DNA of 64,000 bases from a virus (lineage: Duplodnaviria > Caudoviricetes), in the IMG/VR virus record IMGVR_UViG_3300028887_000070, positions 32,001-96,000 of that record; one strand, given 5' to 3'. Below are positions 1 to 64,000 of the stretch, in pieces. The notes beneath the pieces are model-generated. The model was not told the origin of the DNA and made no database searches. It worked only from the letters and a program-made list of their open reading frames with translations. Both the position numbers and the translations under genes were made by a program. Within the stretch, counting starts at the first letter, position 1, and each line of letters begins with the position of its first letter.

Positions 1-8
1 TCCGTATC

Positions 9-617
9 ATGATAAATGCTAGACCTGAAAACAAGAGGAACGGCTACTATATGATCGATAGCTCATTAGTAGGAGGAGTAGAGATCCTTGGAGTAAAGGA
101 TATAGCATGGGATGTCTACGGAAACGATGGACTCGTCCAGCAGTCTGGTATTGGTATGTACGACTATCTCGGAGCATACAATAACTACAGCATGGATGAC
201 GTTATGCTGCTGCAGGCTAGAGCAGATATGACATCTGTATTCAACAACAGTATCTTCGTGGAGTTCAAAGAGCCTAACATGGTTAAGCTGTGCTCTGTAA
301 CGAATGGCGATATCACTGGAGGTCTGAAGGACATTCCTATAGACATCTTCGTTCCTCATCCAGACAATCTGATGACTATATCTCCTACAATGATGGAGAC
401 ATTCGAGAGACTGGCTATAGACGATGTAGCTACAACACTGGTAGCCTTCTTAAACAACTACTCAGATCTTGAGACAGTGTTTGCTACAGTAGATATCAAC
501 AAGGTTATGAGTAGACTTGAACAGTTTGCTGCAGATAGAGATGACTGTGTAAGGTATCTTGATGAGACTCATGTCTCTGCAGCAAACACTAACCAGCCTC
601 TGCTGTACTGTGTATAA
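9..617 (+). CDS. Jumbo-phage conserved protein, probable virion structural protein (5'-truncated by window edge)
   Basis: Frame is open from the window start, with phage-like codon usage and no RBS before 9. Function is inferred only from context. Confidence 0.5.
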   Translation: MINARPENKRNGYYMIDSSLVGGVEILGVKDIAWDVYGNDGLVQQSGIGMYDYLGAYNNYSMDDVMLLQARADMTSVFNNSIFVEFKEPNMVKLCSVTNGDITGGLKDIPIDIFVPHPDNLMTISPTMMETFERLAIDDVATTLVAFLNNYSDLETVFATVDINKVMSRLEQFAADRDDCVRYLDETHVSAANTNQPLLYCV

Positions 618-657
618 CAAAAAAGAAAGAATGTAGTGAAGAGAAGAATGCAGGGAC

Positions 658-1134
658 TCAGATGAGTCCCTGCTGCTTTGCTAGTTCTAAAGTTTCATAC
701 ACAACCATCTCTCCGATATGCTGTGCTTCCGACATCATTCCGAAAAGCATATCAGAAATAGGTGTTCCACCAATTTCACGAAGACAATAGTCGTCTGCGT
801 AGAAATGGTAATGCTGGATTGTATTGAAACGAATTGTGTCAGTACTCTTTGTAGAGTTGAGCAGAGTGAACTCTACCCATTCGTTCTCTACTTCGATAGC
901 AGCATAGTAGCTGCCATCTTCTGAAGTAAAGATAGCTACTCTTGACGTTGTATCATCCATACACTTTACACTATATACACGGATACGGATGCTGCTATCA
1001 TCGCTATAAACATATGAGTCTACATAGTCTGTTAACTCATTAGCATATGTAAGCACGTTGAGTGTAGTGTCGATAACCTTCTGTGTTTCAACTCTAAGAA
1101 TTGGAAGGTTTGTTGTTGTTTCTCTCATAACCAT
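658..1134 (-). CDS. Hypothetical early protein behind a long structured leader
   Basis: 158-aa ORF, GAAAGGAG RBS, early-type promoter ~250 nt upstream. Confidence 0.75.
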   Translation of the reverse strand: MVMRETTTNLPILRVETQKVIDTTLNVLTYANELTDYVDSYVYSDDSSIRIRVYSVKCMDDTTSRVAIFTSEDGSYYAAIEVENEWVEFTLLNSTKSTDTIRFNTIQHYHFYADDYCLREIGGTPISDMLFGMMSEAQHIGEMVVYETLELAKQQGLI

Positions 1135-1388
1135 TCTCCTTTCAGCTGGTTAGATAAAAATGATGACGGAGAACCCTGACACTCTCCGTCGCTTTTCAAT
1201 TAGTCTCCTAACGTACTACCTACTATCAGGATCATAGGTAGCAGGCTTTGCTCGTTAGGAGCACCTATAGCGCTCGAGTAATGACCCTTCCGAGAGCCAC
1301 TCAGATCATTACCCGCTCGCACTCTAAATATGATTCAATTATTCGCTCAACTCTTAGTACAGAGAGAACTTTAATCTTCTCACACCAC
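1135..1388 (-). ncRNA. Structured 5' leader / candidate attenuator or sRNA
   Basis: Hairpins ctcctaacg...cgttaggag (~1205-1261) and gtaatga...tcattac. Terminator-like gacggaga/tctccgtc (1165-1190) is followed by a U-tract on the minus strand, before the RBS. Confidence 0.5.
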
Positions 1389-1389
1389 T

Positions 1390-1399
1390 ATAGTATACA
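1390..1399 (-). promoter_or_regulatory. Early-type phage promoter TGTATACTAT
   Basis: Matches the TRYATAYYAT motif recurring 11 times upstream of non-structural genes; GTAAAAGT lies 13 nt upstream. Confidence 0.65.
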
Positions 1400-1445
1400 G
1401 TTGTTCATGGATACTTTTACATATGTACATCTCTACCCAAACACC

Positions 1446-1457
1446 AACGATACAGTA
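1446..1457 (+). promoter_or_regulatory. Late-type promoter AACG-N6-TA
   Basis: AR9-like AACA-N6-TA motif directly upstream of an RBS. Confidence 0.6.
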
Positions 1458-1482
1458 ATCAAAGATGAAAGGAGCGTGCCAT

Positions 1483-2292
1483 ATGCCGCAAGATCTCTTT
1501 CGCAACTCTCAAATCTGTTCAATGGTAGCAGAAGGTGAAGTTGCCAATATCTTATCGCATTTCGATTCCGATTATGTGATGACTGTAATACGTGATCACC
1601 TGGTTAATAGGTTCACCTATTCTAGTGCCGTGATGACAAAGCCAAACATAGTTGTATCATACAATATGACCTTCAGAAACCTTGAGCAAACTTATCCTCT
1701 CGATGTACAGAACATACGAGAGGTTGAGCAGGCCTCGTATCAGGAGATCATAGATACAATCTGCCAGTTCTATGGATTTCAGTTCATTCCTCCAGCAGAG
1801 GATACAAACCTGTCTACTATAGCACTCTACATGTATGAATGTTTTGTCTCTAAGTTTGACTTCTTTGTTTCTCAGTTCTATGCAAACTTTATCATGCTCA
1901 ACAAGGATGCTCTATGGGATGCACTCGAACTGGTTAACTACAAGAAAGACAAGGACGTTACTACAGTCTATGGTAAGAAAGCATACGATGACGTTAAGAT
2001 GGCTATCATCTGTGCGAAGATGAATGAAGTCCTTTACTACCTTAAGGGACTTGACATTGATCTTCCTACATTCCTTCAGACATGCTATCCTATAGAGTAT
2101 GCTCAACTCTTAGCAGATCATGTAAAGGGAGAGAACTTCTATGCAATGTTTGTAGCGAGTGCTATAGACATTCCTTCTGTTGTAACAGACATCAAACTCA
2201 AGATACACAATACGTTGTGTACTCAGAATGATATCTCTATACTCGTTCCTCAGCCAGAAGAGAATGGAGATACTGCAAGTAAGGAGGAATAA
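1483..2292 (+). CDS. Conserved jumbo-phage hypothetical protein (late)
   Basis: Long ORF; the GAAAGGAG RBS supports the start at 1483. Confidence 0.8.
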   Translation: MPQDLFRNSQICSMVAEGEVANILSHFDSDYVMTVIRDHLVNRFTYSSAVMTKPNIVVSYNMTFRNLEQTYPLDVQNIREVEQASYQEIIDTICQFYGFQFIPPAEDTNLSTIALYMYECFVSKFDFFVSQFYANFIMLNKDALWDALELVNYKKDKDVTTVYGKKAYDDVKMAIICAKMNEVLYYLKGLDIDLPTFLQTCYPIEYAQLLADHVKGENFYAMFVASAIDIPSVVTDIKLKIHNTLCTQNDISILVPQPEENGDTASKEE

Positions 2293-2294
2293 CA

Positions 2295-3980
2295 ATGCCT
2301 ACTAGCAAGAGAGGTTATGAAATAGACTTATCTCATGAAGGTGCATACACTACTGGAGATAAGACTATATACGATGGTGCTGACCATACTGCTGAAGTGG
2401 ATCTGATCATCGGAGCCCTTGATGAACAGAGGAAACAGAATGTCGATAACCAGGCACTGGATCCTATCATCGGAAAAGCTCCAGAGATGAGAGGAAGATA
2501 TGATGGTTTTGCAGCTAATGTGAACCCGTTAGAAGCTGAGAGAATCACTGAAATGGATGAGATGGGAGCTCTCACTAGTGGAATAGTGAAGGGACTTCTC
2601 AGAAACCCAGACGGTATGTCCATAGAGGATCTCGACTACTTCACAAGAATACAGAAAGCAAATGCACAATACGATAAGGAGGACATGGCAATGGCCGAAA
2701 TGGAACAGAACATCCAGAACCAGATCAATGCTCAGGGATATGATACTATGGAGGGCTATATGGAAGCCAGCATAATGGCTGACCTTGGCAAAGTAGAATC
2801 AAGAATCCGTGATGCTGAAGATCCTAACGCAGCAATAGTTGAACCAGACGTAGAGGAGGTAAAGGAGGAAGAGTCCGAAGTGTTTCCTGCAGAAGCAGTC
2901 AACGCTGAAGCTACTGAGTATACTCCTGAAGTCGACACTGTTGAGAGTCTTGGCGAAGCTGTTCAGATGAATGATGATATGGAACCTGTAAAGGTTGCTG
3001 AAGAACAGAGCGCTCCTATAACAGATGAAGAGCTCGAGGACGTTCCCGTATCTACACTCGAAGTTACAGATGAACAGGTTCTTACAAACATGCATAATAT
3101 TGTCGGCGATGCGATCTCGGACAATGATGCTATGGCTCTTGTAGACATTATGAGACGTTATAAGTCAGGAGAGAAGTTCTCTGTATTCAATGCACTTCCT
3201 GAGACTATCAAGCTGCAGATCCGTAAGGCTGCTTCTGAGACTGGTGAAACACCCAGACATGCAATACTCGAGTTCTTCGCCAAGAACCTTATCAATGATA
3301 TCATCTCTGATGCTTTCATGAGCACTGAGATCAATAACTTCCAGGAAGAGTTAAACACATATGCTAAAGCTGCAGGTAATGTAACTGGTGTTATCGTTGA
3401 CTCTTATACTGATGAAGTAAAGGAGAAGTTCGAGACTGGTCTTCTTGAGACTGCTGACAAGATTCAGGAGTCTAATCCTGAGAAAGCAGAAGAGCTCAGA
3501 GAGATCGCTAAGTACTTTTGTTACACTCACACACTCGAACTCATCAAGAAGCACATCGAGAATGGTGGAGACACCTATCTTAACCGCTGCTATAAGAAGT
3601 CTCGTAAGATCAAGCAGTACACAGCATCCTTCAATGCTTACTATGAAGGTACTGTACCGAAGATCAGAGACATCGAATCACTCGCTATTCCATTCCGTCA
3701 GTTAATGGTGGATGAAGAGGTAGCCGAGACACTCGTAGTAATGCTTGGTGATTCTTGCTACGAACAGCCTAAGGGCTCGCTCGTAGGAAATGTCTATGCA
3801 TTCTATCTTCTCACTGGTGTAATGAATATCGCTATGTCTGCTGATACTAGTGATACTATCCGTGAGATCAGAAACAACATCGCTATCCTCGTATCAGAAG
3901 TCCGTCAGTTCCTCAACAGAAGAATGAAAGACTCCAAGTACGGTGGCAAAAAGAAGAAGGGTAAGAAGGGGAAGCGTTAA
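2295..3980 (+). CDS. Hypothetical protein with acidic disordered N-half and Lys-rich C-tail
   Basis: 561-aa ORF, AAGGAGG RBS, followed by a hairpin at ~3968-3989. Confidence 0.8.
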   Translation: MPTSKRGYEIDLSHEGAYTTGDKTIYDGADHTAEVDLIIGALDEQRKQNVDNQALDPIIGKAPEMRGRYDGFAANVNPLEAERITEMDEMGALTSGIVKGLLRNPDGMSIEDLDYFTRIQKANAQYDKEDMAMAEMEQNIQNQINAQGYDTMEGYMEASIMADLGKVESRIRDAEDPNAAIVEPDVEEVKEEESEVFPAEAVNAEATEYTPEVDTVESLGEAVQMNDDMEPVKVAEEQSAPITDEELEDVPVSTLEVTDEQVLTNMHNIVGDAISDNDAMALVDIMRRYKSGEKFSVFNALPETIKLQIRKAASETGETPRHAILEFFAKNLINDIISDAFMSTEINNFQEELNTYAKAAGNVTGVIVDSYTDEVKEKFETGLLETADKIQESNPEKAEELREIAKYFCYTHTLELIKKHIENGGDTYLNRCYKKSRKIKQYTASFNAYYEGTVPKIRDIESLAIPFRQLMVDEEVAETLVVMLGDSCYEQPKGSLVGNVYAFYLLTGVMNIAMSADTSDTIREIRNNIAILVSEVRQFLNRRMKDSKYGGKKKKGKKGKR

Positions 3981-4028
3981 TCGCTTCCCTGAACTATCCT
4001 ATAAACTAAGAATAGGAGGTTCACTCTA

Positions 4029-4451
4029 ATGGTAAACGAAAAAGGAAGCTTAACTTTTCTGAAGACTGATGCTCAGTGCTTCTTTCAGCTTCAGTTAACA
4101 GTATGGAACCAGACAACTAATGGAGCTAAAGGAACTATCTTCCAGATAAGCTCTAACAATGAATATCAGATCGATGTCATCAGTGACGAGGCACCTGGTC
4201 TGAAGACTTACAACTGTAGAATCGTAGGATTCACCATGAGAAATCGTCCCGACTATAAGGGCTTTGTTAACTACGATAAGGAGACTAATCAGGCTAAGCT
4301 TGCAGAAGTAGACACTATCAAGATAGACTACTCTGAAGACGGTAAGGCTGGTGTTACTAGTATTAACGTATGTGATATCCGTGATATCAGACTGACTTAT
4401 GCACCTGGTCAGGACTTCGAGGTTATAAGAGATATCAAAGACTTTAAGTAA
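4029..4451 (+). CDS. Hypothetical protein
   Basis: AGGAGG RBS; AACT-N6-TA promoter at 3992-4003. Confidence 0.8.
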   Translation: MVNEKGSLTFLKTDAQCFFQLQLTVWNQTTNGAKGTIFQISSNNEYQIDVISDEAPGLKTYNCRIVGFTMRNRPDYKGFVNYDKETNQAKLAEVDTIKIDYSEDGKAGVTSINVCDIRDIRLTYAPGQDFEVIRDIKDFK

Positions 4452-4464
4452 GGGGTGATATGAG

Positions 4465-5028
4465 ATGGCCAAATTCTATGAAGAGGATGGCTCCATTACA
4501 TCAACGGACAGAGTCCTTGATGAATACCATAAGAAGAAGGGCACACGAATGGAACAACTTTCTAATGATTATCTTGGAGCTACTCTTGAGGAAGCTTCCA
4601 AAGATACAGTCTCTTGGAATAAGGTGATATCTGGAACCAAGAGAAATAGTGATGGTACTCCTGATATGGGAGACATATCAGATGGCTATCATACATTCAA
4701 TGAGCTGTATGAGCATAGAAGTATACTCTTCTGCGCTCTCTGTGCAGCACTCAACTGGCATAATGAACAGTTCGATTATGAAGGACTTGATGTGGACACG
4801 GAAGTATGGTACTCCACCAAACATGATGACGGTACTATGTTTCCAGGTATGTTCATCGCTGGTATAACAAGTAAAGAGTATGGAAGTGTTACTTATCACT
4901 TTGATGAGAAGTATCTTCCGCTCTTCCGCAATGCTGGTATATCTTACAAGGAGAATGCTCCTAAGTGGGATGGCCATACACCAGAACAGGGACTTGAAGT
5001 TCTGAAGTGTCTGTTCTGTGACAGATAA
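4465..5028 (+). CDS. WDGH-motif phage protein
   Basis: Motifs SDGYHTFNELYEHR, W.S.KH.DG, F..G, TYH and KWDGHT are typical of a widespread phage family of unknown function. Confidence 0.7.
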   Translation: MAKFYEEDGSITSTDRVLDEYHKKKGTRMEQLSNDYLGATLEEASKDTVSWNKVISGTKRNSDGTPDMGDISDGYHTFNELYEHRSILFCALCAALNWHNEQFDYEGLDVDTEVWYSTKHDDGTMFPGMFIAGITSKEYGSVTYHFDEKYLPLFRNAGISYKENAPKWDGHTPEQGLEVLKCLFCDR

Positions 5029-5052
5029 CAAACTAAGAAAGAGGTAAACACC

Positions 5053-5913
5053 ATGAACAAGAACAACATTTCACCCACAGGCATCATGGCGACATTCGCC
5101 AACATTGTTTCCTATCTCATAGGAGCATACAACAAAGACAACGAGTTCGACGTTAAGAAGGACTTCGTTGACCAGGTTAAGGGATACAAGAGCTTTCTTG
5201 CAGACCAGAACTGGAATGCTACTACTCTTACTGCTGAAGAGATCACTGCATTCGGTGGTCTTAGAATAGCACCAGAGGAAGATCTCTTCTTCATTCCTCC
5301 TTGGCTTATAGAGTTCCTCCCTGAGGATTTTGAGTTGATCTCAATCAACCCTGATCCTAATGAAGAGAACGATTCAGTTAAGGCAGGAGAGATAGACAGG
5401 GAAAAGCTCTGGAGCGTGGATACGAACGACTACGGTGTCACCAAGTATGCTATTCAGGCAGTCTCAGAGTCCAACTTTAAGTCAAATAAGGGACTTATGT
5501 TTTCTGAAGCTCTTAAGCTGATCACTGATCCTAACAAGAATGGTATGATCATGAGACTTCCTAACTGGCAGCCAGATGTCTTCATCAAGACTCAGTGGCC
5601 TGATGAGCACAGCAAGATGACTCATCCTTACCTCTACGTAACCAGCAGATTCGGCTGTGTTCCGTGGAAGGAAACTGTGCCTGAGATGTTCAACTGCACT
5701 TGGGAAGTATATCAGGAGGATTACTACAATGAGTTAGTTGAAGAGATGAAGAAGCAGAAGGAAGCACTCTTCCAGAAGGCTGTACAGCAGAACATGACTG
5801 CTAACGGTGGTAAGGGTGTAAACGTAGAGCAGATCGGAAAGGATCTTCTTGAGGGACTCATGCAGAAGCCTGAAGAGCCTGCTAAAGAGAACCTTGAGGA
5901 AGTAGAGAAATGA
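5053..5913 (+). CDS. tad2: Fusion protein with a Tad2-like (DUF2829) Thoeris anti-defence domain (~5497-5712)
   Basis: MFSEAL...MRLPNW...PYLY...VPW..T..EMF..TWEV fits the DUF2829/Tad2 pattern. An extra N-terminal domain carries LFFIPPWL..LP...EL.SI. Confidence 0.65.
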   Translation: MNKNNISPTGIMATFANIVSYLIGAYNKDNEFDVKKDFVDQVKGYKSFLADQNWNATTLTAEEITAFGGLRIAPEEDLFFIPPWLIEFLPEDFELISINPDPNEENDSVKAGEIDREKLWSVDTNDYGVTKYAIQAVSESNFKSNKGLMFSEALKLITDPNKNGMIMRLPNWQPDVFIKTQWPDEHSKMTHPYLYVTSRFGCVPWKETVPEMFNCTWEVYQEDYYNELVEEMKKQKEALFQKAVQQNMTANGGKGVNVEQIGKDLLEGLMQKPEEPAKENLEEVEK

Positions 5914-6038
5914 ATAGCTGAACTGGAGTCAGGATTCGCTAAGCAAGAGAGTATCGTGACCAACCAGTTTGAAGAAGACTTCTTCTATCCAAGCTTCGAT
6001 AGTGAGATCACTACACGGTTCATCTGACAAAAAACAAA

Positions 6039-6063
6039 CGGGAGGGCGCATAAGCGTCCTCCC
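6039..6063. terminator. Intrinsic terminator hairpin between convergent genes
   Basis: gggagggcgc-ataa-gcgtcctccc with an A-tract on the left. Confidence 0.7.
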
Positions 6064-6075
6064 TATCTGTTGTGT

Positions 6076-7620
6076 TTACTGCATAGCAACAACATGGTTC
6101 TTAACCACGATATGATTGGAGCAAATCTTATCGAATCCCTCATTGTGAGAGATTACCATAAGTGTGCTATGGCACTCACGGTTAATAAGATCGATAGCTC
6201 TATTTCTGTTTCTGTCGTCGAGGTTGCTAGTAACTTCGTCCAAGATGAAGATCTTGTTCGGGTTACGTCTCATCTCAACTACTGTTCTTGTAAGCAGAAC
6301 GCGCTGCTTAAGTCCAGTGGAGAGATTGAAACCCTTTGAGCCAACTGGACAGTCAAGAAGCTTGTCGATCTCTACAGGAACGCCTTCAACTCTGAAAGTG
6401 TTTCTAAGATCGTTAAGCATATCGAGTTCCTCAAAGATCTTGATGATCTCTTCATCGGTAACAGTCTCGTCACCAAATGTAACATTGTTTCTGAGACTAT
6501 CATTCAGAAGAGTTGTCTCCTGGAATACATAGTATGTATCCAGATTTTCTGGGAGACCAAAGATCTCTTCAGACTTAATCGCGCCAGCAATGAGATTACC
6601 GAAGCTTGACTTGCCCTCACCAGACGCACCAGTGATAAGATATCTTTCACAGCGTCTGATACTGATGTTGTTCACAGTGAACTGAGCGCTGTCCTTCCCA
6701 TAATCGAAAGAGCCAGATACTGTGAACTGAGAAGGCATAGAAACCTTCTCATCGTTATCGTTGCCTTCGAGAGCTTCAATCTGCTTGGTAGCAGCCTTGA
6801 TCTTCGAAGTGTATGCAACGATATCGATACACTTGAAGATCGAATTGTAGATCACGTATTCATTGATAAATACGTAACCCAAAGTTTCAACATCCCATCT
6901 AAAGAAGTATGCAATGAAACATACAGGGACATAAGAGACAGCCTGGCACAAACCGAACCAGGCACGCTTCTTAGTATTGGTGCTATACTTATATGAGTCA
7001 TCTGCTGCATCGGTGACTCTGTTAAATAAGTAAGAGAACTTACTAGCGTACTTGAGAGTAAGTAAGTTCTCAAGGCCATCAACAAGAACTGACTCAAGCT
7101 TAGCAGCAGCCTTGTGTTCGTTCTCGTTGAACTTGAACTTTTCGTTGCCCCATAAGTACATAGCAGAGCTAAGTACGAAGCAGCTGAAAAGGATGGCTAT
7201 AGATGCAATGGAAGTACGGATCTTCCATATCATAATAGCCATAGGAAGAATACAACTGAAGCATGATACGATTGTCACGTATCTCTGTCCAGTGTATTCA
7301 GAGATCTTATTGATACTGTCGATGATAGTACCAACAGAGATCTTATTGATACTCTTAGTCTCAGACCAAGCCGACTTCTCAGTCAGTCTAGTCTTAAGAT
7401 CAAAGTATACTGTTGAGCTGGCCTTACGACCAGCTGCATCTCTCGCTGTATCGAGAACGGCGAAAGATACATTGCAAATGATGAGACCGATAAACAATCT
7501 CTTACTGAATCCATTAGCAATGAGCTTTGATATTACTGTAGCGTTGGCAGTGTTCTGTAAGCCAACAAGAATTGTTAAAACCACCATTGAGATAGTGAGC
7601 ATAGTTACCTTCTTCTTCAT
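6076..7620 (-). CDS. ABC exporter, fused transmembrane + ATP-binding domain
   Basis: Multiple TM helices, Walker A GASGEGKS, Q-loop VFQE, signature LSTGLKQR, Walker B IFILDEVTSNLD, H-loop ISH. Confidence 0.92.
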   Translation of the reverse strand: MKKKVTMLTISMVVLTILVGLQNTANATVISKLIANGFSKRLFIGLIICNVSFAVLDTARDAAGRKASSTVYFDLKTRLTEKSAWSETKSINKISVGTIIDSINKISEYTGQRYVTIVSCFSCILPMAIMIWKIRTSIASIAILFSCFVLSSAMYLWGNEKFKFNENEHKAAAKLESVLVDGLENLLTLKYASKFSYLFNRVTDAADDSYKYSTNTKKRAWFGLCQAVSYVPVCFIAYFFRWDVETLGYVFINEYVIYNSIFKCIDIVAYTSKIKAATKQIEALEGNDNDEKVSMPSQFTVSGSFDYGKDSAQFTVNNISIRRCERYLITGASGEGKSSFGNLIAGAIKSEEIFGLPENLDTYYVFQETTLLNDSLRNNVTFGDETVTDEEIIKIFEELDMLNDLRNTFRVEGVPVEIDKLLDCPVGSKGFNLSTGLKQRVLLTRTVVEMRRNPNKIFILDEVTSNLDDRNRNRAIDLINRECHSTLMVISHNEGFDKICSNHIVVKNHVVAMQ

Positions 7621-7680
7621 ATAAAGGCCTCCTTTCAACCTTAGTTAGATTTTGTTAGAAGAATGCTTATAACTACCTAT

Positions 7681-7690
7681 ATAGTATACA
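7681..7690 (-). promoter_or_regulatory. Early-type promoter TGTATACTAT for the ABC exporter
   Basis: Identical to the site at 1390-1399. Confidence 0.65.
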
Positions 7691-7707
7691 ACCCAAAAGC
7701 GGTAAGA

Positions 7708-7733
7708 TGGCGGGAGCACTTAAGCTCCCGCCA
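7708..7733 (-). terminator. Terminator after terminase
   Basis: tggcgggagc-acttaa-gctcccgcca perfect stem. Confidence 0.7.
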
Positions 7734-7736
7734 CTC

Positions 7737-10097
7737 TTAATAGTCATAGTAGAAGTCGTCTTCATCATCGTCATCCACACTACTGTATGGATCATTCATG
7801 TCCTTATAGAACTGGTCTATAGTACCAAGCATACTATACTGATTTGCAGGATCCTCCAACTCTTCTATAGGCTTGTTAAACTTCTGGCTGTATGCCTTTC
7901 TACCTACTGGAGTAGAGAGAATCTTCTGAAGAGCCTCTTGGTCTTCTTGTCTCTGCTGCTCTAACCAGTCCTTATAGAGCATAGTACCATCATCAAGGTC
8001 CTTAAGCTGCTGCTCTACTCTACCATGCATTCCCTCAAGGTCGCTAGAGATATTGATTCCCTCTGTAGCCTCGAAGCTCTGAAAGATAGGCTCTTCAGCT
8101 TCATGCTGTTCAGTCTGGAGGTTAGGTATTCTGATACCCCAGTTCTCTGTCACGTTCTTACCGTAGTACAGAGGATAGAGTGAAAGGAGATAAGAGAATA
8201 CTGCGTCATCGTGGCTCTGAGCAGAATGATCGATTCTACCAGTCTTCTTCACCTCAAGGTTCTTCAGCTCTTCATATATGATAGGAGATACGAATTTGTC
8301 CTTATGGTCTTCCATTCTAAGCATGAGAAGATCCATGAGCTGTTCTCTGACTATCTTGGTGTTGTCGAGTCCATAGACTCTAGTAAGTTGTTTCTTACGA
8401 TTGATATGGACTCCGTCATACTTCTCTTCTATAGTCCTCTCCTTTATCTCATAGTAGAGATTGGACTTTATCTTAGACTTGAGAAGCTTTGCTAGTACAC
8501 CTGTACCTACACCGTTACGCTCGACTACTACCAGAGCATTTGGTATCCAGTTAGTTACCACATCATAGATGACTCTAGCGAAGTCGATAGTGGAGATATA
8601 GTTACAGTTGAAGTCTGCCATAAGCTTAGACGTTGTAGAGTCTGTTATACTCATAGCAGATGAGTCCTTATTGTAACCAGCAGCAACGTCACATCCAACG
8701 ATAGGAGCAATACCTGGTCTGAGCTCTTCGTATACATTGAGAAGGAATGCTCCGACATAGACTTGCTTCTTAGGCTGCTTAACGAATCTACCAACGATAT
8801 CGAGCTGCTCTTTAGTGAACGGTGAGTTCTCTGCAGACATAGCCCACTCGAGAAGGAACTCTCGACGGATGTCTGTCCATTTGTACTCTTGTTCACGGCA
8901 ACGATCTTTGAACCACTCTTCTGAATAACCAAGCTGTTGATAAGTAGTCTTGATATGTACGAAGATACTCTTCTCGTTGGAGTTGAGTATATTAGTAAGC
9001 TCTTGAAGTGAAAGGTCATACCAGAGTTCAGAGAACGGAGTCATATTGCTTCTCATATCATACATATACTTACCGAACTCATCAGAGATAAATCCAGGTG
9101 TAGATGTCAGACAGAGACCATGAGGAGCTCCATTATCACGACAGTTTCTGAAGGCTCTAGTCATGGCAGGCATTGCATTAGAGAGCGACTCTCCAAGGAA
9201 TGGGAAGAACGCAGACTCGTCGAGCCAACAGTTAGTGATAGTACGACCTCTGAGGAGGGAGATAGCAGCAGTCTTAGAGGTTGCTCTAGCGAGTGCTTCT
9301 ATCTTGTTGAAGTTGATTGGGTGCTGTACATAAGATACAGTATTACGGGCCTTGAGCTTCTTACCATTCTGGCCAAATGCCTGATCGAATCTAAGGTAAG
9401 ATGGCAGAGCCTGTATAATCTTCTTCATATCATCAAGGTTTCTCTTAGCATCGTCCAGCTTCTTGTTAAGGAAGACCATGTTAGCGTTTCGAGAACCGAA
9501 GTTGTATACCCATGAATACCATACTTCACATCCTACAGTTTTACCAGTCTGACGAGGCTGCTCATGGTACACATTAAGAGACAGCGTAAAGCAGAAGTTA
9601 AGGGCTAGATTTCCTCTGTCAAGTTTATACCTGACGTAGGGTCCACCCTGGCTCTGTACTCTAACGACTTCTCTGATGTAGTAGAAGAAGTTACGTTGAC
9701 ACTCTATGAAGATCTTCTGCTTCATGAACAGAGGAAGCTTAGGATCATAGGGATCTACATTAGCAAGATCCTTATCAAAGAGTATAAGGAAGAACTTATT
9801 GTTCTTGATTCCTATAGCTTTCAGATAGTAGTGCATATCCAGAAAGCTTTGGTTCTTAGTATTCATCTGAAAGTAGACAGTAGACCTTTGTCCCGTAAGA
9901 GGATCAGTCATCACATTCTTGTTCTGACTAGGAGGTACAAAGGGTATAGTCTTTTTAGCTTTCATTTGTGATGGATCAATGTATTGATTAGTCTGAACTG
10001 TTCCATCGTAGAAGATCTCTGACTGATTAGAACCAGTATAAGTACGGTCTTCTTTAGCAGTCTCTTCTTCAAGAACGAGTTCGATTGTACTTGCCAT
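7737..10097 (-). CDS. terL: Terminase large subunit
   Basis: Walker A PRQTGKT, Walker B WLDES, TSTP coupling motif, RNase H-like nuclease IVGCDVAAG...DSS...VERN...HDD. RBS supports the start at 10097; late promoter at 10158-10169. Confidence 0.93.
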   Translation of the reverse strand: MASTIELVLEEETAKEDRTYTGSNQSEIFYDGTVQTNQYIDPSQMKAKKTIPFVPPSQNKNVMTDPLTGQRSTVYFQMNTKNQSFLDMHYYLKAIGIKNNKFFLILFDKDLANVDPYDPKLPLFMKQKIFIECQRNFFYYIREVVRVQSQGGPYVRYKLDRGNLALNFCFTLSLNVYHEQPRQTGKTVGCEVWYSWVYNFGSRNANMVFLNKKLDDAKRNLDDMKKIIQALPSYLRFDQAFGQNGKKLKARNTVSYVQHPINFNKIEALARATSKTAAISLLRGRTITNCWLDESAFFPFLGESLSNAMPAMTRAFRNCRDNGAPHGLCLTSTPGFISDEFGKYMYDMRSNMTPFSELWYDLSLQELTNILNSNEKSIFVHIKTTYQQLGYSEEWFKDRCREQEYKWTDIRREFLLEWAMSAENSPFTKEQLDIVGRFVKQPKKQVYVGAFLLNVYEELRPGIAPIVGCDVAAGYNKDSSAMSITDSTTSKLMADFNCNYISTIDFARVIYDVVTNWIPNALVVVERNGVGTGVLAKLLKSKIKSNLYYEIKERTIEEKYDGVHINRKKQLTRVYGLDNTKIVREQLMDLLMLRMEDHKDKFVSPIIYEELKNLEVKKTGRIDHSAQSHDDAVFSYLLSLYPLYYGKNVTENWGIRIPNLQTEQHEAEEPIFQSFEATEGINISSDLEGMHGRVEQQLKDLDDGTMLYKDWLEQQRQEDQEALQKILSTPVGRKAYSQKFNKPIEELEDPANQYSMLGTIDQFYKDMNDPYSSVDDDDEDDFYYDY

Positions 10098-10175
10098 AAT
10101 AACACCTCTTTCTGTAGTTTGATACAGTGTAATGAGTGGGCTCTCAATAGCCCTCTTTACGGAGATGTTCGACAA

Positions 10176-10371
10176 GAAAAAATAACCTCTTAGAAGAGGA
10201 GTATCAGCGATATGCTATGTGGAGTAGGAACCACATATGTGCCGCATATCGCTGGATACTGAGTGACGACCAAGTCGCCACGGAAAGGAGACTACAGGTC
10301 ATTTGGAAACCTGCAGATAGACATAGTTTTTAACTGCTTCATCTACCTTGTGCCTCGGCAGAGAAGTTGTC
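10176..10371 (-). ncRNA. Highly structured 3' UTR / candidate ncRNA
   Basis: Nested stems agcgatatgc/gcatatcgct, tatgtgg/ccacata, gtgacgac/gtcgccac and caggt/acctg, ending in a U-tract on the minus strand. Confidence 0.45.
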
Positions 10372-10905
10372 TTAGAATTCTTCTTTAAAGAATACTGATG
10401 CGTTTTCGGTAGCAACGGATAGTGATGCTATATCTCCATTGTAGTTATATACACGGAGATCGAATCTAGCGTCCGCAAGGTATGATGCCATACCGTAGAG
10501 CAGCACTGCTGCTCTTTTATTGAATCTTTTATTCTGCCATACAGTGTTTAAAAGATAGTCTTCAAAGACGACATCTTCCCACTTTATAACATTAAGCCAT
10601 TCGCAGTCAGTTGGTCTAACAGTGCCGAGCCACTCGATAAGATTATCTACTTCAGCCCAGCTTACGATATATGCTAAAGCGGAAAGCGCATTGTATGGGT
10701 CTGTGTGTTTCACTGCTTCTACAAAGGCTACTACAGCCTTGCAGAACTTTCTGGAATCCAGAATACTATCAGTATCTGGTACTCCAGCGACCAGGATATC
10801 ACCATATTCATTTTGGGTGACGAACAGTTCTGCAATCTTATTGCAGATCTCTTCAGTCGAATATGTGCATCCAGATTCAACCTTGTTGTTAATGTTAGCT
10901 TTCAT
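10372..10905 (-). CDS. Hypothetical early protein flanked by structured RNA
   Basis: 177-aa ORF with no adjacent SD; the nearest AAAGGAG is ~55 nt upstream across a hairpin. Confidence 0.65.
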   Translation of the reverse strand: MKANINNKVESGCTYSTEEICNKIAELFVTQNEYGDILVAGVPDTDSILDSRKFCKAVVAFVEAVKHTDPYNALSALAYIVSWAEVDNLIEWLGTVRPTDCEWLNVIKWEDVVFEDYLLNTVWQNKRFNKRAAVLLYGMASYLADARFDLRVYNYNGDIASLSVATENASVFFKEEF

Positions 10906-11092
10906 AATGTATGCTCAGTAGGTGCTACACGCTTGACGGGCGACAAGCTGAGCGAATATAGTCTCCTTTGGAGACATCCTTTACAGGATACACCCTTTGT
11001 TACCTGCTGCATGAGATCCCGTTCTCCTTGCGGGACCATAGATAATTTACAGCTAGGTGCATGAAGATTCGATCGTGATCCTCATACACCTC
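10906..11092 (-). ncRNA. Structured 5' leader (~185 nt)
   Basis: Several short stems (gctcag/ctgagc, gtctcc/ggagac, atcct/aggat, tcccg/cggga, aggtgcatga/tcatacacct) downstream of early promoter 11094-11103. Confidence 0.45.
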
Positions 11093-11188
11093 AATGATAT
11101 ACAACCCATATAGCTAACTTTTACGATACCCCCTACATATATATAATCAGTGCCTACATGGACACTTAAAACAAAGGAGGACACACAT

Positions 11189-12016
11189 ATGCCACTTGGT
11201 AACAACTCATACAACAAGGGTAACTCAAACGGAAAGAAGAACGACTTCTCTCCTACAACCTACTCAAACATAAGGATCTCTAACTACAACTCTACTGTAG
11301 ATCCTACATCAGTCTCCTTCGCATTCTGGAAGGGAATGCTTAGGATATCAATCACACCTATCAAGAAGAGTGCAGACGGAGGTTACAACTTCGACAAGGA
11401 CAACTCTATAGAAGTATACCTCACTCCCACCAGAGCTGCTCTCTTCCTCAACTATCTCAAGCAGTTCAGAAAGGACCCCAATGCATACATTAACTTAGGT
11501 GTTACTTCAGGTAATGCTATCATCTATGTAACAAACGGTGCAGAGGAGTTCGAAGGACAGGACGGAAACGGAATCTTTCTTATTGTAAAGAGTCTTGACG
11601 AGAAGGGTAACATCGACTCTGAGATTGCTTACCAGTTCAAGACTACACCTGATAAGGATAACTTTGGTATCATCAACTACAAGGGCGGTACAGACTTCAC
11701 TAAGGACTATGAGTACACAAAGTTCCTTGACTATGATATCTTCACCAACTCAATAGCTCAGTACGTTAATAGCAATAGCAGTGCAGTTGCAGCTACAGTT
11801 GTTGACGCTACTAGATTCTCATTCAACAGTATCATCGGCAAACTGACAAGCATTCAGGAGAACCTCGGTATCGATACTGGAAGTGGATACAAGAGAAAGT
11901 CGAACGCATCAGCATTCTTCTCAAATAACGGCAATGAGTCTACATCATCTTCAACTGTTCATAATAGTGATAAGATTGAAGAAGTGGACGACTACCAGGA
12001 TCTCATAGACATGTAA
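11189..12016 (+). CDS. Putative single-stranded DNA-binding protein
   Basis: Beta-rich core, Ser/Asn linker, acidic C-terminal tail (EEVDDYQDLIDM), early promoter 11138-11147, heads the chaperonin operon. The function is inference. Confidence 0.4.
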   Translation: MPLGNNSYNKGNSNGKKNDFSPTTYSNIRISNYNSTVDPTSVSFAFWKGMLRISITPIKKSADGGYNFDKDNSIEVYLTPTRAALFLNYLKQFRKDPNAYINLGVTSGNAIIYVTNGAEEFEGQDGNGIFLIVKSLDEKGNIDSEIAYQFKTTPDKDNFGIINYKGGTDFTKDYEYTKFLDYDIFTNSIAQYVNSNSSAVAATVVDATRFSFNSIIGKLTSIQENLGIDTGSGYKRKSNASAFFSNNGNESTSSSTVHNSDKIEEVDDYQDLIDM

Positions 12017-12071
12017 TAGCGATAGGGATGTGAAAACATCCCTATCTTTCTCTTTGAAAGGAGATAATACT

Positions 12072-12767
12072 ATGGATAATAAAGCTCAGCAACAGAAGAT
12101 CACTAGTATGGCGATAGACGCTAAGTGTATACTTGACTACGACCTTACTATCATGAAGATCTTCCAATACAATTACAATCATCCAGACTATGTAGACCAA
12201 AAGGTTATGCACTATTCACTTGCTCAACTTAGGAATGCTCTGGTGAAGCGTAAAGACACTAATCCGCTGACTATATGTATTCCCGAAGGTGTTATGACTA
12301 GAGAGAATCTTGAACAGATTCTTATGGATATCTATAAGAACAATGAATACGACATCTACAAGTATATCACTGTTACTGGAACTAGTAAGCTTATCTATAT
12401 GATGAACGATCATAGTTCGTTTGATGTAACTGTAGTATGTAAAGATGAAACTGAGAAGGGTCTGATAGAAGGACGCACCAAGTCATTTAAGACTGTAATC
12501 GGCTACGACTCCATAGACCCCAAAGACTTCAATAGCTTCATGTTTAAGGACGTCAGAGATGTCTTCGCTCTTCCCTATAAGCTTGAGAAGAAGACTCTGT
12601 TCTTCCAGAACTATGAGTTCAACATCACCCGTGATACCGATGGAACTCCTGTTCTTAATGCTGAGTATGGAATGGCTCTAGTTAGTGCGGATAACTACCC
12701 TATACTTGTAGAGGTATACGACCACAATACTCTCGAATCTCTTTCTAAAGAGAGAACTAGTCAATAA
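12072..12767 (+). CDS. Hypothetical protein, possibly degenerate HAD-like fold
   Basis: GAAAGGAG RBS; N-terminal hhD...D.D pattern (AIDAKCILDYD). Confidence 0.6.
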   Translation: MDNKAQQQKITSMAIDAKCILDYDLTIMKIFQYNYNHPDYVDQKVMHYSLAQLRNALVKRKDTNPLTICIPEGVMTRENLEQILMDIYKNNEYDIYKYITVTGTSKLIYMMNDHSSFDVTVVCKDETEKGLIEGRTKSFKTVIGYDSIDPKDFNSFMFKDVRDVFALPYKLEKKTLFFQNYEFNITRDTDGTPVLNAEYGMALVSADNYPILVEVYDHNTLESLSKERTSQ

Positions 12768-12788
12768 TCAATCAAAGGAGGAAACACC

Positions 12789-14519
12789 ATGACAAGTAAT
12801 ATAGTCAAGAAGGATGTCCTTAGAAGAGTTCAGCTCGAAACACTTGAAGCTCTCTATGAATATCTTTCTCAGTCATTCGGACCTTATGGTTCAAACACCA
12901 TTCAGTACAAGAAAGAAGGCTATCCTCGTTATACTAAGGATGGTCATACAATTCTTAAGTCAATCATGTTCGGTGGAGAGATCGAACAGGCAGTTCTTGC
13001 TGATATAGAAGAGGAAACAAGAGCACAGGCTAAGAGAGTCGGCGACTCTACAACCTCTGTTACTATCCTTTCATATCTTATATTCAAGAAGCTCACTGAG
13101 AGAATCGAGGATCAGTTCACAAAGACTCCTCCTGCAGATATCGTAAGAGCTCTTAAGGAAGTAGTAGATGCTGCATCTGCTATTATCAAGAATCACGGTA
13201 GAGAGGTTACTCTTGAGGATATCCGTAAGATATCACTCATTTCCACAAACAACGACGAGAAGCTTGCTGAAGAGATCGTTAAGGTTCATGAGGACCTTGG
13301 TCTTAATGCATACATTGACGTTATGGCTGGCTCTGGAGAAGAGTTCGTTCGTAAGACATACGATGGCATGTTCTTCGATTGCGGTTACCACGATGCTTGC
13401 TTCATCAATATGCCTGACAAGTCTGTAAACAGACTTGATAATCCTCGTATCTACTACTTCGAGGATCCTATCGATACAGTAAGCTACGGTGAGCTGTTTG
13501 ATACAATCATTGCTCATAACATCATTAACCCAATCAATGAGATGAACAGTGATCGTCCTAACAACAATGAAGTTCCTCAGATCATTCCTACAGTCATTAT
13601 AGCTCCTAAGATCGTAAGAGACTATGCTCGTACTCTTGAAGTTGTAATGAACTACTGTGCTAAGTTTACTCAGGCTAATCTTCCTAACACTATCCCGCTT
13701 AACATCATCACTGGTGTTACAGATACCGATAAAGTGTACCTGAAGAACATACTCAATCTCTGCGGTGTTCCTACTATCAACAAGTATGACGACGCTAAGG
13801 CTGAGGCAAGAGACCAGAAGAACGGTACTGCTCCTTCAGTTAAGAATGTATGGGAGTGGTACGGTACTGCAGGTTGCGTAGAGTCTGGTGCATTCTCTAC
13901 AAAGCTTATCGATCCTAAGAACTACAAGAACGAAGATGGTTCTTATACAGACGTCTTCAATGCAGTTCTGAACGATCTCGATGCTCGTATCGCTGAGCTT
14001 GAGAAGCAGCACAATGAGACTCTTAAGATCTATCAGTACAAGAAGCAGAGAAACTCTCTCCTTGGTAACATGGTAGAACTCTATGTAGGTGGTATCACTA
14101 TCGCTGACAGAGATCAGGTAAGAGACCTCGTAGAAGACGCTGTACTCAACTGCCGTTCTGCAGTAAATGAGGGCGTCGGCTACGGTGCTAACTTCGAAGG
14201 TCTTAGAGCATTCAAGGCTCTTATGGATGTAACTCTCGGAGAAGGTACTCTTAAAGAAGAGATCATTAAGTGTTTCTACGAAGCATACAAGGAGATCTCT
14301 GAACACCTCTACAGATACATGGATGATCCTGAAGGTAAAGTTATCGAGTCACTTGAACAGGATTGTCCGTTCGATGTAAGAACTGGTGAAAAGGGTGAGA
14401 ATGTTCTCTCCTCTATCGATACTGATATCTGTGTACTCAACAGTATCTCAAAGATCATCTCACTGATGGTTACAGCTAACCAGTTCCAGATGTCTAACCT
14501 CAATATCAATAAGTATTGA
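12789..14519 (+). CDS. groEL: Phage GroEL-like chaperonin (AR9 gp228-like)
   Basis: FGPYG, TKDGHTIL, VGDSTTS, DGMFFDCGY, VGG, VEDAV..C.SA..EGV..GA. Confidence 0.92.
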   Translation: MTSNIVKKDVLRRVQLETLEALYEYLSQSFGPYGSNTIQYKKEGYPRYTKDGHTILKSIMFGGEIEQAVLADIEEETRAQAKRVGDSTTSVTILSYLIFKKLTERIEDQFTKTPPADIVRALKEVVDAASAIIKNHGREVTLEDIRKISLISTNNDEKLAEEIVKVHEDLGLNAYIDVMAGSGEEFVRKTYDGMFFDCGYHDACFINMPDKSVNRLDNPRIYYFEDPIDTVSYGELFDTIIAHNIINPINEMNSDRPNNNEVPQIIPTVIIAPKIVRDYARTLEVVMNYCAKFTQANLPNTIPLNIITGVTDTDKVYLKNILNLCGVPTINKYDDAKAEARDQKNGTAPSVKNVWEWYGTAGCVESGAFSTKLIDPKNYKNEDGSYTDVFNAVLNDLDARIAELEKQHNETLKIYQYKKQRNSLLGNMVELYVGGITIADRDQVRDLVEDAVLNCRSAVNEGVGYGANFEGLRAFKALMDVTLGEGTLKEEIIKCFYEAYKEISEHLYRYMDDPEGKVIESLEQDCPFDVRTGEKGENVLSSIDTDICVLNSISKIISLMVTANQFQMSNLNINKY

Positions 14520-14642
14520 GTGGCATACTCCGACCCATAAGGTACTGATGAGTAGAAACTAGTGTACCTGTACAGATATCCCTCTCTTGGACATGTGTGG
14601 GTATCGTTGGGGTTAGTGTCCTTTCAACACCATTCAAAGAGG

Positions 14643-14670
14643 TGGGTAGGGAGTTCATCTCCCTACCCAT
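14643..14670 (+). terminator. Terminator hairpin after chaperonin
   Basis: tgggtaggga-gttcatc-tccctaccca. Confidence 0.6.
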
Positions 14671-14735
14671 TCTCCCCAATCAAGTCTTACCAAACGCATA
14701 ACTTTACTATAACCGATATAATGGAGGTGTACCGT

Positions 14736-15518
14736 ATGAGTAAACTGAAGCTCACATTCGATGAGTATATTAAGAACCCTTCGGGTAAGGGTTCATCAAT
14801 CAACACTCCTAGAGATACTACCGCCCAGTTCTATCAGACTAAGTATGATGCCCTAGTAGCTAGAGATGGTCTAGTGAAGTATGAGGTCTATAGAACTGCA
14901 TCTGATGTATACTATATCCATTTTCACATTCCGTCAAACTCTACTAAGGGGTTCTGTTATGATACAGTAGTAGAGCTCAACCCAGGTGACACACCTACTA
15001 AGGGAAACCTAAAGACCTATACGGTTAGGTTCTATTCAAATGACCCTAACTTCCACTTCACTCATGCTCATGCTTACTATTCTCATGGTCTAATCATACC
15101 AGAGTTTGAGAAGAAGCTATCACTACAGGTGAAGGCAACCAAAGCAAACACACGTAACCCAGACAATGCAGTAGGATATGTACAGAGTATCTACTTTGCA
15201 TATCTGACAATGCAGAGGGACAATCTATTCGACAAGGGGATCCTCGACAGAAAAGCCACTGCTGGAGGAGCTAATAGATTCGCTAAGAATGTCCCGTCGT
15301 ATAAGGATAAGGATAGAGATAAGAACAAGTTCATTGATGAACAGAAAAGGAAAGTAACTCCTACGGGGAAAGAGGAGCTTAAGCCTAAGGTGGTTTCATC
15401 AAGATTCATTGGTAATGGCCTCTCTCATATACCAGTAGTCTCAAAGATCACCAAGACTTCCAAGTCATCTTCCGCTATAAAGAATACTCGAACCTCTAAG
15501 ACTACAAAGAGGAGATAG
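14736..15518 (+). CDS. Conserved AR9-like hypothetical protein with basic C-tail
   Basis: GGAGG RBS, late promoter 14700-14711; lies between the chaperonin and sigma-like genes. Confidence 0.75.
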   Translation: MSKLKLTFDEYIKNPSGKGSSINTPRDTTAQFYQTKYDALVARDGLVKYEVYRTASDVYYIHFHIPSNSTKGFCYDTVVELNPGDTPTKGNLKTYTVRFYSNDPNFHFTHAHAYYSHGLIIPEFEKKLSLQVKATKANTRNPDNAVGYVQSIYFAYLTMQRDNLFDKGILDRKATAGGANRFAKNVPSYKDKDRDKNKFIDEQKRKVTPTGKEELKPKVVSSRFIGNGLSHIPVVSKITKTSKSSSAIKNTRTSKTTKRR

Positions 15519-15580
15519 ATTATATACTATAGATGAGTCCAGAGCATCACTATACCGCTCTGGTTAAGGAGGATATACAT

Positions 15581-17260
15581 ATGATACAATCAAACACCAC
15601 CCGCGACTACTACAACTTTCTTTACCCACAAAAGTATGGTGTAGTAGGAATCAACAATGACGAACAAGTTATATACGATCTGTTCAATCAGTACTTCGAA
15701 GTGCCACATTGGGTGGCTATCGATAACTGGATACCAACAGAAGATGACATAGTGTTCTATACAATCAAGAACGCTATAGTTATGCCTACGATCTCTGAGT
15801 TCTTTGGGATGAACCCAGCAGATCCAAACACTATTAACGTAAACTCCTTTATGGTAACGCCTAAGAGGTGTTACAACGGTGACGATCTGCGTCAGCATAT
15901 CTGTCACTATCTCAATTACTTCTGCAGGTTCTATGACCCTGATAAAGAACTTGCAGGCCACTATGTACGTATGAAACGTATGATCGACTTTGGTGTTACT
16001 ACACATGATGGTAAGACATATAAGTATACCAGAGACAACTTCATACTTGACATCCGTCGCTATATACTTGGATCTAGTATGTGTGCTAAGGTACTTAAGA
16101 TGAACGAAGATAACTACTCGCTCAAGCTTAACTACAAGAACAACACAAACCAGGCTCTTCAGTATAATGATACACACGGTAAGATCTTCATGGAGATATC
16201 TGTGTTTATGAACATACTTATCCCTCTCATTAGTCACTTCGTCTATAGGGAAAAGACGACTTCGACCCAGGAGATCGATGAGCTCTTTCAGACAATCTAT
16301 CAGTTCCTCTTTGATCGTTATATGAACACGGTAGATCTGAAAGCTAAGCTGTTTGAGACAGCCAACACTACAATCGCTAGAGACCAGAGAACAAACAAGG
16401 ACCTCTGGGATAAGAGTGAGATTAGAGGTATGGACATCTCTGTCAACTCTCTCGATGCTGTAGACACTCTTGTACTTCAGGTAATGCCTAAGTATAAGTA
16501 TAACCAGAACATGGTTATGTATAACTTCACCTCAATCAGAAATACTGCTATCCAGTATGCTGTTGGAATAGCGTATGAGTATGATTTGGTTCCACTCTCT
16601 TCCTCTAAGAGAGATGGTGAAGATTCCACTTCTCAGTTTGACAAGTTTGAGGCTACACTTGGTAAGGCTGATGAAGCTAAGTTCCTTCATAACACTGCAG
16701 TCGCCTATACTGTTATGAGAAACATTGAAAGTCACTATGGTCCTTTCACACAGGATCAGTTGAACTTCTATAAGATAGAACTCGGAAGAGGAGCTAAACC
16801 CGTCATCAACGCTTTCCAGTATAAGCTCATAACAAACTTCTTCGGTAAGCTGTTTGGTTCTGTTCTTCCTATGAAGACTATCAACCTCGATGAGTATATT
16901 GAACTTATGATATCCGCCAAGAAGATACTGATCAGTCAGAACTTCTGTATTCTTCCAGAAATCATTGCGGGAAGAGTAGTTAAGCTCTCGACTAGAACAG
17001 TTCTCAGTAAGAAGCATGAAGATATGCTTACAAGTAGTGAGCATTGGGCTCAGATAAGACACAAGTATATGGACAATCCAGTGATACTTGCTCGTATCAA
17101 AGCTGACTTTGCTGCTATAATATCTTCAGACTTCCAACTCATTCACTATGACCAAGAAACAAGAAAAGGCGATCAGTTCAACGGATTGCCAATCATTATC
17201 AACTCTGCTATAACATACAGTATTGTAGAAGAGTTCTTACTGTTTGAACTTATGACATAA
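15581..17260 (+). CDS. Non-virion RNAP promoter-specificity (sigma-like) subunit, AR9 gp226 / phiKZ gp68 homologue
   Basis: Blocks resemble recalled AR9 gp226 (KRCY; NY.L.LN...LQ..D...KI....V.M.ILIP....F; SQ.DK.E..L.K.D; IN..Q..L; NF.ILPEI; EE.L). It lies two genes from the chaperonin, as gp226/gp228 do in AR9. Early promoter 15521-15530. Confidence 0.8.
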   Translation: MIQSNTTRDYYNFLYPQKYGVVGINNDEQVIYDLFNQYFEVPHWVAIDNWIPTEDDIVFYTIKNAIVMPTISEFFGMNPADPNTINVNSFMVTPKRCYNGDDLRQHICHYLNYFCRFYDPDKELAGHYVRMKRMIDFGVTTHDGKTYKYTRDNFILDIRRYILGSSMCAKVLKMNEDNYSLKLNYKNNTNQALQYNDTHGKIFMEISVFMNILIPLISHFVYREKTTSTQEIDELFQTIYQFLFDRYMNTVDLKAKLFETANTTIARDQRTNKDLWDKSEIRGMDISVNSLDAVDTLVLQVMPKYKYNQNMVMYNFTSIRNTAIQYAVGIAYEYDLVPLSSSKRDGEDSTSQFDKFEATLGKADEAKFLHNTAVAYTVMRNIESHYGPFTQDQLNFYKIELGRGAKPVINAFQYKLITNFFGKLFGSVLPMKTINLDEYIELMISAKKILISQNFCILPEIIAGRVVKLSTRTVLSKKHEDMLTSSEHWAQIRHKYMDNPVILARIKADFAAIISSDFQLIHYDQETRKGDQFNGLPIIINSAITYSIVEEFLLFELMT

Positions 17261-17319
17261 GTAAATCATGGACAGAGAGATCTTCTCTCTGTCCTTTATT
17301 GCATAAAGGAGGGCTCAGA

Positions 17320-18603
17320 ATGAGACCAAAGATAGGACAGGTCGTCCTTATTGACCCAGAAGACAAGCTTGAGCTAAGAGATAAAGAGTCTACTGTAGGA
17401 ACGGTTCTCAAAGTAGATCGTAACCAAAGTACTCTGCTAGTTCAAGTGAACCCAGAAAAGAAGATAGTCGTTCCGAATAAGTATCTATATAAGATAGAGA
17501 TGGACGAGAAAACACCTCCATACGTTATAGTAGAGAGATCTCTTCCAAGAGTAAGATTCACAGAGAACGATCTATCTAAGCTTGAGACTGTAGCTAGTCT
17601 TATAGACGCTATGGCTCAAAGACTCGATCACTACATCATTTCAGACAGTGCTAGATTCGAGATGCTTGATGTGTGCTCATTCGCTAAGAGTAATCTACTC
17701 TATATGATGAGCAAGATTAAGAGACTTGTAGCTGGAGAAATGGAGACGGAAGCGAGAGACTCTTTCATTAACAGATTCCACAAGTATGCTGACGACGATG
17801 AAGATCCGAGAGACATCAAAGACGACACGCCAACTCCAGTCATGCCAGATGAGAAGTCCAAAGAACTTGCAATGAAAGTCATTGAGAATATAATGAAGGC
17901 TGGTATTGGCGATGACATTGGCACCTTTGATGAACATACTCTACTCAATGCAGAGATTCTGAAGTGGTATGAGAAAGGAACAAGTGGAGACAAGCTCTAT
18001 GACAAGGTGGCTACTAAACAGTTCATGGCTAAGACCATGGAGACTGCTACAGATCTCTTCAACAAGAATGCTACAATAGAACAGCTATTCGGTGTTAGAT
18101 GTGAGAATCTTGTTGGATCAGAGCACAACATGAGGAGCCTGATATCATCTATGGAGATCATGTTTAAGAGTAGCACTGAAGATCTCATCAACATACCTAT
18201 TCTCATTGTAATGGATCCTACATGTCTTATAGAACTTCTTATCAAGAGACATCCAGACAAGTTCATTACATACCAAGACATCATAGATGCTATCAAAGAA
18301 GCTGGTTCAGTCAAAGCACTTCTAGCTAAAGAGAATCTCGACCTTCCTCATGTAGTAAAGTCTATCGTTGTACCAATCTTCCCGTTTGATGAAGAGCTTA
18401 CACCGACTAAGATTATGAACGAATTCAAAGATATCATCACAAGTATATGTGTAGAGATATCTGAACACACCGATATTGAACTGCTTGATGACGATGAGAT
18501 ACAAGATGTAGGTTTGGATGACACGTTCGTACTACATCTTCCTGTAACACTCACAAGCATGTCAGTTAAACCATTCGAAGAAGGAGGAAACCACAATGGA
18601 TGA
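17320..18603 (+). CDS. Hypothetical protein with N-terminal SH3/KOW-like segment
   Basis: AAGGAGG RBS; N-terminal KIGQVVLI...VGTVLKV...IVVP..YL. Confidence 0.7.
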   Translation: MRPKIGQVVLIDPEDKLELRDKESTVGTVLKVDRNQSTLLVQVNPEKKIVVPNKYLYKIEMDEKTPPYVIVERSLPRVRFTENDLSKLETVASLIDAMAQRLDHYIISDSARFEMLDVCSFAKSNLLYMMSKIKRLVAGEMETEARDSFINRFHKYADDDEDPRDIKDDTPTPVMPDEKSKELAMKVIENIMKAGIGDDIGTFDEHTLLNAEILKWYEKGTSGDKLYDKVATKQFMAKTMETATDLFNKNATIEQLFGVRCENLVGSEHNMRSLISSMEIMFKSSTEDLINIPILIVMDPTCLIELLIKRHPDKFITYQDIIDAIKEAGSVKALLAKENLDLPHVVKSIVVPIFPFDEELTPTKIMNEFKDIITSICVEISEHTDIELLDDDEIQDVGLDDTFVLHLPVTLTSMSVKPFEEGGNHNG

Positions 18604-18835
18604 GTTAGCAAAAAGAATCTACGAGAATCAAGAGGAGTACAACAAACTCTTCATTGAGCTCGCAAACACTTTTAAGAACGAAACAAACAAGAGTGTGATG
18701 TTCACATCCACTCGTTCTAGCGAGATAGACAATCTTCTCAAGAGTATCAATGAGGTTCGCAGCAATCTTGAAGTACTTAAGGGAGTAGAAGCTTATCTTG
18801 CTGCAGAAGAGAAGAAGGTATACAATCATGGATGA
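18596..18835 (+). CDS. Small coiled-coil hypothetical protein
   Basis: AGGAGG RBS, overlaps both neighbours. Confidence 0.7.
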   Translation: MDELAKRIYENQEEYNKLFIELANTFKNETNKSVMFTSTRSSEIDNLLKSINEVRSNLEVLKGVEAYLAAEEKKVYNHG

Positions 18836-19085
18836 TATCGAAAAGGAAATCCAAGATGGCTTTCTAAGAGACAAACTTCGTAAGGCCCGCAAAGCTAAGG
18901 GTCTTACTCAACAAGAAGCTGCAGCATTAGCTGGTATCTCAGCATCTACAGTCTCTTGTATAGAGTCTAGTAACGGAGATTATATGTCATCTAGCCTACT
19001 CAAGTATGCGGATGCACTTGGCTATGAAGTATCTATCCACAAGAAGGGTGGACCTATCGTAGATACAGAAGAACCAGAAGAGTAA
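18828..19085 (+). CDS. XRE-family HTH transcriptional regulator
   Basis: LRKARKAKGLTQQEAAALAGISASTVSCIES...KYADALG. Confidence 0.9.
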   Translation: MDDIEKEIQDGFLRDKLRKARKAKGLTQQEAAALAGISASTVSCIESSNGDYMSSSLLKYADALGYEVSIHKKGGPIVDTEEPEE

Positions 19086-19144
19086 CGATACAATAATCGG
19101 AGGAGTCTATCTCCTCCGATCCTTATTTTTAGAGAGGTGATCAT

Positions 19145-19369
19145 ATGAGACGTATCTTAGTACCAGGAAACAAAGCTAACAGCAAACTTAAGAAGTTTAA
19201 ATGCGATATCTGTGGCTGTGAATGGCTTTCAGATGAGTACAAAGAAGATTGGACAATACATTCTATACCTGCATATGACGAATGTCCTACATGCAATAGC
19301 GAAATATTTGCTATAGGAACTTTCGTTGATGGTAAAAAGCACTCTCATGTTCGTAACAAAAAGAGGTGA
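19145..19369 (+). CDS. Small zinc-ribbon protein
   Basis: CDICGC...CPTC; GAGGTGA RBS. Confidence 0.7.
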   Translation: MRRILVPGNKANSKLKKFKCDICGCEWLSDEYKEDWTIHSIPAYDECPTCNSEIFAIGTFVDGKKHSHVRNKKR

Positions 19370-20424
19370 GTCAATTGACCAAAGAAGAACTCAAGGAATG
19401 GCTTCTTTACAATATGGAAGACGCTAAGCTTGCCTCTGGAGGTAAGCAGATAGTATGTAGATGTCACAACTGTGATGATCATAGTAGACATCTCTATATA
19501 GGACCGTTCGATGATTCAGATAAACCTATTCAGTATCAATGCAAAAGATGTCCTAGGCCATTCTATGGAGTGGTCAATAAGGACTTTCTTGAAAGATACA
19601 GGACAGCAACAGCAGTACCAGAGGATGTTAATGAAGCAAACAAAGGTACTAGTAAGCATAAGAAGACGATCAATGGTGTTTCTAACAAAATCTATACTGT
19701 GAATAGGAACTTCGTTACAGATGCTCCACTCTCACAACAGAAACTAGCACATATCAATCAAAGGTTAGGGTTATCTCTAACCTATCAAGACTGTGTCGAT
19801 AACAAGATTATCTTAAATCTAGGGGATCTCTATAGAGGAAACCCATGGATTAAGAGCTTCACTCGTCATGAAAATATCGTGCAGCAACTTGATAAGTACT
19901 TCATAGGCTTTCTATCACGTTCAAATGCGTCTCTTAACATGAGAAACCTTGTGTATGAGAGAGGAATAGTGTATGAAGGCATCGATAAGAAGTACGTAAA
20001 CTACAATCTCTTCAATGAAGGAGTTGAAAATGACTACTACATACTTCCTGTGTCAATCGATCCTCTTCAGCCGATAGGACTTCATATCGCAGAAGGTCCA
20101 TTTGACGTCTTAGGAATCAAGTATAATGTGGTCGGACCTCAGGTTCCTAATCAGATTTACATTGCTGGTAAGGGTAAAGCATATGATAAGATAGTAGAGT
20201 TCATCATAACAAGGTATGGATTCATGAATCTTACTCTAAACTTCTATCCAGACAAGGATGTAAACGACTACGAAATGAGTAGAGTAGTGAATATCTTCAA
20301 GCCATTTGGCTTTGAACAGTTCATATACCGCAACACCTATCAAGGAGAGAAAGACTTTGGAGTTCCTAGAGACAGAATCATCTGCTCTAAGTTCACTCCA
20401 GGTCTAGGAAGAAGCAGCTTCTAA
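19366..20424 (+). CDS. dnaG: DNA primase (Zn-binding + TOPRIM)
   Basis: RCHNCDD..HLYI...CKRC zinc domain; IAEGPFD, YPDKD and KDFG TOPRIM motifs. Confidence 0.85.
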   Translation: MSQLTKEELKEWLLYNMEDAKLASGGKQIVCRCHNCDDHSRHLYIGPFDDSDKPIQYQCKRCPRPFYGVVNKDFLERYRTATAVPEDVNEANKGTSKHKKTINGVSNKIYTVNRNFVTDAPLSQQKLAHINQRLGLSLTYQDCVDNKIILNLGDLYRGNPWIKSFTRHENIVQQLDKYFIGFLSRSNASLNMRNLVYERGIVYEGIDKKYVNYNLFNEGVENDYYILPVSIDPLQPIGLHIAEGPFDVLGIKYNVVGPQVPNQIYIAGKGKAYDKIVEFIITRYGFMNLTLNFYPDKDVNDYEMSRVVNIFKPFGFEQFIYRNTYQGEKDFGVPRDRIICSKFTPGLGRSSF

Positions 20425-20474
20425 CGCTGTTTCTTTTTTACACGTATTACATCACTATAAATGGAGGGATAACA

Positions 20475-20897
20475 ATGCCACTGTATAACAAGTATCGACA
20501 GGTCGTAGACTTGAACGAGTTGAAAGAACCTCTTATGACTATCAACCAGTTCCAAAGACCTATAGAACTAGAAGGAACAGATGCACAGATTATGCTCATC
20601 GTCAGATTGATCTTATTGGATCCTGGCACTATACAGACACATCCTGATATGGGGGTAGGACTCGTCTCTTTGTATAGATACACTGTAGATGTAGACCTTG
20701 ACAAACTCAGAAACAGGATACAGACTCAGATATCTAAGTACTTACCAATGTTCACTACGGTACAAGTAAGAGTAGATCTAAATGTAAATGAGCATACACT
20801 CTATATTTACATTGATTCGGATCAACTCAATGCTCTCGTACCGTTTGATACAGAGAACTTGACAGTTATCCAAGGACTCGACAATATGAAAGTATAA
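20475..20897 (+). CDS. Baseplate wedge / sheath initiator, T4 gp25-like
   Basis: LLDPGT...HPDMGVGL..Y pattern, 140 aa, late promoter 20448-20459. Confidence 0.75.
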   Translation: MPLYNKYRQVVDLNELKEPLMTINQFQRPIELEGTDAQIMLIVRLILLDPGTIQTHPDMGVGLVSLYRYTVDVDLDKLRNRIQTQISKYLPMFTTVQVRVDLNVNEHTLYIYIDSDQLNALVPFDTENLTVIQGLDNMKV

Positions 20898-20917
20898 CGA
20901 ATAGGGAGGACACTACC

Positions 20918-22861
20918 ATGCCAGACGAGAACAAGAATGTTACACTTGACGATCTCTCTAATGGTGCTAAGCATACGGCAGCTATACCACCCCCGTTGCC
21001 TAGATTTGACGCTAAGAGTGTTAGAGACGTCAACATCGCAGAGGTAGCTCAGAAAGCTCCAGAGCCAGAACAAGTAGATATGGTTCCTGGAGTTATCAAA
21101 AGTGCTATCAGTCAGATTCCAGCAACAATAGAGAGACTCAATAATGAGTCTCTTGCTATAGTACAAAAAGGAAAGGAAGAGAGAATAGAGAAGATGCTCG
21201 ACTCAGATGACGATATCGATGAAGTTGAGATGCCTACTAACTCTTCTAGACCAGTACAATCACAGTCGAATACTATAAGACAGTCATTCGATGATGATGG
21301 TATAGATTTCGATGACGACATCGAAGATGATGACGAAGTCGATTTCCCTATATCAAAGAAAACTAAAGTAGAAAGGAAAGTAAACACCATGGAGAATAAT
21401 AACAACACCCCTCAGACAGAACTTGATAAGAAGATTCATGCTATCGCAGAGTCAGCAGCAGAGACTCCTGAGAAGGTAGAGTTCCCTGAACCTACTGATA
21501 CAGATAAGGAGAAGCTTGCTGAGAAGGCTAAGGAAGCATACGAGGCTGTAACAGGCGAAGTAGTAGACGAAGCCAAAGTAGAGGAGAACGTCGAGATTAC
21601 TGCTGAAGCTCCAGAAGAGGAAGCTATACCTGTTTTACCTCGTATTCCTTCATCTTCAGAAACTAACTTCGGTACTGCTACATTTGCTATGTCAGACGAT
21701 GACCTTGCTCTTCTCGATGACGAAGATATGATCGTTGAAAAGGCTGATAAGGCTAAAGAAGTAAGCGAGGCTGAAGAGAAGGAGAAGCGTAATGAGCTCA
21801 GAAATTCGATCAGAACTTCTGTTAAGGAAAACTTCAAGCCTATCGAAAACAAGCTCAATCTTTCTGAGTTCGAGATACAGAAGAAGCCTATCTCTGCTTC
21901 TAAGGTACTCAACCACATCAAGGAGACTCCTGTAAGAACAGCTACTACACCTCTCTTCTCTACTTCGAAGAAGGTAGTTGAGGTGTCTGAGTTCACTGCT
22001 ACAGAAGTACAGAAGCTTAATCCTTCTCTCATCAACCAGAACAACTTCTATACTACACTCAGAGATCGTTATCAGCTTCTCTACAATCACATTGTTGATC
22101 CTAATAAGCCTGCTACATTTGAAGCTTGGCTGAAGACAGTTCCCGAAGATGCAATCGACGATTACTTCTTCGCTGCTTATAAGGCTACATTCGGAGCTGC
22201 AAACATTCTGACATATGAGTGCCCTAAGGAAGAGTGCGGTAATGTATTCCTTAAGGAAGTACCTGTAATGTCTATGATCAAGTATAAGAATGAAGCTATC
22301 AAGACTGAGTATCTTGATCTTCTTCACAACGGCAAGCTCAATGTATCTAAGGATACTTATACAGCTGGTCTCTTCCAGGCTAGTGATGAGTATGTATTCG
22401 CTCTTAAGACTCCTACACTCTATGAGAGAGTATTTGAGCCTACACTTCTCGACTCTAAGATACTCGAGACATATGGCGATCTCATTACACTCATTACTTA
22501 TATCGACGGCATCTTCGTAATCGATGAAGCTAACAAAAAACTCATCCCTGTTGATATGCAGCCTATTCATACAGATCCTCGTAAGACTGTAAGAAGACGT
22601 ATCAAGACATGTGCTTCTATCATCAGAACTCTTACATCAGACCAGCTTCAGACACTTACTGTTGAGACAGATAAGTACGACAAGCCCGATTCAAAGAGAA
22701 ACATCAACAACGATGATGATGAAGATACAACACCCGAGATTCAGTACATCTATCCTGAGTGTGAGTGCCCTAAGTGCAAGAGCAAGATCAATGAAGCTGT
22801 AGCTAATCCTGTCGATATGCTTTTTACACGTCATCAGCTGGGAGTTTATCAGCGGATATAA
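20918..22861 (+). CDS. Baseplate hub / tail assembly chaperone, T4 gp26-like, with long acidic N-terminus
   Basis: Follows gp25-like gene; YECPKEECG and CPKCK zinc motifs; ends DMLFTRHQL. Confidence 0.6.
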   Translation: MPDENKNVTLDDLSNGAKHTAAIPPPLPRFDAKSVRDVNIAEVAQKAPEPEQVDMVPGVIKSAISQIPATIERLNNESLAIVQKGKEERIEKMLDSDDDIDEVEMPTNSSRPVQSQSNTIRQSFDDDGIDFDDDIEDDDEVDFPISKKTKVERKVNTMENNNNTPQTELDKKIHAIAESAAETPEKVEFPEPTDTDKEKLAEKAKEAYEAVTGEVVDEAKVEENVEITAEAPEEEAIPVLPRIPSSSETNFGTATFAMSDDDLALLDDEDMIVEKADKAKEVSEAEEKEKRNELRNSIRTSVKENFKPIENKLNLSEFEIQKKPISASKVLNHIKETPVRTATTPLFSTSKKVVEVSEFTATEVQKLNPSLINQNNFYTTLRDRYQLLYNHIVDPNKPATFEAWLKTVPEDAIDDYFFAAYKATFGAANILTYECPKEECGNVFLKEVPVMSMIKYKNEAIKTEYLDLLHNGKLNVSKDTYTAGLFQASDEYVFALKTPTLYERVFEPTLLDSKILETYGDLITLITYIDGIFVIDEANKKLIPVDMQPIHTDPRKTVRRRIKTCASIIRTLTSDQLQTLTVETDKYDKPDSKRNINNDDDEDTTPEIQYIYPECECPKCKSKINEAVANPVDMLFTRHQLGVYQRI

Positions 22862-23058
22862 GACGAGCTGAACGTCTTTGCAGTAACGTATACAAGGGGA
22901 GAGTGTCGTTCATGGAACTTATGACGATGCCTCCCGCTTGGTTTAACTGTCTTTACATGATCGCTATGGAAAAGCAAGAGCAGCATGCTAAAGAATTGGC
23001 TGAGCAAGCCCAAGCTGATGCAATAGAAGAAGCAATAGAGGAAGGAGGAGCTATGTAG
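22807..23058 (+). CDS. -1 frame extension of the gp26-like gene (gp51/gpT-like), probably reached by frameshift
   Basis: Open frame FYTSSAGSLSADIRRAERLCSNVYKGRVSFMELMTMPPAWFNCLY...EEGGAM* overlaps a CTTTTTA site, has no RBS of its own and abuts the next ATG. Confidence 0.6.
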   Translation, partial: SCRYAFYTSSAGSLSADIRRAERLCSNVYKGRVSFMELMTMPPAWFNCLYMIAMEKQEQHAKELAEQAQADAIEEAIEEGGAM

Positions 23059-23397
23059 ATGCATATGGACATCTTAAGTCACTCTAAGAAAACTGCTTTG
23101 GATAACAAAGTCGACGTTGCGTACTATATCATCAACTATATCGACCACGAGCTGATTACTTTTAATCTCATCAATCGTCTTGATAGAGAGTGTATAGATA
23201 CTAAGATAGATACAGCTGGTATCATTACTGTCACTTTCAAGACTAACTCTACAGAAGACTACGAGTCCTTTAAGTCAGAGCTCTCTTCTCTGATTGAGAG
23301 TAATCCTACAGTAGAAGTATCGGGCAGTTTCTACAACCTAGCCTTGACAAACATCGATAATGAAGTAGGAGTGACTATCTCCCCCTATACTACATGA
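23059..23397 (+). CDS. Hypothetical protein
   Basis: GAAGGAGG RBS, followed by hairpin ~23413-23436. Confidence 0.75.
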   Translation: MHMDILSHSKKTALDNKVDVAYYIINYIDHELITFNLINRLDRECIDTKIDTAGIITVTFKTNSTEDYESFKSELSSLIESNPTVEVSGSFYNLALTNIDNEVGVTISPYTT

Positions 23398-23449
23398 TCG
23401 TTCATATAGAGGTCCAGTGGAGTAAAATCCACTGGATAACCTTTGCTGA

Positions 23450-23461
23450 AACATCTATATA
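23450..23461 (+). promoter_or_regulatory. Representative late promoter AACA-N6-TA (also + 24679, 28607, 30078, 47748; - 10158, 37569, 45496, 53849, 57028, 61479)
   Basis: The exact AACA-N6-TA motif recurs upstream of structural genes on both strands and matches the AR9 late consensus. Confidence 0.8.
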
Positions 23462-23482
23462 ATTACGAAAGGAGGAATCTGA

Positions 23483-24688
23483 ATGGGTAAGTTCATTAAC
23501 AAGTCCTATGTCAATACTATAGACGCCCTGCAACAGGGTCAGGTCAATAGAGTCAAGAACGCCAACTATCTCTTCAATGATAAGAAGCCAGTCGTATCAG
23601 ACTGGTATAATATGAACTCTACTGGTACTACGTTCGATGAAGGTACTAGAGCAGAGTATGCTAGTCTTAGTCATGCATCTCCTATAAGATACAACAAGAT
23701 CACTGGAGCAGTCTTCTATTCTAGCGGTATCAAGCTTGCTATGGATGTAGACTTCAACGAAGAAGGTCTCGGTCTTGCTTCTCAGCCTGCTATCTCTGGT
23801 GTAGTACTTCCTAATACATGGATTCCATATGCTGGAGATTATTTCTCCATTCAACACGCTGGAAAGGAGTGGTTGTACAAGGTCACTGCTACATCGTTTG
23901 ATACTATAGACAATGGTAACAACGTCTATAGCTTTGAGGCTATGCTGGACAACTATGGTATAGACGAGATTGAACAGCAGGTAGTAGATAGATTCAAGTT
24001 CGTGGTGAACAATATCGGTACTAACTTCTCTGCTGTCATTAGAGAGGACTCATACAATGCTATAGAGACTCTCGACAATCTTCTTGCTCAAATCAAGACA
24101 TACTTCGTAGCTATGTTCTTCAAGGAGTCTCTTCAGACCTTTGTATATCCTGGATCTTACGGAGAAGTCTATGATCCTTACATGATAGAGTTTCTTATGA
24201 GGCATTCTATCCTTACTGGATCGGATCCATACATCTATGTATCTCAGGCTATACAAGTACCTCAGACTCTTGTGCTTGACTACGACAAGACTTTCTTCAA
24301 AGCTCTTGAGACTAAGACTGTAGATCACTTCTGTAATCGTCCTGCTAATATCAATATCATCGAAGACATCTATAGTCTCTTCCATACTACTCTTGAGAAG
24401 TATTTCAAGGTAGACTATGCTGAGCCTATCTTCCAAGGTGGTTATGCTGTACTTGATCCAGTGATGATATCAGATGCTAAGGAAGGTATTGAGCGACAGA
24501 ATGACGATCCCAAGGCACTCAACAATATCATCACTCGCTACTTCCAAGACAAACCTCTTGACTCATCAATCGTTGAGATTTTCGATAACATAGACTACAA
24601 GCCTACACCGTACTTATTCTACGGTCTTCCGATGGCTCTGTTCTGTATCGAATCCCAGATACGTAATTTGATGAGTTCAACATCTTAG
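23483..24688 (+). CDS. Conserved virion structural protein (phiKZ/AR9-like)
   Basis: SPIRYNKI, PNTWIPYAGDYF and YDPYMIEFL motifs recalled from jumbo-phage virion proteins; late promoter 23450-23461. Confidence 0.65.
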   Translation: MGKFINKSYVNTIDALQQGQVNRVKNANYLFNDKKPVVSDWYNMNSTGTTFDEGTRAEYASLSHASPIRYNKITGAVFYSSGIKLAMDVDFNEEGLGLASQPAISGVVLPNTWIPYAGDYFSIQHAGKEWLYKVTATSFDTIDNGNNVYSFEAMLDNYGIDEIEQQVVDRFKFVVNNIGTNFSAVIREDSYNAIETLDNLLAQIKTYFVAMFFKESLQTFVYPGSYGEVYDPYMIEFLMRHSILTGSDPYIYVSQAIQVPQTLVLDYDKTFFKALETKTVDHFCNRPANINIIEDIYSLFHTTLEKYFKVDYAEPIFQGGYAVLDPVMISDAKEGIERQNDDPKALNNIITRYFQDKPLDSSIVEIFDNIDYKPTPYLFYGLPMALFCIESQIRNLMSSTS

Positions 24689-24718
24689 TAACTAAATCCT
24701 ACCTAAGGAGGGAATATA

Positions 24719-25138
24719 ATGGCTGAAGTATTAACAGTAGACGACCTTCTGATTGAAGCATGTGAAGAAGATGCTGAGATAGAAGAGGGCTACTTCTCAG
24801 AGAGTCTTAAGTTCATTCTCGATAGAGATATAGACGAAGACATCAACGATAACATGAACTCTATCTTCAGTGGTGAAGGACTTTCACTTGATGAGACTAT
24901 CATCAACCTTGTTGACCGTCTTGAAACAGAAGTGAATGATTCTGAATCTGGAGAAGCTAAACTCTACATAGCACCTGAAGAGATACATGACCCAATCGAA
25001 AGTGAACTTCCTGGAAGGTTCTCTTCAACCCTTTACGATTGGGTGGATGAAGACAATCCCGACCATGAGAAATCATGGTACGGAAATGATTCTGGCGAAT
25101 ACAACACTGGATATGACTCCATATTCGGTGATAACTAA
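24719..25138 (+). CDS. Very acidic late protein (possible internal head protein)
   Basis: AAGGAGG RBS, late promoter 24679-24690. Confidence 0.7.
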   Translation: MAEVLTVDDLLIEACEEDAEIEEGYFSESLKFILDRDIDEDINDNMNSIFSGEGLSLDETIINLVDRLETEVNDSESGEAKLYIAPEEIHDPIESELPGRFSSTLYDWVDEDNPDHEKSWYGNDSGEYNTGYDSIFGDN

Positions 25139-25151
25139 GGAGGTACTAACA

Positions 25152-25526
25152 ATGGACGAATACATCAGAGACGTTATCGACAGTAAGCGTATGCTTGTTG
25201 TTGAGAGAGCTGTAGACGAAGACCTTCAGGCTGAGAAGGATCTCAGTATTGAAGTCAATACAGTTGTAGGAAAGTTCGTCGATGGTTTCATCTCTCAGGA
25301 AGAGATCGATGGTTGCCAGCTCTGCGAAGAGGAGCTTAATGGTACACTCGATGATCTTATAGATGATGCCGAAGCAGACGAGATTACATTATATGAGCCT
25401 GATACATTCTCCGACGATGACGGAGAACTTTCAGATATCAATGCTATACTTGACTCAGATATAGATCCCGAACTTCTTGAGCTGGACGATGATGAGTCTA
25501 TGTATTGTGAACCTAATGTAGACTAA
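25152..25526 (+). CDS. Very acidic late protein
   Basis: AAGGAGG RBS supports the start at 25152. Confidence 0.7.
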   Translation: MDEYIRDVIDSKRMLVVERAVDEDLQAEKDLSIEVNTVVGKFVDGFISQEEIDGCQLCEEELNGTLDDLIDDAEADEITLYEPDTFSDDDGELSDINAILDSDIDPELLELDDDESMYCEPNVD

Positions 25527-25540
25527 GGGAGGTACTTACT

Positions 25541-26098
25541 ATGAACATCGTAAGAAAAAAGTGTATGCTCATTACACCTTGTAACGTAACATTCAAGATC
25601 TCAAGTGGTAAAGAGCTTAAGCCTAACACAAAGAGCATCGAGTTCGTATGGACTAAAGAGATACTCATCGCTATGAATAGTGGTATCAGAGTATTTGAGA
25701 TTGGTTCAGACGGCAAGCAGGTTCAGCTTGATAAGAGCAACTTCGACAAAATCAACGTTCTCATGGACTATCCTTCAGAGGAAAAGATAGAAGAGAAAAA
25801 AGAAGAGACTGTTGAAGAGGAAGCTCCAAAGGTTGAAGAGTCTGTAGCTGCTCCTACTCCTGTTGAAGCTCCAGTAGAGGAGCCTAAGGAAGAGCCTACT
25901 CCTGAAGAGACAGTAGATCCTGCAGAGGAGGAATCACCTTCTGAAGAAGATTACGAACCCGAAGATGAGACTACTGAAGAAGAGATCGACATGACACCTC
26001 AGGAAGATCCTGAAGCTAAGTACTATCAGAATGACTCTGAGGATGATTGTGACGAAGAGAAGCAAGACAACGAAGACGACGAGTTCAACGTTGACTGA
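25541..26098 (+). CDS. Hypothetical protein with Glu/Pro-rich disordered tail
   Basis: GGAGG RBS; folded N-terminal ~75 aa. Confidence 0.75.
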   Translation: MNIVRKKCMLITPCNVTFKISSGKELKPNTKSIEFVWTKEILIAMNSGIRVFEIGSDGKQVQLDKSNFDKINVLMDYPSEEKIEEKKEETVEEEAPKVEESVAAPTPVEAPVEEPKEEPTPEETVDPAEEESPSEEDYEPEDETTEEEIDMTPQEDPEAKYYQNDSEDDCDEEKQDNEDDEFNVD

Positions 26099-26128
26099 TA
26101 AGAAACAATGCGTTTCTCGAAAAAGGAT

Positions 26129-26152
26129 GCTGGGTCCATGTGCGGACCCAGC
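26129..26152 (-). terminator. Terminator of the micropeptide transcript (possibly bidirectional)
   Basis: gctgggtcc/ggacccagc stem with a U-tract on the minus strand. Confidence 0.7.
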
Positions 26153-26244
26153 CTATTCTCTGTGTGTGACGAGATAAATATAGTTTTCGAACAAGTCATG
26201 TAGCAGTACTAATTACACGACTCGGCTTTTAAGACTTGGCACTC

Positions 26245-26280
26245 TTAGTAAGAACCGCCGCAAGTTTCAAAATCGTCCAT
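26245..26280 (-). CDS. 11-aa micropeptide MDDFETCGGSY
   Basis: Perfect GAAAGGAGGTG RBS at correct spacing; own early promoter (26376-26385) and terminator. Confidence 0.5.
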   Translation of the reverse strand: MDDFETCGGSY

Positions 26281-26437
26281 GTGTCACACCTCCTTTCTGT
26301 GGCTCATACACTCTAAAGGAGACAAGGAGTGTACAAGATCTGCTATTATCTATATCTTTAAACGCAGACATTTTAATAATATATAGCCCTAAACACGTAG
26401 TTTAACGACGGTAGGATTTCCCTACCGTCGATTCAAA

Positions 26438-28144
26438 CTAGAACACTGGGTCAATAGGCTTGAATGATGGATCAGGCTGTATAGTGAGACTATAGAGGTT
26501 CATAATGCACTCCTTTGTGACGTTACGAGGACTTATACCGTCCATACCTATAAGGTTGATCTTACTGTCAGCAGCCTTCTCAAGTTCAGCATTAGCTTCG
26601 AGAGTATAGATACCCTTAACGATAGCAGTATCACCATCGAAGTCCATACCCATTACATCTATATTACCGTTAGAGATAGTAAGAGTAGGAGAAAACAGAG
26701 CAGCAGTGTTTCTACCAAGGTCTTCTGTTCTGATCTTAGGCCACCATCTATAGACTTTACCATCCATCATGATAGGCTCAGTCTCATTGGTAGACTTGAT
26801 GTTTATCTTAGATGGATACTGGTTGAGGTATCTGTCTATAGGGAATCTAGTTATCAGACACATCTTATCTGCTGTCATCTCACATGCCGCAAGATAGAAG
26901 AGATCACACCAAGTCATAGGCCTTTCTATGAGAGGATAACCTGAATAGTCTTTTTGATCCATGATATGCTCTGATGGTACTTTTCTTCCTTTGAAGAAGA
27001 TACACATCTTGTTGACATCGAGATCGAGCTTCTTCTCTTTTATAGTCTTTGTGAGTTCTGTTTTGTCTATAGGAATAGGTATAGGCTGGAAACGATTAGA
27101 ATAACCATGAACGAATCTCTCTATCTGTTTCACTATCTCTGTATCAGAGAACATGATCTGATAGTCTTCTATAGGAATAGCAGTCTCTACACCTTTCTTA
27201 TCCACTACAGGATACATAGTCTTACCACCGAACTCGTTCTCGAAGAAACGACGACAATAGTAGATGATGAATGGCTGGAAGAGTACTATAGCTGCCTCAA
27301 GAGGACATGCAGCATGATCCATATCGACCATGAGATCTTCAATGTTCTCCACCTTCAGGTTAGCAGCAGACATAACAAGACGTACACTATAGTCTACTGT
27401 CTTGTACATTACACCCTTCTTTACGATACCCATCTTTCCAGGAAGGTTACCGCTAGTCTCTTCACCATTGATTACAGTTCCAGCACCAAACCAATCGTAG
27501 ATCTGTTTTAGTGTAGCCTGTATTCTTCCCTTTGTAGCGTCTGCAAGACTTAGTCCATACTCAGCGGTCTCTTTAAGAGCCTTTGTAGCAATGATGAGAG
27601 AGCTATAGAGTTTGTTGATCTCTCCTACACCTATACTAGCTTGCTTAGTATCAACGTCTCTATAGTATGGTGGGATTACAGGACACTTCTTAACCCACAT
27701 CTGTCCCTTTACCTTCTCAAGGAACTTGATCTTGGTAGCACGATCTTTAGAACTAGACTCTTTAGCAGACCAATCTATCTTATCATAGTTTGCTTTGAAC
27801 CAGTTTAGGCCAGTAGAGCCATTAGGATCTTTAACAAGTTGTCCCTTAGCATCGATAGAGAAGTTCTCTGAGCCATGTACTATAGCTTCTACTTTCTTAT
27901 CAAGAGTACAGAGTGTTTTATAGACTAGAGGATTGAGGAACCATCCACCAAGATCTATGTATGCATAGATACCAGCTCTCTCAGCTTTAGTGATTCCGAA
28001 GATCTCGTTAGACAGAAGTCCATCTGGTGCTGGTGTTGGACCGTTAAAGAAGACAGGGTTGGTGATCTCTTTACAGTCGTTAACTTTGACGAAACGCTCT
28101 ACATCAAGTATACTTATATCGAAATGATTAGTTGACGAACTCAT
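26438..28144 (-). CDS. rpoC: Multisubunit RNA polymerase beta' N-terminal subunit (probably virion RNAP)
   Basis: PDGLLSNEIFG, PVIPPYYRD, GKMG...KTVDYSVRLV, ITRFPI and catalytic MDFDGD; late promoter 28170-28181. Confidence 0.9.
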   Translation of the reverse strand: MSSSTNHFDISILDVERFVKVNDCKEITNPVFFNGPTPAPDGLLSNEIFGITKAERAGIYAYIDLGGWFLNPLVYKTLCTLDKKVEAIVHGSENFSIDAKGQLVKDPNGSTGLNWFKANYDKIDWSAKESSSKDRATKIKFLEKVKGQMWVKKCPVIPPYYRDVDTKQASIGVGEINKLYSSLIIATKALKETAEYGLSLADATKGRIQATLKQIYDWFGAGTVINGEETSGNLPGKMGIVKKGVMYKTVDYSVRLVMSAANLKVENIEDLMVDMDHAACPLEAAIVLFQPFIIYYCRRFFENEFGGKTMYPVVDKKGVETAIPIEDYQIMFSDTEIVKQIERFVHGYSNRFQPIPIPIDKTELTKTIKEKKLDLDVNKMCIFFKGRKVPSEHIMDQKDYSGYPLIERPMTWCDLFYLAACEMTADKMCLITRFPIDRYLNQYPSKINIKSTNETEPIMMDGKVYRWWPKIRTEDLGRNTAALFSPTLTISNGNIDVMGMDFDGDTAIVKGIYTLEANAELEKAADSKINLIGMDGISPRNVTKECIMNLYSLTIQPDPSFKPIDPVF

Positions 28145-28294
28145 CGTAGTACCTCCTTATAAGTTTGATTATAGAATGGTTCACGCTTTAGAATCAGGTT
28201 CAAACGCAGGGTGGACTATATATTATAAAGGTGTACAAGAGAGTTGGTGATTCGATACTCTTGAGTACTATACTATACTAAGGAGGATCACATT

Positions 28295-28543
28295 ATGATC
28301 AATAGTTACAATCCACAGGCAGCACCAGCTCTGCCAACAAGAGAGGCTCAGATGACAGGACAGCCTATTAGCCTCGAGAGTCTGATGAATGAGTTCACAT
28401 TCATCACGACGAGCATCAATAATGGTACTCTGTCTGCTAGCGATCCTGAAGTTCAGATAAGAATTACAGAGCTGCAGAGTAAAATCACAGAGCTGCAGGG
28501 TGTATATCACTATGCAGCTGGAATGGGCATGATCCAGCGCTAG
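28295..28543 (+). CDS. Small early hypothetical protein
   Basis: AAGGAGG RBS, early promoter 28217-28226, terminator ~28563-28599; ITELQ repeated. Confidence 0.75.
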   Translation: MINSYNPQAAPALPTREAQMTGQPISLESLMNEFTFITTSINNGTLSASDPEVQIRITELQSKITELQGVYHYAAGMGMIQR

Positions 28544-28644
28544 ATCGTGCCCAGCCTCCTTGTAATCGGTCTGCAGCCCCAGCAGGCCGATTATTTTTTG
28601 TCTTGGAACATCACTATAATTATACAACCCTGAAAGGAGGACTC

Positions 28645-30078
28645 ATGATGGGTAGACACTATAGATGTATATACTGCTCTAAGTCTCTTGATAGAGACAA
28701 GCTTGTAACCCATATGGAGAAGGAACACTCTGATATGCTTAATCCCGATAAGGGATTCACTGCTAATCATGTAGTGTTCGATATATGTAACAACAAACAG
28801 CCTGTAGGAGATGCTCGTGGAGTTTGTAGAATCTGTAAGGCTCCTACTATGTGGAACGAGAAGATCGTTCGCTATGATGCTTTCTGTTCAGATCGCTGTA
28901 AAGCTGTAGCTAGACAGAATGCTGTAAAGAACATGATGAAAGTCTACAACAAGCCTACTCTTCTCAATGACATGGATCATCAAGAGAAGATGCTCGCTAA
29001 TAGATCAATCTCTGGTAAGTATAGATGGTCTGACGGAACATACAAAACTTACGTAGGAAACTATGAGAAGAAGTTCCTTGAGTTCTGTGATGAAGTTCTT
29101 GGCTTAGATTCCTCAGACCTCGTAACACCTGGTCCTACTTTAAAATATGAACATAATGGTGAAGAACACGTCTGGATCACTGACGCTCTTTATCTCCCCT
29201 ATAACCTTGTATTTGACATCAAGGATGGTGGAGACAACAAGAACACCAGAGAGATGCCAGAGTACCGATCTAAACAGATTGCTAAGGAAAAGATGATTAC
29301 TGATCAAGGCGAGTATAGTTATATTAGACTTACTAATAACGAGTTCGTTCAGCTACTCGGTATATTCGCTGAGCTTAAAAAGATCAGCATGGAACCAGAC
29401 CCACATACTATCTCTAGGATCCATGAAAGCCTGATTGGAGGGGCACTTCCCCCTGCAGGTGCTACGGATGTTAATCCACACCCTTACCTGTTGAACTATC
29501 ATACCTTTGCAGGTGGTGATGAGGGCTATGCTCTCTGCAACGATATAGCTTCAGATTGTTGTCTGACAGTGGATGATAACGGTAAGATTAAGAAGAAGAA
29601 CACCAAGAAGCTCCTAGCTCAGAAGGAATGTATTATATACAAGTACAAGGGCACTAACGGAGAGCGAATCATAAGAGAAGCTTACTCTAAGTATAAGTCT
29701 CAGAAGACTGTAAGAGTAGACTACTTCGCTAGGTTGGTATCTGAGATGTCTGACATACTAACGCCAGACCAACTCGACTACTCCCCAGTCCTTGAACAAG
29801 TTTCTATATCTTCACTCGGAGAGAAGTTCACATCTCTTTGTGTTACCATAGAAACTGCAGTAGATGAACTAGTTGGTAACAGAACTCTCTCTGTACCAGT
29901 AGTAGATCCATACAAGATGGAACAGTGTCGACACATCTTGAGGAATCATAAGAACCTCACCGTGAAAGAATGTGTCGATGGTGGATACTATGTGGAGAAC
30001 ACTATAACAAAAACTAGGTCTAGACTCATAGACTCTATAGAGGAGATTGATAAATCCCTCCTAGATTCAGTGAGCTGA
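28645..30078 (+). CDS. Zinc-finger + TnsA/T4 gp4-like PD-(D/E)xK nuclease protein
   Basis: CIYC...H...H, CRIC...FCS.RC; YVG.YE..FLEF...WITD...DIKD; late promoter 28607-28618. Confidence 0.65.
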   Translation: MMGRHYRCIYCSKSLDRDKLVTHMEKEHSDMLNPDKGFTANHVVFDICNNKQPVGDARGVCRICKAPTMWNEKIVRYDAFCSDRCKAVARQNAVKNMMKVYNKPTLLNDMDHQEKMLANRSISGKYRWSDGTYKTYVGNYEKKFLEFCDEVLGLDSSDLVTPGPTLKYEHNGEEHVWITDALYLPYNLVFDIKDGGDNKNTREMPEYRSKQIAKEKMITDQGEYSYIRLTNNEFVQLLGIFAELKKISMEPDPHTISRIHESLIGGALPPAGATDVNPHPYLLNYHTFAGGDEGYALCNDIASDCCLTVDDNGKIKKKNTKKLLAQKECIIYKYKGTNGERIIREAYSKYKSQKTVRVDYFARLVSEMSDILTPDQLDYSPVLEQVSISSLGEKFTSLCVTIETAVDELVGNRTLSVPVVDPYKMEQCRHILRNHKNLTVKECVDGGYYVENTITKTRSRLIDSIEEIDKSLLDSVS

Positions 30079-30117
30079 ACATATAAGTAAACTATACAAC
30101 CCAAAGGAGGTTACATT

Positions 30118-30585
30118 ATGAACTTAAGCACAATGATTCTTCAGGAAGCTTCTAAGGCAGATCAGAAGATTCTTGATGATATCGAGAGAGATCAGATAGC
30201 ACAGGACTACCAGGACACTCTGGCTGGTCTGGCTACAGTAGGAAGCATATCTTTCCCTGCATCACAGGTTCCGATCATAAAGGATGAGTGTGGTGAATGT
30301 GGAGAGTGCGGTGAATGTAACGAGAGCTACATGGTGGAGTATGACATGCTCTATAAGTTCATGGAAGCTAACGACATCGATGAAGAGCACGAAGCTCATG
30401 AGAAACTCTGTGAGGAGTACTCACTTGAACAGGCTCAGCTTGTAGTAGTTGCAGAGTGCGACGAAGTAAACAAGGGCCTTCTTAACAATGCACTTAAGAC
30501 TGGAGAACTCGGCGTAGCAAGGCGTTACTGCTCAGGTCTCTGCAATCTTCTCAACCACGGAATCCGTGTAATGAAGAAGGGTTAA
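30118..30585 (+). CDS. Acidic late protein with ECG repeats (possible head-internal protein)
   Basis: Late promoter 30078-30089, AAAGGAGG RBS; DECGECGECGECNES. Confidence 0.7.
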   Translation: MNLSTMILQEASKADQKILDDIERDQIAQDYQDTLAGLATVGSISFPASQVPIIKDECGECGECGECNESYMVEYDMLYKFMEANDIDEEHEAHEKLCEEYSLEQAQLVVVAECDEVNKGLLNNALKTGELGVARRYCSGLCNLLNHGIRVMKKG

Positions 30586-30666
30586 TTATTACACTAACGG
30601 CGACATCATAGTAGGGACCAAGGGTGGTTGCCCTTGGTCCAATACTACCGCTAAGGAGGATTCACT

Positions 30667-31392
30667 ATGAATAATAACCCTTTTGAGAATCTTAAGATTC
30701 CAGAGTTGCACAAGAACAAGATAGAGTGTATCGATAAGGATAAGATACCACAAGAGAAGATACCAGCCATCACTAAGGAGAAACAAGTAGAGTGGGCTAA
30801 GGATCTCATACTTAGAGTAATAGATGCTACAGTCTTCTTCACTGATGAAAGCGAATATGAACAGATGAAACTAAGAAAAGCAGCTATCGACAAAATGTCA
30901 GATGACGATATACTCGAAATGGCTGAGAAGATTGGAGATGCTATACATAAGCTCAATGAGTCTAAACGTAAAGAAGGAGATGTATCCTTTGGTATGGCTG
31001 CTACTCTTAGCAAAACTAGTAAGGGAGAGAATGGAGAGTTAGTGGTTGAATCGCTAACTCCGAAGAGCTTTAATCTTATAGCACAGCCTCTTGATTCAGT
31101 GATAAAGGAGAGACTCTGTGGAGAGCTTGGTATAGGAGAAATACCAGACGACATCGCTGTTCAGGTACGTTTATGTAAGACATGGCTTGAGAGTAAAAGC
31201 TTCTTTGAAAAACCGACCAATGAAATGACTGACTGGGAAGTGCTTATGCTTACCACATGCAGTCTAACTAGTCCAGACGATGCTGCTGAGGCTTACCATA
31301 ACCTCATTACTAGTAAGGATGTAGAGGAAGCTTCTAAGGATTATGAGACTACTTCTGATAACTTCAATACTGTATTAGGTAAACAGGAATGA
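30667..31392 (+). CDS. Hypothetical protein
   Basis: AAGGAGG RBS; GACA-N6-TA site at 30602-30613 with a 5' hairpin. Confidence 0.75.
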   Translation: MNNNPFENLKIPELHKNKIECIDKDKIPQEKIPAITKEKQVEWAKDLILRVIDATVFFTDESEYEQMKLRKAAIDKMSDDDILEMAEKIGDAIHKLNESKRKEGDVSFGMAATLSKTSKGENGELVVESLTPKSFNLIAQPLDSVIKERLCGELGIGEIPDDIAVQVRLCKTWLESKSFFEKPTNEMTDWEVLMLTTCSLTSPDDAAEAYHNLITSKDVEEASKDYETTSDNFNTVLGKQE

Positions 31393-31395
31393 CAT

Positions 31396-31405
31396 TATAT
31401 ATTAT
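31396..31405 (+). promoter_or_regulatory. Representative early promoter TATATATTAT (also + 28217, 44153; - 26376)
   Basis: The exact 10-mer recurs upstream of non-structural genes and resembles the AR9 early consensus. Confidence 0.7.
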
Positions 31406-31463
31406 AGAGATGAGTCCCAAGGATATGTCCTTGGGGCATCTCTAATGAAAGGAGGAACAAGGC

Positions 31464-32300
31464 ATGATTTCATATGCCGATGAAGGGAGTAATCATCCCA
31501 AACACGACGTCGTGTGTATCTTTACTGATGGCGGTATACACGACGGACAATCATCAGCGTCATCAGTAATAGGCTTGCTCAGAAATGATGGAGAGAACGA
31601 GCCTTATCTGGATAAGATAGAGATCTTTTCCAAATACCATAGCAACTCTACGAACAACATAGCGGAGTTGTCAGCTATTCTCTTTGGTATAGAGAAGGCA
31701 TTTGAAAGGTACAAGAGTTCTGAAGATCATACTTACGCCTATCTGATCTTCTCCGACTCAGAGTACGCAATCCATACTCTCACAGAGTGGGTCTTTGGTT
31801 GGTATAAGACTTACACTTGTGAGAAGAGAAATGGAATCGTAGTTCCTTACATGCTCACTAAGTGCGGCACTCCAGTAAAGAACTGCGAAATTATCAGCGC
31901 TATCATCGGTATGATAGTGCATCATGATGAATGGTTCACACTACTTCAATTCGTCAATGTGAAGGGCCACACCTGGAAGAAGGGCGGCATCGAAGAGCAG
32001 ATGACTTACTACAAGAAAGCGAACCAGACAGACATTACAAGAAAAGAAGCTGTCTTTGTAACGAAGTATAATCACATTGTCGACAGAGTAGCTTCCAACG
32101 TATGTGATTGGGTCCAGAATGAGGGGTTCGATATCAACTTCAATGACAATGGAGACCCATGCATGCAATTCACAGTAAAGGGACTTAACTTCAAAGTTTA
32201 TGATTCAGCGGGCGATGGAGTTAGGTATTCCGACTATATGATCCTCAGTAGCGCGATCATGAGGCGCTATAGAGAGATTCTAAATCAAACACCGTTCTGA
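31464..32300 (+). CDS. rnhA: Ribonuclease HI
   Basis: IFTDGG, TNNIAELSAI, FSDSEY, VKN, VKGH, NHIVD; early promoter 31396-31405. Confidence 0.92.
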   Translation: MISYADEGSNHPKHDVVCIFTDGGIHDGQSSASSVIGLLRNDGENEPYLDKIEIFSKYHSNSTNNIAELSAILFGIEKAFERYKSSEDHTYAYLIFSDSEYAIHTLTEWVFGWYKTYTCEKRNGIVVPYMLTKCGTPVKNCEIISAIIGMIVHHDEWFTLLQFVNVKGHTWKKGGIEEQMTYYKKANQTDITRKEAVFVTKYNHIVDRVASNVCDWVQNEGFDINFNDNGDPCMQFTVKGLNFKVYDSAGDGVRYSDYMILSSAIMRRYREILNQTPF

Positions 32301-32317
32301 TGAAAGGAGAAAGAACG

Positions 32318-32848
32318 ATGAGGTTATACGAAAGAATCGCAAACGCAACTGCTAGACTCTCTATCGAATCTTATAACATAGTGAGCGTAATAGATCTTTT
32401 CAATGTTAGGGCGAACTATTCTGCATTCTACCATTACAATCTTGATAACTGCCTTATGGTAAATTATACAGAGTGCTTTGACATACATTACTGTTTCGTA
32501 TGCGATAACGGCTTTGTTGTTGAATATGAAGAAGAAAGATATAATATAAATCCCTATGACACCTATAATATCTATAACATAATGGTTCTCTATGGTGTTA
32601 TGGGCTATAAGCAAAACGATATAGCTAAAGCACTGAACACTTCTGTGTCTACTATAGGAAATAGGATAAAGATAATCAAGCAGATATTAGAGGTATCCGA
32701 TATAAAAGATTTAGATCCAGAAGATGCTGTCAAGATCAAATATGACCGTACCCACTTACGGTTATCTGATCTAAGCAACAGATTACAAGCAATCATCGAC
32801 AAGTATGAAAGGAGAAAGAACGATGGCAAGAATGAGTATAATGACTAA
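32318..32848 (+). CDS. Sigma-region-4-like HTH protein (paralog 1)
   Basis: GYKQNDIAKALNTSVSTIGNRI. Confidence 0.75.
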   Translation: MRLYERIANATARLSIESYNIVSVIDLFNVRANYSAFYHYNLDNCLMVNYTECFDIHYCFVCDNGFVVEYEEERYNINPYDTYNIYNIMVLYGVMGYKQNDIAKALNTSVSTIGNRIKIIKQILEVSDIKDLDPEDAVKIKYDRTHLRLSDLSNRLQAIIDKYERRKNDGKNEYND

Positions 32849-33251
32849 AGCAAACAAGGCAGCTAAGAGACTTGGTATCCGTCCTAGTCAGATTACACAC
32901 GTACATGATCTCTCAGAAGTCTCCTCAGAAGGAGCTAAGGGAATCATGATTGTATTCCAGGTAGCAGATGAGAAGTATGCTGCCATCGTGAGCGACAACG
33001 GACACATAAAGAAGTGGATCGTTGGCGAGAGACACGACAAGGTAGTTAACATGTCTACTAAGTCAAAGAAGACTATGAGACTCAACAACAACCAGTACAT
33101 CATATTCCTTCTGTATGCATACGGTTTCACACAGAGGGCAATAGCACATCTGATGGGTTGCAGCATAGAGCCCGTCAATAGAAGAATAGCAAACATTCGC
33201 CTTATGCTGGAGACTGCTAGTGTAGGCGACGAACTTGAAGAGGAGGACTAA
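32823..33251 (+). CDS. Sigma-region-4/LuxR-like HTH protein (paralog 2)
   Basis: LNNNQYIIFLLYAYGFTQRAIAHLMGCSIEPVNRRI. Confidence 0.75.
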   Translation: MARMSIMTKANKAAKRLGIRPSQITHVHDLSEVSSEGAKGIMIVFQVADEKYAAIVSDNGHIKKWIVGERHDKVVNMSTKSKKTMRLNNNQYIIFLLYAYGFTQRAIAHLMGCSIEPVNRRIANIRLMLETASVGDELEEED

Positions 33252-33253
33252 TT

Positions 33254-35062
33254 ATGAACAATCCACGTTTAACAATACCGTCACCTTGGATGACGGCAGA
33301 ACAACAGCACAAACCTTTAAAGACAACATTCGAGATCGATGGATACTCAGATCTAAGCACTATGCATACAGTCATTACTGTGAAGTCAGAAGGCTGTAAA
33401 GACATAACGCTGCATCTTGAAAGAGGTGGTAGAATCCCTGTCGATGACCCTAAAGATGGTTTCATAAGTTACTTCTTCAATGTACCAACACCAGGAGAGC
33501 CATCAAGTCGACTGGCATACATCAGAAAGTATAACAGTACAGATATCTCTTTGATGAATAAGTTCACGTTGTTCTTCACTAAGAACGAGTTTGAAAATGT
33601 CTTCGAAGAGCATGAACACTGCAATCTAACTAGAGGTAGAACTCTAACCAAACAGGACTACTGCTTCAATAGACCTATAGATCGTAGTATGTACGAAACA
33701 GGAGAAGCAGGAGAGTACAGAACACCTGAGGGTTATACAGGTGTATCATATCATAAGCGTAGTAAGGGTAATACTAATAAGTATGTCTCTGAATCTGTAA
33801 CTACACTTCCTTCAGTATATGCATCATACTACGAAAATGGAGATATCGGCAAGATCAGTGCTAACTTGGATGACATACACATAGATGTACATTACAATCG
33901 TGAAGGCAATATATGGGCTGTAGACTTCGGTGGTAATAGGGTATCATTAGACATAGACAAATTTATGTATAACATATCTACTACCATGGTAAAGTACTAT
34001 AGCGATCCAATCGGTAATCGCTTTTCATACACTAACATTGAACGATCTGTCAACAGTGATGTATGCACGAATGGTGTCATTGGATTTGTAAAAGAAGATG
34101 GATTCACTTCGTGCAATCCATTTGCTTCAAAGGATGAAGAGTTCATTGTAAACAAGATCTATGAAAGGGCAATGAATGAATTCATTCCAGAGGAGATCAA
34201 GAATCATGTCTTCAATAAGCGATCTCTCTTCTCTGTCAGAAAGATATCAACGCTGAACAATTCTTGTAGCTACTATCAGATTACGTATACCGATGACAAT
34301 GAAGTGAAGTACAATTCATTCTACAATAAATGTGCTATGCCGATCTATATAGCGTACTCATACACACAAGCTGATGGTAAGTATATTGAAGTGAAGAACT
34401 GTTATGATACGTTTATACCAGTATGGGCTAAAGAGGTCGTATATGAAACAATGACAGAGACTAGTCCTGATAAGTCGAACGTCAAGATCACAAACAGAAT
34501 AGGCAATACTACTGTCACGAAAGAGATCATCTATCTTGATCATGATAACAGAAACAAAACGTTATTCAAGGTCAATATAGAATCAATGATAAACAAGTAC
34601 CATGATATAGCTAAGTTCTTAAGCGATGTCATAGAAGGTGAAATCGATTTCAATGAGTATCTTGACGCTGTTGATGCTTACATAGATACCGAGAACGAGA
34701 GCAGGATAACTGTTCCAGTTCCAGAGTCTATCTATACATTCTTCAATAGTCTTATAGAAACAACAATGGATCATTCAACAATGGTTATACCTGTTACAAG
34801 TTTACCATACGGGAAGTTCAACTTTACCTACTTCAGAATGAACGACATCATAGACAACTTGATGGATCCTTGTAAGATTGATAGCTGGGTTCGTCAAAGT
34901 GGATCGTATTTCTATGAAGACGAAAGACTCAGACGTTACTTACAGCTCTTCAATAATATCGATTTCAACTCATTCATACTTCCTAAAGAAGAGGCTAAAG
35001 CATTGATTGAACGTGTAGATAAGCTGTTCCCAGAAGAAGACGGTGAAGGAGATGACTTTTGA
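33254..35062 (+). CDS. Large hypothetical protein (paralog A)
   Basis: 602 aa; shares blocks with 35738-37477. Confidence 0.75.
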   Translation: MNNPRLTIPSPWMTAEQQHKPLKTTFEIDGYSDLSTMHTVITVKSEGCKDITLHLERGGRIPVDDPKDGFISYFFNVPTPGEPSSRLAYIRKYNSTDISLMNKFTLFFTKNEFENVFEEHEHCNLTRGRTLTKQDYCFNRPIDRSMYETGEAGEYRTPEGYTGVSYHKRSKGNTNKYVSESVTTLPSVYASYYENGDIGKISANLDDIHIDVHYNREGNIWAVDFGGNRVSLDIDKFMYNISTTMVKYYSDPIGNRFSYTNIERSVNSDVCTNGVIGFVKEDGFTSCNPFASKDEEFIVNKIYERAMNEFIPEEIKNHVFNKRSLFSVRKISTLNNSCSYYQITYTDDNEVKYNSFYNKCAMPIYIAYSYTQADGKYIEVKNCYDTFIPVWAKEVVYETMTETSPDKSNVKITNRIGNTTVTKEIIYLDHDNRNKTLFKVNIESMINKYHDIAKFLSDVIEGEIDFNEYLDAVDAYIDTENESRITVPVPESIYTFFNSLIETTMDHSTMVIPVTSLPYGKFNFTYFRMNDIIDNLMDPCKIDSWVRQSGSYFYEDERLRRYLQLFNNIDFNSFILPKEEAKALIERVDKLFPEEDGEGDDF

Positions 35063-35427
35063 TGGAAACTTTGATTGAGCGTACTAATGAGGCTCTTAAG
35101 TTCATGAAGATAGGTCACAACGATCTCATTAGAACTCAGAACCTTTATAGAAACATTCCTGGCAACAATGGACCTACACTTGTAGGTACAATTCTTGAGT
35201 ACTATAATAAAGACGGCGTGAGAACTTACGCCGTCTACACCCTTACGGGATGGGCAAAGGAATGGCCCATAGACAAAGGCGACATTCTTGATATGATCTG
35301 GTCGATGGAATACAATGACTTCTCATATGAAGAGATCGCTCAGATACTCAATATAACTAAAGAGTCTGCTGAGATGAAGCATAGAGAAGCATGCGAACGT
35401 AAACTTGGAGGGGACTACGATGGCTGA
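35062..35427 (+). CDS. Sigma-region-4-like HTH protein (paralog 3)
   Basis: DFSYEEIAQILNITKESAEMKHREA. Confidence 0.75.
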   Translation: METLIERTNEALKFMKIGHNDLIRTQNLYRNIPGNNGPTLVGTILEYYNKDGVRTYAVYTLTGWAKEWPIDKGDILDMIWSMEYNDFSYEEIAQILNITKESAEMKHREACERKLGGDYDG

Positions 35428-35722
35428 TATATTTGGACGTGGTCTTGCTGCTTGCACGGTGATGGATATCGACCCCGACACAGTTATCAGCGTAAGGTCC
35501 ATCACTCTCGAAAAGCATCACAAAGTTAAAGATGTAGGTATATCGGTAGAAACTGATGACTACATAGGAGTTCTCATTGGAGACTTCGACAAATGTTATA
35601 AGAAGAGCACGGATTTAACAGTTATGAGAGAGATGCTCAAAGATGGTCTCAAGAAGACATACATCTCTCAGATTCTTGGTATAAGTCTGAACATAATAAA
35701 CGCGTTCAAGACTTCAATATAA
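35420..35722 (+). CDS. HTH protein (paralog 4)
   Basis: EMLKDGLKKTYISQILGISLNII. Confidence 0.7.
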   Translation: MADIFGRGLAACTVMDIDPDTVISVRSITLEKHHKVKDVGISVETDDYIGVLIGDFDKCYKKSTDLTVMREMLKDGLKKTYISQILGISLNIINAFKTSI

Positions 35723-35737
35723 ACGGAGGTAATTACA

Positions 35738-37477
35738 ATGATCGAAATTAAGATAGAAGGACGCACAGACGGAACAACAGCTAATGCTACCATCGCTGTT
35801 GACTTAGATCCTAACATGAAGGAGTATCATGAAAGCTACAACTTCGAATTCAGCATAGACTCACTTGACCCTAACAGATCGACATTCTGGTATAAGTGTG
35901 AGCCGCTCTTTAATATCAGACATTCAACGTCAACATCTCCTCTTTCCAAAACAGAGGAACTTAACCTCTATGATAGAAACCATGAAGGAAAGACTACAAG
36001 ACTTGTTGAAACAAGAATGTCTGGTACAACAATTCTTCCCGACAACCACAGCAAGTTCTCTAAGAAGTTAAAAAATCCCAATAGAATCAAAGGATATAAG
36101 ATAAAGAGAAACTGTTACACAGAATCTCCTTTTAGTAATGGTAAGCGCTTTAAGTGCATTCTTACCAATGACAACAATCCTTTCCTCAAAGATGTAGAGT
36201 TCAAACTGCTCCCCGAGATATCATCAGAAGTGGTACCTTCGAGATACGAAGATGTCAATCGTCAGTTAATCTCTGTTGATCGCAGTATCATCGCAGAGGT
36301 TGAAAACCACGAGATTATTGGTTTAAAGTTCCTTAAGCTCGGTAAGAATATAGAAGTTTCTCATTCTGGTGACGATGCTTTTGGTTCTACTATCGTCAAA
36401 AAGAATGGAAAGATTGAAGCTATTCATCATAGCAAACAGATTGGCTATATAACAACTAATGAAAATGGTAGTGCTTCTTATAAGACATTAGCAGACGGCA
36501 ATGATGAGTATGAGTTTGCTATTAGCGGAAAGGCTATGAAGCTTACATGGAGTATAATGAAACATGATGAAGAGATGAAGAACGCTATAGAGAGAGCTGT
36601 AAACATTGCATGTTATGATGTAAATATCTATTACATAAAAGGTGATCAGAATGGTATGCCTGCTAAAGAATACTTCTACCTGACAAATCACAGCTCAATA
36701 TGGGCACTTTATAGAGCTGAAATGAGATTCGATAAGGAACTGAACGATTATGTCGCTCAGCCCATCAAGATAGCATATGAGAATCTCAAAGAATGTGGTG
36801 CTGATCACTACAGCTATAAGTGTACATACTACAATCGCTGCAGTGAACATGCTTACTCAAAGTGTATTGAAGATGACCCTGAATACTCTAGATACACTAT
36901 CGAAACAGAAGACTTTAAGGTGTACTGTAGAGTAGACAATCCTTGTCTCGATGGTGATAGAAAGTATATAGTAAAGATCACAAGACACACTGGCGGTAGC
37001 GGATACCTCTCATCAATAATCAAGAGATTTGACTCTATACATACTCATGGTTCTAATAACTATATCAAAGCCATTGAGTCTCTTATAGCTCATAATCATC
37101 CTGGAGAGAGTGAGCCTTTGGGGATATTCAGATACCTTAAGATGATAGAAGATATCTGCAAGAATCCGCATGATGCTATGAGACACTCTTGGTCATCTAC
37201 ATTCGTCGATACAGCTAACACACTCAGTATTGTAGACATCGATCTTCTTCTCAATCCTGGTGATACGATAAGCTGGGCAAAGCTTATACTTTGGGTTGAA
37301 GAAAGATATAAGTCTGATCCTACTTGTGAAGAGTTACTTCTTCTCGATAGAATCGTTTGGGAAGATTTCATGCTTCCTTCAAGTATGGAGTATGATAAAG
37401 TATCCAAGGTAGACGTAGACGAACACGAGATCCCTACAGCTTCCAATGCTTGTGAAGCAATGTATATGGATAACTAA
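35738..37477 (+). CDS. Large hypothetical protein (paralog B)
   Basis: 579 aa; GGAGG RBS; terminator ~37490-37535. Confidence 0.75.
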   Translation: MIEIKIEGRTDGTTANATIAVDLDPNMKEYHESYNFEFSIDSLDPNRSTFWYKCEPLFNIRHSTSTSPLSKTEELNLYDRNHEGKTTRLVETRMSGTTILPDNHSKFSKKLKNPNRIKGYKIKRNCYTESPFSNGKRFKCILTNDNNPFLKDVEFKLLPEISSEVVPSRYEDVNRQLISVDRSIIAEVENHEIIGLKFLKLGKNIEVSHSGDDAFGSTIVKKNGKIEAIHHSKQIGYITTNENGSASYKTLADGNDEYEFAISGKAMKLTWSIMKHDEEMKNAIERAVNIACYDVNIYYIKGDQNGMPAKEYFYLTNHSSIWALYRAEMRFDKELNDYVAQPIKIAYENLKECGADHYSYKCTYYNRCSEHAYSKCIEDDPEYSRYTIETEDFKVYCRVDNPCLDGDRKYIVKITRHTGGSGYLSSIIKRFDSIHTHGSNNYIKAIESLIAHNHPGESEPLGIFRYLKMIEDICKNPHDAMRHSWSSTFVDTANTLSIVDIDLLLNPGDTISWAKLILWVEERYKSDPTCEELLLLDRIVWEDFMLPSSMEYDKVSKVDVDEHEIPTASNACEAMYMDN

Positions 37478-37569
37478 AAACGACGCGAAGGATAGGCTAG
37501 AGCATAACGCTCTAGCCCGTCCCATTTATTTTTTTAGAAAGGAAGTACACATGAACTCTTTCAACCCTT
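37478..37569 (-). ncRNA. Candidate late antisense sRNA (~90 nt)
   Basis: Perfect AACA-TAATGG-TA promoter (37569-37580, minus). The transcript carries an anti-AUG/anti-SD sequence and ends at the ggctagagc/gctctagcc hairpin plus U-run. Confidence 0.45.
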
Positions 37570-37648
37570 ACCATTATGTTACCTGGACGGACTAGATCAC
37601 TACTGACCGAACTTTATAATAATCAAATCTCGTAAAGGAGGGCTTAAC

Positions 37649-38590
37649 ATGCCTAAGAACTATGGTACAACCTACTTATATAACAAGTTTCCCTATGAGG
37701 AGAAAATTTTTAAGTTCATCATGAACGCTGAGCAGATCCCTGTAATGGACAGCTCATTCGACGACGTAAAGTATGAGTTCAAGAAGAGACAGCTCTCTCC
37801 TGCACTCACTAAAGTTCTTACATCTAAGAACGTTATCCTTCTTTCTGCTAAAGACGGAAAGCCTATCAACACTCAGTTCCGTGTATTCTGCTGCAAGGAT
37901 ATCAGAAGCAAGTCTAATGACCTTAAGGTCTTCATAGACGTTACTGGTATTGTATATAGAGACCGTGAAAGCAATGAGTTCAAGTGTCGTAACATCGACA
38001 TACTCATAGCAGACGTTCTGAATGCTATGGTAACTCTTATCTACCACAAGGCAGAAGATAAGATTCTCACTGTAACCATCGTTGAGCAGGCTATGAATGC
38101 TTTCTCTAGTCTTATGACACATGTAGTAGATTATCTCACTAAGATATCTGCTATCCCGTCAACTAAGAGTAAGTGTCAGTATCTCTGCTGCATCTACTTC
38201 GTAAGAAACATACTCTGCAAAAACTTTGACACAAATATGAAGCGTGTAGCTGGTAAGATCTGCGGACTCTCTGAAAGAGAACAGGATATGATCATCGCTA
38301 GCATAGACGAGGAAGATGACTTCATCAACCTCAAGTTCTTCATTGACTGTCTCTCTAGATCTATAAAGGCTCCTAGCCTCAAGATAGATAACATCGTGGA
38401 CAAGTGGATGTTCCTCTATGGTTCAAACACACCGTTTGCTATGGAGTACTTCCCTGCATTCTCAGCTATGCTGACTGATGCATATACTGGTGCTTACATG
38501 AACAACCAGAAGACAATCGAAAAGGTAATCGGCAACGTTCTCGTATCATATACAAAATCTGTTATTGAGAAAGGCAGTGTTTTAGTATGA
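37649..38590 (+). CDS. Conserved jumbo-phage virion/structural protein
   Basis: Late promoter 37610-37621; heads a structural operon. Confidence 0.6.
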   Translation: MPKNYGTTYLYNKFPYEEKIFKFIMNAEQIPVMDSSFDDVKYEFKKRQLSPALTKVLTSKNVILLSAKDGKPINTQFRVFCCKDIRSKSNDLKVFIDVTGIVYRDRESNEFKCRNIDILIADVLNAMVTLIYHKAEDKILTVTIVEQAMNAFSSLMTHVVDYLTKISAIPSTKSKCQYLCCIYFVRNILCKNFDTNMKRVAGKICGLSEREQDMIIASIDEEDDFINLKFFIDCLSRSIKAPSLKIDNIVDKWMFLYGSNTPFAMEYFPAFSAMLTDAYTGAYMNNQKTIEKVIGNVLVSYTKSVIEKGSVLV

Positions 38591-41586
38591 GCAATTTCAT
38601 AAGAGACGTGTCTGCTCGTTCAAGGGATATTCCCTTGAACGGGCTTCCTGCTATATACGAAGACTATAACTACCCTTCAGATACTACAAACAACTACGAA
38701 GAGCTCGGTAGTACTAGTCATCTGTTCAATCAACAGCCTATACAGCAGGTAGACTCGTATTATAACAATCTCTATAGACACACTATAGAGAGACTTAGAA
38801 CATGCACAGAAACATGGAACGACTATCATAACTCTAATGCGGTTCCTTTCTACATTCAGGAGCCAGTATCAGCGAGAATAAACGATGATACACTCCACAT
38901 GAGAGTCAACTCTGAGGATAGTGGTACATTCGTTCCAGACGCTTCTACATTTGTAGTAGAAGACCATATCATGAATGATAAGGACCTTGTGGCTAGTAGC
39001 GAAGTTATGACTACTAAGAGATTCACTTATCGTCTTAACTTCAATCCATATATGAACAACACAGAGAATCTTGAAGCTATGCATGAAGGGCACTCTCTGA
39101 AGTTCATCAATGGTACTATTCATATAGTATCCAGCTATGCAATACCACCAGTAGATGAGAATGATGAGGGTACTCTTGATACTCTCAATAGTCTTAAGGC
39201 AAACGTATTCGACTTCGATGTCAACAAAGCTATTAAGGCTTCTAAACTCAATGATAACTTCCTCGTTGATATAGCTCCCACGGCAGCTCAAGAAGAAGAC
39301 CTTCTAATAGATGGCGATACACCACTTGCCCTTGGTACTATCATTGATACTGGAATACCTTGCACACAAGAGGAACTTTGGAGAAGAGATATTATTGCCC
39401 CTTTCCTGTTCTTCATAGACGGTCATCCACTTGCTTGGCATAACGTAGTATTTACTTCAGACAAAAGAGATACTTACGTAACTCTTGTAGTTAGAACTAC
39501 CAATCTCAAGAATATAGTGTCTAATGAGCCTTACATTAGATGTGTCGGATTCCCGTTCCCTGTATACTATCTCACACCTAATAACTGGAATGATAGTATG
39601 ATAGAAGGTAAGTATGATCTGTTCTGTTGGAAAGGATTTGATGACACTTGGAGTGATCACATCTATCGTACAAGTAATCAGAGACAGTCAGCTTACAACT
39701 ATCTTCTTTACGCTATATACCCAGTACATGACGATATATACGTAGAAGACTTTGATATCAAGTTTGATGCCCTTCGTAAGTCTAACACAACCATGAATCC
39801 TCTGTACTACAATTACAAGTTCTCCACAAGCAATCTTCCTTATGAGAACAAGATCAAGAGGTCTAATGTCTTCTCATTCTTCTTCACTAAGGATTGTAAA
39901 GATAATACTGGTGCTAGAGGTGTCATCGCTCAGTTCGATAATACTGATCTCATAGATCTTACATGGCATCCATTCAATCATGTTAATGTCAAGGTGAATC
40001 CTGATACTATAGACTATGTAGAGAGATACTATAACAGTGAAGAGCTTAGACCTCTTTCACTCAACAGTATGTACTTCAGAGCTTTCTACAACAAGAAAGT
40101 AGTATATGACCAAGATAACGTTATGAGACTCTGGAACAAGACTCTTGTTAACCAAGATTATGAACGTTATGTAGCGACATTAGAATCAAACATCAAACTC
40201 TTCATAGATCGTATCTATGACCTTGCTCAGGATCCAGTATGGCAGATTCATATGGATATCATGCACTTCGACAACATGGAAGAAGGATCTACTCCTACAG
40301 ACGAGTTCATCTGGTATACGAACTATGAGACTAAGCTTAAGCTTCACGAGATAGCAGACGAAATGTTCTCTACAGATACTCAGATAGTTAAAGACACTAT
40401 CGGTGCTGTCATAGATGATGCCTTCGTAGCAGCTTTCAATCCTGATGCTCTTGATGAATGGTGTCTCCGTAAGAATCTTCCAGAGATGTTTGTCTATGGA
40501 GATAATATGGATCTCATCATCAACAACATTGGTCTTCTGGAAGAAGTGTTCGACTTTAAGTACAGAGATTACAATGACTACTTCAGAGATCTCTATGAAG
40601 CTACAGACTACATCATTGGATACGACCCTGATAAGATAGAGAAGTCTATCATCCATCCTACATTTAGCTATACTAAGACTGGAGCTGAAATGCAGTCTAT
40701 GATCTATATGGATCCAGATGATGGTTCTACTCTTAGAGTACCTATGGTAAATAGTGGTAATAGAGAGTCTAAGCTTATGCTCTTTAAGAATGGCCTTCTC
40801 TATTCTAAGTATAACACTATACGTGAAGATGGTCTCGATATCTTCTTCGAGATGGATAGGATAAATGACTGTCCTAACAACCCAAATGATATATGGGAGT
40901 TCGTATGGTTCCGTAATGTAAACAACGATGTCGTCAAGACAAGCTATCACAACAACACTGACGATAATCGTGCTACTATGTACTGCAGTGCTGGACATAT
41001 AATGGGTCAAACTACTTGGGGTAAGGTAATCGGATGCGATACTTCTGTATTCGCACCAGAAGACCTCATGGTAATGACAAACATCATCGACACTAACCCA
41101 TATAAAGAGAGAATCAAGCAGAACACTGATGCTCAGTTTACTGTAACCAAGTATCCTCTCTACTATCATATCTATTCATATGAAGCTCACCATAACGATC
41201 CTACCTATAATTACTATGGTGTATTCAAGTATATGGAGGACTACAAACTCAATGGTCTTCATAGAGTATCTCGTCAAGGTGGTGGAGAGTATTTCATTCA
41301 ACCACTCATAAGCAACTTCCTCAACTCAAGAAGTGTACGTTTCTCTAGCAATGATCCTAACCCAGATAGAATGGCTGAGTATAAAGCTAAGCCAGGTCTT
41401 GGCTCTCACTGCTTTGCATTCTGCTCCAAGATGAGTAATAGCCATACAGTCTTTGAAGGAGATGTACATGGTATCATACAGGTAGCTAAAGACAATAGCT
41501 GGTTCTATGGTACTAATATCAACCATATTCTTTGTGCTGCAGAAAATCCTCCTGCTTACTATACCATACACAAAGAAGAAGAATAA
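38587..41586 (+). CDS. Large virion structural protein (tail/baseplate-associated)
   Basis: 999 aa; PFLFFIDG and MLFKNGLLY repeats typical of jumbo-phage structural proteins. Confidence 0.6.
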   Translation: MSNFIRDVSARSRDIPLNGLPAIYEDYNYPSDTTNNYEELGSTSHLFNQQPIQQVDSYYNNLYRHTIERLRTCTETWNDYHNSNAVPFYIQEPVSARINDDTLHMRVNSEDSGTFVPDASTFVVEDHIMNDKDLVASSEVMTTKRFTYRLNFNPYMNNTENLEAMHEGHSLKFINGTIHIVSSYAIPPVDENDEGTLDTLNSLKANVFDFDVNKAIKASKLNDNFLVDIAPTAAQEEDLLIDGDTPLALGTIIDTGIPCTQEELWRRDIIAPFLFFIDGHPLAWHNVVFTSDKRDTYVTLVVRTTNLKNIVSNEPYIRCVGFPFPVYYLTPNNWNDSMIEGKYDLFCWKGFDDTWSDHIYRTSNQRQSAYNYLLYAIYPVHDDIYVEDFDIKFDALRKSNTTMNPLYYNYKFSTSNLPYENKIKRSNVFSFFFTKDCKDNTGARGVIAQFDNTDLIDLTWHPFNHVNVKVNPDTIDYVERYYNSEELRPLSLNSMYFRAFYNKKVVYDQDNVMRLWNKTLVNQDYERYVATLESNIKLFIDRIYDLAQDPVWQIHMDIMHFDNMEEGSTPTDEFIWYTNYETKLKLHEIADEMFSTDTQIVKDTIGAVIDDAFVAAFNPDALDEWCLRKNLPEMFVYGDNMDLIINNIGLLEEVFDFKYRDYNDYFRDLYEATDYIIGYDPDKIEKSIIHPTFSYTKTGAEMQSMIYMDPDDGSTLRVPMVNSGNRESKLMLFKNGLLYSKYNTIREDGLDIFFEMDRINDCPNNPNDIWEFVWFRNVNNDVVKTSYHNNTDDNRATMYCSAGHIMGQTTWGKVIGCDTSVFAPEDLMVMTNIIDTNPYKERIKQNTDAQFTVTKYPLYYHIYSYEAHHNDPTYNYYGVFKYMEDYKLNGLHRVSRQGGGEYFIQPLISNFLNSRSVRFSSNDPNPDRMAEYKAKPGLGSHCFAFCSKMSNSHTVFEGDVHGIIQVAKDNSWFYGTNINHILCAAENPPAYYTIHKEEE

Positions 41587-41600
41587 GGAGGTGAATACAT

Positions 41601-43214
41601 ATGGCAACTGCAAGAGTATATTGTGGAGCTTCTGAAGAAGCGATTAGAGAAGCTATCCCTAACAATGTCAACGAACTTACCGTCTATGGTGCTGGTTCAA
41701 ACTTCACACTGACTAAAGAGTTCGTTGATATCGTTCTGTCTCTCAGAGCCACGATTACTACATTCAATCTTGAAGAGATTCATATTATCGGAAGAGAAGC
41801 TTTCAGATACGTTAAGTATATAAAGAGTTCAGCTCCTACTGGACTGTCTATAACTATCAATGCTGATGACACACTCGAAGTGATAGAGCCTTATGCATTC
41901 GCTCAAACTAACGTTCTAAGAAACATTGATCTACCTAAGTCTATCAAGAGAATAGAGAACTGTGCGTTCTTTGATTGTCAAAGACTTCGTAGAGTCAGAT
42001 TCGAGCATGAGGATAATGTATCTTCTCTTGAATATATCGGTATGTCTGCTTTCCAAGACTGTACTAAGCTTGAACAAATAGGACGTTATAATGGAGAAGC
42101 AGATGGTTACTTCCCAGAAGGACTTAAAGTTATAGATGCATATGCATTCGCTAGATGTACAGCATTAACTATAATTTTCTACGCACCAACTACTCTTGAG
42201 TCTATAGGAGCTTACGCATTTGCGTGGTCTGGTATAGGTGGATTCTGGCTACAAGACGGTTTGAACAAGAGAACAGGTACTTTACCCGCGAATGATGAAT
42301 TGAACGCTCCTGCGGATATTACACTGTGCTCAAAGCGCCAGTTTAGGTACTTCCACGTCGACGTAACTCAAGAAGTTAACAGAATAGAACTTCCAGAAGA
42401 GTTTATTACTTGTGTAAACGATGACCAGTTCATGGTTTTCAAGAATGGACGTCTTATACCTCATGGTAGTGTAATGTCTAGACCTGTAGATGGTACACCT
42501 CTCTTTAAGTATGAGATCTATATAGATACACCTAATGCTCAAGAGGGTGACTCTCTCGATATCTTCTACATACCAGAGATACTTACTAATATCAATAGCT
42601 ATGTAGAGAACTTCGGTCAATACAAGACACCAGAGCCTGAGATAGAAGGTATAATAGAAGACTATTCAAATCTTGAATCATACAACTATCTCCCTGCAGA
42701 TCAGAAGGGTTTCATCAAACTTACTACTCCACTCTATAACTTCAGCAATAAGAACTCAATGTTTATCTTTGTCAATGGTAAGAAGGTGGATATAGACCAT
42801 ATCTACGATGTCTCTACATCTACCATGAGAATCACTAAGTTCTTGCAACCTCTTGACATTCTAAACAATGAAGAGACTAAGCACTATCCTATACAGCTTC
42901 TCAACTTCGAGGATAATTACAAGATCAACTCTTTCGTGTTCTCTAAGGATGGACTCTCTCACTCACCAGATCAAGTAAACATAGTTCCATTCGAGTCTCT
43001 TGAGTCTTACAACAAGTTGTCTATACTTGACAGGATGCTCTACAATCTTCCTATAGATAAGCTAGAGACTCTCTTCCCAGTATCTACAAGCGATATGGAT
43101 GAAGATGACTTCGTAGGTGTAAAGTATCCTAGAAACGATGTCATACTTCAGAGACTCTACAATATCAACAAAGAAGCTGGAGACGACGATTGGTGGAGAT
43201 TGTTTAAATCATGA
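41601..43214 (+). CDS. Virion protein with BspA-type leucine-rich repeats (LRR_5)
   Basis: Repeats LEVIEPYAF, IKRIENCAFFDC..L, LEYIGMSAFQDCTKL, LKVIDAYAFARCTAL, LESIGAYAF; C-half FMVFKNGR and FIFVNGKK. Confidence 0.8.
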   Translation: MATARVYCGASEEAIREAIPNNVNELTVYGAGSNFTLTKEFVDIVLSLRATITTFNLEEIHIIGREAFRYVKYIKSSAPTGLSITINADDTLEVIEPYAFAQTNVLRNIDLPKSIKRIENCAFFDCQRLRRVRFEHEDNVSSLEYIGMSAFQDCTKLEQIGRYNGEADGYFPEGLKVIDAYAFARCTALTIIFYAPTTLESIGAYAFAWSGIGGFWLQDGLNKRTGTLPANDELNAPADITLCSKRQFRYFHVDVTQEVNRIELPEEFITCVNDDQFMVFKNGRLIPHGSVMSRPVDGTPLFKYEIYIDTPNAQEGDSLDIFYIPEILTNINSYVENFGQYKTPEPEIEGIIEDYSNLESYNYLPADQKGFIKLTTPLYNFSNKNSMFIFVNGKKVDIDHIYDVSTSTMRITKFLQPLDILNNEETKHYPIQLLNFEDNYKINSFVFSKDGLSHSPDQVNIVPFESLESYNKLSILDRMLYNLPIDKLETLFPVSTSDMDEDDFVGVKYPRNDVILQRLYNINKEAGDDDWWRLFKS

Positions 43215-43295
43215 CGATGATGTGGGTGGAGAAATCCACCCACACTTTACTGTCAGAACTATACTATAATCTACGAAAGGAGATGAAAGTGTCAA

Positions 43296-44090
43296 ATGTC
43301 TACAACAACTGAAATTGCTAATGAAGCAACCTCTCCAGATACTGTCGAGAGGTACGCTGAGTTGATAAATAGGTATGGTGCATTGATTGTTATAGCTGCA
43401 GTGTTCTTAGTGATAATACTTGCTGTGATGGTAATCATGCTGAAGTCCTATCAGAAGACTCAGAATCTAATTCAGACTCAGAACCAAACGATGTTCGAGG
43501 CAATCCTTGACAATCTAGCAAGCTCCAAAGAAGAGAAGACGAAAGATAAAGAAGAGCATAAAGAGCTCGTCGATATCTTTATCAAGATGTCTATCCCTAT
43601 CAGATCCACATTAGAAGTTCTAGCGGACAAGTTGAATGCAGATAGAACGTCAGTGTATGTATTTCATAATGGTACTAACACTAGTCACGGTCTACCATTC
43701 ATCAAAATATCATGTCTAACAGAAGTCATGAAACGGGGAACATTAGTCGCAAGAAAAGTCCTACAACACCAAGGATTACCTTTGAGCACATTCGACAAGA
43801 GTATAAGTTATCTTGTTTCTAGCCAGGTTGGGTATATACTTAACAACGAGGAAGATGACCGCTTCCCAGCTATTAAGAATATGCTTAAGTCGGCTGGAGT
43901 GTTATCGGCAGGATTCCTTGCACTATATGATGATGATAATAACATGCTTGGTATCATCATCTCTGAATTCGCTACAACGAAAACGGAGGAAGAGATGGAA
44001 TCTATCATCGAAGTGATGAAAGATGAAAGTCTCAAGATCATCCCTGTACTTGATTATGCAGACTATCAGGAAAAGAAGAATGAAGAATGA
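43296..44090 (+). CDS. Holin-like membrane protein with C-terminal GAF-like domain (T4 holin T architecture)
   Basis: Single N-terminal TM helix, LNADRTSVYVFHNG...MLGII; late promoter 43257-43268. Confidence 0.55.
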   Translation: MSTTTEIANEATSPDTVERYAELINRYGALIVIAAVFLVIILAVMVIMLKSYQKTQNLIQTQNQTMFEAILDNLASSKEEKTKDKEEHKELVDIFIKMSIPIRSTLEVLADKLNADRTSVYVFHNGTNTSHGLPFIKISCLTEVMKRGTLVARKVLQHQGLPLSTFDKSISYLVSSQVGYILNNEEDDRFPAIKNMLKSAGVLSAGFLALYDDDNNMLGIIISEFATTKTEEEMESIIEVMKDESLKIIPVLDYADYQEKKNEE

Positions 44091-44210
44091 AGCGACAGAG
44101 TCCCCTACCTTAACGGGTAGGGGACTATCTGTATCTTAACTGACGCTACAACTATATATTATTGTCATGTATCCTTGAGAACCAAGCAATCTTGAAAGGA
44201 GAGATTGACA

Positions 44211-44972
44211 ATGAATATGGATGCAAGAAAGAATAGAAGGGTGATAGCTACTATCTTTGTAGCAGCACTCGTATCAGTCATAGTCCTGCTGGTAACTTTC
44301 AGTAGCGATACTAAGAACGATATGGTGACTGCAGAAGGTGAGTCTATTACTACTTCTACAGAGTGTAGAACAACAACCACTATGACAACTTCTACATCAA
44401 CAACCACGAAGAAGACTACAACAAGTACGTCTACTTCGACTACATCCACCACAACCACAGAGACTACTACAGTAGCTACAACAACCGAACAGGTGGTAGA
44501 GACTGAACCAGTAGCTCCAGAACCACATCCAGAGCCTCAGAACTATAATGAACAGATCATAGGAGGCAATGGATCCGTTACTATTAACGGATGGACTTTC
44601 AATAGTCCGATTGATGCACAGTATCTTTATGACCGCTGTGCAGACTATGGAATAGACCCTTCTGTCATGTACGGTGTCATGATGGCAGAGTCAACAATGG
44701 GAACCGCATGTGCAAACTTATGCGGTATCACACCAGTAGCTGCTCAGAGCTACAACAACTCCACTGGTAATGGCTATTGGGATTGGGCTTCCGACCCATA
44801 CCAGAATTTGGAGATATCACTTTACTGCCTTAGCGGAGCCTATGGATATTACGGCAATGGCTCTACTTATGATGCATTGGCAGGCTATAATACTGGCTAC
44901 TACGGCCACGCTGCAGGAAGCTACAGCTGGTATGCAGAGACAGTTATAGGATACGCTAATTCGGCGTATTGA
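44211..44972 (+). CDS. Membrane-anchored lytic transglycosylase (SLT/lysozyme-like) with Thr-rich linker
   Basis: Signal anchor, poly-Thr stalk, YGIDP..MYGVMMAES, DPYQN, ALAGYNTG; early promoter 44153-44162. Confidence 0.8.
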   Translation: MNMDARKNRRVIATIFVAALVSVIVLLVTFSSDTKNDMVTAEGESITTSTECRTTTTMTTSTSTTTKKTTTSTSTSTTSTTTTETTTVATTTEQVVETEPVAPEPHPEPQNYNEQIIGGNGSVTINGWTFNSPIDAQYLYDRCADYGIDPSVMYGVMMAESTMGTACANLCGITPVAAQSYNNSTGNGYWDWASDPYQNLEISLYCLSGAYGYYGNGSTYDALAGYNTGYYGHAAGSYSWYAETVIGYANSAY

Positions 44973-45050
44973 AACAAGCACAAGCACTAAGAGAGAAACC
45001 CAATCACACGTAACAAACTATAGGTTCTCAAATACAAAAAACATGACAGT

Positions 45051-45089
45051 CCGAGGAGAGTGGTTCTCTCCTCGGGCAATTCTTTTTTG
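45051..45089 (+). terminator. Intrinsic terminator
   Basis: ccgaggagag/ctctcctcgg plus U-tract. Confidence 0.75.
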
Positions 45090-45142
45090 TCAGTAGAAGC
45101 CCCCAGAGCGTTTGCCCTGGGGACTGTGTGTTCTGTTAAGGA

Positions 45143-45409
45143 TTAGCCTTCGCCGCCGTTATCATCAGCATTGTCATCGCCGTTGTCATCGCCGCCATTG
45201 TCGTCGATATCTGAACCGCCTTCCTTTGCTTCAGCACCAGCAGGAGCATAGGTAAGGATCACTGTGTCAGAGTAGAGAGCCTCTACTGTAACATCTGTAC
45301 CCTCAGCATCCTCGATAGCCTTGATAGCATCGTTGATCTGGTCAGTAGCCATCTTAGGGTCTGCAGCTATTCTTACAACCTCAACTGCTTTGTTCTTAGG
45401 CATTGCCAT
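45143..45409 (-). CDS. Small late protein with DDNG-repeat tail (possible capsid decoration)
   Basis: Late promoter 45496-45507, GAGGT RBS, own terminator ~45100-45123. Confidence 0.7.
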   Translation of the reverse strand: MAMPKNKAVEVVRIAADPKMATDQINDAIKAIEDAEGTDVTVEALYSDTVILTYAPAGAEAKEGGSDIDDNGGDDNGDDNADDNGGEG

Positions 45410-45560
45410 AGTGTGTTTACCTCGCTTTCTTGATTAGTTTGGAGTATATGTATACTCATCAAAAGGAGAATTTCATAACAGCACCGCTGCTATTTTACTC
45501 ATATGTTAACAAAAAAGAAGGGATGGAACGAGCCATCCCTTCCATTAGGTCTGTTTACAT

Positions 45561-47114
45561 CTATGCAACCTTAGGCTCAAGATCGAGACAAGCCTGAATA
45601 TCATCGAGATCATTCTGATCATAAGCATCCATAGACAGATTAACAAAGCTGTTGAGACAGATGAGATTGTTAGTCTGAAGAGATACATTAGTCTCAAACA
45701 GACCAGTGTTTCTGGAGATCTGTCCAACGTAACGTGGGTTGAATACTTCCATACATGCCTTGAGGAACTCCTGATTGATGATGTACATACAGTTCAGAGT
45801 ATCGCCATCGAAGTCTGCATTGAGTCCAGAGAGGATCTCAAGTGGCAGGGACATAGCATATGAATCGAAGTGGATTCCTACTACCTGCATCTGAAGAACT
45901 GACAGAGACCAGATAGACGGATTACGATTGATAAGTACTCCGACATACTCGGAGTTAACTATGTTCATCATAATGTCATAGATCTCTCTGCTTGGATTGA
46001 TAGTTGCCATGAACCACTTCTGATATGCAATGTGACGAGGCATAGTCTTTGAGAGGATATTAACTATTCTGAACTCAAGGAGTTCTACCATAGTTGCATA
46101 TGGAAGTATAACCTGATCTATCTCAAGATCACTATTCGGAACGATTACCGATCTAGCACAGAAGTTATATCTACCACCTATAGTAGAACGTACAAGTCCC
46201 TTCTTATGAGAGAGCTGCTTCTCGAGATCTGCATAGATCTCCATCCACTTAGACTGCATTCTATATAGGATCTGTTTAGCAGGCTTACCAGTACGTCTAG
46301 AGACAAGCTGGTTACGATTGACTCTTGTAGCCTGAGCTGCAAGTATATTGTATAGAGAGTTGTTACCGTCAAAGTTGAACTGACTGTCGTCAAGATTGAA
46401 CGGTCTCAACTGTGTAGTGTATACAGGAATAGAGTGAGTGAACACAATGTCCTTATACTTCATGATGTGTTCATAGTACTCCATCTTCTCTGGTTTCTTA
46501 ACATGTTTGTTTCTATAGAACTCCATGATCTCGTCAAAGCGATCACGGAATGCAAGTATACCCAATCCTACGAATGGGCTACTCTTACTAGGCTTCACCT
46601 CAATAGGTTTACCATCTACATCTATCTTATCATCATTGTCTATGATTGCATCAAACTCCTTAGCACCAATGAATGCAGAGATAGACTTGAACATATTAGG
46701 ATGAATCAGACAATACTTCTCGTCTATACAGATCCATCCAAACTTCTCGAAGTCATCACCCATATAGTCTACAGGCTGATGACAGAACTCACAGATCTGT
46801 CCATAGTGCAATCTACCATTGAGATGATTACACTTGCATCTGTAACGGTTAGAGTATGCATCCTGATCATTCAGTGTGGGACCGAAGAATGAAGAGAAGA
46901 TACTCTTGTCTGACTTAAGGTCTTTCTTGATATCCTGACGCTTCTCGATGATCATACCTTTGCCTCTCATAAGGTCAGCTTCTCTTTCTTTATCAAGGTC
47001 TATTAGTTCAAGAGACGTCTCATATCTATACTGTTGTCTTGTTTTGGGATTTGATGATACGGGTATTACGGAAAGAGTTGTCCTCTTTTCGTATCTTTGG
47101 TAGTCGCTTAACAT
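45561..47114 (-). CDS. rpoC: Non-virion RNA polymerase beta' N-terminal subunit (AR9 gp270-like)
   Basis: Zn ribbon CKC...CEFC, FGWI, IPVY...LRP, KKGLVR....GRYNFCARSVI, INRNPS and catalytic LNADFDGD. Confidence 0.92.
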   Translation of the reverse strand: MLSDYQRYEKRTTLSVIPVSSNPKTRQQYRYETSLELIDLDKEREADLMRGKGMIIEKRQDIKKDLKSDKSIFSSFFGPTLNDQDAYSNRYRCKCNHLNGRLHYGQICEFCHQPVDYMGDDFEKFGWICIDEKYCLIHPNMFKSISAFIGAKEFDAIIDNDDKIDVDGKPIEVKPSKSSPFVGLGILAFRDRFDEIMEFYRNKHVKKPEKMEYYEHIMKYKDIVFTHSIPVYTTQLRPFNLDDSQFNFDGNNSLYNILAAQATRVNRNQLVSRRTGKPAKQILYRMQSKWMEIYADLEKQLSHKKGLVRSTIGGRYNFCARSVIVPNSDLEIDQVILPYATMVELLEFRIVNILSKTMPRHIAYQKWFMATINPSREIYDIMMNIVNSEYVGVLINRNPSIWSLSVLQMQVVGIHFDSYAMSLPLEILSGLNADFDGDTLNCMYIINQEFLKACMEVFNPRYVGQISRNTGLFETNVSLQTNNLICLNSFVNLSMDAYDQNDLDDIQACLDLEPKVA

Positions 47115-47172
47115 GGGCTAGATTCCTCCTTGTGTTATATTATAGAATCGTTACGGGTTCCATAACTTCCTA

Positions 47173-47691
47173 CTACTCGAAGATCTCACTAACAGTCTGA
47201 ATACCATCGTTGAACTCTTCGAAGAATCTATACTGCTTCTTTACTGAGATCTCGTATGAGTTTACTACGATCTCTGGATCGGGAACGAAGTACTCACCAT
47301 ACTTCTCAAGTATTCCACATCTACGAACGATTGTGTTTAACTTCTTTAGCGTCATATTCTCATCGAACTCGATATCCTCGTTCGCAGTGATATCGATGCC
47401 TTCGATTGAGGAGCCGTCTGATAACTTGCCGAACTCTGTTTTGATCTCAAAGGTAAAGTTACCTTCTGTATCTTGTTCAGCAATAACTTTGATACTATTG
47501 ATGACTATCACCTTAGACTTCACTATCTCAGGTGGTTCTTCATCTTCTTCTTTCTTTATATTAGGTGGCTTATAGTTAGAGAGCATCTTGTCTCTCGTAG
47601 CTTGGTCTACAGAACTTAGAAGAACATACCCTTGCTGTTGCGGCTTCTTGGGTTCTTCTCCATCCTCGAAAATCAGTTCGACTGTCGCCAT
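47173..47691 (-). CDS. Hypothetical protein
   Basis: AAGGAGG RBS; early promoter TACATACTAT at 47714-47723. Confidence 0.75.
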   Translation of the reverse strand: MATVELIFEDGEEPKKPQQQGYVLLSSVDQATRDKMLSNYKPPNIKKEEDEEPPEIVKSKVIVINSIKVIAEQDTEGNFTFEIKTEFGKLSDGSSIEGIDITANEDIEFDENMTLKKLNTIVRRCGILEKYGEYFVPDPEIVVNSYEISVKKQYRFFEEFNDGIQTVSEIFE

Positions 47692-47786
47692 AATTCTACC
47701 TCCTTACGGTACTATAGTATGTAAGTCTAACCATTATTGACTGGTTGAACAATTAAGTAATGAATTTGAAACAAGGAGGTCTATAC

Positions 47787-49001
47787 ATGGCTGTCAAACG
47801 TGTCGCTAAGGAGATCACTAAGAAGGAAGATCTCGATGAGATACTGAATCTGAGTGATCATGATTGTCTGAAGTTATCTATAGCAATGGAGTACTTCGGA
47901 GAGTTCAACGGTAAGGTAAGATTCCACCCATACGATTGGTTCAAGGTTCCGAAGGGAACTTTCCATAACAACAAGAACGTATTCACTACTACTATCGGAG
48001 CTTGGCTCTTCAATAAGGGATGTCTATCATGGAGTGGAGTGTTCGAAGAATCTGGATACATCAATGTACCTGTAACAAAGAAGGTCATTAAGGGCCTTCT
48101 AACAAAACTCTCTTATGCTATACTGGAAGAGAGACTCACTGTTCCTCAATATAAGAGAATGATTGATGCTATGCAGAAGATGATGCCATACAGTACCATC
48201 ATCTGTCCTACTACATCAGAGGCAATGCTTACTATCGGTAAAACTATAGAGCCTAAGAAGAAAGAGCTCTTCAAGAAGTACGAGAAAGAACTCGCTGCTG
48301 GAGATGCTCTTACAATGAACAAGATTGAGAAAGAGCTGCTTGACTACTGTAAAGAGAAGCTTGATGGTGATCCTTGTATGGATGGTATCAACTCTGGTGC
48401 TGGTGCAGACTGGGGTAACAACTTCAAGAACATGTATGTCATCAAGGGAGCTCAGAAAGATGCAGACCCTACTAAGGGCTACAACCTTATCACTTCTAAC
48501 TATATGGAAGGTGTAAGTAAGGAAGACTATTCTGCTATGGCTAACTCTCTTGCAGCAGGTCCTTATGCTCGTGCAAAGAATACAGCTGCAGGAGGCTACT
48601 CTGAGAAGCTCTTCTTGGGTGCAACCCAGCACGTCGTACTTGACGAGAAAGGCTCAGATTGCGGTACCACGAGGACTATCCAGATAACCCTCGATAATAC
48701 ACGTATGAGAATGATGATGTACTCATACATCGTAGAGGGGAGCAAACTGGTTCGTCTCGATAGTACTAATATGGATAAGTATAGAGGTAAGACTGTAAAG
48801 ATGAGATTCGCTTCTATGTGTAAGGGTAAGAAGATCTGTAACAAGTGTGCTGGAGATCTCTTCTACTTACTTGGAGTAAAGAATGTCGGTACAGCATCTC
48901 CTCAGCTCGCATCATGTGTAAAGCTGATATCAATGAAAGCTTTCCATGACTCTACAGATAAGTATATCAAGATGGATCCAGGTGAAGCATTCGGAACATA
49001 A
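47787..49001 (+). CDS. rpoC: RNA polymerase beta' middle/C fragment (probably virion RNAP)
   Basis: TTIG..LFN, SGAG, bridge-helix NTAAGGY..K, DCGT, RFASMC...ICNKCAG, trigger-loop MKAFH; late promoter 47748-47759. Confidence 0.88.
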   Translation: MAVKRVAKEITKKEDLDEILNLSDHDCLKLSIAMEYFGEFNGKVRFHPYDWFKVPKGTFHNNKNVFTTTIGAWLFNKGCLSWSGVFEESGYINVPVTKKVIKGLLTKLSYAILEERLTVPQYKRMIDAMQKMMPYSTIICPTTSEAMLTIGKTIEPKKKELFKKYEKELAAGDALTMNKIEKELLDYCKEKLDGDPCMDGINSGAGADWGNNFKNMYVIKGAQKDADPTKGYNLITSNYMEGVSKEDYSAMANSLAAGPYARAKNTAAGGYSEKLFLGATQHVVLDEKGSDCGTTRTIQITLDNTRMRMMMYSYIVEGSKLVRLDSTNMDKYRGKTVKMRFASMCKGKKICNKCAGDLFYLLGVKNVGTASPQLASCVKLISMKAFHDSTDKYIKMDPGEAFGT

Positions 49002-49119
49002 GATAATGTCGGTGGGAGCAATCCCACCGACTATCTGTTATCGTTAAACTGAAGGTTGGTTGCATATCATTAAGGTATACAAAGCCAAACGGATCTGTTT
49101 GGTAGAAGGAGGACTTTAT

Positions 49120-49440
49120 ATGATAAAAGCACCAAAATATGTAAAAGAGCTGTATGATGTACTCAAGGCTTATACAGCTAATGATGATGAAACTGTATAT
49201 AGTTTCATCGCCGAACACGGCGGAATGATAATAGAGACCTGGCGCACGATGTATCAGGTTTATATCATAGTGTCAGAGAACCCAAGAATTAAGAATGACT
49301 CATTCATGAGCAGGCTCTCCGATTTCGAAGAAGAAATCGAATGCTTATCTGAGGATGAGCCAGAGGAAGAAAAGCTGATAAGGAAGGAAGTAAAGAAGTT
49401 TATCTCCTTCTTAGAGGAAAATTACAGGGGACTCGTATGA
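49120..49440 (+). CDS. Small early hypothetical protein
   Basis: AAGGAGG RBS; TGCATATCAT promoter 49061-49070. Confidence 0.7.
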   Translation: MIKAPKYVKELYDVLKAYTANDDETVYSFIAEHGGMIIETWRTMYQVYIIVSENPRIKNDSFMSRLSDFEEEIECLSEDEPEEEKLIRKEVKKFISFLEENYRGLV

Positions 49441-49477
49441 GTCCCCTGTTTCTCTCTTCCACTACAACTTTCTTTTT

Positions 49478-50521
49478 TTAGAAGTATAAGTAGTAGGAGA
49501 TTTCAATTCCCTTAGAAGTGTCAGAGAGGGATTCATTAGGGAAGTTGAACTTGGTGAATGGTCTGATGTCCTGATAGAACTTCTTGTAGTCTGCATCTCC
49601 CGAAGCATCCTTACCAAGATATGGTACTGCTGTACAAAGTGAGATGCTGTTGATTCTAGCAGAACTTAGAGCATCAAGGTTCTTGAAGTACTCTCTACAA
49701 TCTGATGCAGAGATAGTCATATGAAGTTCTACTACCACATCAGCATCAGAGATCTTATCGCTTCTGAAGATATCTGTAGCAGAGTCAATGATGCCAGAAC
49801 CATCTGCCCATCTATAGTGAATGATTGGGTTTGTATCGAAAGCCTTGAAGAAGTACGATATCAACTGATTAGGTGATGTACCTGTAGTACAACGACCGAA
49901 GTAGATTCCTCTATCTGTAGCTCCAAGGTCACTGTTGGCTGCCTTTACTTTAAACGGTACGAGACAGTTGTCTACTGCTTCATCATTGATCATGCCAGGA
50001 TCATCGATGATAGTGTAGTTAGTATATCCATATGGAGCAATCCACTTGGTATTAGACACTCTGAATACTCTTGAGTTATCTATACCACATCCGTCAAAAC
50101 CAACAGCGAAGAGACAGATTCTCTTAGTGAAGTATTCATATACTGTCTTGAGTGCATCTGATGCATTGGCATATACTGTACCAGAGTCTCCACCGAATAC
50201 ACTAAGAGGATTAGTTGTGTCTGATGAACCCATGAGTCTCTTATCATTAGGCTCATTGAATGCTGTATGATATGTACTGAAAGCATAGTCATAGCTCTTT
50301 ATGCCAGCGAACTGTTCATCATACGATGTGGGGTCGAATGTAGGATCGAAGAGTATAGCCTTCTTAGCAGCTATCTCTGATCCTGAGACGAGTACCTTGT
50401 TTGATCCTCTGAAGAGAATCTTACCAGTACCAGTTTCTTTAAGTATAATGTCTGTACCCTTGATTGCAGCAGCATCACTTGTCTTATGTTCTACATCAAA
50501 GGCGTGTATCTGTTTATTCAT
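49478..50521 (-). CDS. Baseplate/virion structural protein
   Basis: N-terminal G.....N.VL.SG motif and C-terminal K.IEI.Y.LYF; co-transcribed with 50534-53818. Confidence 0.6.
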   Translation of the reverse strand: MNKQIHAFDVEHKTSDAAAIKGTDIILKETGTGKILFRGSNKVLVSGSEIAAKKAILFDPTFDPTSYDEQFAGIKSYDYAFSTYHTAFNEPNDKRLMGSSDTTNPLSVFGGDSGTVYANASDALKTVYEYFTKRICLFAVGFDGCGIDNSRVFRVSNTKWIAPYGYTNYTIIDDPGMINDEAVDNCLVPFKVKAANSDLGATDRGIYFGRCTTGTSPNQLISYFFKAFDTNPIIHYRWADGSGIIDSATDIFRSDKISDADVVVELHMTISASDCREYFKNLDALSSARINSISLCTAVPYLGKDASGDADYKKFYQDIRPFTKFNFPNESLSDTSKGIEISYYLYF

Positions 50522-50533
50522 TAGTATACCTCC

Positions 50534-53500
50534 TTATACGATTGTACGGTAACAGTCTGGAATCTCACACTCTATTACTACATCTGCCATGAAGCATGTA
50601 GCATCTATCATTGTACATGGATAGCCCTGAATCTCTTCAGGGAGTCTAATCTTGTTGTAGTTAGAGATATAGCGGATGAGACGAACTTCGCCATTCTCAA
50701 TAGCATAGATGAAGTCAAGCTCTGTAGTCTGATAGTATGAGTACTTACGGAAGAATTTAACTCTCTCTGTAATGTCAACCTTGTCTCTAAAGCCAAAGGT
50801 AGACTTCAATACAGGAGTGTCATATGTCGAACACTTCTCGAAGAAGAAGTGTGCTCCATTCTTGTTAAGGTTATCGAGTATGTGTACTCGGTTACCTGTA
50901 GTATCTGAATCATCATCTATAGAGAATACAGATGATGTATCAATGAGTTGTGTCTTCCAAGACTTGAAGAAGTTGATTATCTTAACAATCCAGTCTCTTA
51001 CATACTCTTGGTTATGTGAAGGGATAAGATTGTAGAGGTATACCCACTCACTAGAGTCAAAGTATGCCTCAAGCGCATAGACAACATACTCGCACACTTG
51101 GTTAATGTAAGTACGTCTGTCATCTATAGAACTATAGTTTCTAGCAGTATTGAGTATATCTGCAAGATGAGCATCACGATCACTGAGGAACTCATAGTAA
51201 GTCTCAGCTACATGAGGAGTACCCTCTTCATCTACAGTAAAGAAAGTGAAGTCATTCTGAGTCTCCATGAATGACTCATAGAGTATTCTATAGACATCGT
51301 ATTCTTTCTTAGACTCAGCATGCTTCATCATGTATACAAGATGCTCACGGAGCTTTACATTAGTATAGTAGATCTCCTTAAGCTTCTCGAATGTCTGAAT
51401 GGTCTGAATAGCTGTAGGATCTTCATCATTCGTATGGTAAGCATTCATGAAGTCAGCTTCAGTGTTTCTAACAAACTCGTACGGATGATAAGAGATATCA
51501 ACGATATGACCAAATCTAGTGGTGTCTTCTATAGGGAAGACATCTTCTGGATCGTACTTTCCAGCTACTACAGCATTGTGTACGCTTGTAGGATGAGCTT
51601 TACTCCAAAGTCCTTCAGCAGTAGCATCATCGTGTACCTTAAAGTAAGCTTTCTTCTTGATGATTCCTCCATCAAGGTATGATATCTCATAGAATCCCTC
51701 AAAGAAGTCATCTATCTTGTGGTTCTTAAGGTCTTGGAAGATTCTACTTCCTGGATCTATAGCATTAGGTTCGTATCGACCACAGAGGAATGCATTCTCT
51801 CTGATCTTTACTCCCTCTTCTACATACTCAAAGAACTGTTCAGGGTTCTCTAGTACGTCATCAAGATATACTTTCTCTCCAGTACCAGGCTGAGTGTAGT
51901 TGGAATAGGTATTGAAGAGGTCTATGATTCTATCATATACTTGACTCCAGTCTTGAGAGAAGTCAAAGCCATTGATAGTCATGTTAGCTTCCATAGAGCT
52001 AGCTATATTGTCTGCCTCTACTCCATTGTATAGATAGCTCAGAGCTATCATAAGTGCCAAGAGATCATTCAATCTTACTTGGTTAGGTGAGATGAATGTA
52101 TCTATGTTTACCATAAGAGCATCTGTAGCTCTAAGGATCTCATCACTATTAGTCATAGCATCAAAGACCATATTCATGAAGTACATAGTCTGATAGAGAT
52201 ACTTTGTACTATCTATAGCAGAGTCTACACAGATATACTTAGTCCTCTCACAAGAGAAGTCTTGAGTAAGAATTTCATTGGTCTTACGTTGATGATAGTT
52301 ATCCCTCTCAGTTTCAGACATAATCTCATCTCTAGAGAGTCCATCCCAGAAGGGATCTTCTCTAGTAATAGTATCATATGACCTACGGAGAGAAGCATTC
52401 TCTATATACTTATCAGCATTCTGATCTTCTATAGGAACTCTTAAGAAGGCTAGATCATAGTTTTCATAATACTTCTCAAGTCCTATCATGTCTTCAGTGA
52501 CTGGTATGTTACTACCAGGACATATTGGTTGTCCTATGTCATCTTCAGTATAGTACTTGAAGTTGGCTCTGTCTTTCTTTTTAGTCTTCAGAATCCAGTA
52601 TGTAAAGATCTCTATGTCATCTCTGCCAAAGAGGTTCTTGATATCCATGATGTTTTTGTTAGTACTCTTATACTTCAGAATCTCATTGATGTTCTTTATT
52701 AGCTTGATCTGATAGTTCATAGGGATCTCTTTATAGTACTCAATACCATAAGACTCAAAGAGGTAACGAATAGTACGTGAATCGAAGATGTCCTTATTGA
52801 TGATATATTCCTGTACTTCAGCGATGAGATCTATCATCGTCTGTATGAGAAGGAAGATGATAAGAACGTCTTCATAGTGCTCACTACCAACAGCATAAGC
52901 ATCACTATACATAGTAGTGATAGTGTACTCTCTGTTACGGTCAAAGTAACGGAGGAACTTATAGTAGATAGGGAACTCTGTATTGGTAGCTCCGAACTTA
53001 AGTGTAGGCTTAGGACAATACAGAAGTGAGAAGTCTGGTGCTATACGAGCTGTATAAGGATCGATAGCTTTCTCTCTAAGGTGATAAAGATACTTAAAGT
53101 CAGGACCAGTATAGTCCTGCTTCATGATGTCGAGTATGTTTATATTACGTCTAGAGTTCTCACCAATCTCTGAGACATCTCTATAGATCTCCCAGGCTTG
53201 GTTATCTGCAGGATCCAGATCAGGGTCTAACCAGTCAAGAATCTTTCTGGCTAATTCACCATCAGGTCCTTCAGCATTGTAATCCTTCTGGATCTCATGT
53301 ATGTACTGATACTTGTTTACCACATCAGGATCATAATCTCCAGTATCAGGATCATAGTATCCAATACCTACATTGTTAAAGACAGTAAGGTTTGCTTCTC
53401 TAGTTATGTAGCCTTCATCCTTATATCTTTGGAGAGGTACATACTTAGTAGCATTCAGCTCTTGCATGAGAGCATCGTATTCATCTGCAGAGATAACGCC

Positions 53501-53818
53501 ATGATAGTCATGAGTGGTTATCCATTCTTTTACCTCTGCTGTTTCAGGGTATGGCTGTTGGCCATTAAGCTGTCTATAGTAGTTGTTCAGCTCATCATAA
53601 GCTTCTTCGAGATAGTCTGACTCTTTGATAAGACCAGCCTTGTATCGAATCAGCTCATCAGAGTTTCTACGAGACTCAAGTGTCTCATGTTTGAGAGCAT
53701 CTCGTTCATTCTTGACTACGGAGTTGATAGCCATGTTCTTGGTATCTCTGACAACAAGGTCGATATAGGGGTTATCAGTAAACTTCATGTCATACTGAAA
53801 CGAGTAATGTCCGCCCAT
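50534..53818 (-). CDS. Large baseplate wedge-like virion protein with C-terminal BspA-cap-like segment
   Basis: ELNNYYRQLNG, LIKNINEILKYKST, DPFW, IINFFKSW; late promoter 53849-53860. Confidence 0.65.
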   Translation of the reverse strand: MGGHYSFQYDMKFTDNPYIDLVVRDTKNMAINSVVKNERDALKHETLESRRNSDELIRYKAGLIKESDYLEEAYDELNNYYRQLNGQQPYPETAEVKEWITTHDYHGVISADEYDALMQELNATKYVPLQRYKDEGYITREANLTVFNNVGIGYYDPDTGDYDPDVVNKYQYIHEIQKDYNAEGPDGELARKILDWLDPDLDPADNQAWEIYRDVSEIGENSRRNINILDIMKQDYTGPDFKYLYHLREKAIDPYTARIAPDFSLLYCPKPTLKFGATNTEFPIYYKFLRYFDRNREYTITTMYSDAYAVGSEHYEDVLIIFLLIQTMIDLIAEVQEYIINKDIFDSRTIRYLFESYGIEYYKEIPMNYQIKLIKNINEILKYKSTNKNIMDIKNLFGRDDIEIFTYWILKTKKKDRANFKYYTEDDIGQPICPGSNIPVTEDMIGLEKYYENYDLAFLRVPIEDQNADKYIENASLRRSYDTITREDPFWDGLSRDEIMSETERDNYHQRKTNEILTQDFSCERTKYICVDSAIDSTKYLYQTMYFMNMVFDAMTNSDEILRATDALMVNIDTFISPNQVRLNDLLALMIALSYLYNGVEADNIASSMEANMTINGFDFSQDWSQVYDRIIDLFNTYSNYTQPGTGEKVYLDDVLENPEQFFEYVEEGVKIRENAFLCGRYEPNAIDPGSRIFQDLKNHKIDDFFEGFYEISYLDGGIIKKKAYFKVHDDATAEGLWSKAHPTSVHNAVVAGKYDPEDVFPIEDTTRFGHIVDISYHPYEFVRNTEADFMNAYHTNDEDPTAIQTIQTFEKLKEIYYTNVKLREHLVYMMKHAESKKEYDVYRILYESFMETQNDFTFFTVDEEGTPHVAETYYEFLSDRDAHLADILNTARNYSSIDDRRTYINQVCEYVVYALEAYFDSSEWVYLYNLIPSHNQEYVRDWIVKIINFFKSWKTQLIDTSSVFSIDDDSDTTGNRVHILDNLNKNGAHFFFEKCSTYDTPVLKSTFGFRDKVDITERVKFFRKYSYYQTTELDFIYAIENGEVRLIRYISNYNKIRLPEEIQGYPCTMIDATCFMADVVIECEIPDCYRTIV

Positions 53819-53923
53819 AGCAGTGCACTCCTTTCTCTAGTTTGATTTTACTGAGATGTTGAGGGTAGCGCGAATGACGCAAATGGAGGGATGCCTAGTG
53901 CATCCCTCTCACTTGTTCCTATC

Positions 53924-54388
53924 CTATATACCTGTTTGACCATTGTGCTCCATAACGAAGTTGGTCACTCTAAAGTATACTCTCTTAGCTATGATATCGG
54001 TAATAGCCTCTTCATTGTAGAGGATACATAGCTGTTCATAGAGAGCTTCTGAAAGTCTTTGCGATACAAGAGTACAGATGTCCTTGTTGATCTGTATCTC
54101 TTCCTCTTCTTTGATATAATAGTCACTCTTGTAAGCAATATTGAGGATAGTGAACTCCTCAAAACATTGCTCTACTACAAGATCAAGCTTCTCATCTATC
54201 TTGTTATCGATGTCGATTGTGGTGATATGCTTGTATCTTTCAAGTGCTATCTGACTATCCTTGCTTTTAGCCCATGCTAGTAATGCTTTCTTCACTATAC
54301 TCCTGAATGACAGGAGGTAGATCATACTAAAAACAATAAGGACTTTGAGCAGGAAGTGTAGTGATATGGCTGGCATAAGTTCTTTCAC
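53924..54388 (-). CDS. Membrane protein, hypothetical
   Basis: N-terminal hydrophobic segment; start uncertain. Confidence 0.65.
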   Translation of the reverse strand: MKELMPAISLHFLLKVLIVFSMIYLLSFRSIVKKALLAWAKSKDSQIALERYKHITTIDIDNKIDEKLDLVVEQCFEEFTILNIAYKSDYYIKEEEEIQINKDICTLVSQRLSEALYEQLCILYNEEAITDIIAKRVYFRVTNFVMEHNGQTGI

Positions 54389-55052
54389 TCCAATTCTTTA
54401 CTTCTTCAGCTACTTCGAGAAGACCATCGTCTACCGAGTCTCCCTCTTCGTAAGCTGTACGTATATAATAGAGCACCTTAGTACAGATGTCTGGAGTTAT
54501 GCCATTATAGTATCTCTTGAAGAGTTCTGTCCACTTTCCAAACACCTGGTTGGGGTGAGTATAAAAGTTATCAGCGTTATGATAGAGCTGATGCACTGTC
54601 TTACTCATCATAACTATTGGTACCATGTTGTTTGCATGAGCGAATCTGAGCTCTGCTACTACGTGAGGTACCGATACGTAACCATAGGTATTAAGAAAGT
54701 GTTCGGTGATCATAACTGTAATGTCAAAGATTGTAAGAATACAGTGGTTCATCTCCAACGTAGCCATGTTCGAATCGATATTGTGCAGTACTTGACAGTG
54801 GTCAAGACCCATCTCCATCAAGTATGCTTTATAGTTCTTATAGAATCTAAGGCCTCTGAAGAGATTGATAACACTATGTATGAATCTGTTATAGAGGTCT
54901 ACGTCAACCATTGAGTCTTTAGTCTGCATCATAGGGAGTTCATATGGTGAGCTAGGAGAACACAACGTAGGGTTGCCGTTATTAAGGTATGCTGTTACAT
55001 CAGGGAATGGCTGTCCATTGCCCATATAAGTGAGGTCTAATGTCTCATTCAT
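54327..55052 (-). CDS. Conserved jumbo-phage protein with HNH-like His/Cys pattern
   Basis: CQV..NID...LEMNH...H...V..V..S.T.HQLYH; late promoter 55078-55089. Confidence 0.55.
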   Translation of the reverse strand: MNETLDLTYMGNGQPFPDVTAYLNNGNPTLCSPSSPYELPMMQTKDSMVDVDLYNRFIHSVINLFRGLRFYKNYKAYLMEMGLDHCQVLHNIDSNMATLEMNHCILTIFDITVMITEHFLNTYGYVSVPHVVAELRFAHANNMVPIVMMSKTVHQLYHNADNFYTHPNQVFGKWTELFKRYYNGITPDICTKVLYYIRTAYEEGDSVDDGLLEVAEEVKNWSERTYASHITTLPAQSPYCF

Positions 55053-55094
55053 ATCTATGCCTCCTTTAAGCACGTATTATAAGATAGTTTGAGG

Positions 55095-55305
55095 CAAAAG
55101 AGAGGAGGAGGCCTGTTAAGCCTCCTCAAAGGGGGTGAAGGGTTCGGTAGAGCCAAATCAAGCACCACTTGAAGATTGGATGTCGCTACGCCAAACGACA
55201 ACCGAGGGCTCAATAGGCAATACATGATTGAACCGATAGCTAGAAATGAGTAAATGAATGTGTTAAATAATCCGATAGCGGGACGAATCCGTCAACATCC
55301 CGCTC
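55095..55305 (-). ncRNA. Stand-alone late small RNA (~210 nt)
   Basis: AACA-CTATAG-TG promoter (55305-55316), 5' stem agcggga/tcccgct, internal stems, terminator gaggaggc/gcctcctc + U-tract; no RBS-led ORF seen. Confidence 0.6.
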
Positions 55306-55333
55306 ACTATAGTGTTGTGAGTGGTGTAAAGTA

Positions 55334-55777
55334 CTACTCAGATTCCTTAACACTTGTCTTCTTTACGTCAATGATAGCGAGTAATTCCTCTGATGATACA
55401 GCAATATCGCTATTGAGAGGTCTGACGTAGATAGAATGAATCTTTCTAAAGTCTTGTAGCGCCTTGAACACGTCCTTATCGAACTCACAATGAAGTCCGA
55501 TGTTATACCCCTTAATGAACATGAACAATCTCACTATTCCCCACAAATCATCCCTAAAGAATGACAGACTTGCTTGCTTATCAATGATGATCTTTTGAAG
55601 TTGGGGAGTAGATTTGGCTTTGAAGTAGCGTTCCATCAGCTTAACACAAATGTCATGCTGATCTTCATATGAGTCAAAACCGTGTGTTGGTATATACCCC
55701 ATGCGCTTCATACAGAAACGGATAAAGGAATCCTTACCGTTCTTGTCAATGAAGCTATGAGCCTTATTGATAGACAT
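55334..55777 (-). CDS. Hypothetical protein with degenerate peptidoglycan-binding-like C-terminal domain
   Basis: KGYNIG...EFD....KALQDFRKIHSI resembles PG_binding_1; late promoter 55802-55813. Confidence 0.5.
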   Translation of the reverse strand: MSINKAHSFIDKNGKDSFIRFCMKRMGYIPTHGFDSYEDQHDICVKLMERYFKAKSTPQLQKIIIDKQASLSFFRDDLWGIVRLFMFIKGYNIGLHCEFDKDVFKALQDFRKIHSIYVRPLNSDIAVSSEELLAIIDVKKTSVKESE

Positions 55778-55873
55778 AAACAGTCCCTCCTTTAAAGTGA
55801 TTATAGAATGGTTACGGAGGGAGTAATGAGCAGCAATGACAGAGGGAGGCTATTGCCCCCCTCCGTATATATG

Positions 55874-57001
55874 TCACTTGATGTCAGATACTGAGATCCA
55901 ACCAGTTACATAATTGCCGATAGGTGTTTTGCCTACGTTGCTAAGAGTATTGGTGATTCTGATGCGTCCGTTAAGTACTTTGCTGTCATAGAGATAGAAA
56001 GTACCAGACTTCTTACCAGAAGGATTCTTAGCAGTAGACGATGTGTAGAGATCAGCACTGGAAAGATTAACTTTCTGACCTGCTGCTATAGTAAGTGCTG
56101 ATGATGCAGTCTCTTCCTTCTTAGCTTCCTGGACAGGAGCTGTTGCAGATGTAGGAGCAACTATCCAACCAGTAACGTAGTTACCAATAGGAGTCTTTCC
56201 TATATTAGCTTCCGAGTTGGTGATACGAATACGTCCGTTGACTACCTTATCATCATACTTGTAGAATGTTCCAGTCTTGGTGCCAGAAGCATTCTTAGCA
56301 GTAGACGATGTGTAGAGAGGAGTATTGTTGAGCTGGAGAAGATTCGGGTTGGTTGTAGGTGTCTGAGTAGGCTGCTGAACAGTCTTAGGCTCTTCCTTAG
56401 GCTGCTCTACTACAGGCTTAGCACCCTTGATCTTTGCAGGGTAGTCTACATAGCAGTAGTCTCCATCAACTTCTCCTACGATTCCAGGAATCCTGAGAGT
56501 CCAGCTATACTGCCATATAGTATGACCAGTATAAGGAGTCTTGTTTACTCCTACATGAGCGATCCAGACATCGTATGTGTTCTTGATCTGGGTGGATATT
56601 ACCTTGGACATGTCGTAGAATGTGTAGAGACCTACGTAATATCCTGCAGCTTTAACCTTTTCAAGGAATGCAGGAATGATCTCATTCACAATGCCTCTCT
56701 GTTTTCCTTCCTCTACGTCGTAGAAGAGAGGGTAGTCGAATGTCTTACCCTTTATAGCCTGAAGGAAACAGTCAGCTTCTATGCGAGCCTCTGCAGCAGA
56801 CATAGCATAAGAATACCAGTAAGTACCAACCATGAGTCCAGCAGCTTTAGCACCAGCATAGTACTCTTCGAACTTCCTGTCCTTTTGTGAGATAAGTCTA
56901 CCATATCCAGCGCGTATGATGACAAAGTCAATACCAGACTGCTTTACAGCATTCCAGTTTACATTGCCCTGGAAGTATGAGACGTCTATACCTCTGTACA
57001 T
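55874..57001 (-). CDS. Endolysin, GH25 muramidase with two C-terminal cell-wall-binding repeats
   Basis: GIDVSYFQG, FVIIRAGYG, FYDVE, WIAH, WQYS, GEVDGD; two LYTSSTAKN...NGRIRITN...GNYVTGWI repeats. Confidence 0.95.
   Translation of the reverse strand: MYRGIDVSYFQGNVNWNAVKQSGIDFVIIRAGYGRLISQKDRKFEEYYAGAKAAGLMVGTYWYSYAMSAAEARIEADCFLQAIKGKTFDYPLFYDVEEGKQRGIVNEIIPAFLEKVKAAGYYVGLYTFYDMSKVISTQIKNTYDVWIAHVGVNKTPYTGHTIWQYSWTLRIPGIVGEVDGDYCYVDYPAKIKGAKPVVEQPKEEPKTVQQPTQTPTTNPNLLQLNNTPLYTSSTAKNASGTKTGTFYKYDDKVVNGRIRITNSEANIGKTPIGNYVTGWIVAPTSATAPVQEAKKEETASSALTIAAGQKVNLSSADLYTSSTAKNPSGKKSGTFYLYDSKVLNGRIRITNTLSNVGKTPIGNYVTGWISVSDIK
55890..56330 (-). repeat. Duplicated cell-wall-binding domain in endolysin
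   Basis: 28-nt identical block attcttagcagtagacgatgtgtagaga at 56024-56051 and 56291-56318. Confidence 0.85.
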
Positions 57002-57072
57002 AGTGTAACCTCCTTTGCGGTTAATATTATATGAATGTTTAGGGGCCTACATTGTAGACCCCTAAATATCGC

Positions 57073-60000
57073 TTAGAATGAAGGATCATCTCCTACAACG
57101 GTCATAGAAGTGATTCTTCCCTTAGCATCAAATACACAAACGAACTCCTTACCATCATTACTGTCAATAGTAGTGTCAGTGTAGAGTCCTGAGTATCCTG
57201 AAGCAGAAGGATTGTATATCGGAACCTTACCATCATCAGTACCAGATATAGTGAGAGTGTCATCCCATCTAAATGTGAGTACTCTTGTAGTTGATCTAAG
57301 GATTCCTTCCTCCGCCGTTGCATAGTAAAGACCATCAACGTAATCATTTGAGAACTTGGTATCCGATGTATTGAATACTGAGCTAATCTTAGAAGCTGCA
57401 GAAGATGAATGGTGACCAGAGATCTTGAAGAATCCGAGTGCAAGAGGAGCCTTTCTTCCTTCTACAGAACCAGTAGTCTCTTCCCTTTCAGCAATGTAGT
57501 GGTAGAAGACCTTTCTGTTGAGTATCTCTTGGAATCCAGACTTGATATAGAATCTGTGATTAGCAGTGTCTATCTCTATACGAGCTGGATATCCAGCTAT
57601 GAATACTATAGGAGCAGTCAGCGACATATCTGCTAATCTTTCTATAAGTCCGTCTTCAGTATTAACCTCGTCGAATGCTATTCCTGTAGCATCATGAGAC
57701 TGTTTAACTACCTTAAACATGAATGCTTCATACCTTACAGGCTCAGAATCTCCAGTAAGATAGTCAGCAGCTATGTCAGTAAGTCCCTTGAATGATGCTC
57801 CTAAGATAGGACAGATAACAGGAAGTATTGTATCTACTTCTTTACCCATAGATCCAGTGTTAGCATCGATATACCAGTATGCTGGAAGTGTAGAGATGTC
57901 TATAATCATTGAGTCTGACCAGAACGCCTTAGCCCAGTTATATCTATCGTAACCTTCGATAGCCATACCAGTACTTGTACCGTCTGAGTTGTAGATCATA
58001 GCGTAACCAGTTGTAGCTTGTCTATTATGCTCTTCTAACTTACGATTAGACTTAGCATAACGCTTCATTCCTGCAAGAGGACCAGCTATGTCTATACTTC
58101 TATTAGAACTAAGTCCTAACAGAAGATCCTTCCAGTTGATAGTATCAGCTTCAATAAGATCTACACCAGTACCAGTAAGAAGAAGCTTATCACCATTCTC
58201 ATCAGTTAGCGAAAGTGCAGTTACCTTCTTCAGACCAGTAGTAACTTTAGCCACATTGATTCTGTTAGCCTCATTTACTGAGTAGTCTATAGTAGGATCA
58301 GTCTTGTCTCTGAGGAATGTATCTATACCACCATGAGGATGATCTGATGTTACATTGAACTCATACATTGCTGTTGTAGAATATGAGTTCTCTGCTTGCC
58401 AAGTGATCGCAGTGTTTGCATCAAAGAAGCTCATCTTAGTATTGATAGTTTCAAAGTTTCTATTTTGATCTGTGATTTTGGCTTTACCCTGTCCATTACC
58501 TATATCCTTAGTAAAGAGATCATACATGAAATCATACAGACTTCTGTACTTAGTCTTACTTGCATCAGTATAGATGAACTTCTCGTCGATACCTCTGTTG
58601 TACATAGCCATCTTCTCAAGAGCAGTAGACTCATTTCTGTCGAAGAGTTTCCAACAGTCTATAGTCTTAAACCACTTCTGGAAGTCGATTCCGTACTGTG
58701 TATCTGGACGAGGAGGGAACTCATTCATCCTAGGTACTCTTGGATAAGGACAGCTAGGCTGATAGAATGCTATTGATGAAGGAACAACTTGAACCACAGA
58801 GTATGGGAACAGTCTTACACCTCTAGGTCTTATGATATACTTATTTCTATCACAAGTAACACTCTCCCAAGAACTTGTTGAAGCGTTCCATATATGCTGA
58901 ACGAGATTCTCTTGATAGAATACATCGTTCTGTTGTACATCTGTAGAACCAGGAGATGCAGGAGTAAAGTGAAGTGTGATAGATCTCTCGTACCAACCAT
59001 AAGTCTTATGTGCATCATCATCCTGACCAGTGTAGTAATAGAGTGTCTTATCCACTGCAGCAGTCTTATAAGCCTCATACATAGTCTTAGTTACTACTGT
59101 AGTAAACTCTCTATCCTCAAAGAGTCGGAAGGAATCTATGTGCATTTCATCTACACCAAGATTCTGTACTACACTGATAGGACGTATTATCTGTCCAGGG
59201 TTACCATTTGCGGCAAACTCAGCACGAATGAACTCTTGGAGTATGAATACAGTAACACGTTCATAAAGTATTTCCTTAGTATCAAAGTTAACCATGTGAG
59301 GATACTCTACATGAAGCTTACGTACTGAGAAGAAGTTTCTACCTGTGTCACCATAGTTGTTGATGAAGTGAGGTACCACATCAAAGTTAGATATCTCGTA
59401 CTCGAATGTGTACTTTGGAGTAGCAAGATTGGTTCCTATGAGAAACTTAGCGTTATCCTGTGAGTAATCAAGTTGTATTTCAGAAGTGAAAGTTGTACCA
59501 TGACTACTGTCATCAAGCTTGTATACAATATCTTCGATGTCCTCGGCGATATGAACAACTCTGAAGTTAAACATAACCTCTTTACATTGGTCTTCGGAGA
59601 TACCTGTAGCTGTCTTGATATCTTCAATGATGCTATCAGACATCAAGTAAGTTGCTGTACAATGACGGTCATCTGTAGTAGGTGTAACAGATGTCTTGTC
59701 GAAAGGATCGATTGTAGAAGAGAGTTCTACGAACTGATCGTCATTAGAACCAAACAGGCCATTGCCGCTACCAGCAAGCACGAGATGACTATTTGAAGGA
59801 TTGCTGAACATATCTATTCCAATGTTCTTGCTACCATTAGCTCCAGTATTCCACCAATGAGTAGTGATGTATGGAGCATAGTCAGAGTTCTCTATATTGA
59901 TCTCAGTGTTTACACCATTGATCTTGAAGCTTATTGGTCTCTGAGACGTAAGAGATATGTAGTTATCTACGTCTCTTACAGGAACGAACTTAATACCTTG

Positions 60001-61452
60001 GTTCATATATTCTACGCTAGTACCAACGTCTGTAAAGGCTACAGTCAGATAATACTTAGGAAGCTCATTCAGTTCTTTGATATACTCAAAATATCCTCCA
60101 GGATATGGAGTAAGTCTAAGCGGATTAGAACCATTATCTCTATCCATGATACTCTGGTAAGCAGATGCAGGATCAGAAGAGTAAGGTATAGCATATTTTG
60201 TTCTGAAGGGTTCTGAGAGATTACCTATAGTCTGTATAATAGCCTGAGTTGCTAATATAGTAGCATATCCTCCAGCAAGTTTACCATAGACTGATCCGTA
60301 TTCGCCAGAATCTCCATTAGGAGTCATGAATGCACATACAGCTACGTTAGACTGAAGACGATTAAGGTCATCTATTTCAACGTTTGCTATAGGAGCCATT
60401 GCAAGTCCTTTATCACCACTCTCTGGTTGATAAGGATAGAACTGATACATCACAAGATCTTCATTATTCCTGATGAGAGAGTAGTTCATACAGTTGTTCT
60501 TCTGAATTGAAGCTGCTCTTGAGAGAAGATTGTATGATGTGCCTACAGTAGCATTTATAACTTCTTCTATTTCTCTGTCGAGATCTACTGAGAACATCTT
60601 AACTGTACCAGGTGCATTTGTGTCTACAGGGAAAATAAGGTCATACTGAGTAGACTCATCAGTAGTATTATTGATCGAACTGCAATACAGAGTAGGCTGA
60701 GGATCTATATTGTCCGATATGTACAACTGAGAAGGGTTGATGTCTACAAAGTACATGTATGCTTTGTCGGCATCTCTTGAAACTGTAGCGTATGCCTTAT
60801 TAGTCTTCTTCTGTGCAAGAAACAGTACAGATGCTTTGCCTTTCTTAGTCTTAAGCTTACTCGTAGTGGTTTGCATAGAACTTCTAAGAGTATGGTCTGT
60901 GTTCAGAGTATCATAGTATTCTTCTGGATACTGTCTTTTTGTACTACTAGAACCTTCAGCCGTACTATATCTGTAGAAGCTTAATGGGTTTATAGACTTC
61001 ATATCTATGATAGGGTCAGCATCACTTACAAGTGATGAGCTATCATCTTCTATTATCTGTCTTTTGAACTCTTTGAATGATCCTCCACCTATATCGTCAG
61101 TAGGAGCTATGAAGATCTTGTTAGCATCGAGATCTATAAGAGCCATTACATAGTCTCCGACTGCTGGAAGAGAGTCAAGTGGATCCCCATCAAAGTTGAA
61201 GCATTCGTCTTTGGTAAACTCTGCCACTAAGTCGTTGTTCTGGTTCTTTACATCAAATACCTTATGCCAAGAACTGTATGGAAAGTTAGGGAGAGTAGCA
61301 GTTGCTATGTATTCTTTGAGTATAATTCCTTTGACCTTAACTGGATATGACGTATCCATTGTAAGGTGATTGACTGCTGGTGCAGACGATCCAGGTTCTT
61401 GTGTAAGCGTATGGATAAGATCCATACGTCTTATGAGAAGATCTGTACTCAT
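57073..61452 (-). CDS. Very large virion structural protein (tail/baseplate-associated)
   Basis: 1459 aa, beta-rich, late promoter 61479-61490; ALSLTD..G..L...G....I..D.I.W.DLL..L..N.SID block. Confidence 0.6.
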   Translation of the reverse strand: MSTDLLIRRMDLIHTLTQEPGSSAPAVNHLTMDTSYPVKVKGIILKEYIATATLPNFPYSSWHKVFDVKNQNNDLVAEFTKDECFNFDGDPLDSLPAVGDYVMALIDLDANKIFIAPTDDIGGGSFKEFKRQIIEDDSSSLVSDADPIIDMKSINPLSFYRYSTAEGSSSTKRQYPEEYYDTLNTDHTLRSSMQTTTSKLKTKKGKASVLFLAQKKTNKAYATVSRDADKAYMYFVDINPSQLYISDNIDPQPTLYCSSINNTTDESTQYDLIFPVDTNAPGTVKMFSVDLDREIEEVINATVGTSYNLLSRAASIQKNNCMNYSLIRNNEDLVMYQFYPYQPESGDKGLAMAPIANVEIDDLNRLQSNVAVCAFMTPNGDSGEYGSVYGKLAGGYATILATQAIIQTIGNLSEPFRTKYAIPYSSDPASAYQSIMDRDNGSNPLRLTPYPGGYFEYIKELNELPKYYLTVAFTDVGTSVEYMNQGIKFVPVRDVDNYISLTSQRPISFKINGVNTEINIENSDYAPYITTHWWNTGANGSKNIGIDMFSNPSNSHLVLAGSGNGLFGSNDDQFVELSSTIDPFDKTSVTPTTDDRHCTATYLMSDSIIEDIKTATGISEDQCKEVMFNFRVVHIAEDIEDIVYKLDDSSHGTTFTSEIQLDYSQDNAKFLIGTNLATPKYTFEYEISNFDVVPHFINNYGDTGRNFFSVRKLHVEYPHMVNFDTKEILYERVTVFILQEFIRAEFAANGNPGQIIRPISVVQNLGVDEMHIDSFRLFEDREFTTVVTKTMYEAYKTAAVDKTLYYYTGQDDDAHKTYGWYERSITLHFTPASPGSTDVQQNDVFYQENLVQHIWNASTSSWESVTCDRNKYIIRPRGVRLFPYSVVQVVPSSIAFYQPSCPYPRVPRMNEFPPRPDTQYGIDFQKWFKTIDCWKLFDRNESTALEKMAMYNRGIDEKFIYTDASKTKYRSLYDFMYDLFTKDIGNGQGKAKITDQNRNFETINTKMSFFDANTAITWQAENSYSTTAMYEFNVTSDHPHGGIDTFLRDKTDPTIDYSVNEANRINVAKVTTGLKKVTALSLTDENGDKLLLTGTGVDLIEADTINWKDLLLGLSSNRSIDIAGPLAGMKRYAKSNRKLEEHNRQATTGYAMIYNSDGTSTGMAIEGYDRYNWAKAFWSDSMIIDISTLPAYWYIDANTGSMGKEVDTILPVICPILGASFKGLTDIAADYLTGDSEPVRYEAFMFKVVKQSHDATGIAFDEVNTEDGLIERLADMSLTAPIVFIAGYPARIEIDTANHRFYIKSGFQEILNRKVFYHYIAEREETTGSVEGRKAPLALGFFKISGHHSSSAASKISSVFNTSDTKFSNDYVDGLYYATAEEGILRSTTRVLTFRWDDTLTISGTDDGKVPIYNPSASGYSGLYTDTTIDSNDGKEFVCVFDAKGRITSMTVVGDDPSF

Positions 61453-61523
61453 TACGTTTCCTCCTTTGTGTTGATTGTTACTTAGATGTTTCGGGACAAG
61501 AAAAAATAAGGGCAGGGGAGAGC

Positions 61524-62330
61524 CTAGTGCTCTCCCCTTCTTGTCAAGAGATACAGTTCGGAGACTACTGTATTCAGACTCATCAACAGGCTGTAGTTGT
61601 AATCAATGTTCAACGCTCCCCTATATGGTGGGTCTGGTGCCCTATCTATTGTGAACTCACTGACGAATCCAGGCATGATCCGAAAGTGAGACTGACTGTT
61701 GAACTCCCTATACCATTCGACAGGGAGTGATCTATTGATATACTCTTTCGATATACCACTTAGATAGTTGATAGCGGACTCAGTTCTTCCGTTCAATAGG
61801 TGGCCGAAGAGAGTACAGAGGAATGTAATCCAAGTGTCGGTGTGAATGGGAAGTGCTTCATCTTTAATACCCTTCACGTCTATGATAGAATCTTCATCTG
61901 TAGCTACTCCGAAGAAGAATTCTAACTTAGGACACTCTGTCTTCAAGAACAAGTCGTATCGGTTCTTTAAGACAAACTCTATAGGTGAGAACGAGGTCTG
62001 TTGTAGTGGACGAGTGATAAAGAGTGCATCTTTCTTTATCGAAACGATCTCATCCAGTTCTATAGAGTTGGATTCTATAAGAAGCCTTCTAGCTTCCTCA
62101 AAACCAGTCTCAAGTATTTGCTTGAGTTCTGGATTGTTCCTTTGCATGAGGCCTATCCTAATCTGTCGTTCTAGTTTATCCATCACTAGGAACTCATTAT
62201 AGGTCTCCTGAGATATAGCCCCATATTTCAATAAGATGGAGATGTTTGCTTTCCGTATGTCATACTCGTAGATGCTAGTCTGAATGTACCGTAGTGGTGT
62301 AGTATAGTTAGTCTTCTTCCATATGCTCAT
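61524..62330 (-). CDS. Stand-alone family-B polymerase-like palm domain protein
   Basis: IYEYDIRKANISIL (motif A-like), VSIKKDALF (motif C-like), IDVKG. Confidence 0.55.
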   Translation of the reverse strand: MSIWKKTNYTTPLRYIQTSIYEYDIRKANISILLKYGAISQETYNEFLVMDKLERQIRIGLMQRNNPELKQILETGFEEARRLLIESNSIELDEIVSIKKDALFITRPLQQTSFSPIEFVLKNRYDLFLKTECPKLEFFFGVATDEDSIIDVKGIKDEALPIHTDTWITFLCTLFGHLLNGRTESAINYLSGISKEYINRSLPVEWYREFNSQSHFRIMPGFVSEFTIDRAPDPPYRGALNIDYNYSLLMSLNTVVSELYLLTRRGEH

Positions 62331-62345
62331 ACGTATCCCCTCCTA

Positions 62346-62828
62346 TCAGTATGGAGGATCATTTGGAAGATCGCTCCATCCAAAGTTTTCTCGAACCCAT
62401 CCGAGATCAAGTTCAATCTGCTCTAATCCTCTATCAGAGAATGTAGCTTCCTTGATCGTACTGATGTCTTCTGGTTCTTTGACTATATTACTTACACACC
62501 CATACATCATCAAGAGATATCCTGCCATAGTTTCAGCAAGATACTCCGCATATGGAATGCTGAAGTCAACTAAGATAACAACGTCATTACCATAGTGAAC
62601 GTAACGCATGATGTCTACAATCGCTTTGTGAGCTTCTGGACTAGCCGTCCACAAGTTATAACAGAAACGATTGAACTGAGCATCATCATTGTACATAGCA
62701 TAGTTGTTACTATAGTTGAAGGGGTCCAAGATAGCTACGCTATTGAACCCCTCCTTATATGAGCACAATGTAAATATCATTGTGTCTGTAGTACTTATTG
62801 CAAATGGGAATTGACTGAAAGCAATCAT
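62346..62828 (-). CDS. Hypothetical protein
   Basis: Overlapping operonic ORF. Confidence 0.7.
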   Translation of the reverse strand: MIAFSQFPFAISTTDTMIFTLCSYKEGFNSVAILDPFNYSNNYAMYNDDAQFNRFCYNLWTASPEAHKAIVDIMRYVHYGNDVVILVDFSIPYAEYLAETMAGYLLMMYGCVSNIVKEPEDISTIKEATFSDRGLEQIELDLGWVRENFGWSDLPNDPPY

Positions 62829-63409
62829 CTCTGATCACCCCACATAGGAGTGAACAACATCTGCTGCTGTGGCTGCTGAGGTAGCGGATAGATTCCGTAT
62901 GCATAAGCCTTGTTCTGTATCTGTCCTACATATGCTTGGTGGATACTGGATGCCTGAGGCGGCTGTGGGAATGTAGCTATTAAAATACCATAGAAGTCTC
63001 TTAAGACATCAAACAGAACATTTGTGAATGCTCTCGGGTCTAAAGGATTCACTATCTTGTCTCCACCCTCCTGATAGAAGATGAAGTCGATATCCTCAAA
63101 GAGCATCTTAGCTGCAATAATTGAGATGAACTCATCTATTGCTGGAGTCATATCTGACTTAACAAGATACATCTTATAGTTGATCTCGAAGTTGTATCTG
63201 TCTCCATTCTGTAAGAACGCAAAGCAGTTCAAATCAGGAAGCAGAATACTTCCAATCAATACATTCTGAGCTGCCATAGCCTGAACTTGTGCCTGATCAA
63301 TCATAGGATCATCAAGCAAAATAACAAAGTGATTACGTCCATTGTTAGTAAGAGTCTGTCTTACCATTCCAAGGTCGTTAGCATTGTTTATATAGTACGC
63401 AAGTGCCAT
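62825..63409 (-). CDS. Hypothetical protein
   Basis: AAGGAGG RBS; Gln/Pro-rich C-terminus. Confidence 0.75.
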   Translation of the reverse strand: MALAYYINNANDLGMVRQTLTNNGRNHFVILLDDPMIDQAQVQAMAAQNVLIGSILLPDLNCFAFLQNGDRYNFEINYKMYLVKSDMTPAIDEFISIIAAKMLFEDIDFIFYQEGGDKIVNPLDPRAFTNVLFDVLRDFYGILIATFPQPPQASSIHQAYVGQIQNKAYAYGIYPLPQQPQQQMLFTPMWGDQR

Positions 63410-63468
63410 ACTAGTACCTCCTTTTCTATAGTGTTAGGGGGTGAGTAAAATCACCCCACACATTATGC

Positions 63469-64000
63469 TTAGTGACGCTTCTTGTTGTTCTTCTTATTCT
63501 TACCGCCACCGTTATAGTCGTTGTTCCTGTTGTTCTTCTTGTTCTGCTTGTTAGCGTACTTCTTAGCTCTCGCTGCCTTAGCAGGATCATAGTAACCAAC
63601 AGGTGTATTGTTTGTGATGATTGAAGAGGTTGTGATGGTCATTGAATCATCATCGTCTTCTTCAGGATTGAAGTTCTCGTCGACATAGTCTCTGAACGAC
63701 TTCTCCTCTTCACCCCAATCTTCTCCTTCCTTTCTAGGCTGAGGAGCGAAAGTTGATGAATTGTATTCCTGCTTCTCAGGATTAGGCGTTGTATCGCCAG
63801 GCTTAATCATCCAAGGGAACAGCTGACCTTTCTCGGCAGCGTCTTTGATAATCTTTGCCTTTTCTTCTTCGTCATCGATATATGACTCATCTTCATCATA
63901 CTTATTCAGAAGAATGTCATCATCTGAGAGTTTTACTTCAACAGTGTCTTCTACTCCTGCATAAGCAGCAGTGTCACTTTCAGAGATCACTACAGGATCT
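63469..64000 (-). CDS. C-terminal part of an acidic protein with Asn/Lys-rich tail (5' end outside window)
   Basis: Frame open to the window edge. Confidence 0.65.
   Translation of the reverse strand, partial: DPVVISESDTAAYAGVEDTVEVKLSDDDILLNKYDEDESYIDDEEEKAKIIKDAAEKGQLFPWMIKPGDTTPNPEKQEYNSSTFAPQPRKEGEDWGEEEKSFRDYVDENFNPEEDDDDSMTITTSSIITNNTPVGYYDPAKAARAKKYANKQNKKNNRNNDYNGGGKNKKNNKKRH

What the first reader, a model, noticed from the sequence alone, without database searches (positions are those of the whole stretch)
26120..26410. Self-contained early transcript encoding an 11-aa peptide (MDDFETCGGSY) under a pseudoknot-locked RBS
Seen on the minus strand, in order: a perfect early promoter (26376-26385); hairpin tctgc/gcaga; an 11-bp stem (26303-26337) whose loop carries UCUCCUUU, complementary to the immediately following GAAAGGAG SD (H-type pseudoknot); the 12-codon ORF (26245-26280); a 3' hairpin plus GUCACAC (26164-26170) able to pair with GUGUGAC after the SD; and a terminator. 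Established: SD-sequestering pseudoknots occur in translational riboswitches (preQ1-II, SAM-II), and a Cys five residues from the C-terminus (C-X4) is the ring size of agr thiolactone peptides. Inference: a regulated micropeptide that could be a quorum-sensing mimic, phage signal or enzyme inhibitor, or a dual-function sRNA. It is a strong candidate for an undescribed system, possibly linked to the early ABC exporter.
Basis: partly seen in the sequence, partly recalled or inferred. Interest (0 to 1): 0.8.

Follow-up and report, generated by a model that had tools for sequence, protein, structure and literature searches.

The report
Jumbo-phage micropeptide captured by hosts
A giant gut phage carries a tiny, conserved early gene for an 11-residue peptide beside its virion RNA polymerase gene, and Ruminococcus hosts have taken up whole relatives of this gene, five times into CRISPR arrays and once as a chromosomal cassette, which suggests that bacteria borrow the phage's own peptide as a defence.

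Summary
The unit is real: an AR9-type early promoter, folded leader, strong ribosome-binding site, 11-codon ORF and terminator, just behind the virion RNA polymerase beta' N-subunit gene of an AR9-like jumbo phage. It belongs to an undescribed family of mostly 9-14-residue peptides found in 38 related phage loci, under clear purifying selection (24 synonymous vs 4 amino-acid-changing substitutions). The pseudoknot is limited to one sub-lineage. Thiolactone/agr, riboswitch and an obligatory ABC-exporter link are not supported. Unexpectedly, the native DjCas13d arrays of Ruminococcus sp. UBA7013 hold five over-long spacers (54-130 nt), each carrying an entire family member (SD, start, ORF, stop) in the sense orientation, which cannot target the phage mRNA. 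A second species of the genus has inserted a promoter-driven tandem pair of these ORFs, recoded synonymously. A complex prediction weakly supports peptide binding to the neighbouring polymerase subunit (0.53 vs control 0.01). Best reading (about 0.45): an inhibitor of virion polymerase (early shut-off, superinfection exclusion) that hosts co-opt as immunity. Function is untested, only two host MAGs show capture, and neither holds this window's variant.

The parts
26438..28144 (-). Virion RNA polymerase beta' N-terminal subunit (568 aa, AR9 gp145 homologue); conserved upstream neighbour and candidate binding partner
   Evidence: PHROG 2986; best AR9 match is g145, annotated as virion RNAP subunit; weak complex prediction with the peptide
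26406..26430 (-). Hairpin closing the beta' gene (present in the window's sub-lineage only; many relatives have the promoter directly after the beta' stop)
   Evidence: sequence; relatives
26369..26385 (-). Early (virion-RNAP) promoter; predicted +1 G at 26369
   Evidence: AR9 consensus with 6-nt spacing (PMC5312081); genome-wide motif sites; kept in relatives
26338..26369 (-). 5' hairpin at the transcript start
   Evidence: leader fold; same position with different sequence in 10 relatives
26303..26337 (-). 11-bp stem with 13-nt loop carrying the anti-SD (26324-26315); potential H-type pseudoknot with the SD; sub-lineage feature
   Evidence: 9-10-nt unpaired anti-SD in window, L013, L001, L004, L005, L019, L022, L015; weak in L016, L017, L026; absent in most others
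26288..26298 (-). Strong Shine-Dalgarno sequence
   Evidence: SD core nearly invariant in 30-37 aligned members
26245..26280 (-). Micropeptide ORF, 11 aa (MDDFETCGGSY); family core: acidic N-terminus, then acid-[T/G]-hydrophobic-G
   Evidence: 24 synonymous vs 4 non-synonymous single-base codon changes in disjoint pairs; ATG/GTG/TTG start exchange
26238..26259 (-). Hairpin pairing the last codons with the 3' UTR across the stop codon
   Evidence: seen in most relatives, mean z = -1.6; per-locus test not significant
26192..26223 (-). Additional 3' hairpin (window lineage only)
   Evidence: absent from L001-type relatives
26164..26170 (-). 3' heptamer complementary to the SD-start spacer (26289-26283)
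   Evidence: pairing kept with changed sequence in the 9-locus sub-lineage (summed length 51 vs shuffle mean 38.9, max 46 of 500), not in the other 17
26120..26152 (-). Intrinsic terminator, also scored on the opposite strand (shared with the convergent gene)
25541..26098 (+). Convergent gene with acidic tail (185 aa, no family); conserved downstream neighbour

Best explanation
The injected virion RNA polymerase transcribes a compact ~250-nt mRNA from +1 at 26369 (inferred from the AR9 consensus). It is translated into a ~10-residue acidic, Gly-containing peptide (shown by selection on codons, not by proteomics). In this sub-lineage the anti-SD loop and the 3' pairing damp or delay initiation (inferred). 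The peptide most likely binds the virion RNA polymerase, whose beta'N gene it has stayed beside across the clade, and inhibits it. This would help turn early transcription down and block the polymerase of a later, related phage (superinfection exclusion) (inferred). Because pre-made peptide would stop infection at its first step, Ruminococcus hosts gain from expressing it. They have kept whole copies as sense-strand long spacers in Cas13d arrays, probably captured from ribosome-protected RNA, and as a promoter-driven chromosomal cassette with two variants (capture shown; benefit inferred).
For: Family in all 26 rows of a 100/100-supported beta'N clade, directly behind beta'N, and beside it in inverted orientation in three more distant genomes. 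Purifying selection 24:4, expected synonymous share 0.22-0.27, p about 1e-10. Five of 29 spacers in two DjCas13d arrays are 54-130 nt (23 ordinary ones are 25-34 nt); each holds SD, ORF and stop in crRNA sense; they come from two distant phage lineages and encode five different peptides. No other spacer of these arrays matched 21 jumbo-phage records convincingly. Host cassette in G064: a ~255-nt insertion absent from a sister genome (97% identity in the flanking protein), with a sigma-A promoter, two tandem ORFs and a terminator; one peptide is identical to phage L078's with 5 synonymous and 0 non-synonymous changes, shifted towards the host's preferred Gly codon. Complex prediction beta'N + peptide: score 0.53, best control 0.01, runs agree in at least 80% of contacts, partner pLDDT at least 62; the mark was reached by 58 of 80 solved and 2 of 110 mismatched pairs, but at 0.60 or under by only 7 solved complexes and both mismatches. 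Most AR9 early transcripts decline after 20 min, and one rose under chloramphenicol for unknown reasons (PMC5312081).
Against: No experiment shows expression, binding, inhibition or protection. The complex pass is weak and outside the tool's calibration (peptide under 30 aa). Capture is seen in only two MAGs among about 230 host genomes screened, and neither holds the window's own variant. The host of the window's phage is inferred from its place in the same subclade as L017/L026. Cultured relatives (AR9, BpSp, LPJP1, S6) gave no match, so the AR9 kinetics need not involve such a peptide. In nucleus-forming jumbo phages early transcription happens inside a vesicle (PMC13282480), which could shield the polymerase. 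Rapid peptide change beside a slowly evolving polymerase fits an arms-race target at least as well.
Confidence: 0.45

Rival explanations
1. The peptide is an intracellular 'already infected' signal or exclusion factor acting on another target (a phage receptor or injection protein, or a host protein the phage needs). Hosts co-opt it for the same protective effect.
For: Explains host capture and domestication equally well. Lineage-specific variants, and hosts collecting several variants, suggest kin specificity. Gly-rich cores recall arbitrium peptides (from memory, not tested).
Against: No signal peptide, no AimR-like receptor, exporter not required. Does not explain the fixed position beside beta'N or the weak polymerase-binding prediction.
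Confidence: 0.25
2. The peptide is an accessory or assembly factor of the virion polymerase (for example a trans-acting sigma-finger-like piece). The CRISPR copies are neutral records of the most abundant, ribosome-protected phage RNA, and host expression is incidental or dominant-negative.
For: In many relatives no hairpin separates beta'N from the unit, so late read-through would co-express them. The virion RNAP has no known sigma or assembly subunit (PMC5312081). The host sigma-A finger reads E-T-P-I-G followed by acidic residues, loosely like the family core. Three spacers start exactly 4 nt before the SD core, as expected for RNA trimmed up to a bound ribosome.
Against: An early promoter is odd for a virion component. 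Neutral capture does not explain 5 of 5 sense orientation when Cas13 would favour antisense, nor the recoded, promoter-driven tandem cassette in G064. Cultured relatives lack a detectable copy.
Confidence: 0.13
3. The peptide is an anti-defence factor (for example against Cas13d, a toxin-antitoxin pair or an abortive system). Hosts keep it to limit their own autoimmunity or toxicity.
For: Early, strong expression and fast change are typical of anti-defence genes; copies sit in a Cas13d locus next to a viperin gene.
Against: G064 holds the cassette although no Cas13d was found in it (MAG incomplete). Deep synteny with a core gene is unusual for anti-defence genes, and hosts would lose immunity.
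Confidence: 0.1
4. One reading: an agr-like thiolactone or exported quorum mimic under a ligand-sensing pseudoknot riboswitch, secreted by the phage ABC exporter.
For: Anti-SD loop and Cys at -5 in the window; the ABC exporter was found only in carrier genomes.
Against: Cys not conserved; no AgrB; no Rfam match; no conserved leader nucleotides; pseudoknot absent in most members; exporter missing from five near-complete carriers.
Confidence: 0.03

Closest known systems
Small phage proteins and peptides that bind RNA polymerase (T7 gp2, Xp10 P7, P23-45 gp39/gp76; lasso peptide microcin J25) - from memory
   Same: Very small RNAP-binding inhibitors used to switch or block transcription; the proposed mode of action.
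   Different: Those target host RNAP and are far longer or post-translationally knotted; here a ~10-aa linear peptide is proposed to target the phage's own virion RNAP. No sequence relation was shown.
Arbitrium AimP peptides (PMC8612738, PMC13220667)
   Same: Short, lineage-specific phage peptides that report prior infection.
   Different: AimP is a secreted precursor with an AimR receptor in temperate phages; here no signal peptide, no AimR, and an AR9-like phage.
Superinfection-exclusion genes kept by hosts on prophage remnants (from memory)
   Same: Host gains immunity by expressing a phage gene.
   Different: Those are ordinary-size prophage genes. Here a ~55-nt gene from a lytic-type jumbo phage is stored as CRISPR spacers or as a small recoded cassette.
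Type VI CRISPR adaptation, including RT-Cas1 capture of RNA (PMC11662929)
   Same: Spacers can derive from RNA; repeat-flanked integration.
   Different: Reported spacers are about 34 bp with no bias to abundant transcripts or one strand. Here 54-130-nt whole genes, all sense, with a 321-aa Cas1 that has no RT fusion.
CreTA mini-ORF RNAs in CRISPR loci (from memory); the SiL-E1 pseudo-spacer of Sulfolobus (as named in note e1-5335161, not checked)
   Same: SD-led mini-ORF or gene-bearing DNA inside a CRISPR locus.
   Different: CreT is a host toxin RNA that acts by tRNA sequestration; SiL-E1 is a single insertion. Neither is repeated capture of one phage gene family.
preQ1-II and SAM-II riboswitches; type I toxin mRNAs
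   Same: SD sequestered by a loop or by 5'-3' pairing.
   Different: No Rfam match, no conserved ligand pocket, no metabolic gene; the peptide is acidic, not hydrophobic, and no antisense partner was seen.

Membership tests
agr autoinducing peptide (AgrD/AIP) | Conserved Cys (or Ser) that closes a five-residue ring | tested here: not met
   Position holds Met, Ile, Val, Tyr, Phe or Cys across relatives; many members have no Cys
agr autoinducing peptide (AgrD/AIP) | AgrB peptidase; precursor with leader and tail | tested here: not met
   PF04647 not found in G000; ORF is 11 aa with no leader. Host AgrB not tested.
SD-sequestering riboswitch (preQ1-II, SAM-II) | Match to the covariance model; conserved ligand-binding nucleotides | tested here: not met
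   No Rfam hit; stems vary freely
SD-sequestering riboswitch (preQ1-II, SAM-II) | Ligand-dependent switching | not testable with these tools
   Needs in-line probing
Arbitrium (AimP) | Signal-peptide precursor and AimR receptor | tested here: not met
   NF038310 not found in G000; no hydrophobic leader in any member
RiPP precursor | Co-encoded modifying enzyme or peptidase-exporter | tested here: not met
   No radical SAM or C39 in G000; ABC exporter has no peptidase domain and is missing from five near-complete carriers. YcaO and LanC not searched.
Type I toxin-antitoxin toxin | Hydrophobic membrane peptide with an antisense RNA | tested here: not met
   Peptides are acidic and Gly-rich, about 10 aa; antisense transcription itself could not be tested
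Phage RNAP-binding inhibitor | Binds RNA polymerase | tested here: inconclusive
   Weak predicted support, 0.53 vs best control 0.01
Phage RNAP-binding inhibitor | Inhibits transcription | not testable with these tools
   Needs purified virion RNAP
Canonical Cas13d spacer | About 30 nt and complementary to the target RNA | tested here: not met
   Micro-gene spacers are 54-130 nt and sense; ordinary spacers in these and four other VI-D arrays are 25-35 nt

The most novel reading that the evidence does not exclude
Gut jumbo phages use a ~10-residue peptide to shut down their own virion RNA polymerase and exclude superinfecting kin. Ruminococcus turns this against them by storing whole, translatable copies of the micro-gene, captured from phage RNA, in a Cas13d CRISPR array. 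The array would then work as an adaptive library of inhibitory peptides rather than of guide RNAs, and such genes can later be domesticated as chromosomal cassettes.
Probability: 0.35. Interest if true: 0.97.

Novelty: categorically new. Interest (0 to 1): 0.88.

Why it matters
It gives an overlooked, deeply conserved gene next to the least understood enzyme of jumbo phages, the virion RNA polymerase, for which the AR9 study found no encoded assembly or specificity subunit (PMC5312081). A 10-mer that can be synthesised makes early shut-off and superinfection exclusion in these phages directly testable. The host side may be a new form of acquired immunity: CRISPR arrays holding whole expressed genes in the non-targeting orientation. 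The arrays belong to the native locus of DjCas13d, a Cas13d enzyme used as a tool (contig DJXD01000002, PMC12481013), so processing and translation of the natural array can be tested in E. coli at once. The spacer ends also point to RNA-derived acquisition by a VI-D system without an RT-Cas1 fusion.

Tried and rejected
Rfam, ARAGORN and blastn against isolated phages: nothing. No second copy in the window's genome. AgrB, radical SAM, C39 and AimR not found. ABC exporter: in G000 and 8 of 38 related records, all carriers, but missing from near-complete carriers G003, G007, G012, G014 and G015, so not required. The idea that the peptide is a missing piece of beta' could not be tested, because PF04983 found no match in the genome. 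RNA runs: four RNA libraries hold a relative, but only as contigs; one 257-nt contig spans just the intergenic unit, yet it starts upstream of the promoter and DNA carry-over is not excluded, so it is no evidence of transcription. The stop-codon hairpin is frequent but my per-locus statistic did not separate it from shuffles. The codon-likeness test for ordinary spacer orientation was not significant in UBA7013 (13:9) and was 9:1 antisense in two other VI-D arrays; orientation therefore rests on the repeat polarity and the leader promoter. Other Cas13d arrays (G071, G076, G184, G489 and the P0167 locus) had no long or SD-bearing sense spacers. A pattern scan of 185,579 genomes for repeat + SD + start found only UBA7013. 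Host screens with the sequence models scored only 37-113 of about 1,000 candidates per genome, so absence is not shown; the other hits were ordinary gene starts. AR9, BpSp, LPJP1 and S6: no match, with no positive control in that call. Literature searches found no description of the family or of peptide-coding spacers (open-access library only). The pair-count tool call failed on a length error and was not repeated.

Full report
Setting. The window is part of a 231,846-bp virus record related to AR9/PBS1-type jumbo phages. The element lies on the minus strand between a 568-aa RNA polymerase beta' fragment (26438-28144) and a convergent 185-aa gene. The beta' fragment matches AR9 g145, annotated as the virion RNAP beta' N-terminus. 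A second beta' fragment at 45561-47114 is probably the non-virion one.

Observation. The promoter matches the AR9 early consensus including the six-base spacing to a +1 G, here 26369 (PMC5312081). The core motif occurs 13 times in the genome, mostly in front of genes. There is no Rfam or tRNA match.

The ORF is a real, conserved gene. Loci gathered through the beta' protein show the same unit (promoter, SD, short ORF, terminator) at beta' identities from 99% down to about 45%. All 26 rows of a 100/100-supported clade carry it directly behind beta'N. Eight more members came from pattern and model searches: one directly behind beta'N, three beside it in inverted orientation, one beside the acidic neighbour gene, three elsewhere. 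Peptides are mostly 9-14 aa (two of 22, one of 29), with an acidic N-terminus and an acid-[T/G]-hydrophobic-G core. Starts vary among ATG, GTG and TTG. In eight disjoint pairs, single-base codon changes are 24 synonymous to 4 non-synonymous against an expected synonymous share of 0.22-0.27 (p about 1e-10). Caveat: in some pairs I compared only the alignable N-terminal codons, which favours conservation. One pair (L040, L041) has five synonymous and no amino-acid changes over the whole ORF.

The RNA structure is secondary. The hairpin with an unpaired 9-10-nt anti-SD loop is kept, with different stem sequences, in the window's close relatives and L015. It is weak in L016, L017 and L026 and absent from most others. 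Pairing of the SD-start spacer with the 3' UTR is significant in this sub-lineage, with a compensatory change between L017 and L026, but not in the other 17 loci. Other lineages use a coupled upstream mini-ORF (L040-L042) or little more than a hairpin. So SD occlusion is a lineage-specific way to tune translation (inference), not a ligand-binding riboswitch. The Cys is not conserved, and AgrB, C39, radical SAM and AimR are not found. The ABC exporter (6076-7620) occurs only in carriers but is missing from at least five near-complete ones.

Host capture in CRISPR arrays. A pattern scan of host genomes hit Ruminococcus sp. UBA7013. Its two type VI-D arrays (cas13d, cas1, cas2 and a viperin gene on L114) belong to the source genome of DjCas13d (PMC12481013). 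Of 29 measured spacers, 23 are 25-34 nt, one unrelated spacer is 53 nt, and five are 54, 57, 75, 85 and 130 nt. Each of the five holds the SD, start, full ORF and stop of a family member. Two are 97-99% identical to phage loci L017 and L026, which lie in the same 10-row subclade as the window. Three match the L078 type over their first 40-50 nt and differ in the last codons. All five read in the same sense as the crRNA, judged by repeat polarity and a sigma-A promoter in the leader, so they cannot guide Cas13d to the phage mRNA. In 21 jumbo-phage records no other spacer matched convincingly. Five random hits on one such gene in one orientation would have a probability near 1e-14 (rough estimate). 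Three spacers begin exactly 4 nt before the SD core, and the 3' ends fall at the stop codon, just after the stop hairpin or in the terminator stem. This is what RNase J trimming up to an SD-bound ribosome would leave (from memory: the STAB-SD effect), so capture from RNA is plausible although Cas1 has no RT fusion. In one case the stop codon is completed by an altered first base of the next repeat.

Host domestication. A sequence model found a second case in G064, in the same genus. It has a sigma-A promoter, two tandem SD-led ORFs and a terminator, inserted as about 255 nt upstream of a DUF4317 gene and absent at that site from sister genome G062. One peptide is identical to that of phage L078 with five synonymous changes. 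The other differs by one residue from a UBA7013 spacer peptide, again with five synonymous changes. The changes move towards the host's preferred Gly codon. Selection in the host therefore appears to act on the peptide, which neutral recording of an abundant RNA cannot explain. The gene is ancient and syntenic in phages and rare in hosts, so the likely direction is phage to host (inference).

Mechanism. Shown: architecture, conservation, coding selection, host capture. Inferred: early expression, and benefit to the host. A phage product that helps the phage when made after entry and helps the host when made before entry is most simply an exclusion factor or an inhibitor of the first step of infection. 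That step is transcription by the injected virion RNAP (PMC5312081). The gene's position points to this enzyme. A complex prediction of beta'N with the window's peptide scored 0.53 against a best control of 0.01; the runs agree in at least 80% of contacts and the partner pLDDT is at least 62. The tool rates this weak: the mark was reached by 58 of 80 solved and 2 of 110 mismatched pairs, but at 0.60 or under by only 7 solved complexes and both mismatches, and peptides under 30 aa were not calibrated. I put virion-RNAP inhibition at 0.45, exclusion through another target at 0.25, an accessory polymerase factor at 0.13, anti-defence at 0.10 and the agr/riboswitch reading at 0.03. That the ORF is a selected, translated gene I put at about 0.95.

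Novelty and limits. No paper in the searchable library describes the family or peptide-coding spacers. The reported VI-B RT-Cas1 acquisition shows no strand or expression bias, and VI-A spacers were about 34 bp (PMC11662929). Earlier scan notes did not cover this family. One describes a multi-copy 17-residue acidic micropeptide gene in another cattle-gut jumbo phage (not compared here), and one a single gene-bearing giant spacer in an archaeon. The host evidence comes from two metagenome-assembled genomes, the screens were insensitive, other Cas13d arrays were ordinary, and neither host holds the window's own variant.

Noticed in passing
window 6076-7620 (-); L105-L112: Stand-alone ABC exporter (membrane + ATPase, no peptidase domain) behind an early-type promoter. 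Found in 9 related phage records at varying sites, and only 45% identical between two phages whose beta' is 92% identical to the window's. Substrate unknown.
   Followed up: partly
L040-L042 ~3290-3365; L036 ~3340-3490; L058 ~3280-3345: A second mini-ORF upstream of the family ORF; in L040-L042 and L058 its stop overlaps the family start codon (translational coupling in place of the pseudoknot).
   Followed up: no
L044, L045, L078: ~60-100 nt downstream of the family ORF: An extra SD-led 4-codon ORF before the terminator.
   Followed up: no
L004 4861-4929; L005 4862-4930; L223 ~1510-1610: Longer variants (22, 22 and 29 aa) with the same N-terminal core; useful for folding or pull-down work.
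   Followed up: no
L114 369-1235 and 5430-5482: A prokaryotic viperin gene directly upstream of DjCas13d; also one 53-nt spacer unrelated to the micro-gene, showing that this system tolerates long spacers.
   Followed up: no
L115 351-1480: Second DjCas13d-type array with its own leader promoter and no cas genes nearby; it shares a near-identical ordinary spacer with the L114 array.
   Followed up: partly
L194-L203: A Cas13d locus with no cas1/cas2 called nearby, with two repeat types in one array and an identical spacer set in several samples; one ordinary spacer reads as the antisense of an SD region.
   Followed up: no
L055, L068 after the beta'N match: Intron-like interruptions of the virion beta'N gene near the catalytic motif, as in AR9 g145.
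   Followed up: no

What the first reader, a model, noticed from the sequence alone, without database searches (positions are those of the whole stretch)
31396..37535. Tandemly duplicated [HTH-HTH-large protein] module in an early RNase H operon
Seen: four small paralogs share an N-terminal pattern (ERIANATARLSIESYNIVSVIDL / TKANKAAKRLGIRPSQITHVHDL / ERTNEALKFMKIGHNDLIRTQNL / GRGLAACTVMDIDPDTVISVRSI) plus a C-terminal sigma4-like HTH. Each pair is followed by a ~590-aa protein, and these two are paralogs (FEIDGYSDLSTMHTVITV vs IKIEGRTDGTTANATIAV; PIYIAY vs PIKIAY; FNNIDFNSFILP vs LDRIVWEDFMLP). All are tightly coupled under one early promoter and one terminator and are highly diverged. Inference: an undescribed, rapidly evolving three-component system. 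Options include heterodimeric sigma4 mimics that hijack host RNAP or promoters with a partner effector, or Aca-like regulators with large anti-defence proteins.
Basis: partly seen in the sequence, partly recalled or inferred. Interest (0 to 1): 0.75.

Follow-up and report, generated by a model that had tools for sequence, protein, structure and literature searches.

The report
Shuffled early accessory cassette, jumbo phage
Behind the RNase H gene of an uncultured cattle-rumen giant phage lies a dispensable, recombination-shuffled early gene cluster of four related small helix-turn-helix proteins and two related large proteins with no recognisable fold; the gene families are real and undescribed, but their job is unknown.

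Summary
The four small proteins form one family. A1 and B1 match at hhalign 97.6%, E 3e-12. The A1+B1 profile matches A2 at E 1e-5 and B2 at E 1e-4, and 0 of 60 column shuffles reach either score. The two ~590-aa proteins are distant paralogs over at least their C-terminal ~210 residues (95%, E 3e-8) and have the same secondary-structure order. All six genes follow RNase H behind an AR9-type early promoter (31396) and end at one terminator (37490-37535).

The trio is not a fixed unit. Close relatives with 90-99% identical flanks carry RNH-A1-B1-B2-C2, or RNH-B1-C1'-A2::B2-B2'-C2 remnant, or a single A1::C2-tail fusion. A more distant relative fills the slot with unrelated genes. Breakpoints sit at gene borders and at a 21-nt repeat, so this is a mosaic accessory hot spot. 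Similarity ranks do not fit a simple module duplication.

The small proteins carry a LuxR/sigma-70 region 4-type HTH, below Pfam cut-offs, and no sigma region 2. The large proteins match no family, fold or defence model.

My best guess at function is regulators or adaptors plus fast-evolving effectors. This is inference only. An earlier first-reader note (e1-5496175) flagged this same stretch.

The parts
31396..31412 (+). AR9-type early (virion RNA polymerase) promoter: TATATATTAT-N6-G, predicted start at G31412
   Evidence: The motif occurs 9 times in the genome against about 1 in shuffles. It fits the AR9 early consensus AAATATATATTAT-(6N)-G (PMC5312081). It is invariant in four relatives.
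31414..31437 (+). 5'-proximal stem-loop of the transcript (10-bp stem, loop TATG)
   Evidence: RNAfold gives -20 kcal/mol for the first 60 nt. Other early promoters of this genome are also followed by 5' hairpins, each of a different sequence. This makes it more likely an mRNA feature than an operator. It shows no covariation because it is almost invariant.
31464..32300 (+). RNase HI-like gene with a ~108-aa C-terminal extension; the conserved first gene of the operon
   Evidence: Pfam RNase_H 3.7e-11, 43.8 bits against a cut-off of 25.8; PHROG 531. It is 90-99% identical in relatives.
32300..32320 (+). 21-nt exact direct repeat, copy 1 (the SD/start region of A1)
   Evidence: the repeat finder D6. 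In L003 and L007, A1 is missing exactly between the two copies.
32318..32848 (+). A1, small HTH protein (176 aa, pI 5.3)
   Evidence: Sigma70_r4_2 at 18.2 bits, below the 25.7 cut-off. Paralog of B1. It is 86% identical in L002 and 46% in L005.
32805..32825 (+). 21-nt exact direct repeat, copy 2 (the SD/start region of B1)
32823..33251 (+). B1, small two-HTH protein (142 aa, pI 9.3), the most conserved member
   Evidence: Sigma70_r4_2 at 19.9 bits; weak Cro, HTH_3 and HTH_29 hits at residues 13-38; PHROG 1740 sigma factor 1e-6. The A5 profile matches the VraR DNA-binding domain at E 0.009. It is 80-97% identical in about 22 database clusters.
33254..35062 (+). C1, large protein (602 aa, pI 5.0) with a conserved acidic C-terminal tail ending in GEGDDF
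   Evidence: No Pfam, PHROG, PADLOC or NCBIfam family matches. Only five close relatives at 69-95% identity, plus a 31% allele in L003. The AF2 model is poor, pLDDT 46.
35062..35427 (+). A2, small HTH protein (121 aa, pI 4.9)
   Evidence: Sigma70_r4 at 21.2 bits, below the 24.1 cut-off. Family link at 82.5%, 1e-5. It occurs fused to B2 in L003.
35420..35722 (+). B2, small HTH protein (100 aa, pI 6.1); its HTH ends at the C-terminus
   Evidence: Weak GerE hit, E 0.19. Linked to B1 at 2e-4; the HMM of A1+B1 hits the L002 B2 at 2e-5. It is 43-96% identical across relatives.
35738..37477 (+). C2, large protein (579 aa, pI 5.6): beta-rich region 1-250, helical hairpin 257-289, beta-sheet 295-416, helical domain 422-544, disordered tail
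   Evidence: AF2 pLDDT 76.5, pTM 0.72. No convincing fold match: Foldseek TM about 0.1 and VIA best Z 7.7, both at background. An exhaustive profile search of 1.84 billion representatives found 7 hits, 6 of them from the same clade.
37430..37474 (+). Conserved C-terminal tail of C2 (SN[AS]CEAM motif). It is the least variable segment of the family and the right-hand recombination anchor.
   Evidence: It has the lowest column entropy in the C2 alignment. DNA similarity to L002, L003 and L005 resumes between 37294 and 37442. The tail is kept in frame in the L005 A1::tail fusion and in the L003 remnant. The motif is unique in the genome.
37490..37535 (+). Intrinsic terminator-like hairpin plus T-run that closes the operon
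   Evidence: Sequence; inverted repeat I17; conserved in relatives. The consensus scanner did not list it, because the T-run starts about 8 nt after the stem.

Best explanation
This is a dispensable, recombination-shuffled accessory cassette array at the 3' end of an early RNase H operon. The phage is an AR9/PBS1-type jumbo phage from the cattle rumen that carries its own multisubunit RNA polymerases.

Shown:
- The array holds one lineage-specific family of small proteins in four copies. Each has an N-terminal HTH-like motif, a short beta segment and a C-terminal LuxR/sigma-70 region 4-type HTH.
- It also holds one lineage-specific family of large beta-rich proteins in two copies.
- Close relatives gain, lose, fuse and swap these genes as cassettes at gene borders, while the flanks stay 82-93% identical in DNA.

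Inferred function:
- B1 is basic, carries two HTH motifs and is 80-97% conserved. It is most likely a DNA-binding regulator.
- The acidic, fast-diverging copies A1, A2 and B2 most likely work as dimer partners or adaptors.
- The large proteins are most likely the cargo: non-enzymatic binding proteins aimed at variable host or rival-phage targets early in infection.
- B2 and C2 are most likely a cognate pair.

The confidence of 0.45 is for the whole statement. The 'shown' part alone I would put at about 0.9 and the inferred function at about 0.35.
For: Family relationships.

Early unit: promoter motif enriched 9 against 1, matching the AR9 consensus, with a terminator.

Phage type: the split beta' subunit is 31% identical to Bacillus phage BpSp and Staphylococcus jumbo phages, and a PhiKZ_VTX-like gene lies downstream.

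Dispensable and mosaic:
- L005 (RNase H 99% identical) has only an A1::C2-tail fusion.
- L002 lacks C1 and A2.
- L003 and L007 lack A1 and carry a 31% C1 allele between a 97% B1 and an 86% A2.
- blastn breakpoints fall at 33252/33260, at 32319|32805 and between 37294 and 37442.
- L011 (gp28-like 63% identical) has unrelated genes in the slot.

Physical interaction hinted by natural fusions: A2::B2 in L003 and B1(1-72)::B2 in P0027.

B2-C2 co-divergence: pairs of (C2 % identity, B2 % identity) to the window are 100/100, 72/88, 60/55, 42/63 and 39/49. B1 stays at 80-97% throughout.

Charge: B1 has pI 9.3; the other small proteins have pI 4.9-6.1.

No catalytic motif is shared between C1 and C2; the GGSG loop of C2 is absent from C1.
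Against: - No function has been demonstrated.
- All HTH matches are below the curated cut-offs.
- No operator or regulon was found. The only palindrome at the promoter looks like a generic 5' mRNA hairpin and is unique in the genome.
- B1 does not co-vary with C1 (97% against 31% in L003), so 'cognate pairs' is not a general rule.
- B2-C2 co-divergence can also arise from plain linkage of adjacent genes.
- The large proteins match no anti-defence or defence model.
- The helical C-terminal domain of C2 was effectively not tested by the fold searches.
Confidence: 0.45

Rival explanations
1. Sigma-4 mimics or appropriators. The small proteins, especially the acidic A1, A2 and B2, dock on an RNA polymerase beta-flap or on host sigma. 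This would shut off or redirect host transcription, or tune one of the phage's own polymerases. The large proteins would be unrelated passengers.
For: The best family matches are sigma-70 region 4 / ECF sigma C-terminal HTH. Three of the four copies are acidic, and the A2 HTH has net negative charge, which is atypical for DNA binding. The genes are expressed early. A comparative survey reports no sigma factor in RNAP-encoding group 1 jumbo phages and discusses minimal one-HTH sigma factors and T4 gp33 binding the flap (PMC7824862).
Against: There is no sigma region 2, and all scores are under the cut-offs. The copies are dispensable and vary in number; L011 has none. The invariant gene order, a small gene directly upstream of a large one, and the B2-C2 co-divergence are left unexplained.
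Confidence: 0.15
2. Toxin-immunity or superinfection-exclusion type pairs. Each large protein would be a growth-arresting effector used against rival phages or against the host. The small HTH protein directly upstream would be its neutraliser and autoregulator.
For: The layout is a small HTH gene tightly coupled upstream of a large gene. B2 and C2 co-diverge. Cassette exchange and decay remnants are typical of conflict loci. Another relative fills the slot with three 500-560 aa proteins, one of which has a weak RHS-repeat match.
Against: No toxin, nuclease or other enzymatic domain is found, and no PADLOC match above noise. B1 is conserved while C1 is replaced. L005 keeps a small protein with no large partner, and L002 keeps B1 without C1.
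Confidence: 0.15
3. Accessory virion or host-range proteins. C1 and C2 would be packaged or particle-associated proteins that vary with the host, encoded next to the structural module. The small proteins would be their regulators or chaperones.
For: The island abuts a PhiKZ gp28-like vertex protein gene and a 999-aa virion-type gene. The proteins are large, beta-rich and hypervariable, as are receptor-binding proteins.
Against: The island lies in an early unit that ends at a terminator before the structural genes, which have their own upstream region. There is no match to any virion protein family or fold. Complete loss in L005 leaves the structural genes 92% identical.
Confidence: 0.1
4. Decaying duplicates with no current function. 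The region would be a recombination-prone junkyard drifting toward deletion.
For: Deletions, remnants and fusions occur in relatives.
Against: All six frames are intact, tightly coupled and have strong SD sites. Full-length homologs persist in many 225-235 kb contigs, at down to 25% identity and with conserved cores. B1 is held at 80-97%. The C2 model folds confidently from the alignment.
Confidence: 0.05

Closest known systems
LuxR/GerE and sigma-70 region 4 helix-turn-helix domains (e.g. the VraR DNA-binding domain, PDB 7ve4; Pfam PF08281, PF04545, PF00196)
   Same: The C-terminal ~45 residues of A1, B1, A2 and B2 align to these HTH domains. The hydrophobic and glycine pattern is typical: a helix, then G-[FYL]-x-x-x-x-I-A, then the recognition helix.
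   Different: All scores are below the gathering cut-offs. There is no receiver, autoinducer or sigma region 2 domain. Instead there is a family-specific N-terminal HTH-like motif plus a beta segment. Three of the four copies are acidic.
Minimal phage sigma-like factors and T4 gp33 (flap-binding HTH proteins; PMC7824862)
   Same: They are small phage-encoded proteins built around a single sigma-4-like HTH.
   Different: Those occur in jumbo phages that lack their own RNAP and are core late-transcription factors. Here the phage encodes its own multisubunit RNAPs, and the genes are early, multi-copy and dispensable. RNAP binding was not tested.
Aca-Acr type operons (an HTH autorepressor with anti-defence cargo behind a strong early promoter; own knowledge)
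   Same: A strong early promoter, HTH genes co-transcribed with fast-evolving cargo of unknown fold, and cassette-like variability between close relatives.
   Different: Here the HTH genes precede the cargo and are multi-copy paralogs. The cargo is ~590 aa, whereas most Acr proteins are small. No operator repeats were found. No known Aca or Acr family was matched, and no dedicated library was available.
Hyperplastic or mosaic accessory regions of large lytic phages (T4-type hyperplastic regions, own knowledge) and AR9 early transcription units (PMC5312081)
   Same: Conserved flanks, gene-border breakpoints, short repeats that mediate gain and loss, and an AR9-like early promoter.
   Different: The contents are two new paralog families that expand and shuffle within the slot. 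They are not a collection of unrelated small ORFs.

Membership tests
Sigma-70 region 4 / LuxR-GerE HTH superfamily (small proteins) | A match to the family profile at or above the curated cut-off | tested here: not met
   Best scores are 18.2-21.2 bits against cut-offs of 24.1-25.7. TIGR02937 gives 14-19 bits against 42.9. The E-values (2e-4 to 2e-3) and repeated hits to the same clan still point to this HTH type.
Sigma-70 region 4 / LuxR-GerE HTH superfamily (small proteins) | A helix-turn-helix that aligns to a solved member over the whole DNA-binding unit | tested here: inconclusive
   The A1/B1 family profile aligns to the VraR DNA-binding domain over 45 residues at E 0.009.
Bona fide sigma factor | A region 2 (-10 recognition / core binding) domain in addition to region 4 | tested here: not met
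   No Sigma70_r2 hit at E<=1 in any of the four proteins. The ECF models match only their C-terminal ~40 positions.
Tandem duplication of a three-gene module | Positional counterparts (A1-A2, B1-B2, C1-C2) are each other's closest relatives | tested here: not met
   A1-B1 gives 3e-12, against A1-A2 at 2e-3 and B1-B2 at 2e-4. C1-C2 do pair. Unequal rates could mask an old module duplication.
Obligate three-component system | Conserved co-occurrence of two small genes plus one large gene | tested here: not met
   L005 has 1 small + 0 large. L002 has 3 small + 1 large. L003 has 3 small genes (one a fusion) + 1 large + a remnant. L011 has none.
AR9-type early transcription unit | A promoter matching AAATATATATTAT-(6N)-G, enriched genome-wide in front of genes | tested here: met
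   The site CATTATATATTAT-AGAGAT-G lies at 31393-31412. The core motif is found 9 times against about 1 expected. The consensus comes from PMC5312081. Transcription itself was not measured.
Rhs/YD-repeat proteins (large proteins) | RHS/YD repeat profile matches; a beta-cocoon fold | tested here: inconclusive
   No RHS_repeat hit in C1, C2 or P0024. Foldseek lists Rhs and Tc cocoons only at TM about 0.1, and they are not among the VIA top rows. Only the unrelated L011 501-aa protein touches the RHS_repeat cut-off.
Known anti-phage defence proteins (PADLOC) | A profile match to a defence-system component | tested here: not met
   Only noise-level HTH hits (E 0.007-0.03) for A1 and B1, and none for C1, C2, A2, B2 or P0024.
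Aca-type autorepressor | Inverted-repeat operators overlapping the operon promoter that are bound by the HTH protein | tested here: inconclusive
   The only palindrome (31414-31437) lies just downstream of the predicted start. It resembles the 5' hairpins behind other early promoters and is unique in the genome. Binding cannot be tested here.
AR9 gp226 / phiKZ gp68 promoter-specificity subunits (large proteins) | Sequence or fold similarity to the solved subunits | tested here: inconclusive
   The C2 family profile has no PDB sequence hit at E<=10. These subunits are not among the listed fold matches. The helical C-terminal domain was barely tested.

The most novel reading that the evidence does not exclude
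The small proteins are a new class of sigma-4-like adaptors in a phage that brings its own multisubunit RNA polymerases. They pair as heterodimers and with cognate large beta-rich partners (B2 with C2). Together they form a modular, recombination-swappable early system that retargets transcription or neutralises variable host defences. It would amount to a cassette library of adaptor-effector pairs with a conserved C-terminal docking peptide.
Probability: 0.15. Interest if true: 0.75.

Novelty: new variant of a known kind. Interest (0 to 1): 0.42.

Why it matters
The accessory early genes of RNAP-encoding jumbo phages are almost entirely uncharacterised. A published survey reports no sigma factor in this phage group (PMC7824862).

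This locus offers a clean natural experiment. The promoter, RNase H gene and terminator are nearly identical across relatives, while the slot between them holds zero, one or two large genes and one to four small HTH genes. Natural fusions point to interacting partners.

If the small proteins act on an RNA polymerase, or the large ones on host defences, the cassette variants would map specificity directly.

If not, the result is still useful. It defines two ORFan families, their limits and a recombination hot spot in a widespread rumen phage clade.

Tried and rejected
1. Homologs of C1, C2 and B1 in cultured phages: none by megablast or tblastn.
2. C1 vs C2 by BLASTP and by shallow profiles: not significant. 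It became significant only after divergent members were added.
3. Fold identification of C2. Foldseek against PDB and BFVD gave only TM about 0.1 hits. VIA wide and second-look searches gave a best Z of 7.7 and 7.3, at stated background, mostly beta-barrels with rmsd 5-20 Å. The protein atlas gave nothing usable for C2 and only sub-0.9 GerE-type leads for B1.
4. A 7,228-aa hit (P0025) with 23 matched stretches. I rejected it as a lysine-rich repetitive protein scoring about 6 bits per repeat.
5. L011's large proteins as distant C-family members: no profile similarity.
6. An operator or regulon for the promoter palindrome: unique in the genome, and similar 5' hairpins of other sequence follow other early promoters.
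7. Internal late promoters: 4 AACA-N6-T[AG] matches on the + strand of 6.7 kb, close to my own estimate of about 3 expected by chance.
8. The C2 tail motif as a docking peptide shared across the genome: it is unique to C2.

Full report
**Context.** The window is bases 32001-96000 of a 231,846-bp IMG/VR virus record. It encodes split multisubunit RNA polymerase subunits. The beta' N-terminal half at 26438-28144(-) is about 31% identical to Bacillus phage BpSp and to Staphylococcus, Listeria and B. subtilis jumbo phages of the AR9/PBS1 type. Earlier notes of this scan call it a cattle-rumen phage with Ruminococcus hosts. I did not test the host.

**The genes.** Downstream of an RNase HI-like gene (31464-32300; Pfam RNase_H 43.8 bits) lie six tightly coupled genes on the + strand:

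| Gene | Coordinates | Length | pI |
|---|---|---|---|
| A1 | 32318-32848 | 176 aa | 5.3 |
| B1 | 32823-33251 | 142 aa | 9.3 |
| C1 | 33254-35062 | 602 aa | 5.0 |
| A2 | 35062-35427 | 121 aa | 4.9 |
| B2 | 35420-35722 | 100 aa | 6.1 |
| C2 | 35738-37477 | 579 aa | 5.6 |

The longer A1 and B1 ORFs that begin 'MKGERTM' read through the Shine-Dalgarno region. Database gene calls and relatives start at the inner ATG.

**Are the paralogies real?**
- Plain BLASTP supports only A1-B1 (6e-10). A1-A2, B1-B2 and C1-C2 are not significant pairwise.
- I collected relatives from the protein collections and from four IMG/VR contigs and compared profiles.
- Small proteins: A1 vs B1 gives 97.6%, E 3.3e-12. 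The merged A1+B1 profile gives 82.5%, E 9.9e-6 against A2 and 56%, E 1.1e-4 against B2. B1-B2 gives 2.2e-4 and B2-A2 gives 1.2e-3.
- Each alignment runs collinearly from the N-terminal motif, through a central D-x-G beta turn, to the C-terminal HTH.
- Column-shuffled targets score 13 ± 2.6 (max 21) against observed scores of 38.3 and 32.0, reached by 0 of 60 shuffles.
- An HMM of A1+B1 finds the L002 B2 at 2e-5 among 1,186 ORFs.
- Large proteins: significance appeared only once divergent members were added. It was 82%, E 1e-5, then 95.1%, E 3.1e-8 over C1 357-593 / C2 336-566.
- The N-terminal motif aligns in register but is not significant alone (E 0.77).
- The AlphaFold models show the same order of elements: two N-terminal strands, a beta-rich region, a helical hairpin, a second beta-sheet and a helical C-terminal domain (C2 pLDDT 76.5; C1 only 46).
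- No other copy of either family exists in the genome.

**Transcription unit.**
- The sequence at 31393-31412 reads CATTATATATTAT-AGAGAT-G. The experimentally defined AR9 early consensus is AAATATATATTAT-(6N)-G (PMC5312081).
- The core TATATATTAT-N6-[AG] occurs 9 times in the genome against about 1 in shuffles.
- A 10-bp stem-loop begins 2 nt after the predicted start. Other early promoters here are also followed by 5' hairpins of unrelated sequence. I read it as an mRNA feature, not an operator.
- After C2 there is a 9-bp GC-rich hairpin and a T-run (37490-37535).
- The promoter, hairpin, terminator and the region up to the next gene are nearly invariant in relatives.
- 'Early' rests on the promoter motif only.

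**What the relatives show.** Flanking genes are highly conserved: RNase H at 90-99% and the PhiKZ gp28-like gene at 89-95%. The slot between them varies.

| Relative | Content of the slot |
|---|---|
| L002 | RNH-A1-B1-B2-C2; no C1 or A2; B2 49% and C2 39% identical to the window |
| L003 / L007 | RNH-B1-C1'(651 aa, 31%)-A2::B2 fusion-second B2 of the L002 type-58-61-codon C2 remnant |
| L005 | One 220-aa gene: an A1 homolog fused in frame to the last ~20 codons of C2 |
| L011 (gp28-like 63%) | An NrdG-type activase, three 501-559-aa proteins (one touching the RHS_repeat cut-off) and two further paralogs; no member of either family |

- blastn places the breakpoints at gene borders. Similarity to L002 stops at 33252 (the end of B1) and resumes at 37442.
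- L003 lacks A1 exactly between the two copies of a 21-nt perfect repeat (32300-32320 and 32805-32825).
- L005 jumps from 32815 to 37406.
- Another database protein, P0027, is B1(1-72) fused to a complete B2.
- The region is therefore a mosaic accessory hot spot in which cassettes are exchanged, deleted and fused.
- It is not an obligate trio. Similarity ranks (A1 closest to B1) do not fit a simple duplication of a three-gene module.

**What the proteins are.**
- The small proteins' C-terminal ~45 residues match sigma-70 region 4, ECF sigma C-termini, and LuxR/GerE. All scores are below curated cut-offs. The family profile aligns to the VraR DNA-binding domain at E 0.009.
- None has a sigma region 2.
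- B1 also has weak Cro/HTH_3-type hits at residues 13-38. It is basic (pI 9.3) and is held at 80-97% identity across about 22 clusters.
- A1, A2 and B2 are acidic or neutral (pI 4.9-6.1) and diverge to 43-49%.
- The large proteins match nothing in Pfam, PHROGs, PADLOC or NCBIfam, in PDB sequences or in 50,697 phage records.
- An exhaustive profile search of 1.84 billion representatives returned 7 hits. Six are from this clade. The seventh is a spurious repetitive protein.
- Fold searches gave only background-level similarity to large antiparallel beta-barrels and sheets. The helical C-terminal domain was barely tested.
- The most conserved part of C2 is its disordered C-terminal tail with the SN[AS]CEAM motif. 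The tail lies on the conserved side of the right-hand breakpoints, so its conservation may reflect backbone linkage as well as function.
- C1 has a different conserved acidic tail ending in Phe.

**Mechanism.**
- Shown: the families, the early-type unit, dispensability and cassette exchange.
- Inferred: the small proteins act as dimers or heterodimers. The natural A2::B2 and B1::B2 fusions are Rosetta-stone hints.
- Inferred: B1 is the DNA binder, and the large proteins are non-enzymatic binders of variable targets.
- Inferred: B2 and C2 form a co-diverging pair. C2/B2 identities to the window are 100/100, 72/88, 60/55, 42/63 and 39/49, while B1 stays high. This pairing relies partly on matching contig lengths, and linkage alone can also explain it.
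- Rivals: sigma-4 mimicry of an RNA polymerase interface, toxin-immunity-like pairs, virion or host-range accessory proteins, and decay. All are weighed in the Rival explanations section. None is excluded except, largely, decay.

**Verdict.** This is a real and well-delimited feature: two ORFan families in a recombination hot spot of an uncultured rumen jumbo-phage clade. It is a new variant of the familiar 'plastic early accessory region with HTH regulators', not a demonstrated new system. Interest is moderate, and function remains open.

Noticed in passing
L011:2407-9777 (IMGVR_UViG_3300018495_000001): In a more distant relative, the slot between RNase H and the gp28-like gene holds other genes: an NrdG-type radical-SAM activase (Fer4_12, 8e-35), three tandem 501/559/530-aa proteins rich in Y-x-Y-D-x-x-G-[RK]-L-like hairpins (one reaches the RHS_repeat cut-off), and two paralogous 214/256-aa proteins. 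This is a different large beta-rich expansion in the same hot spot.
   Followed up: partly
window 32300-32320 and 32805-32825: A perfect 21-nt repeat covers the SD and start of A1 and B1, although the genes are only 27% identical in protein. It marks the exact borders of the A1 gain or loss in L003 and L007. A similar sequence precedes RNase H (31441-31460).
   Followed up: yes
genome-wide; e.g. window 28217, 31396, 44153, 26385(-): Early-type promoters (TATATATTAT-N6-G) are each followed, within 1-3 nt of the predicted start, by a stable hairpin of a different sequence. This suggests a general 5'-end protection feature of early mRNAs.
   Followed up: partly
window 28217-28594: An early-type promoter at 28217 and a strong terminator-like hairpin at 28562-28594 (13-bp stem, T-run) bracket a very short unit. 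It holds only an 82-codon ORF (28295-28543).
   Followed up: no
window 37569-37580 (-): A perfect AACA-N6-TA late-promoter match on the minus strand, between the operon terminator and the gp28-like gene. It points back toward the terminator. An earlier first-reader note proposed an antisense RNA here.
   Followed up: no
window 31464-32300: The RNase HI domain covers residues 17-170 only. The C-terminal ~108 residues match no family above noise (DUF6921, E 0.15), yet they are as conserved as the catalytic part in relatives.
   Followed up: no
P0008 (C2 family, 74% identical): One C2 homolog comes from an NCBI-sourced 225,648-bp contig. Even so, the INPHARED phage collection returned no match. 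A near-complete relative may therefore sit in GenBank without being filed as a phage, or it may have been withheld as too near.
   Followed up: no
P0024 / P0086 (594 aa, contig 228,760 bp): A third, more distant subfamily of the large proteins: 25% identical to C2, E 3.6e-29 to the C2 profile. It has a long acidic tail and lacks the SN[AS]CEAM motif. It bridges C1 and C2 in profile comparisons.
   Followed up: partly

Follow-up and report, generated by a model that had tools for sequence, protein, structure and literature searches.

The locus examined here raises the question of what occupies the gap between two minus-strand genes of a virus when no protein seems to be encoded there. The stretch analysed (the window) comprises 64,000 nucleotides, bases 32001-96000 of a 231,846-bp IMG/VR virus record, and all coordinates without a prefix refer to it. 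A sequence-only reading of the window had proposed that the gap holds a stand-alone late non-coding RNA of about 210 nt. The analysis reported below makes it probable, though far from certain, that the gap contains a late non-coding RNA gene of ~209 nt that is specific to its lineage and transcribed independently.

Genes of the window include a large terminase, a GroEL-like chaperonin and a split multisubunit RNA polymerase. The RNA polymerase β′ homologue shows ~31% amino acid identity to those of the Bacillus phages BpSp and Goe21 (the latter an AR9/PBS1-type phage), Staphylococcus phage S6 and Listeria phage LPJP1; therefore the genome, judging from this gene, counts as a remote member of the AR9-like jumbo phage group of Firmicutes. 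Near-identical DNA occurs in bovine-gut metagenome runs, and a blastn search against the phage collection returned no DNA match. Nearly every gene of the genome is preceded by a strong AAGGAGG ribosome-binding site, with the Shine-Dalgarno (SD) sequence given as AAAGGAGG. The features of the locus are the following:

55874-57001: GH25 endolysin gene, one gene away upstream
55334-55777, minus strand: upstream gene, 147 aa, no family, with its own late promoter
55305-55316, minus strand: late promoter-like motif AACA-CTATAG-T-G, which fits the AR9 late consensus (AACA 55316-55313, CTATAG 55312-55307, T 55306, G 55305); predicted start G55305
55277-55304, minus strand: 5′-terminal hairpin from +2, 9 bp with a 10-nt loop in the predicted fold (arms AGCGGGA 55304-55298 and UCCCGCU 55283-55277)
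55245-55276, minus strand: linker 1, A/U-rich, predicted unpaired, hypervariable with indels
55268-55242, minus strand: unpaired A/U-rich stretch of the sequence-only reading
55141-55244, minus strand: conserved core, an irregular hairpin of ~104 nt (the 'rod') with a GGUUC/GAACC closure, GC-richer (RNAalifold consensus)
55234-55227 and 55214-55207, minus strand: hairpin of the sequence-only reading, GGUUCAAU able to pair with AUUGAGCC
55205-55201 and 55148-55144, minus strand: closing helix of the same reading, UCGGU able to pair with ACCGA
55142-55131, minus strand: C-rich tract, entire CCCUUCACCCCC
55128-55140, minus strand: linker 2, which bears the C-rich tract
55095-55127, minus strand: strong intrinsic terminator, a GC-rich 10-bp stem (55127-55105) followed by CUCUCUUUUG
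55078-55089, minus strand: late promoter of the next gene, AACT-ATCTTA-T-A, start 55078, unchanged across the window and L008 clades
54327-55052, minus strand: downstream gene, 241 aa, phrog_12252, weak HNH-like fold, SD present, ATG at 55052

All features named by the sequence-only reading were present at these minus-strand positions, among them the promoter of the next gene, where the AACT-N6-TA motif puts the start at 55078. The predicted RNA begins at G55305 and is ~209 nt long. In the RNAalifold consensus its rod is capped by the hairpin UGUCGUU/AGCGACA and interrupted by an internal loop of 9 nt, AAUCUUCAA. The terminator is kept in all seven sister sequences, with a 1-nt indel in its loop.

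According to passages of the AR9 study (PMC5312081), late promoters of that phage read AACA-(6N)-TA/G, with the final base as the transcription start, and early promoters read AAATATATATTAT-(6N)-G. In the present genome, ~57 sites of the form AAC[A/C/T]-N6-TA(A) were located 15-45 nt ahead of start codons. Promoters of another class, TATATA(C/T)TATAG, are similar to the early motif of AR9, that of its virion RNA polymerase, and occur in gaps before genes, at 15523, 31398 and 47136 (plus strand) and 1397 (minus strand) of the window and at more places outside it, in some cases in tandem with a late motif.

The AACA-CTATAG-TG motif that had been taken for a late promoter of the element was found where it had been placed, and it agrees with the late consensus in those AR9 passages (PMC5312081). 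Its position weight matrix score is 7.0 versus a median of 13.7 for the 57 gene-proximal late sites, which were all chosen with TA, whereas the motif of the element has TG; its genome-wide rank is 158. Sites that score as well occur about once per 3 kb, which gives a roughly 9% chance of finding one in the gap. The motif, AACACTATAGTG, is nevertheless unchanged in all seven sequences of the window clade and in the L008 clade, and the bases on either side of it vary. The standing of this promoter thus derives from its preservation amid varying flanks in the sister phages, not from the match score alone. Most sister sequences have another late-like motif, AACACTTTACTA, whose start lies 20 nt upstream of that of AACACTATAGTG; it is found at L003:2717-2746 and at the equivalent place in L002, L017, L022 and L025. 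The window has lost this motif and reads GTAGTACTTTACAC.

The gap of the window contains no SD-preceded open reading frame of at least 8 codons on either strand. A coding element was rejected: the longest frame, of 56 aa (55055-55225), lacks an SD and is interrupted in L004, where the loss of one nucleotide and the gain of another shift it, and there was no other candidate. Indels in the sister phages break every frame, and no residual similarity to an open reading frame was found in the element. A scan of the 64-kb window with 4227 Rfam models, including pRNA, 6S, tracrRNA, HEARO, riboswitches and ribozymes, gave no match at the gathering threshold; for the 401-nt region at E ≤ 10 the best models were snoRNAs, with 9-16 bits against the 41-80 needed. 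ARAGORN detected no tRNA or tmRNA in the window. Both scans and the lack of an SD-preceded frame agree with the earlier view of a non-coding RNA of no recognised family. Searches of the 231.8-kb genome for paralogues with blastn-short, nhmmer and a covariance model of the rod (R1) found none, and the element is single-copy. With no reading frame, an AR9-type late promoter motif, a terminator of its own and a separate promoter for the next gene, the element has the predicted layout of a stand-alone unit, as had been proposed.

The neighbourhood was described earlier as 'beside the lysis genes'. This applies loosely, to the GH25 endolysin one gene away, but for the adjoining 147-aa protein neither a family match nor a hydrophobic segment was found. 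No terminator separates the stop codon of the 147-aa gene (55334) from the RNA unit; therefore, read-through transcripts of this gene must also cover the element, which is thereby also the tail of that mRNA. Among relatives the gene upstream of the slot is swapped, for an unrelated 155-aa gene in one case (L025:76-543) and, in the clade with 65% identity, for a gene of 129-140 aa on the opposite strand (L011-L016:1806-2233); the endolysin of the latter clade gains a Peptidase_M15 domain. The downstream 241-aa protein is a homologue of AR9 g261. Structurally, its model (pLDDT 78) comes closest to the GVE2 HNH endonuclease (Z 5.4, rmsd 2.9, 87 residues aligned), several further HNH nucleases are among the lower matches, and C86, E100, H103, D110, E117, H118, H139, H154 and H158 are invariant in 35 homologues. 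Foldseek gave no significant match for this protein, and we regard its likeness to HNH proteins as a weak lead, short of an assignment.

Six further distinct copies of the RNA (L002, L003, L004, L017, L022 and L025) were collected with the downstream protein as anchor and one DNA pattern scan. The flanking-protein identity was 95-96% where measured (L002, L003, L004 and L017); L022 and L025 came from the DNA scan. In comparison with the most distant copy, L004, identity is 0.93 for the 5′ hairpin and 0.87 for the rod, 0.16 for linker 1 and 0.47 for linker 2 with its C-rich tract, and 0.66 and 0.63 for the four-fold degenerate sites of the 241-aa and 147-aa genes, respectively. Across the sister sequences the 5′ hairpin is 93-97% identical, loop included, with GC<->GU exchanges as its sole changes, and the rod is 87-96% identical with an invariant block of 32 nt. 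The linkers range from 0.16 to 0.61 and contain indels; linker 2 stands at ~0.5, and the C-rich tract of L022 reads CACCUCU instead of CACCCCC. The 5′ hairpin and the rod thus change more slowly than the four-fold degenerate sites of both flanking genes, and both linkers change at or above that rate. Selective constraint, as estimated from these identities, is on the 5′ hairpin and the rod and not on the single-stranded linkers, which suggests that the RNA acts by its folded shape and not by the pairing of an anti-SD seed. In L025 an intact, identical RNA unit with its promoter motif stands behind the different 155-aa gene. The unit keeps its place before the downstream gene where the upstream gene has been exchanged, and its presence behind another gene speaks against its being a 3′ tail dedicated to the 147-aa gene.

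The predicted fold of the element has an energy of -61.8 kcal/mol (z = -2.2), and 4 of 200 dinucleotide shuffles folded as well. The RNAalifold consensus consists of the 5′ hairpin, a single long irregular hairpin with the GGUUC/GAACC closure, and the terminator. Over this structure of 49 pairs, 31 of them in the rod, 97.9% of the cells pair in the seven sequences, and the GGUUC/GAACC closure is kept in all rows but the misaligned L022. Compensatory double changes number zero; all eight extra pair types are one-sided wobble changes (GC/GU/AU), and every substitution at a predicted pair leaves it able to pair. The covariation test, in which all 500 shuffles equalled the observed values, had an alignment of seven sequences that is too shallow for power. 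The sense and antisense strands fold about equally well (-61.0 versus -59.9), so the orientation of the element is taken from the terminator U-tract and the promoter. Part of the fold proposed earlier fits equally well, namely the GGUUCAAU/AUUGAGCC hairpin, which is just as able to pair; the multibranch domain closed by ucggu/accga does not, since its central pair is lost in six of the seven sequences and the closing helix exists in the window only. Two alternative folds both fit the data, and the modelled rod is a plausible one.

Outside the window clade, the 241-aa protein has homologues at 83%, 77%, 76%, 74% and 65% identity, with a gap of 200-380 nt ahead of every one. The RNA slot stands before the 241-aa gene in all gut and rumen clades, in the same orientation. 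In each of the five clades the gap opens with AAC[A/C/T]-N6-T[G/A] directly followed by a hairpin, and a conserved AACTATNTNNTAA promoter stands before the 241-aa gene; a GC-rich terminator ends the gap in four of the five (L008, L010, L019 and L020), the L011 clade being without one. All of these gaps fold better than mononucleotide shuffles (z from -1.9 to -4.9). Their inner sequence cannot be aligned between clades. Searched against the syntenic gaps of the five other clades and AR9, covariance model R1 gave a best E of 0.8, on the wrong strand or in the wrong place. In an all-against-all blastn comparison of the clade RNAs, the sole shared word was the 14-nt GAUUAUUUAACACA, which lies in linker 1 of the window and elsewhere in the RNA of the L008 clade. 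That clade shares the element promoter AACACTATAGTGAG and the next promoter exactly, and differs inside, where its sequence looks like a replacement. In L016 a masked run of N (approximately L016:2347-2381) falls inside the syntenic gap, and other members of its clade are normal there. AR9 and BpSp have only ~60 nt at the position of the slot (57 nt upstream of g261 in AR9), and the slot is therefore specific to the gut and rumen group.

It is a speculative and rather improbable extension of these findings that the slot is a hypervariable 'RNA cassette' locus, in which a conserved late promoter and a terminator would frame stable folded RNAs that are swapped or quickly remade from one phage clade to another. 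Such RNAs might act as decoys for proteins of host defence or RNA processing, or as partners of the adjacent HNH-like protein, an idea that we hold with equally little confidence. A locus of this kind, if real, would be the RNA equivalent of accessory islands of anti-defence genes.

The genome was scanned for more units built in this way, namely for gaps of at least 140 nt with a late motif, no SD after the motif and a terminator. Further candidates lie at window-relative positions 76011(+), 117587(+), 126540(+) and 126910(-). Each begins with a stem at +1 or a few bases from it, and two are conserved in sister genomes. No motif of at least 7 nt is shared by three or more of the five candidate late RNAs of the genome. 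The second ORF-free late unit (L031:1-386; G000:C1:149555-149940; window-relative 117576-117870, plus strand, outside the window) comprises AACATATCATTG, a near-perfect hairpin of ~140 nt from +1, a tail of ~70 nt, a terminator and, for the gene that follows, a late promoter of its own; two sister genomes match the unit at 85-94% identity over the 3′ two-thirds and the first 62 nt, and nt 63-147 are unmatched. The third (L030:1-271; G000:C1:107970-108240; window-relative 76011 onward, plus strand) has AACAATATAGTA, then a closed multi-stem RNA of ~100 nt, a AUCCCCUUA tract and a terminator, and is 79-82% identical in two sister genomes. The only tRNA of the genome, a tRNA-Gln with a UUG anticodon on the minus strand, lies in a 389-nt gap (L032:1-411; G000:C1:158520-158930), which also holds two hairpin-first candidate units, one per strand. 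A late-type motif, AACTTTACTATA, is found ~10 nt before the 5′ end of the tRNA-Gln gene; thus, late-type promoters occur before a bona fide stable-RNA gene in this genome.

RNA libraries from wastewater and activated sludge contain a ~92% relative as assembled contigs, which either span the entire 3.3 kb (53800-57100) or miss the element, and which by their nature are unable to show transcript ends or level. Relatives of this 'bovine gut' phage are thus also present in sewage samples, as DNA carry-over or as transcripts. Two bovine RNA runs yielded two reads each, outside the element. The linkers, the internal loop and the apical part of the rod formed no better predicted duplexes with 200-odd phage initiation regions than shuffled segments did, and the complementarity of the element to the whole genome is at chance level. 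When exact 22-mers, one per rod strand, were compared with 185,579 bacterial and archaeal genomes in a scan for host mimicry limited to exact words, one had no hit and the other a single chance hit in an Algoriphagus ORF.

The main rival to a stand-alone RNA is a structured 3′ tail or intercistronic spacer without a promoter of its own. Transcripts of the 147-aa gene, with or without the endolysin, would run through the gap and stop at the terminator, and the rod and terminator would guard the mRNA 3′ end or act as a processing site, insulating the next late unit. We consider both the tail itself and this protective or insulating role unlikely, yet worth keeping in view: nothing terminates transcription between the stop codon at 55334 and the element, the promoter scores only 7.0 against the median of 13.7, and the genome often has a terminator followed by the next gene's promoter. 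However, the same RNA follows a different upstream gene in L025, the L011 clade has its upstream gene on the opposite strand, the AACA-N6-TG motif and the adjoining hairpin are kept while the surrounding bases vary, and a 5′-terminal hairpin has no evident role inside such a tail. The remaining option for the gap as a whole, a functionless relic left by the decay of a gene or mobile element where recombination is frequent, accords with the replacement of the inner sequence between clades and the swapping of upstream genes; it is very improbable, as the rod and 5′ hairpin evolve more slowly than the four-fold degenerate sites of both neighbours and retain no ORF similarity.

Two further explanations accept a transcript but assign it another role. 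The sequence-only reading had favoured a trans-acting small RNA with C-rich anti-SD seeds, in which the C-rich tract (CACCCCC) or the A/U-rich linker would pair with SD regions of host or phage. A C/U-rich tract does lie just ahead of the terminator in the window clade, L010 has UCACCCC, similar CCCC tracts occur in other candidate RNAs of the genome, and the SD of the genome is AAAGGAGG. This proposal was not borne out, at least for phage targets: the C-rich tract and the A/U linker are the fastest-changing parts and carry indels, L022 has CACCUCU, the L008 clade is without a C-tract, and no phage target among the 200-odd initiation regions exceeds the shuffled level, with genome-wide complementarity at chance. 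We hold it to be improbable. Less probable still is a cis-acting leader of the downstream late genes (an attenuator, a riboswitch or a processive-antitermination RNA), in which the rod would decide whether the polymerase passes the terminator into the HNH-like gene, as in lambda PR′-6S/Q or HK022 put. The unit is always directly upstream of the same gene in the same orientation, in the order promoter, conserved fold, terminator, gene, but a conserved late promoter stands between terminator and SD in every clade, no alternative antiterminator pairing is evident, Rfam has no matching riboswitch or leader family, and the homologous gene of AR9 and BpSp is expressed with no leader of this kind.

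The reading we prefer remains the independently transcribed late RNA. The non-virion RNA polymerase of the phage would start at G55305 of an AR9-type late promoter (AACA-N6-TG), and the transcript would carry a hairpin at +2 and end at the strong intrinsic terminator (55127-55095). The non-virion RNA polymerase of AR9 requires template DNA that contains uracil, which may hold for this phage as well. In a Firmicute-type host, this hairpin-first design closed by a terminator could make the RNA long-lived and abundant late in infection, and the selected 5′ hairpin and ~104-nt rod may bind a protein. Action through the folded rod, with the RNA serving a protein as decoy, scaffold or partner, is the most likely mode, although any particular mode of action is rated far below the existence of a discrete, independently started RNA. 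Promoter use, the discrete transcript, its stability and its mode of action are what we infer from the sequences compared here.

To our knowledge, few phage non-coding RNAs have a known function, and none has been described for AR9-like jumbo phages, whose transcription is carried out by their own machinery. If real, the element would be a defined non-message product of a phage polymerase that is conserved in one lineage and replaced at the same slot in sister lineages, and the several units of the same build in the genome would form a small testable set bearing on the roles of stable late RNAs as decoy, scaffold or regulator. As the phage is uncultivated, the element is for now of value as a catalogued candidate.

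Among known systems, the pRNA of phi29 (RF00044) is likewise phage-encoded, non-coding, folded and ~170-210 nt long. It keeps its position and architecture while its sequence diverges strongly between related phages, and it is transcribed early, in small podoviruses whose genome is protein-primed. The element differs from it in having no Rfam match even at E 10, and the weakly HNH-like neighbour gene is its one link to packaging. Firmicute C-rich sRNAs of the RsaE/RoxS type share with the window RNA a single-stranded C-rich tract beside the terminator and probably a host with strong SD sequences, but the tract of the window is not conserved, and neither a family match nor an outstanding target was found. 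The late units of AR9 have the same promoter grammar, including the G start, and AR9 belongs to the same phage group, with split multisubunit RNA polymerase genes at ~31% amino acid identity and a similar early promoter class; the AR9 passages (PMC5312081) mention no stand-alone late non-coding RNA, and promoter use in the present phage is deduced from sequence. RNA anti-CRISPRs are identified through homology to repeats or tracrRNA of the host (bioRxiv 10.64898/2026.06.03.729762), whereas the rod 22-mers have no meaningful match in the 185,579 genomes, a weak negative obtained with exact words. Like the element, however, RNA anti-CRISPRs (solitary-repeat Racrs and rAcrIIA1) are small phage RNAs with their own promoter in an intergenic gap, and the likeness extends to quick turnover and to a variable segment with a long duplex and 3′ hairpins after it.
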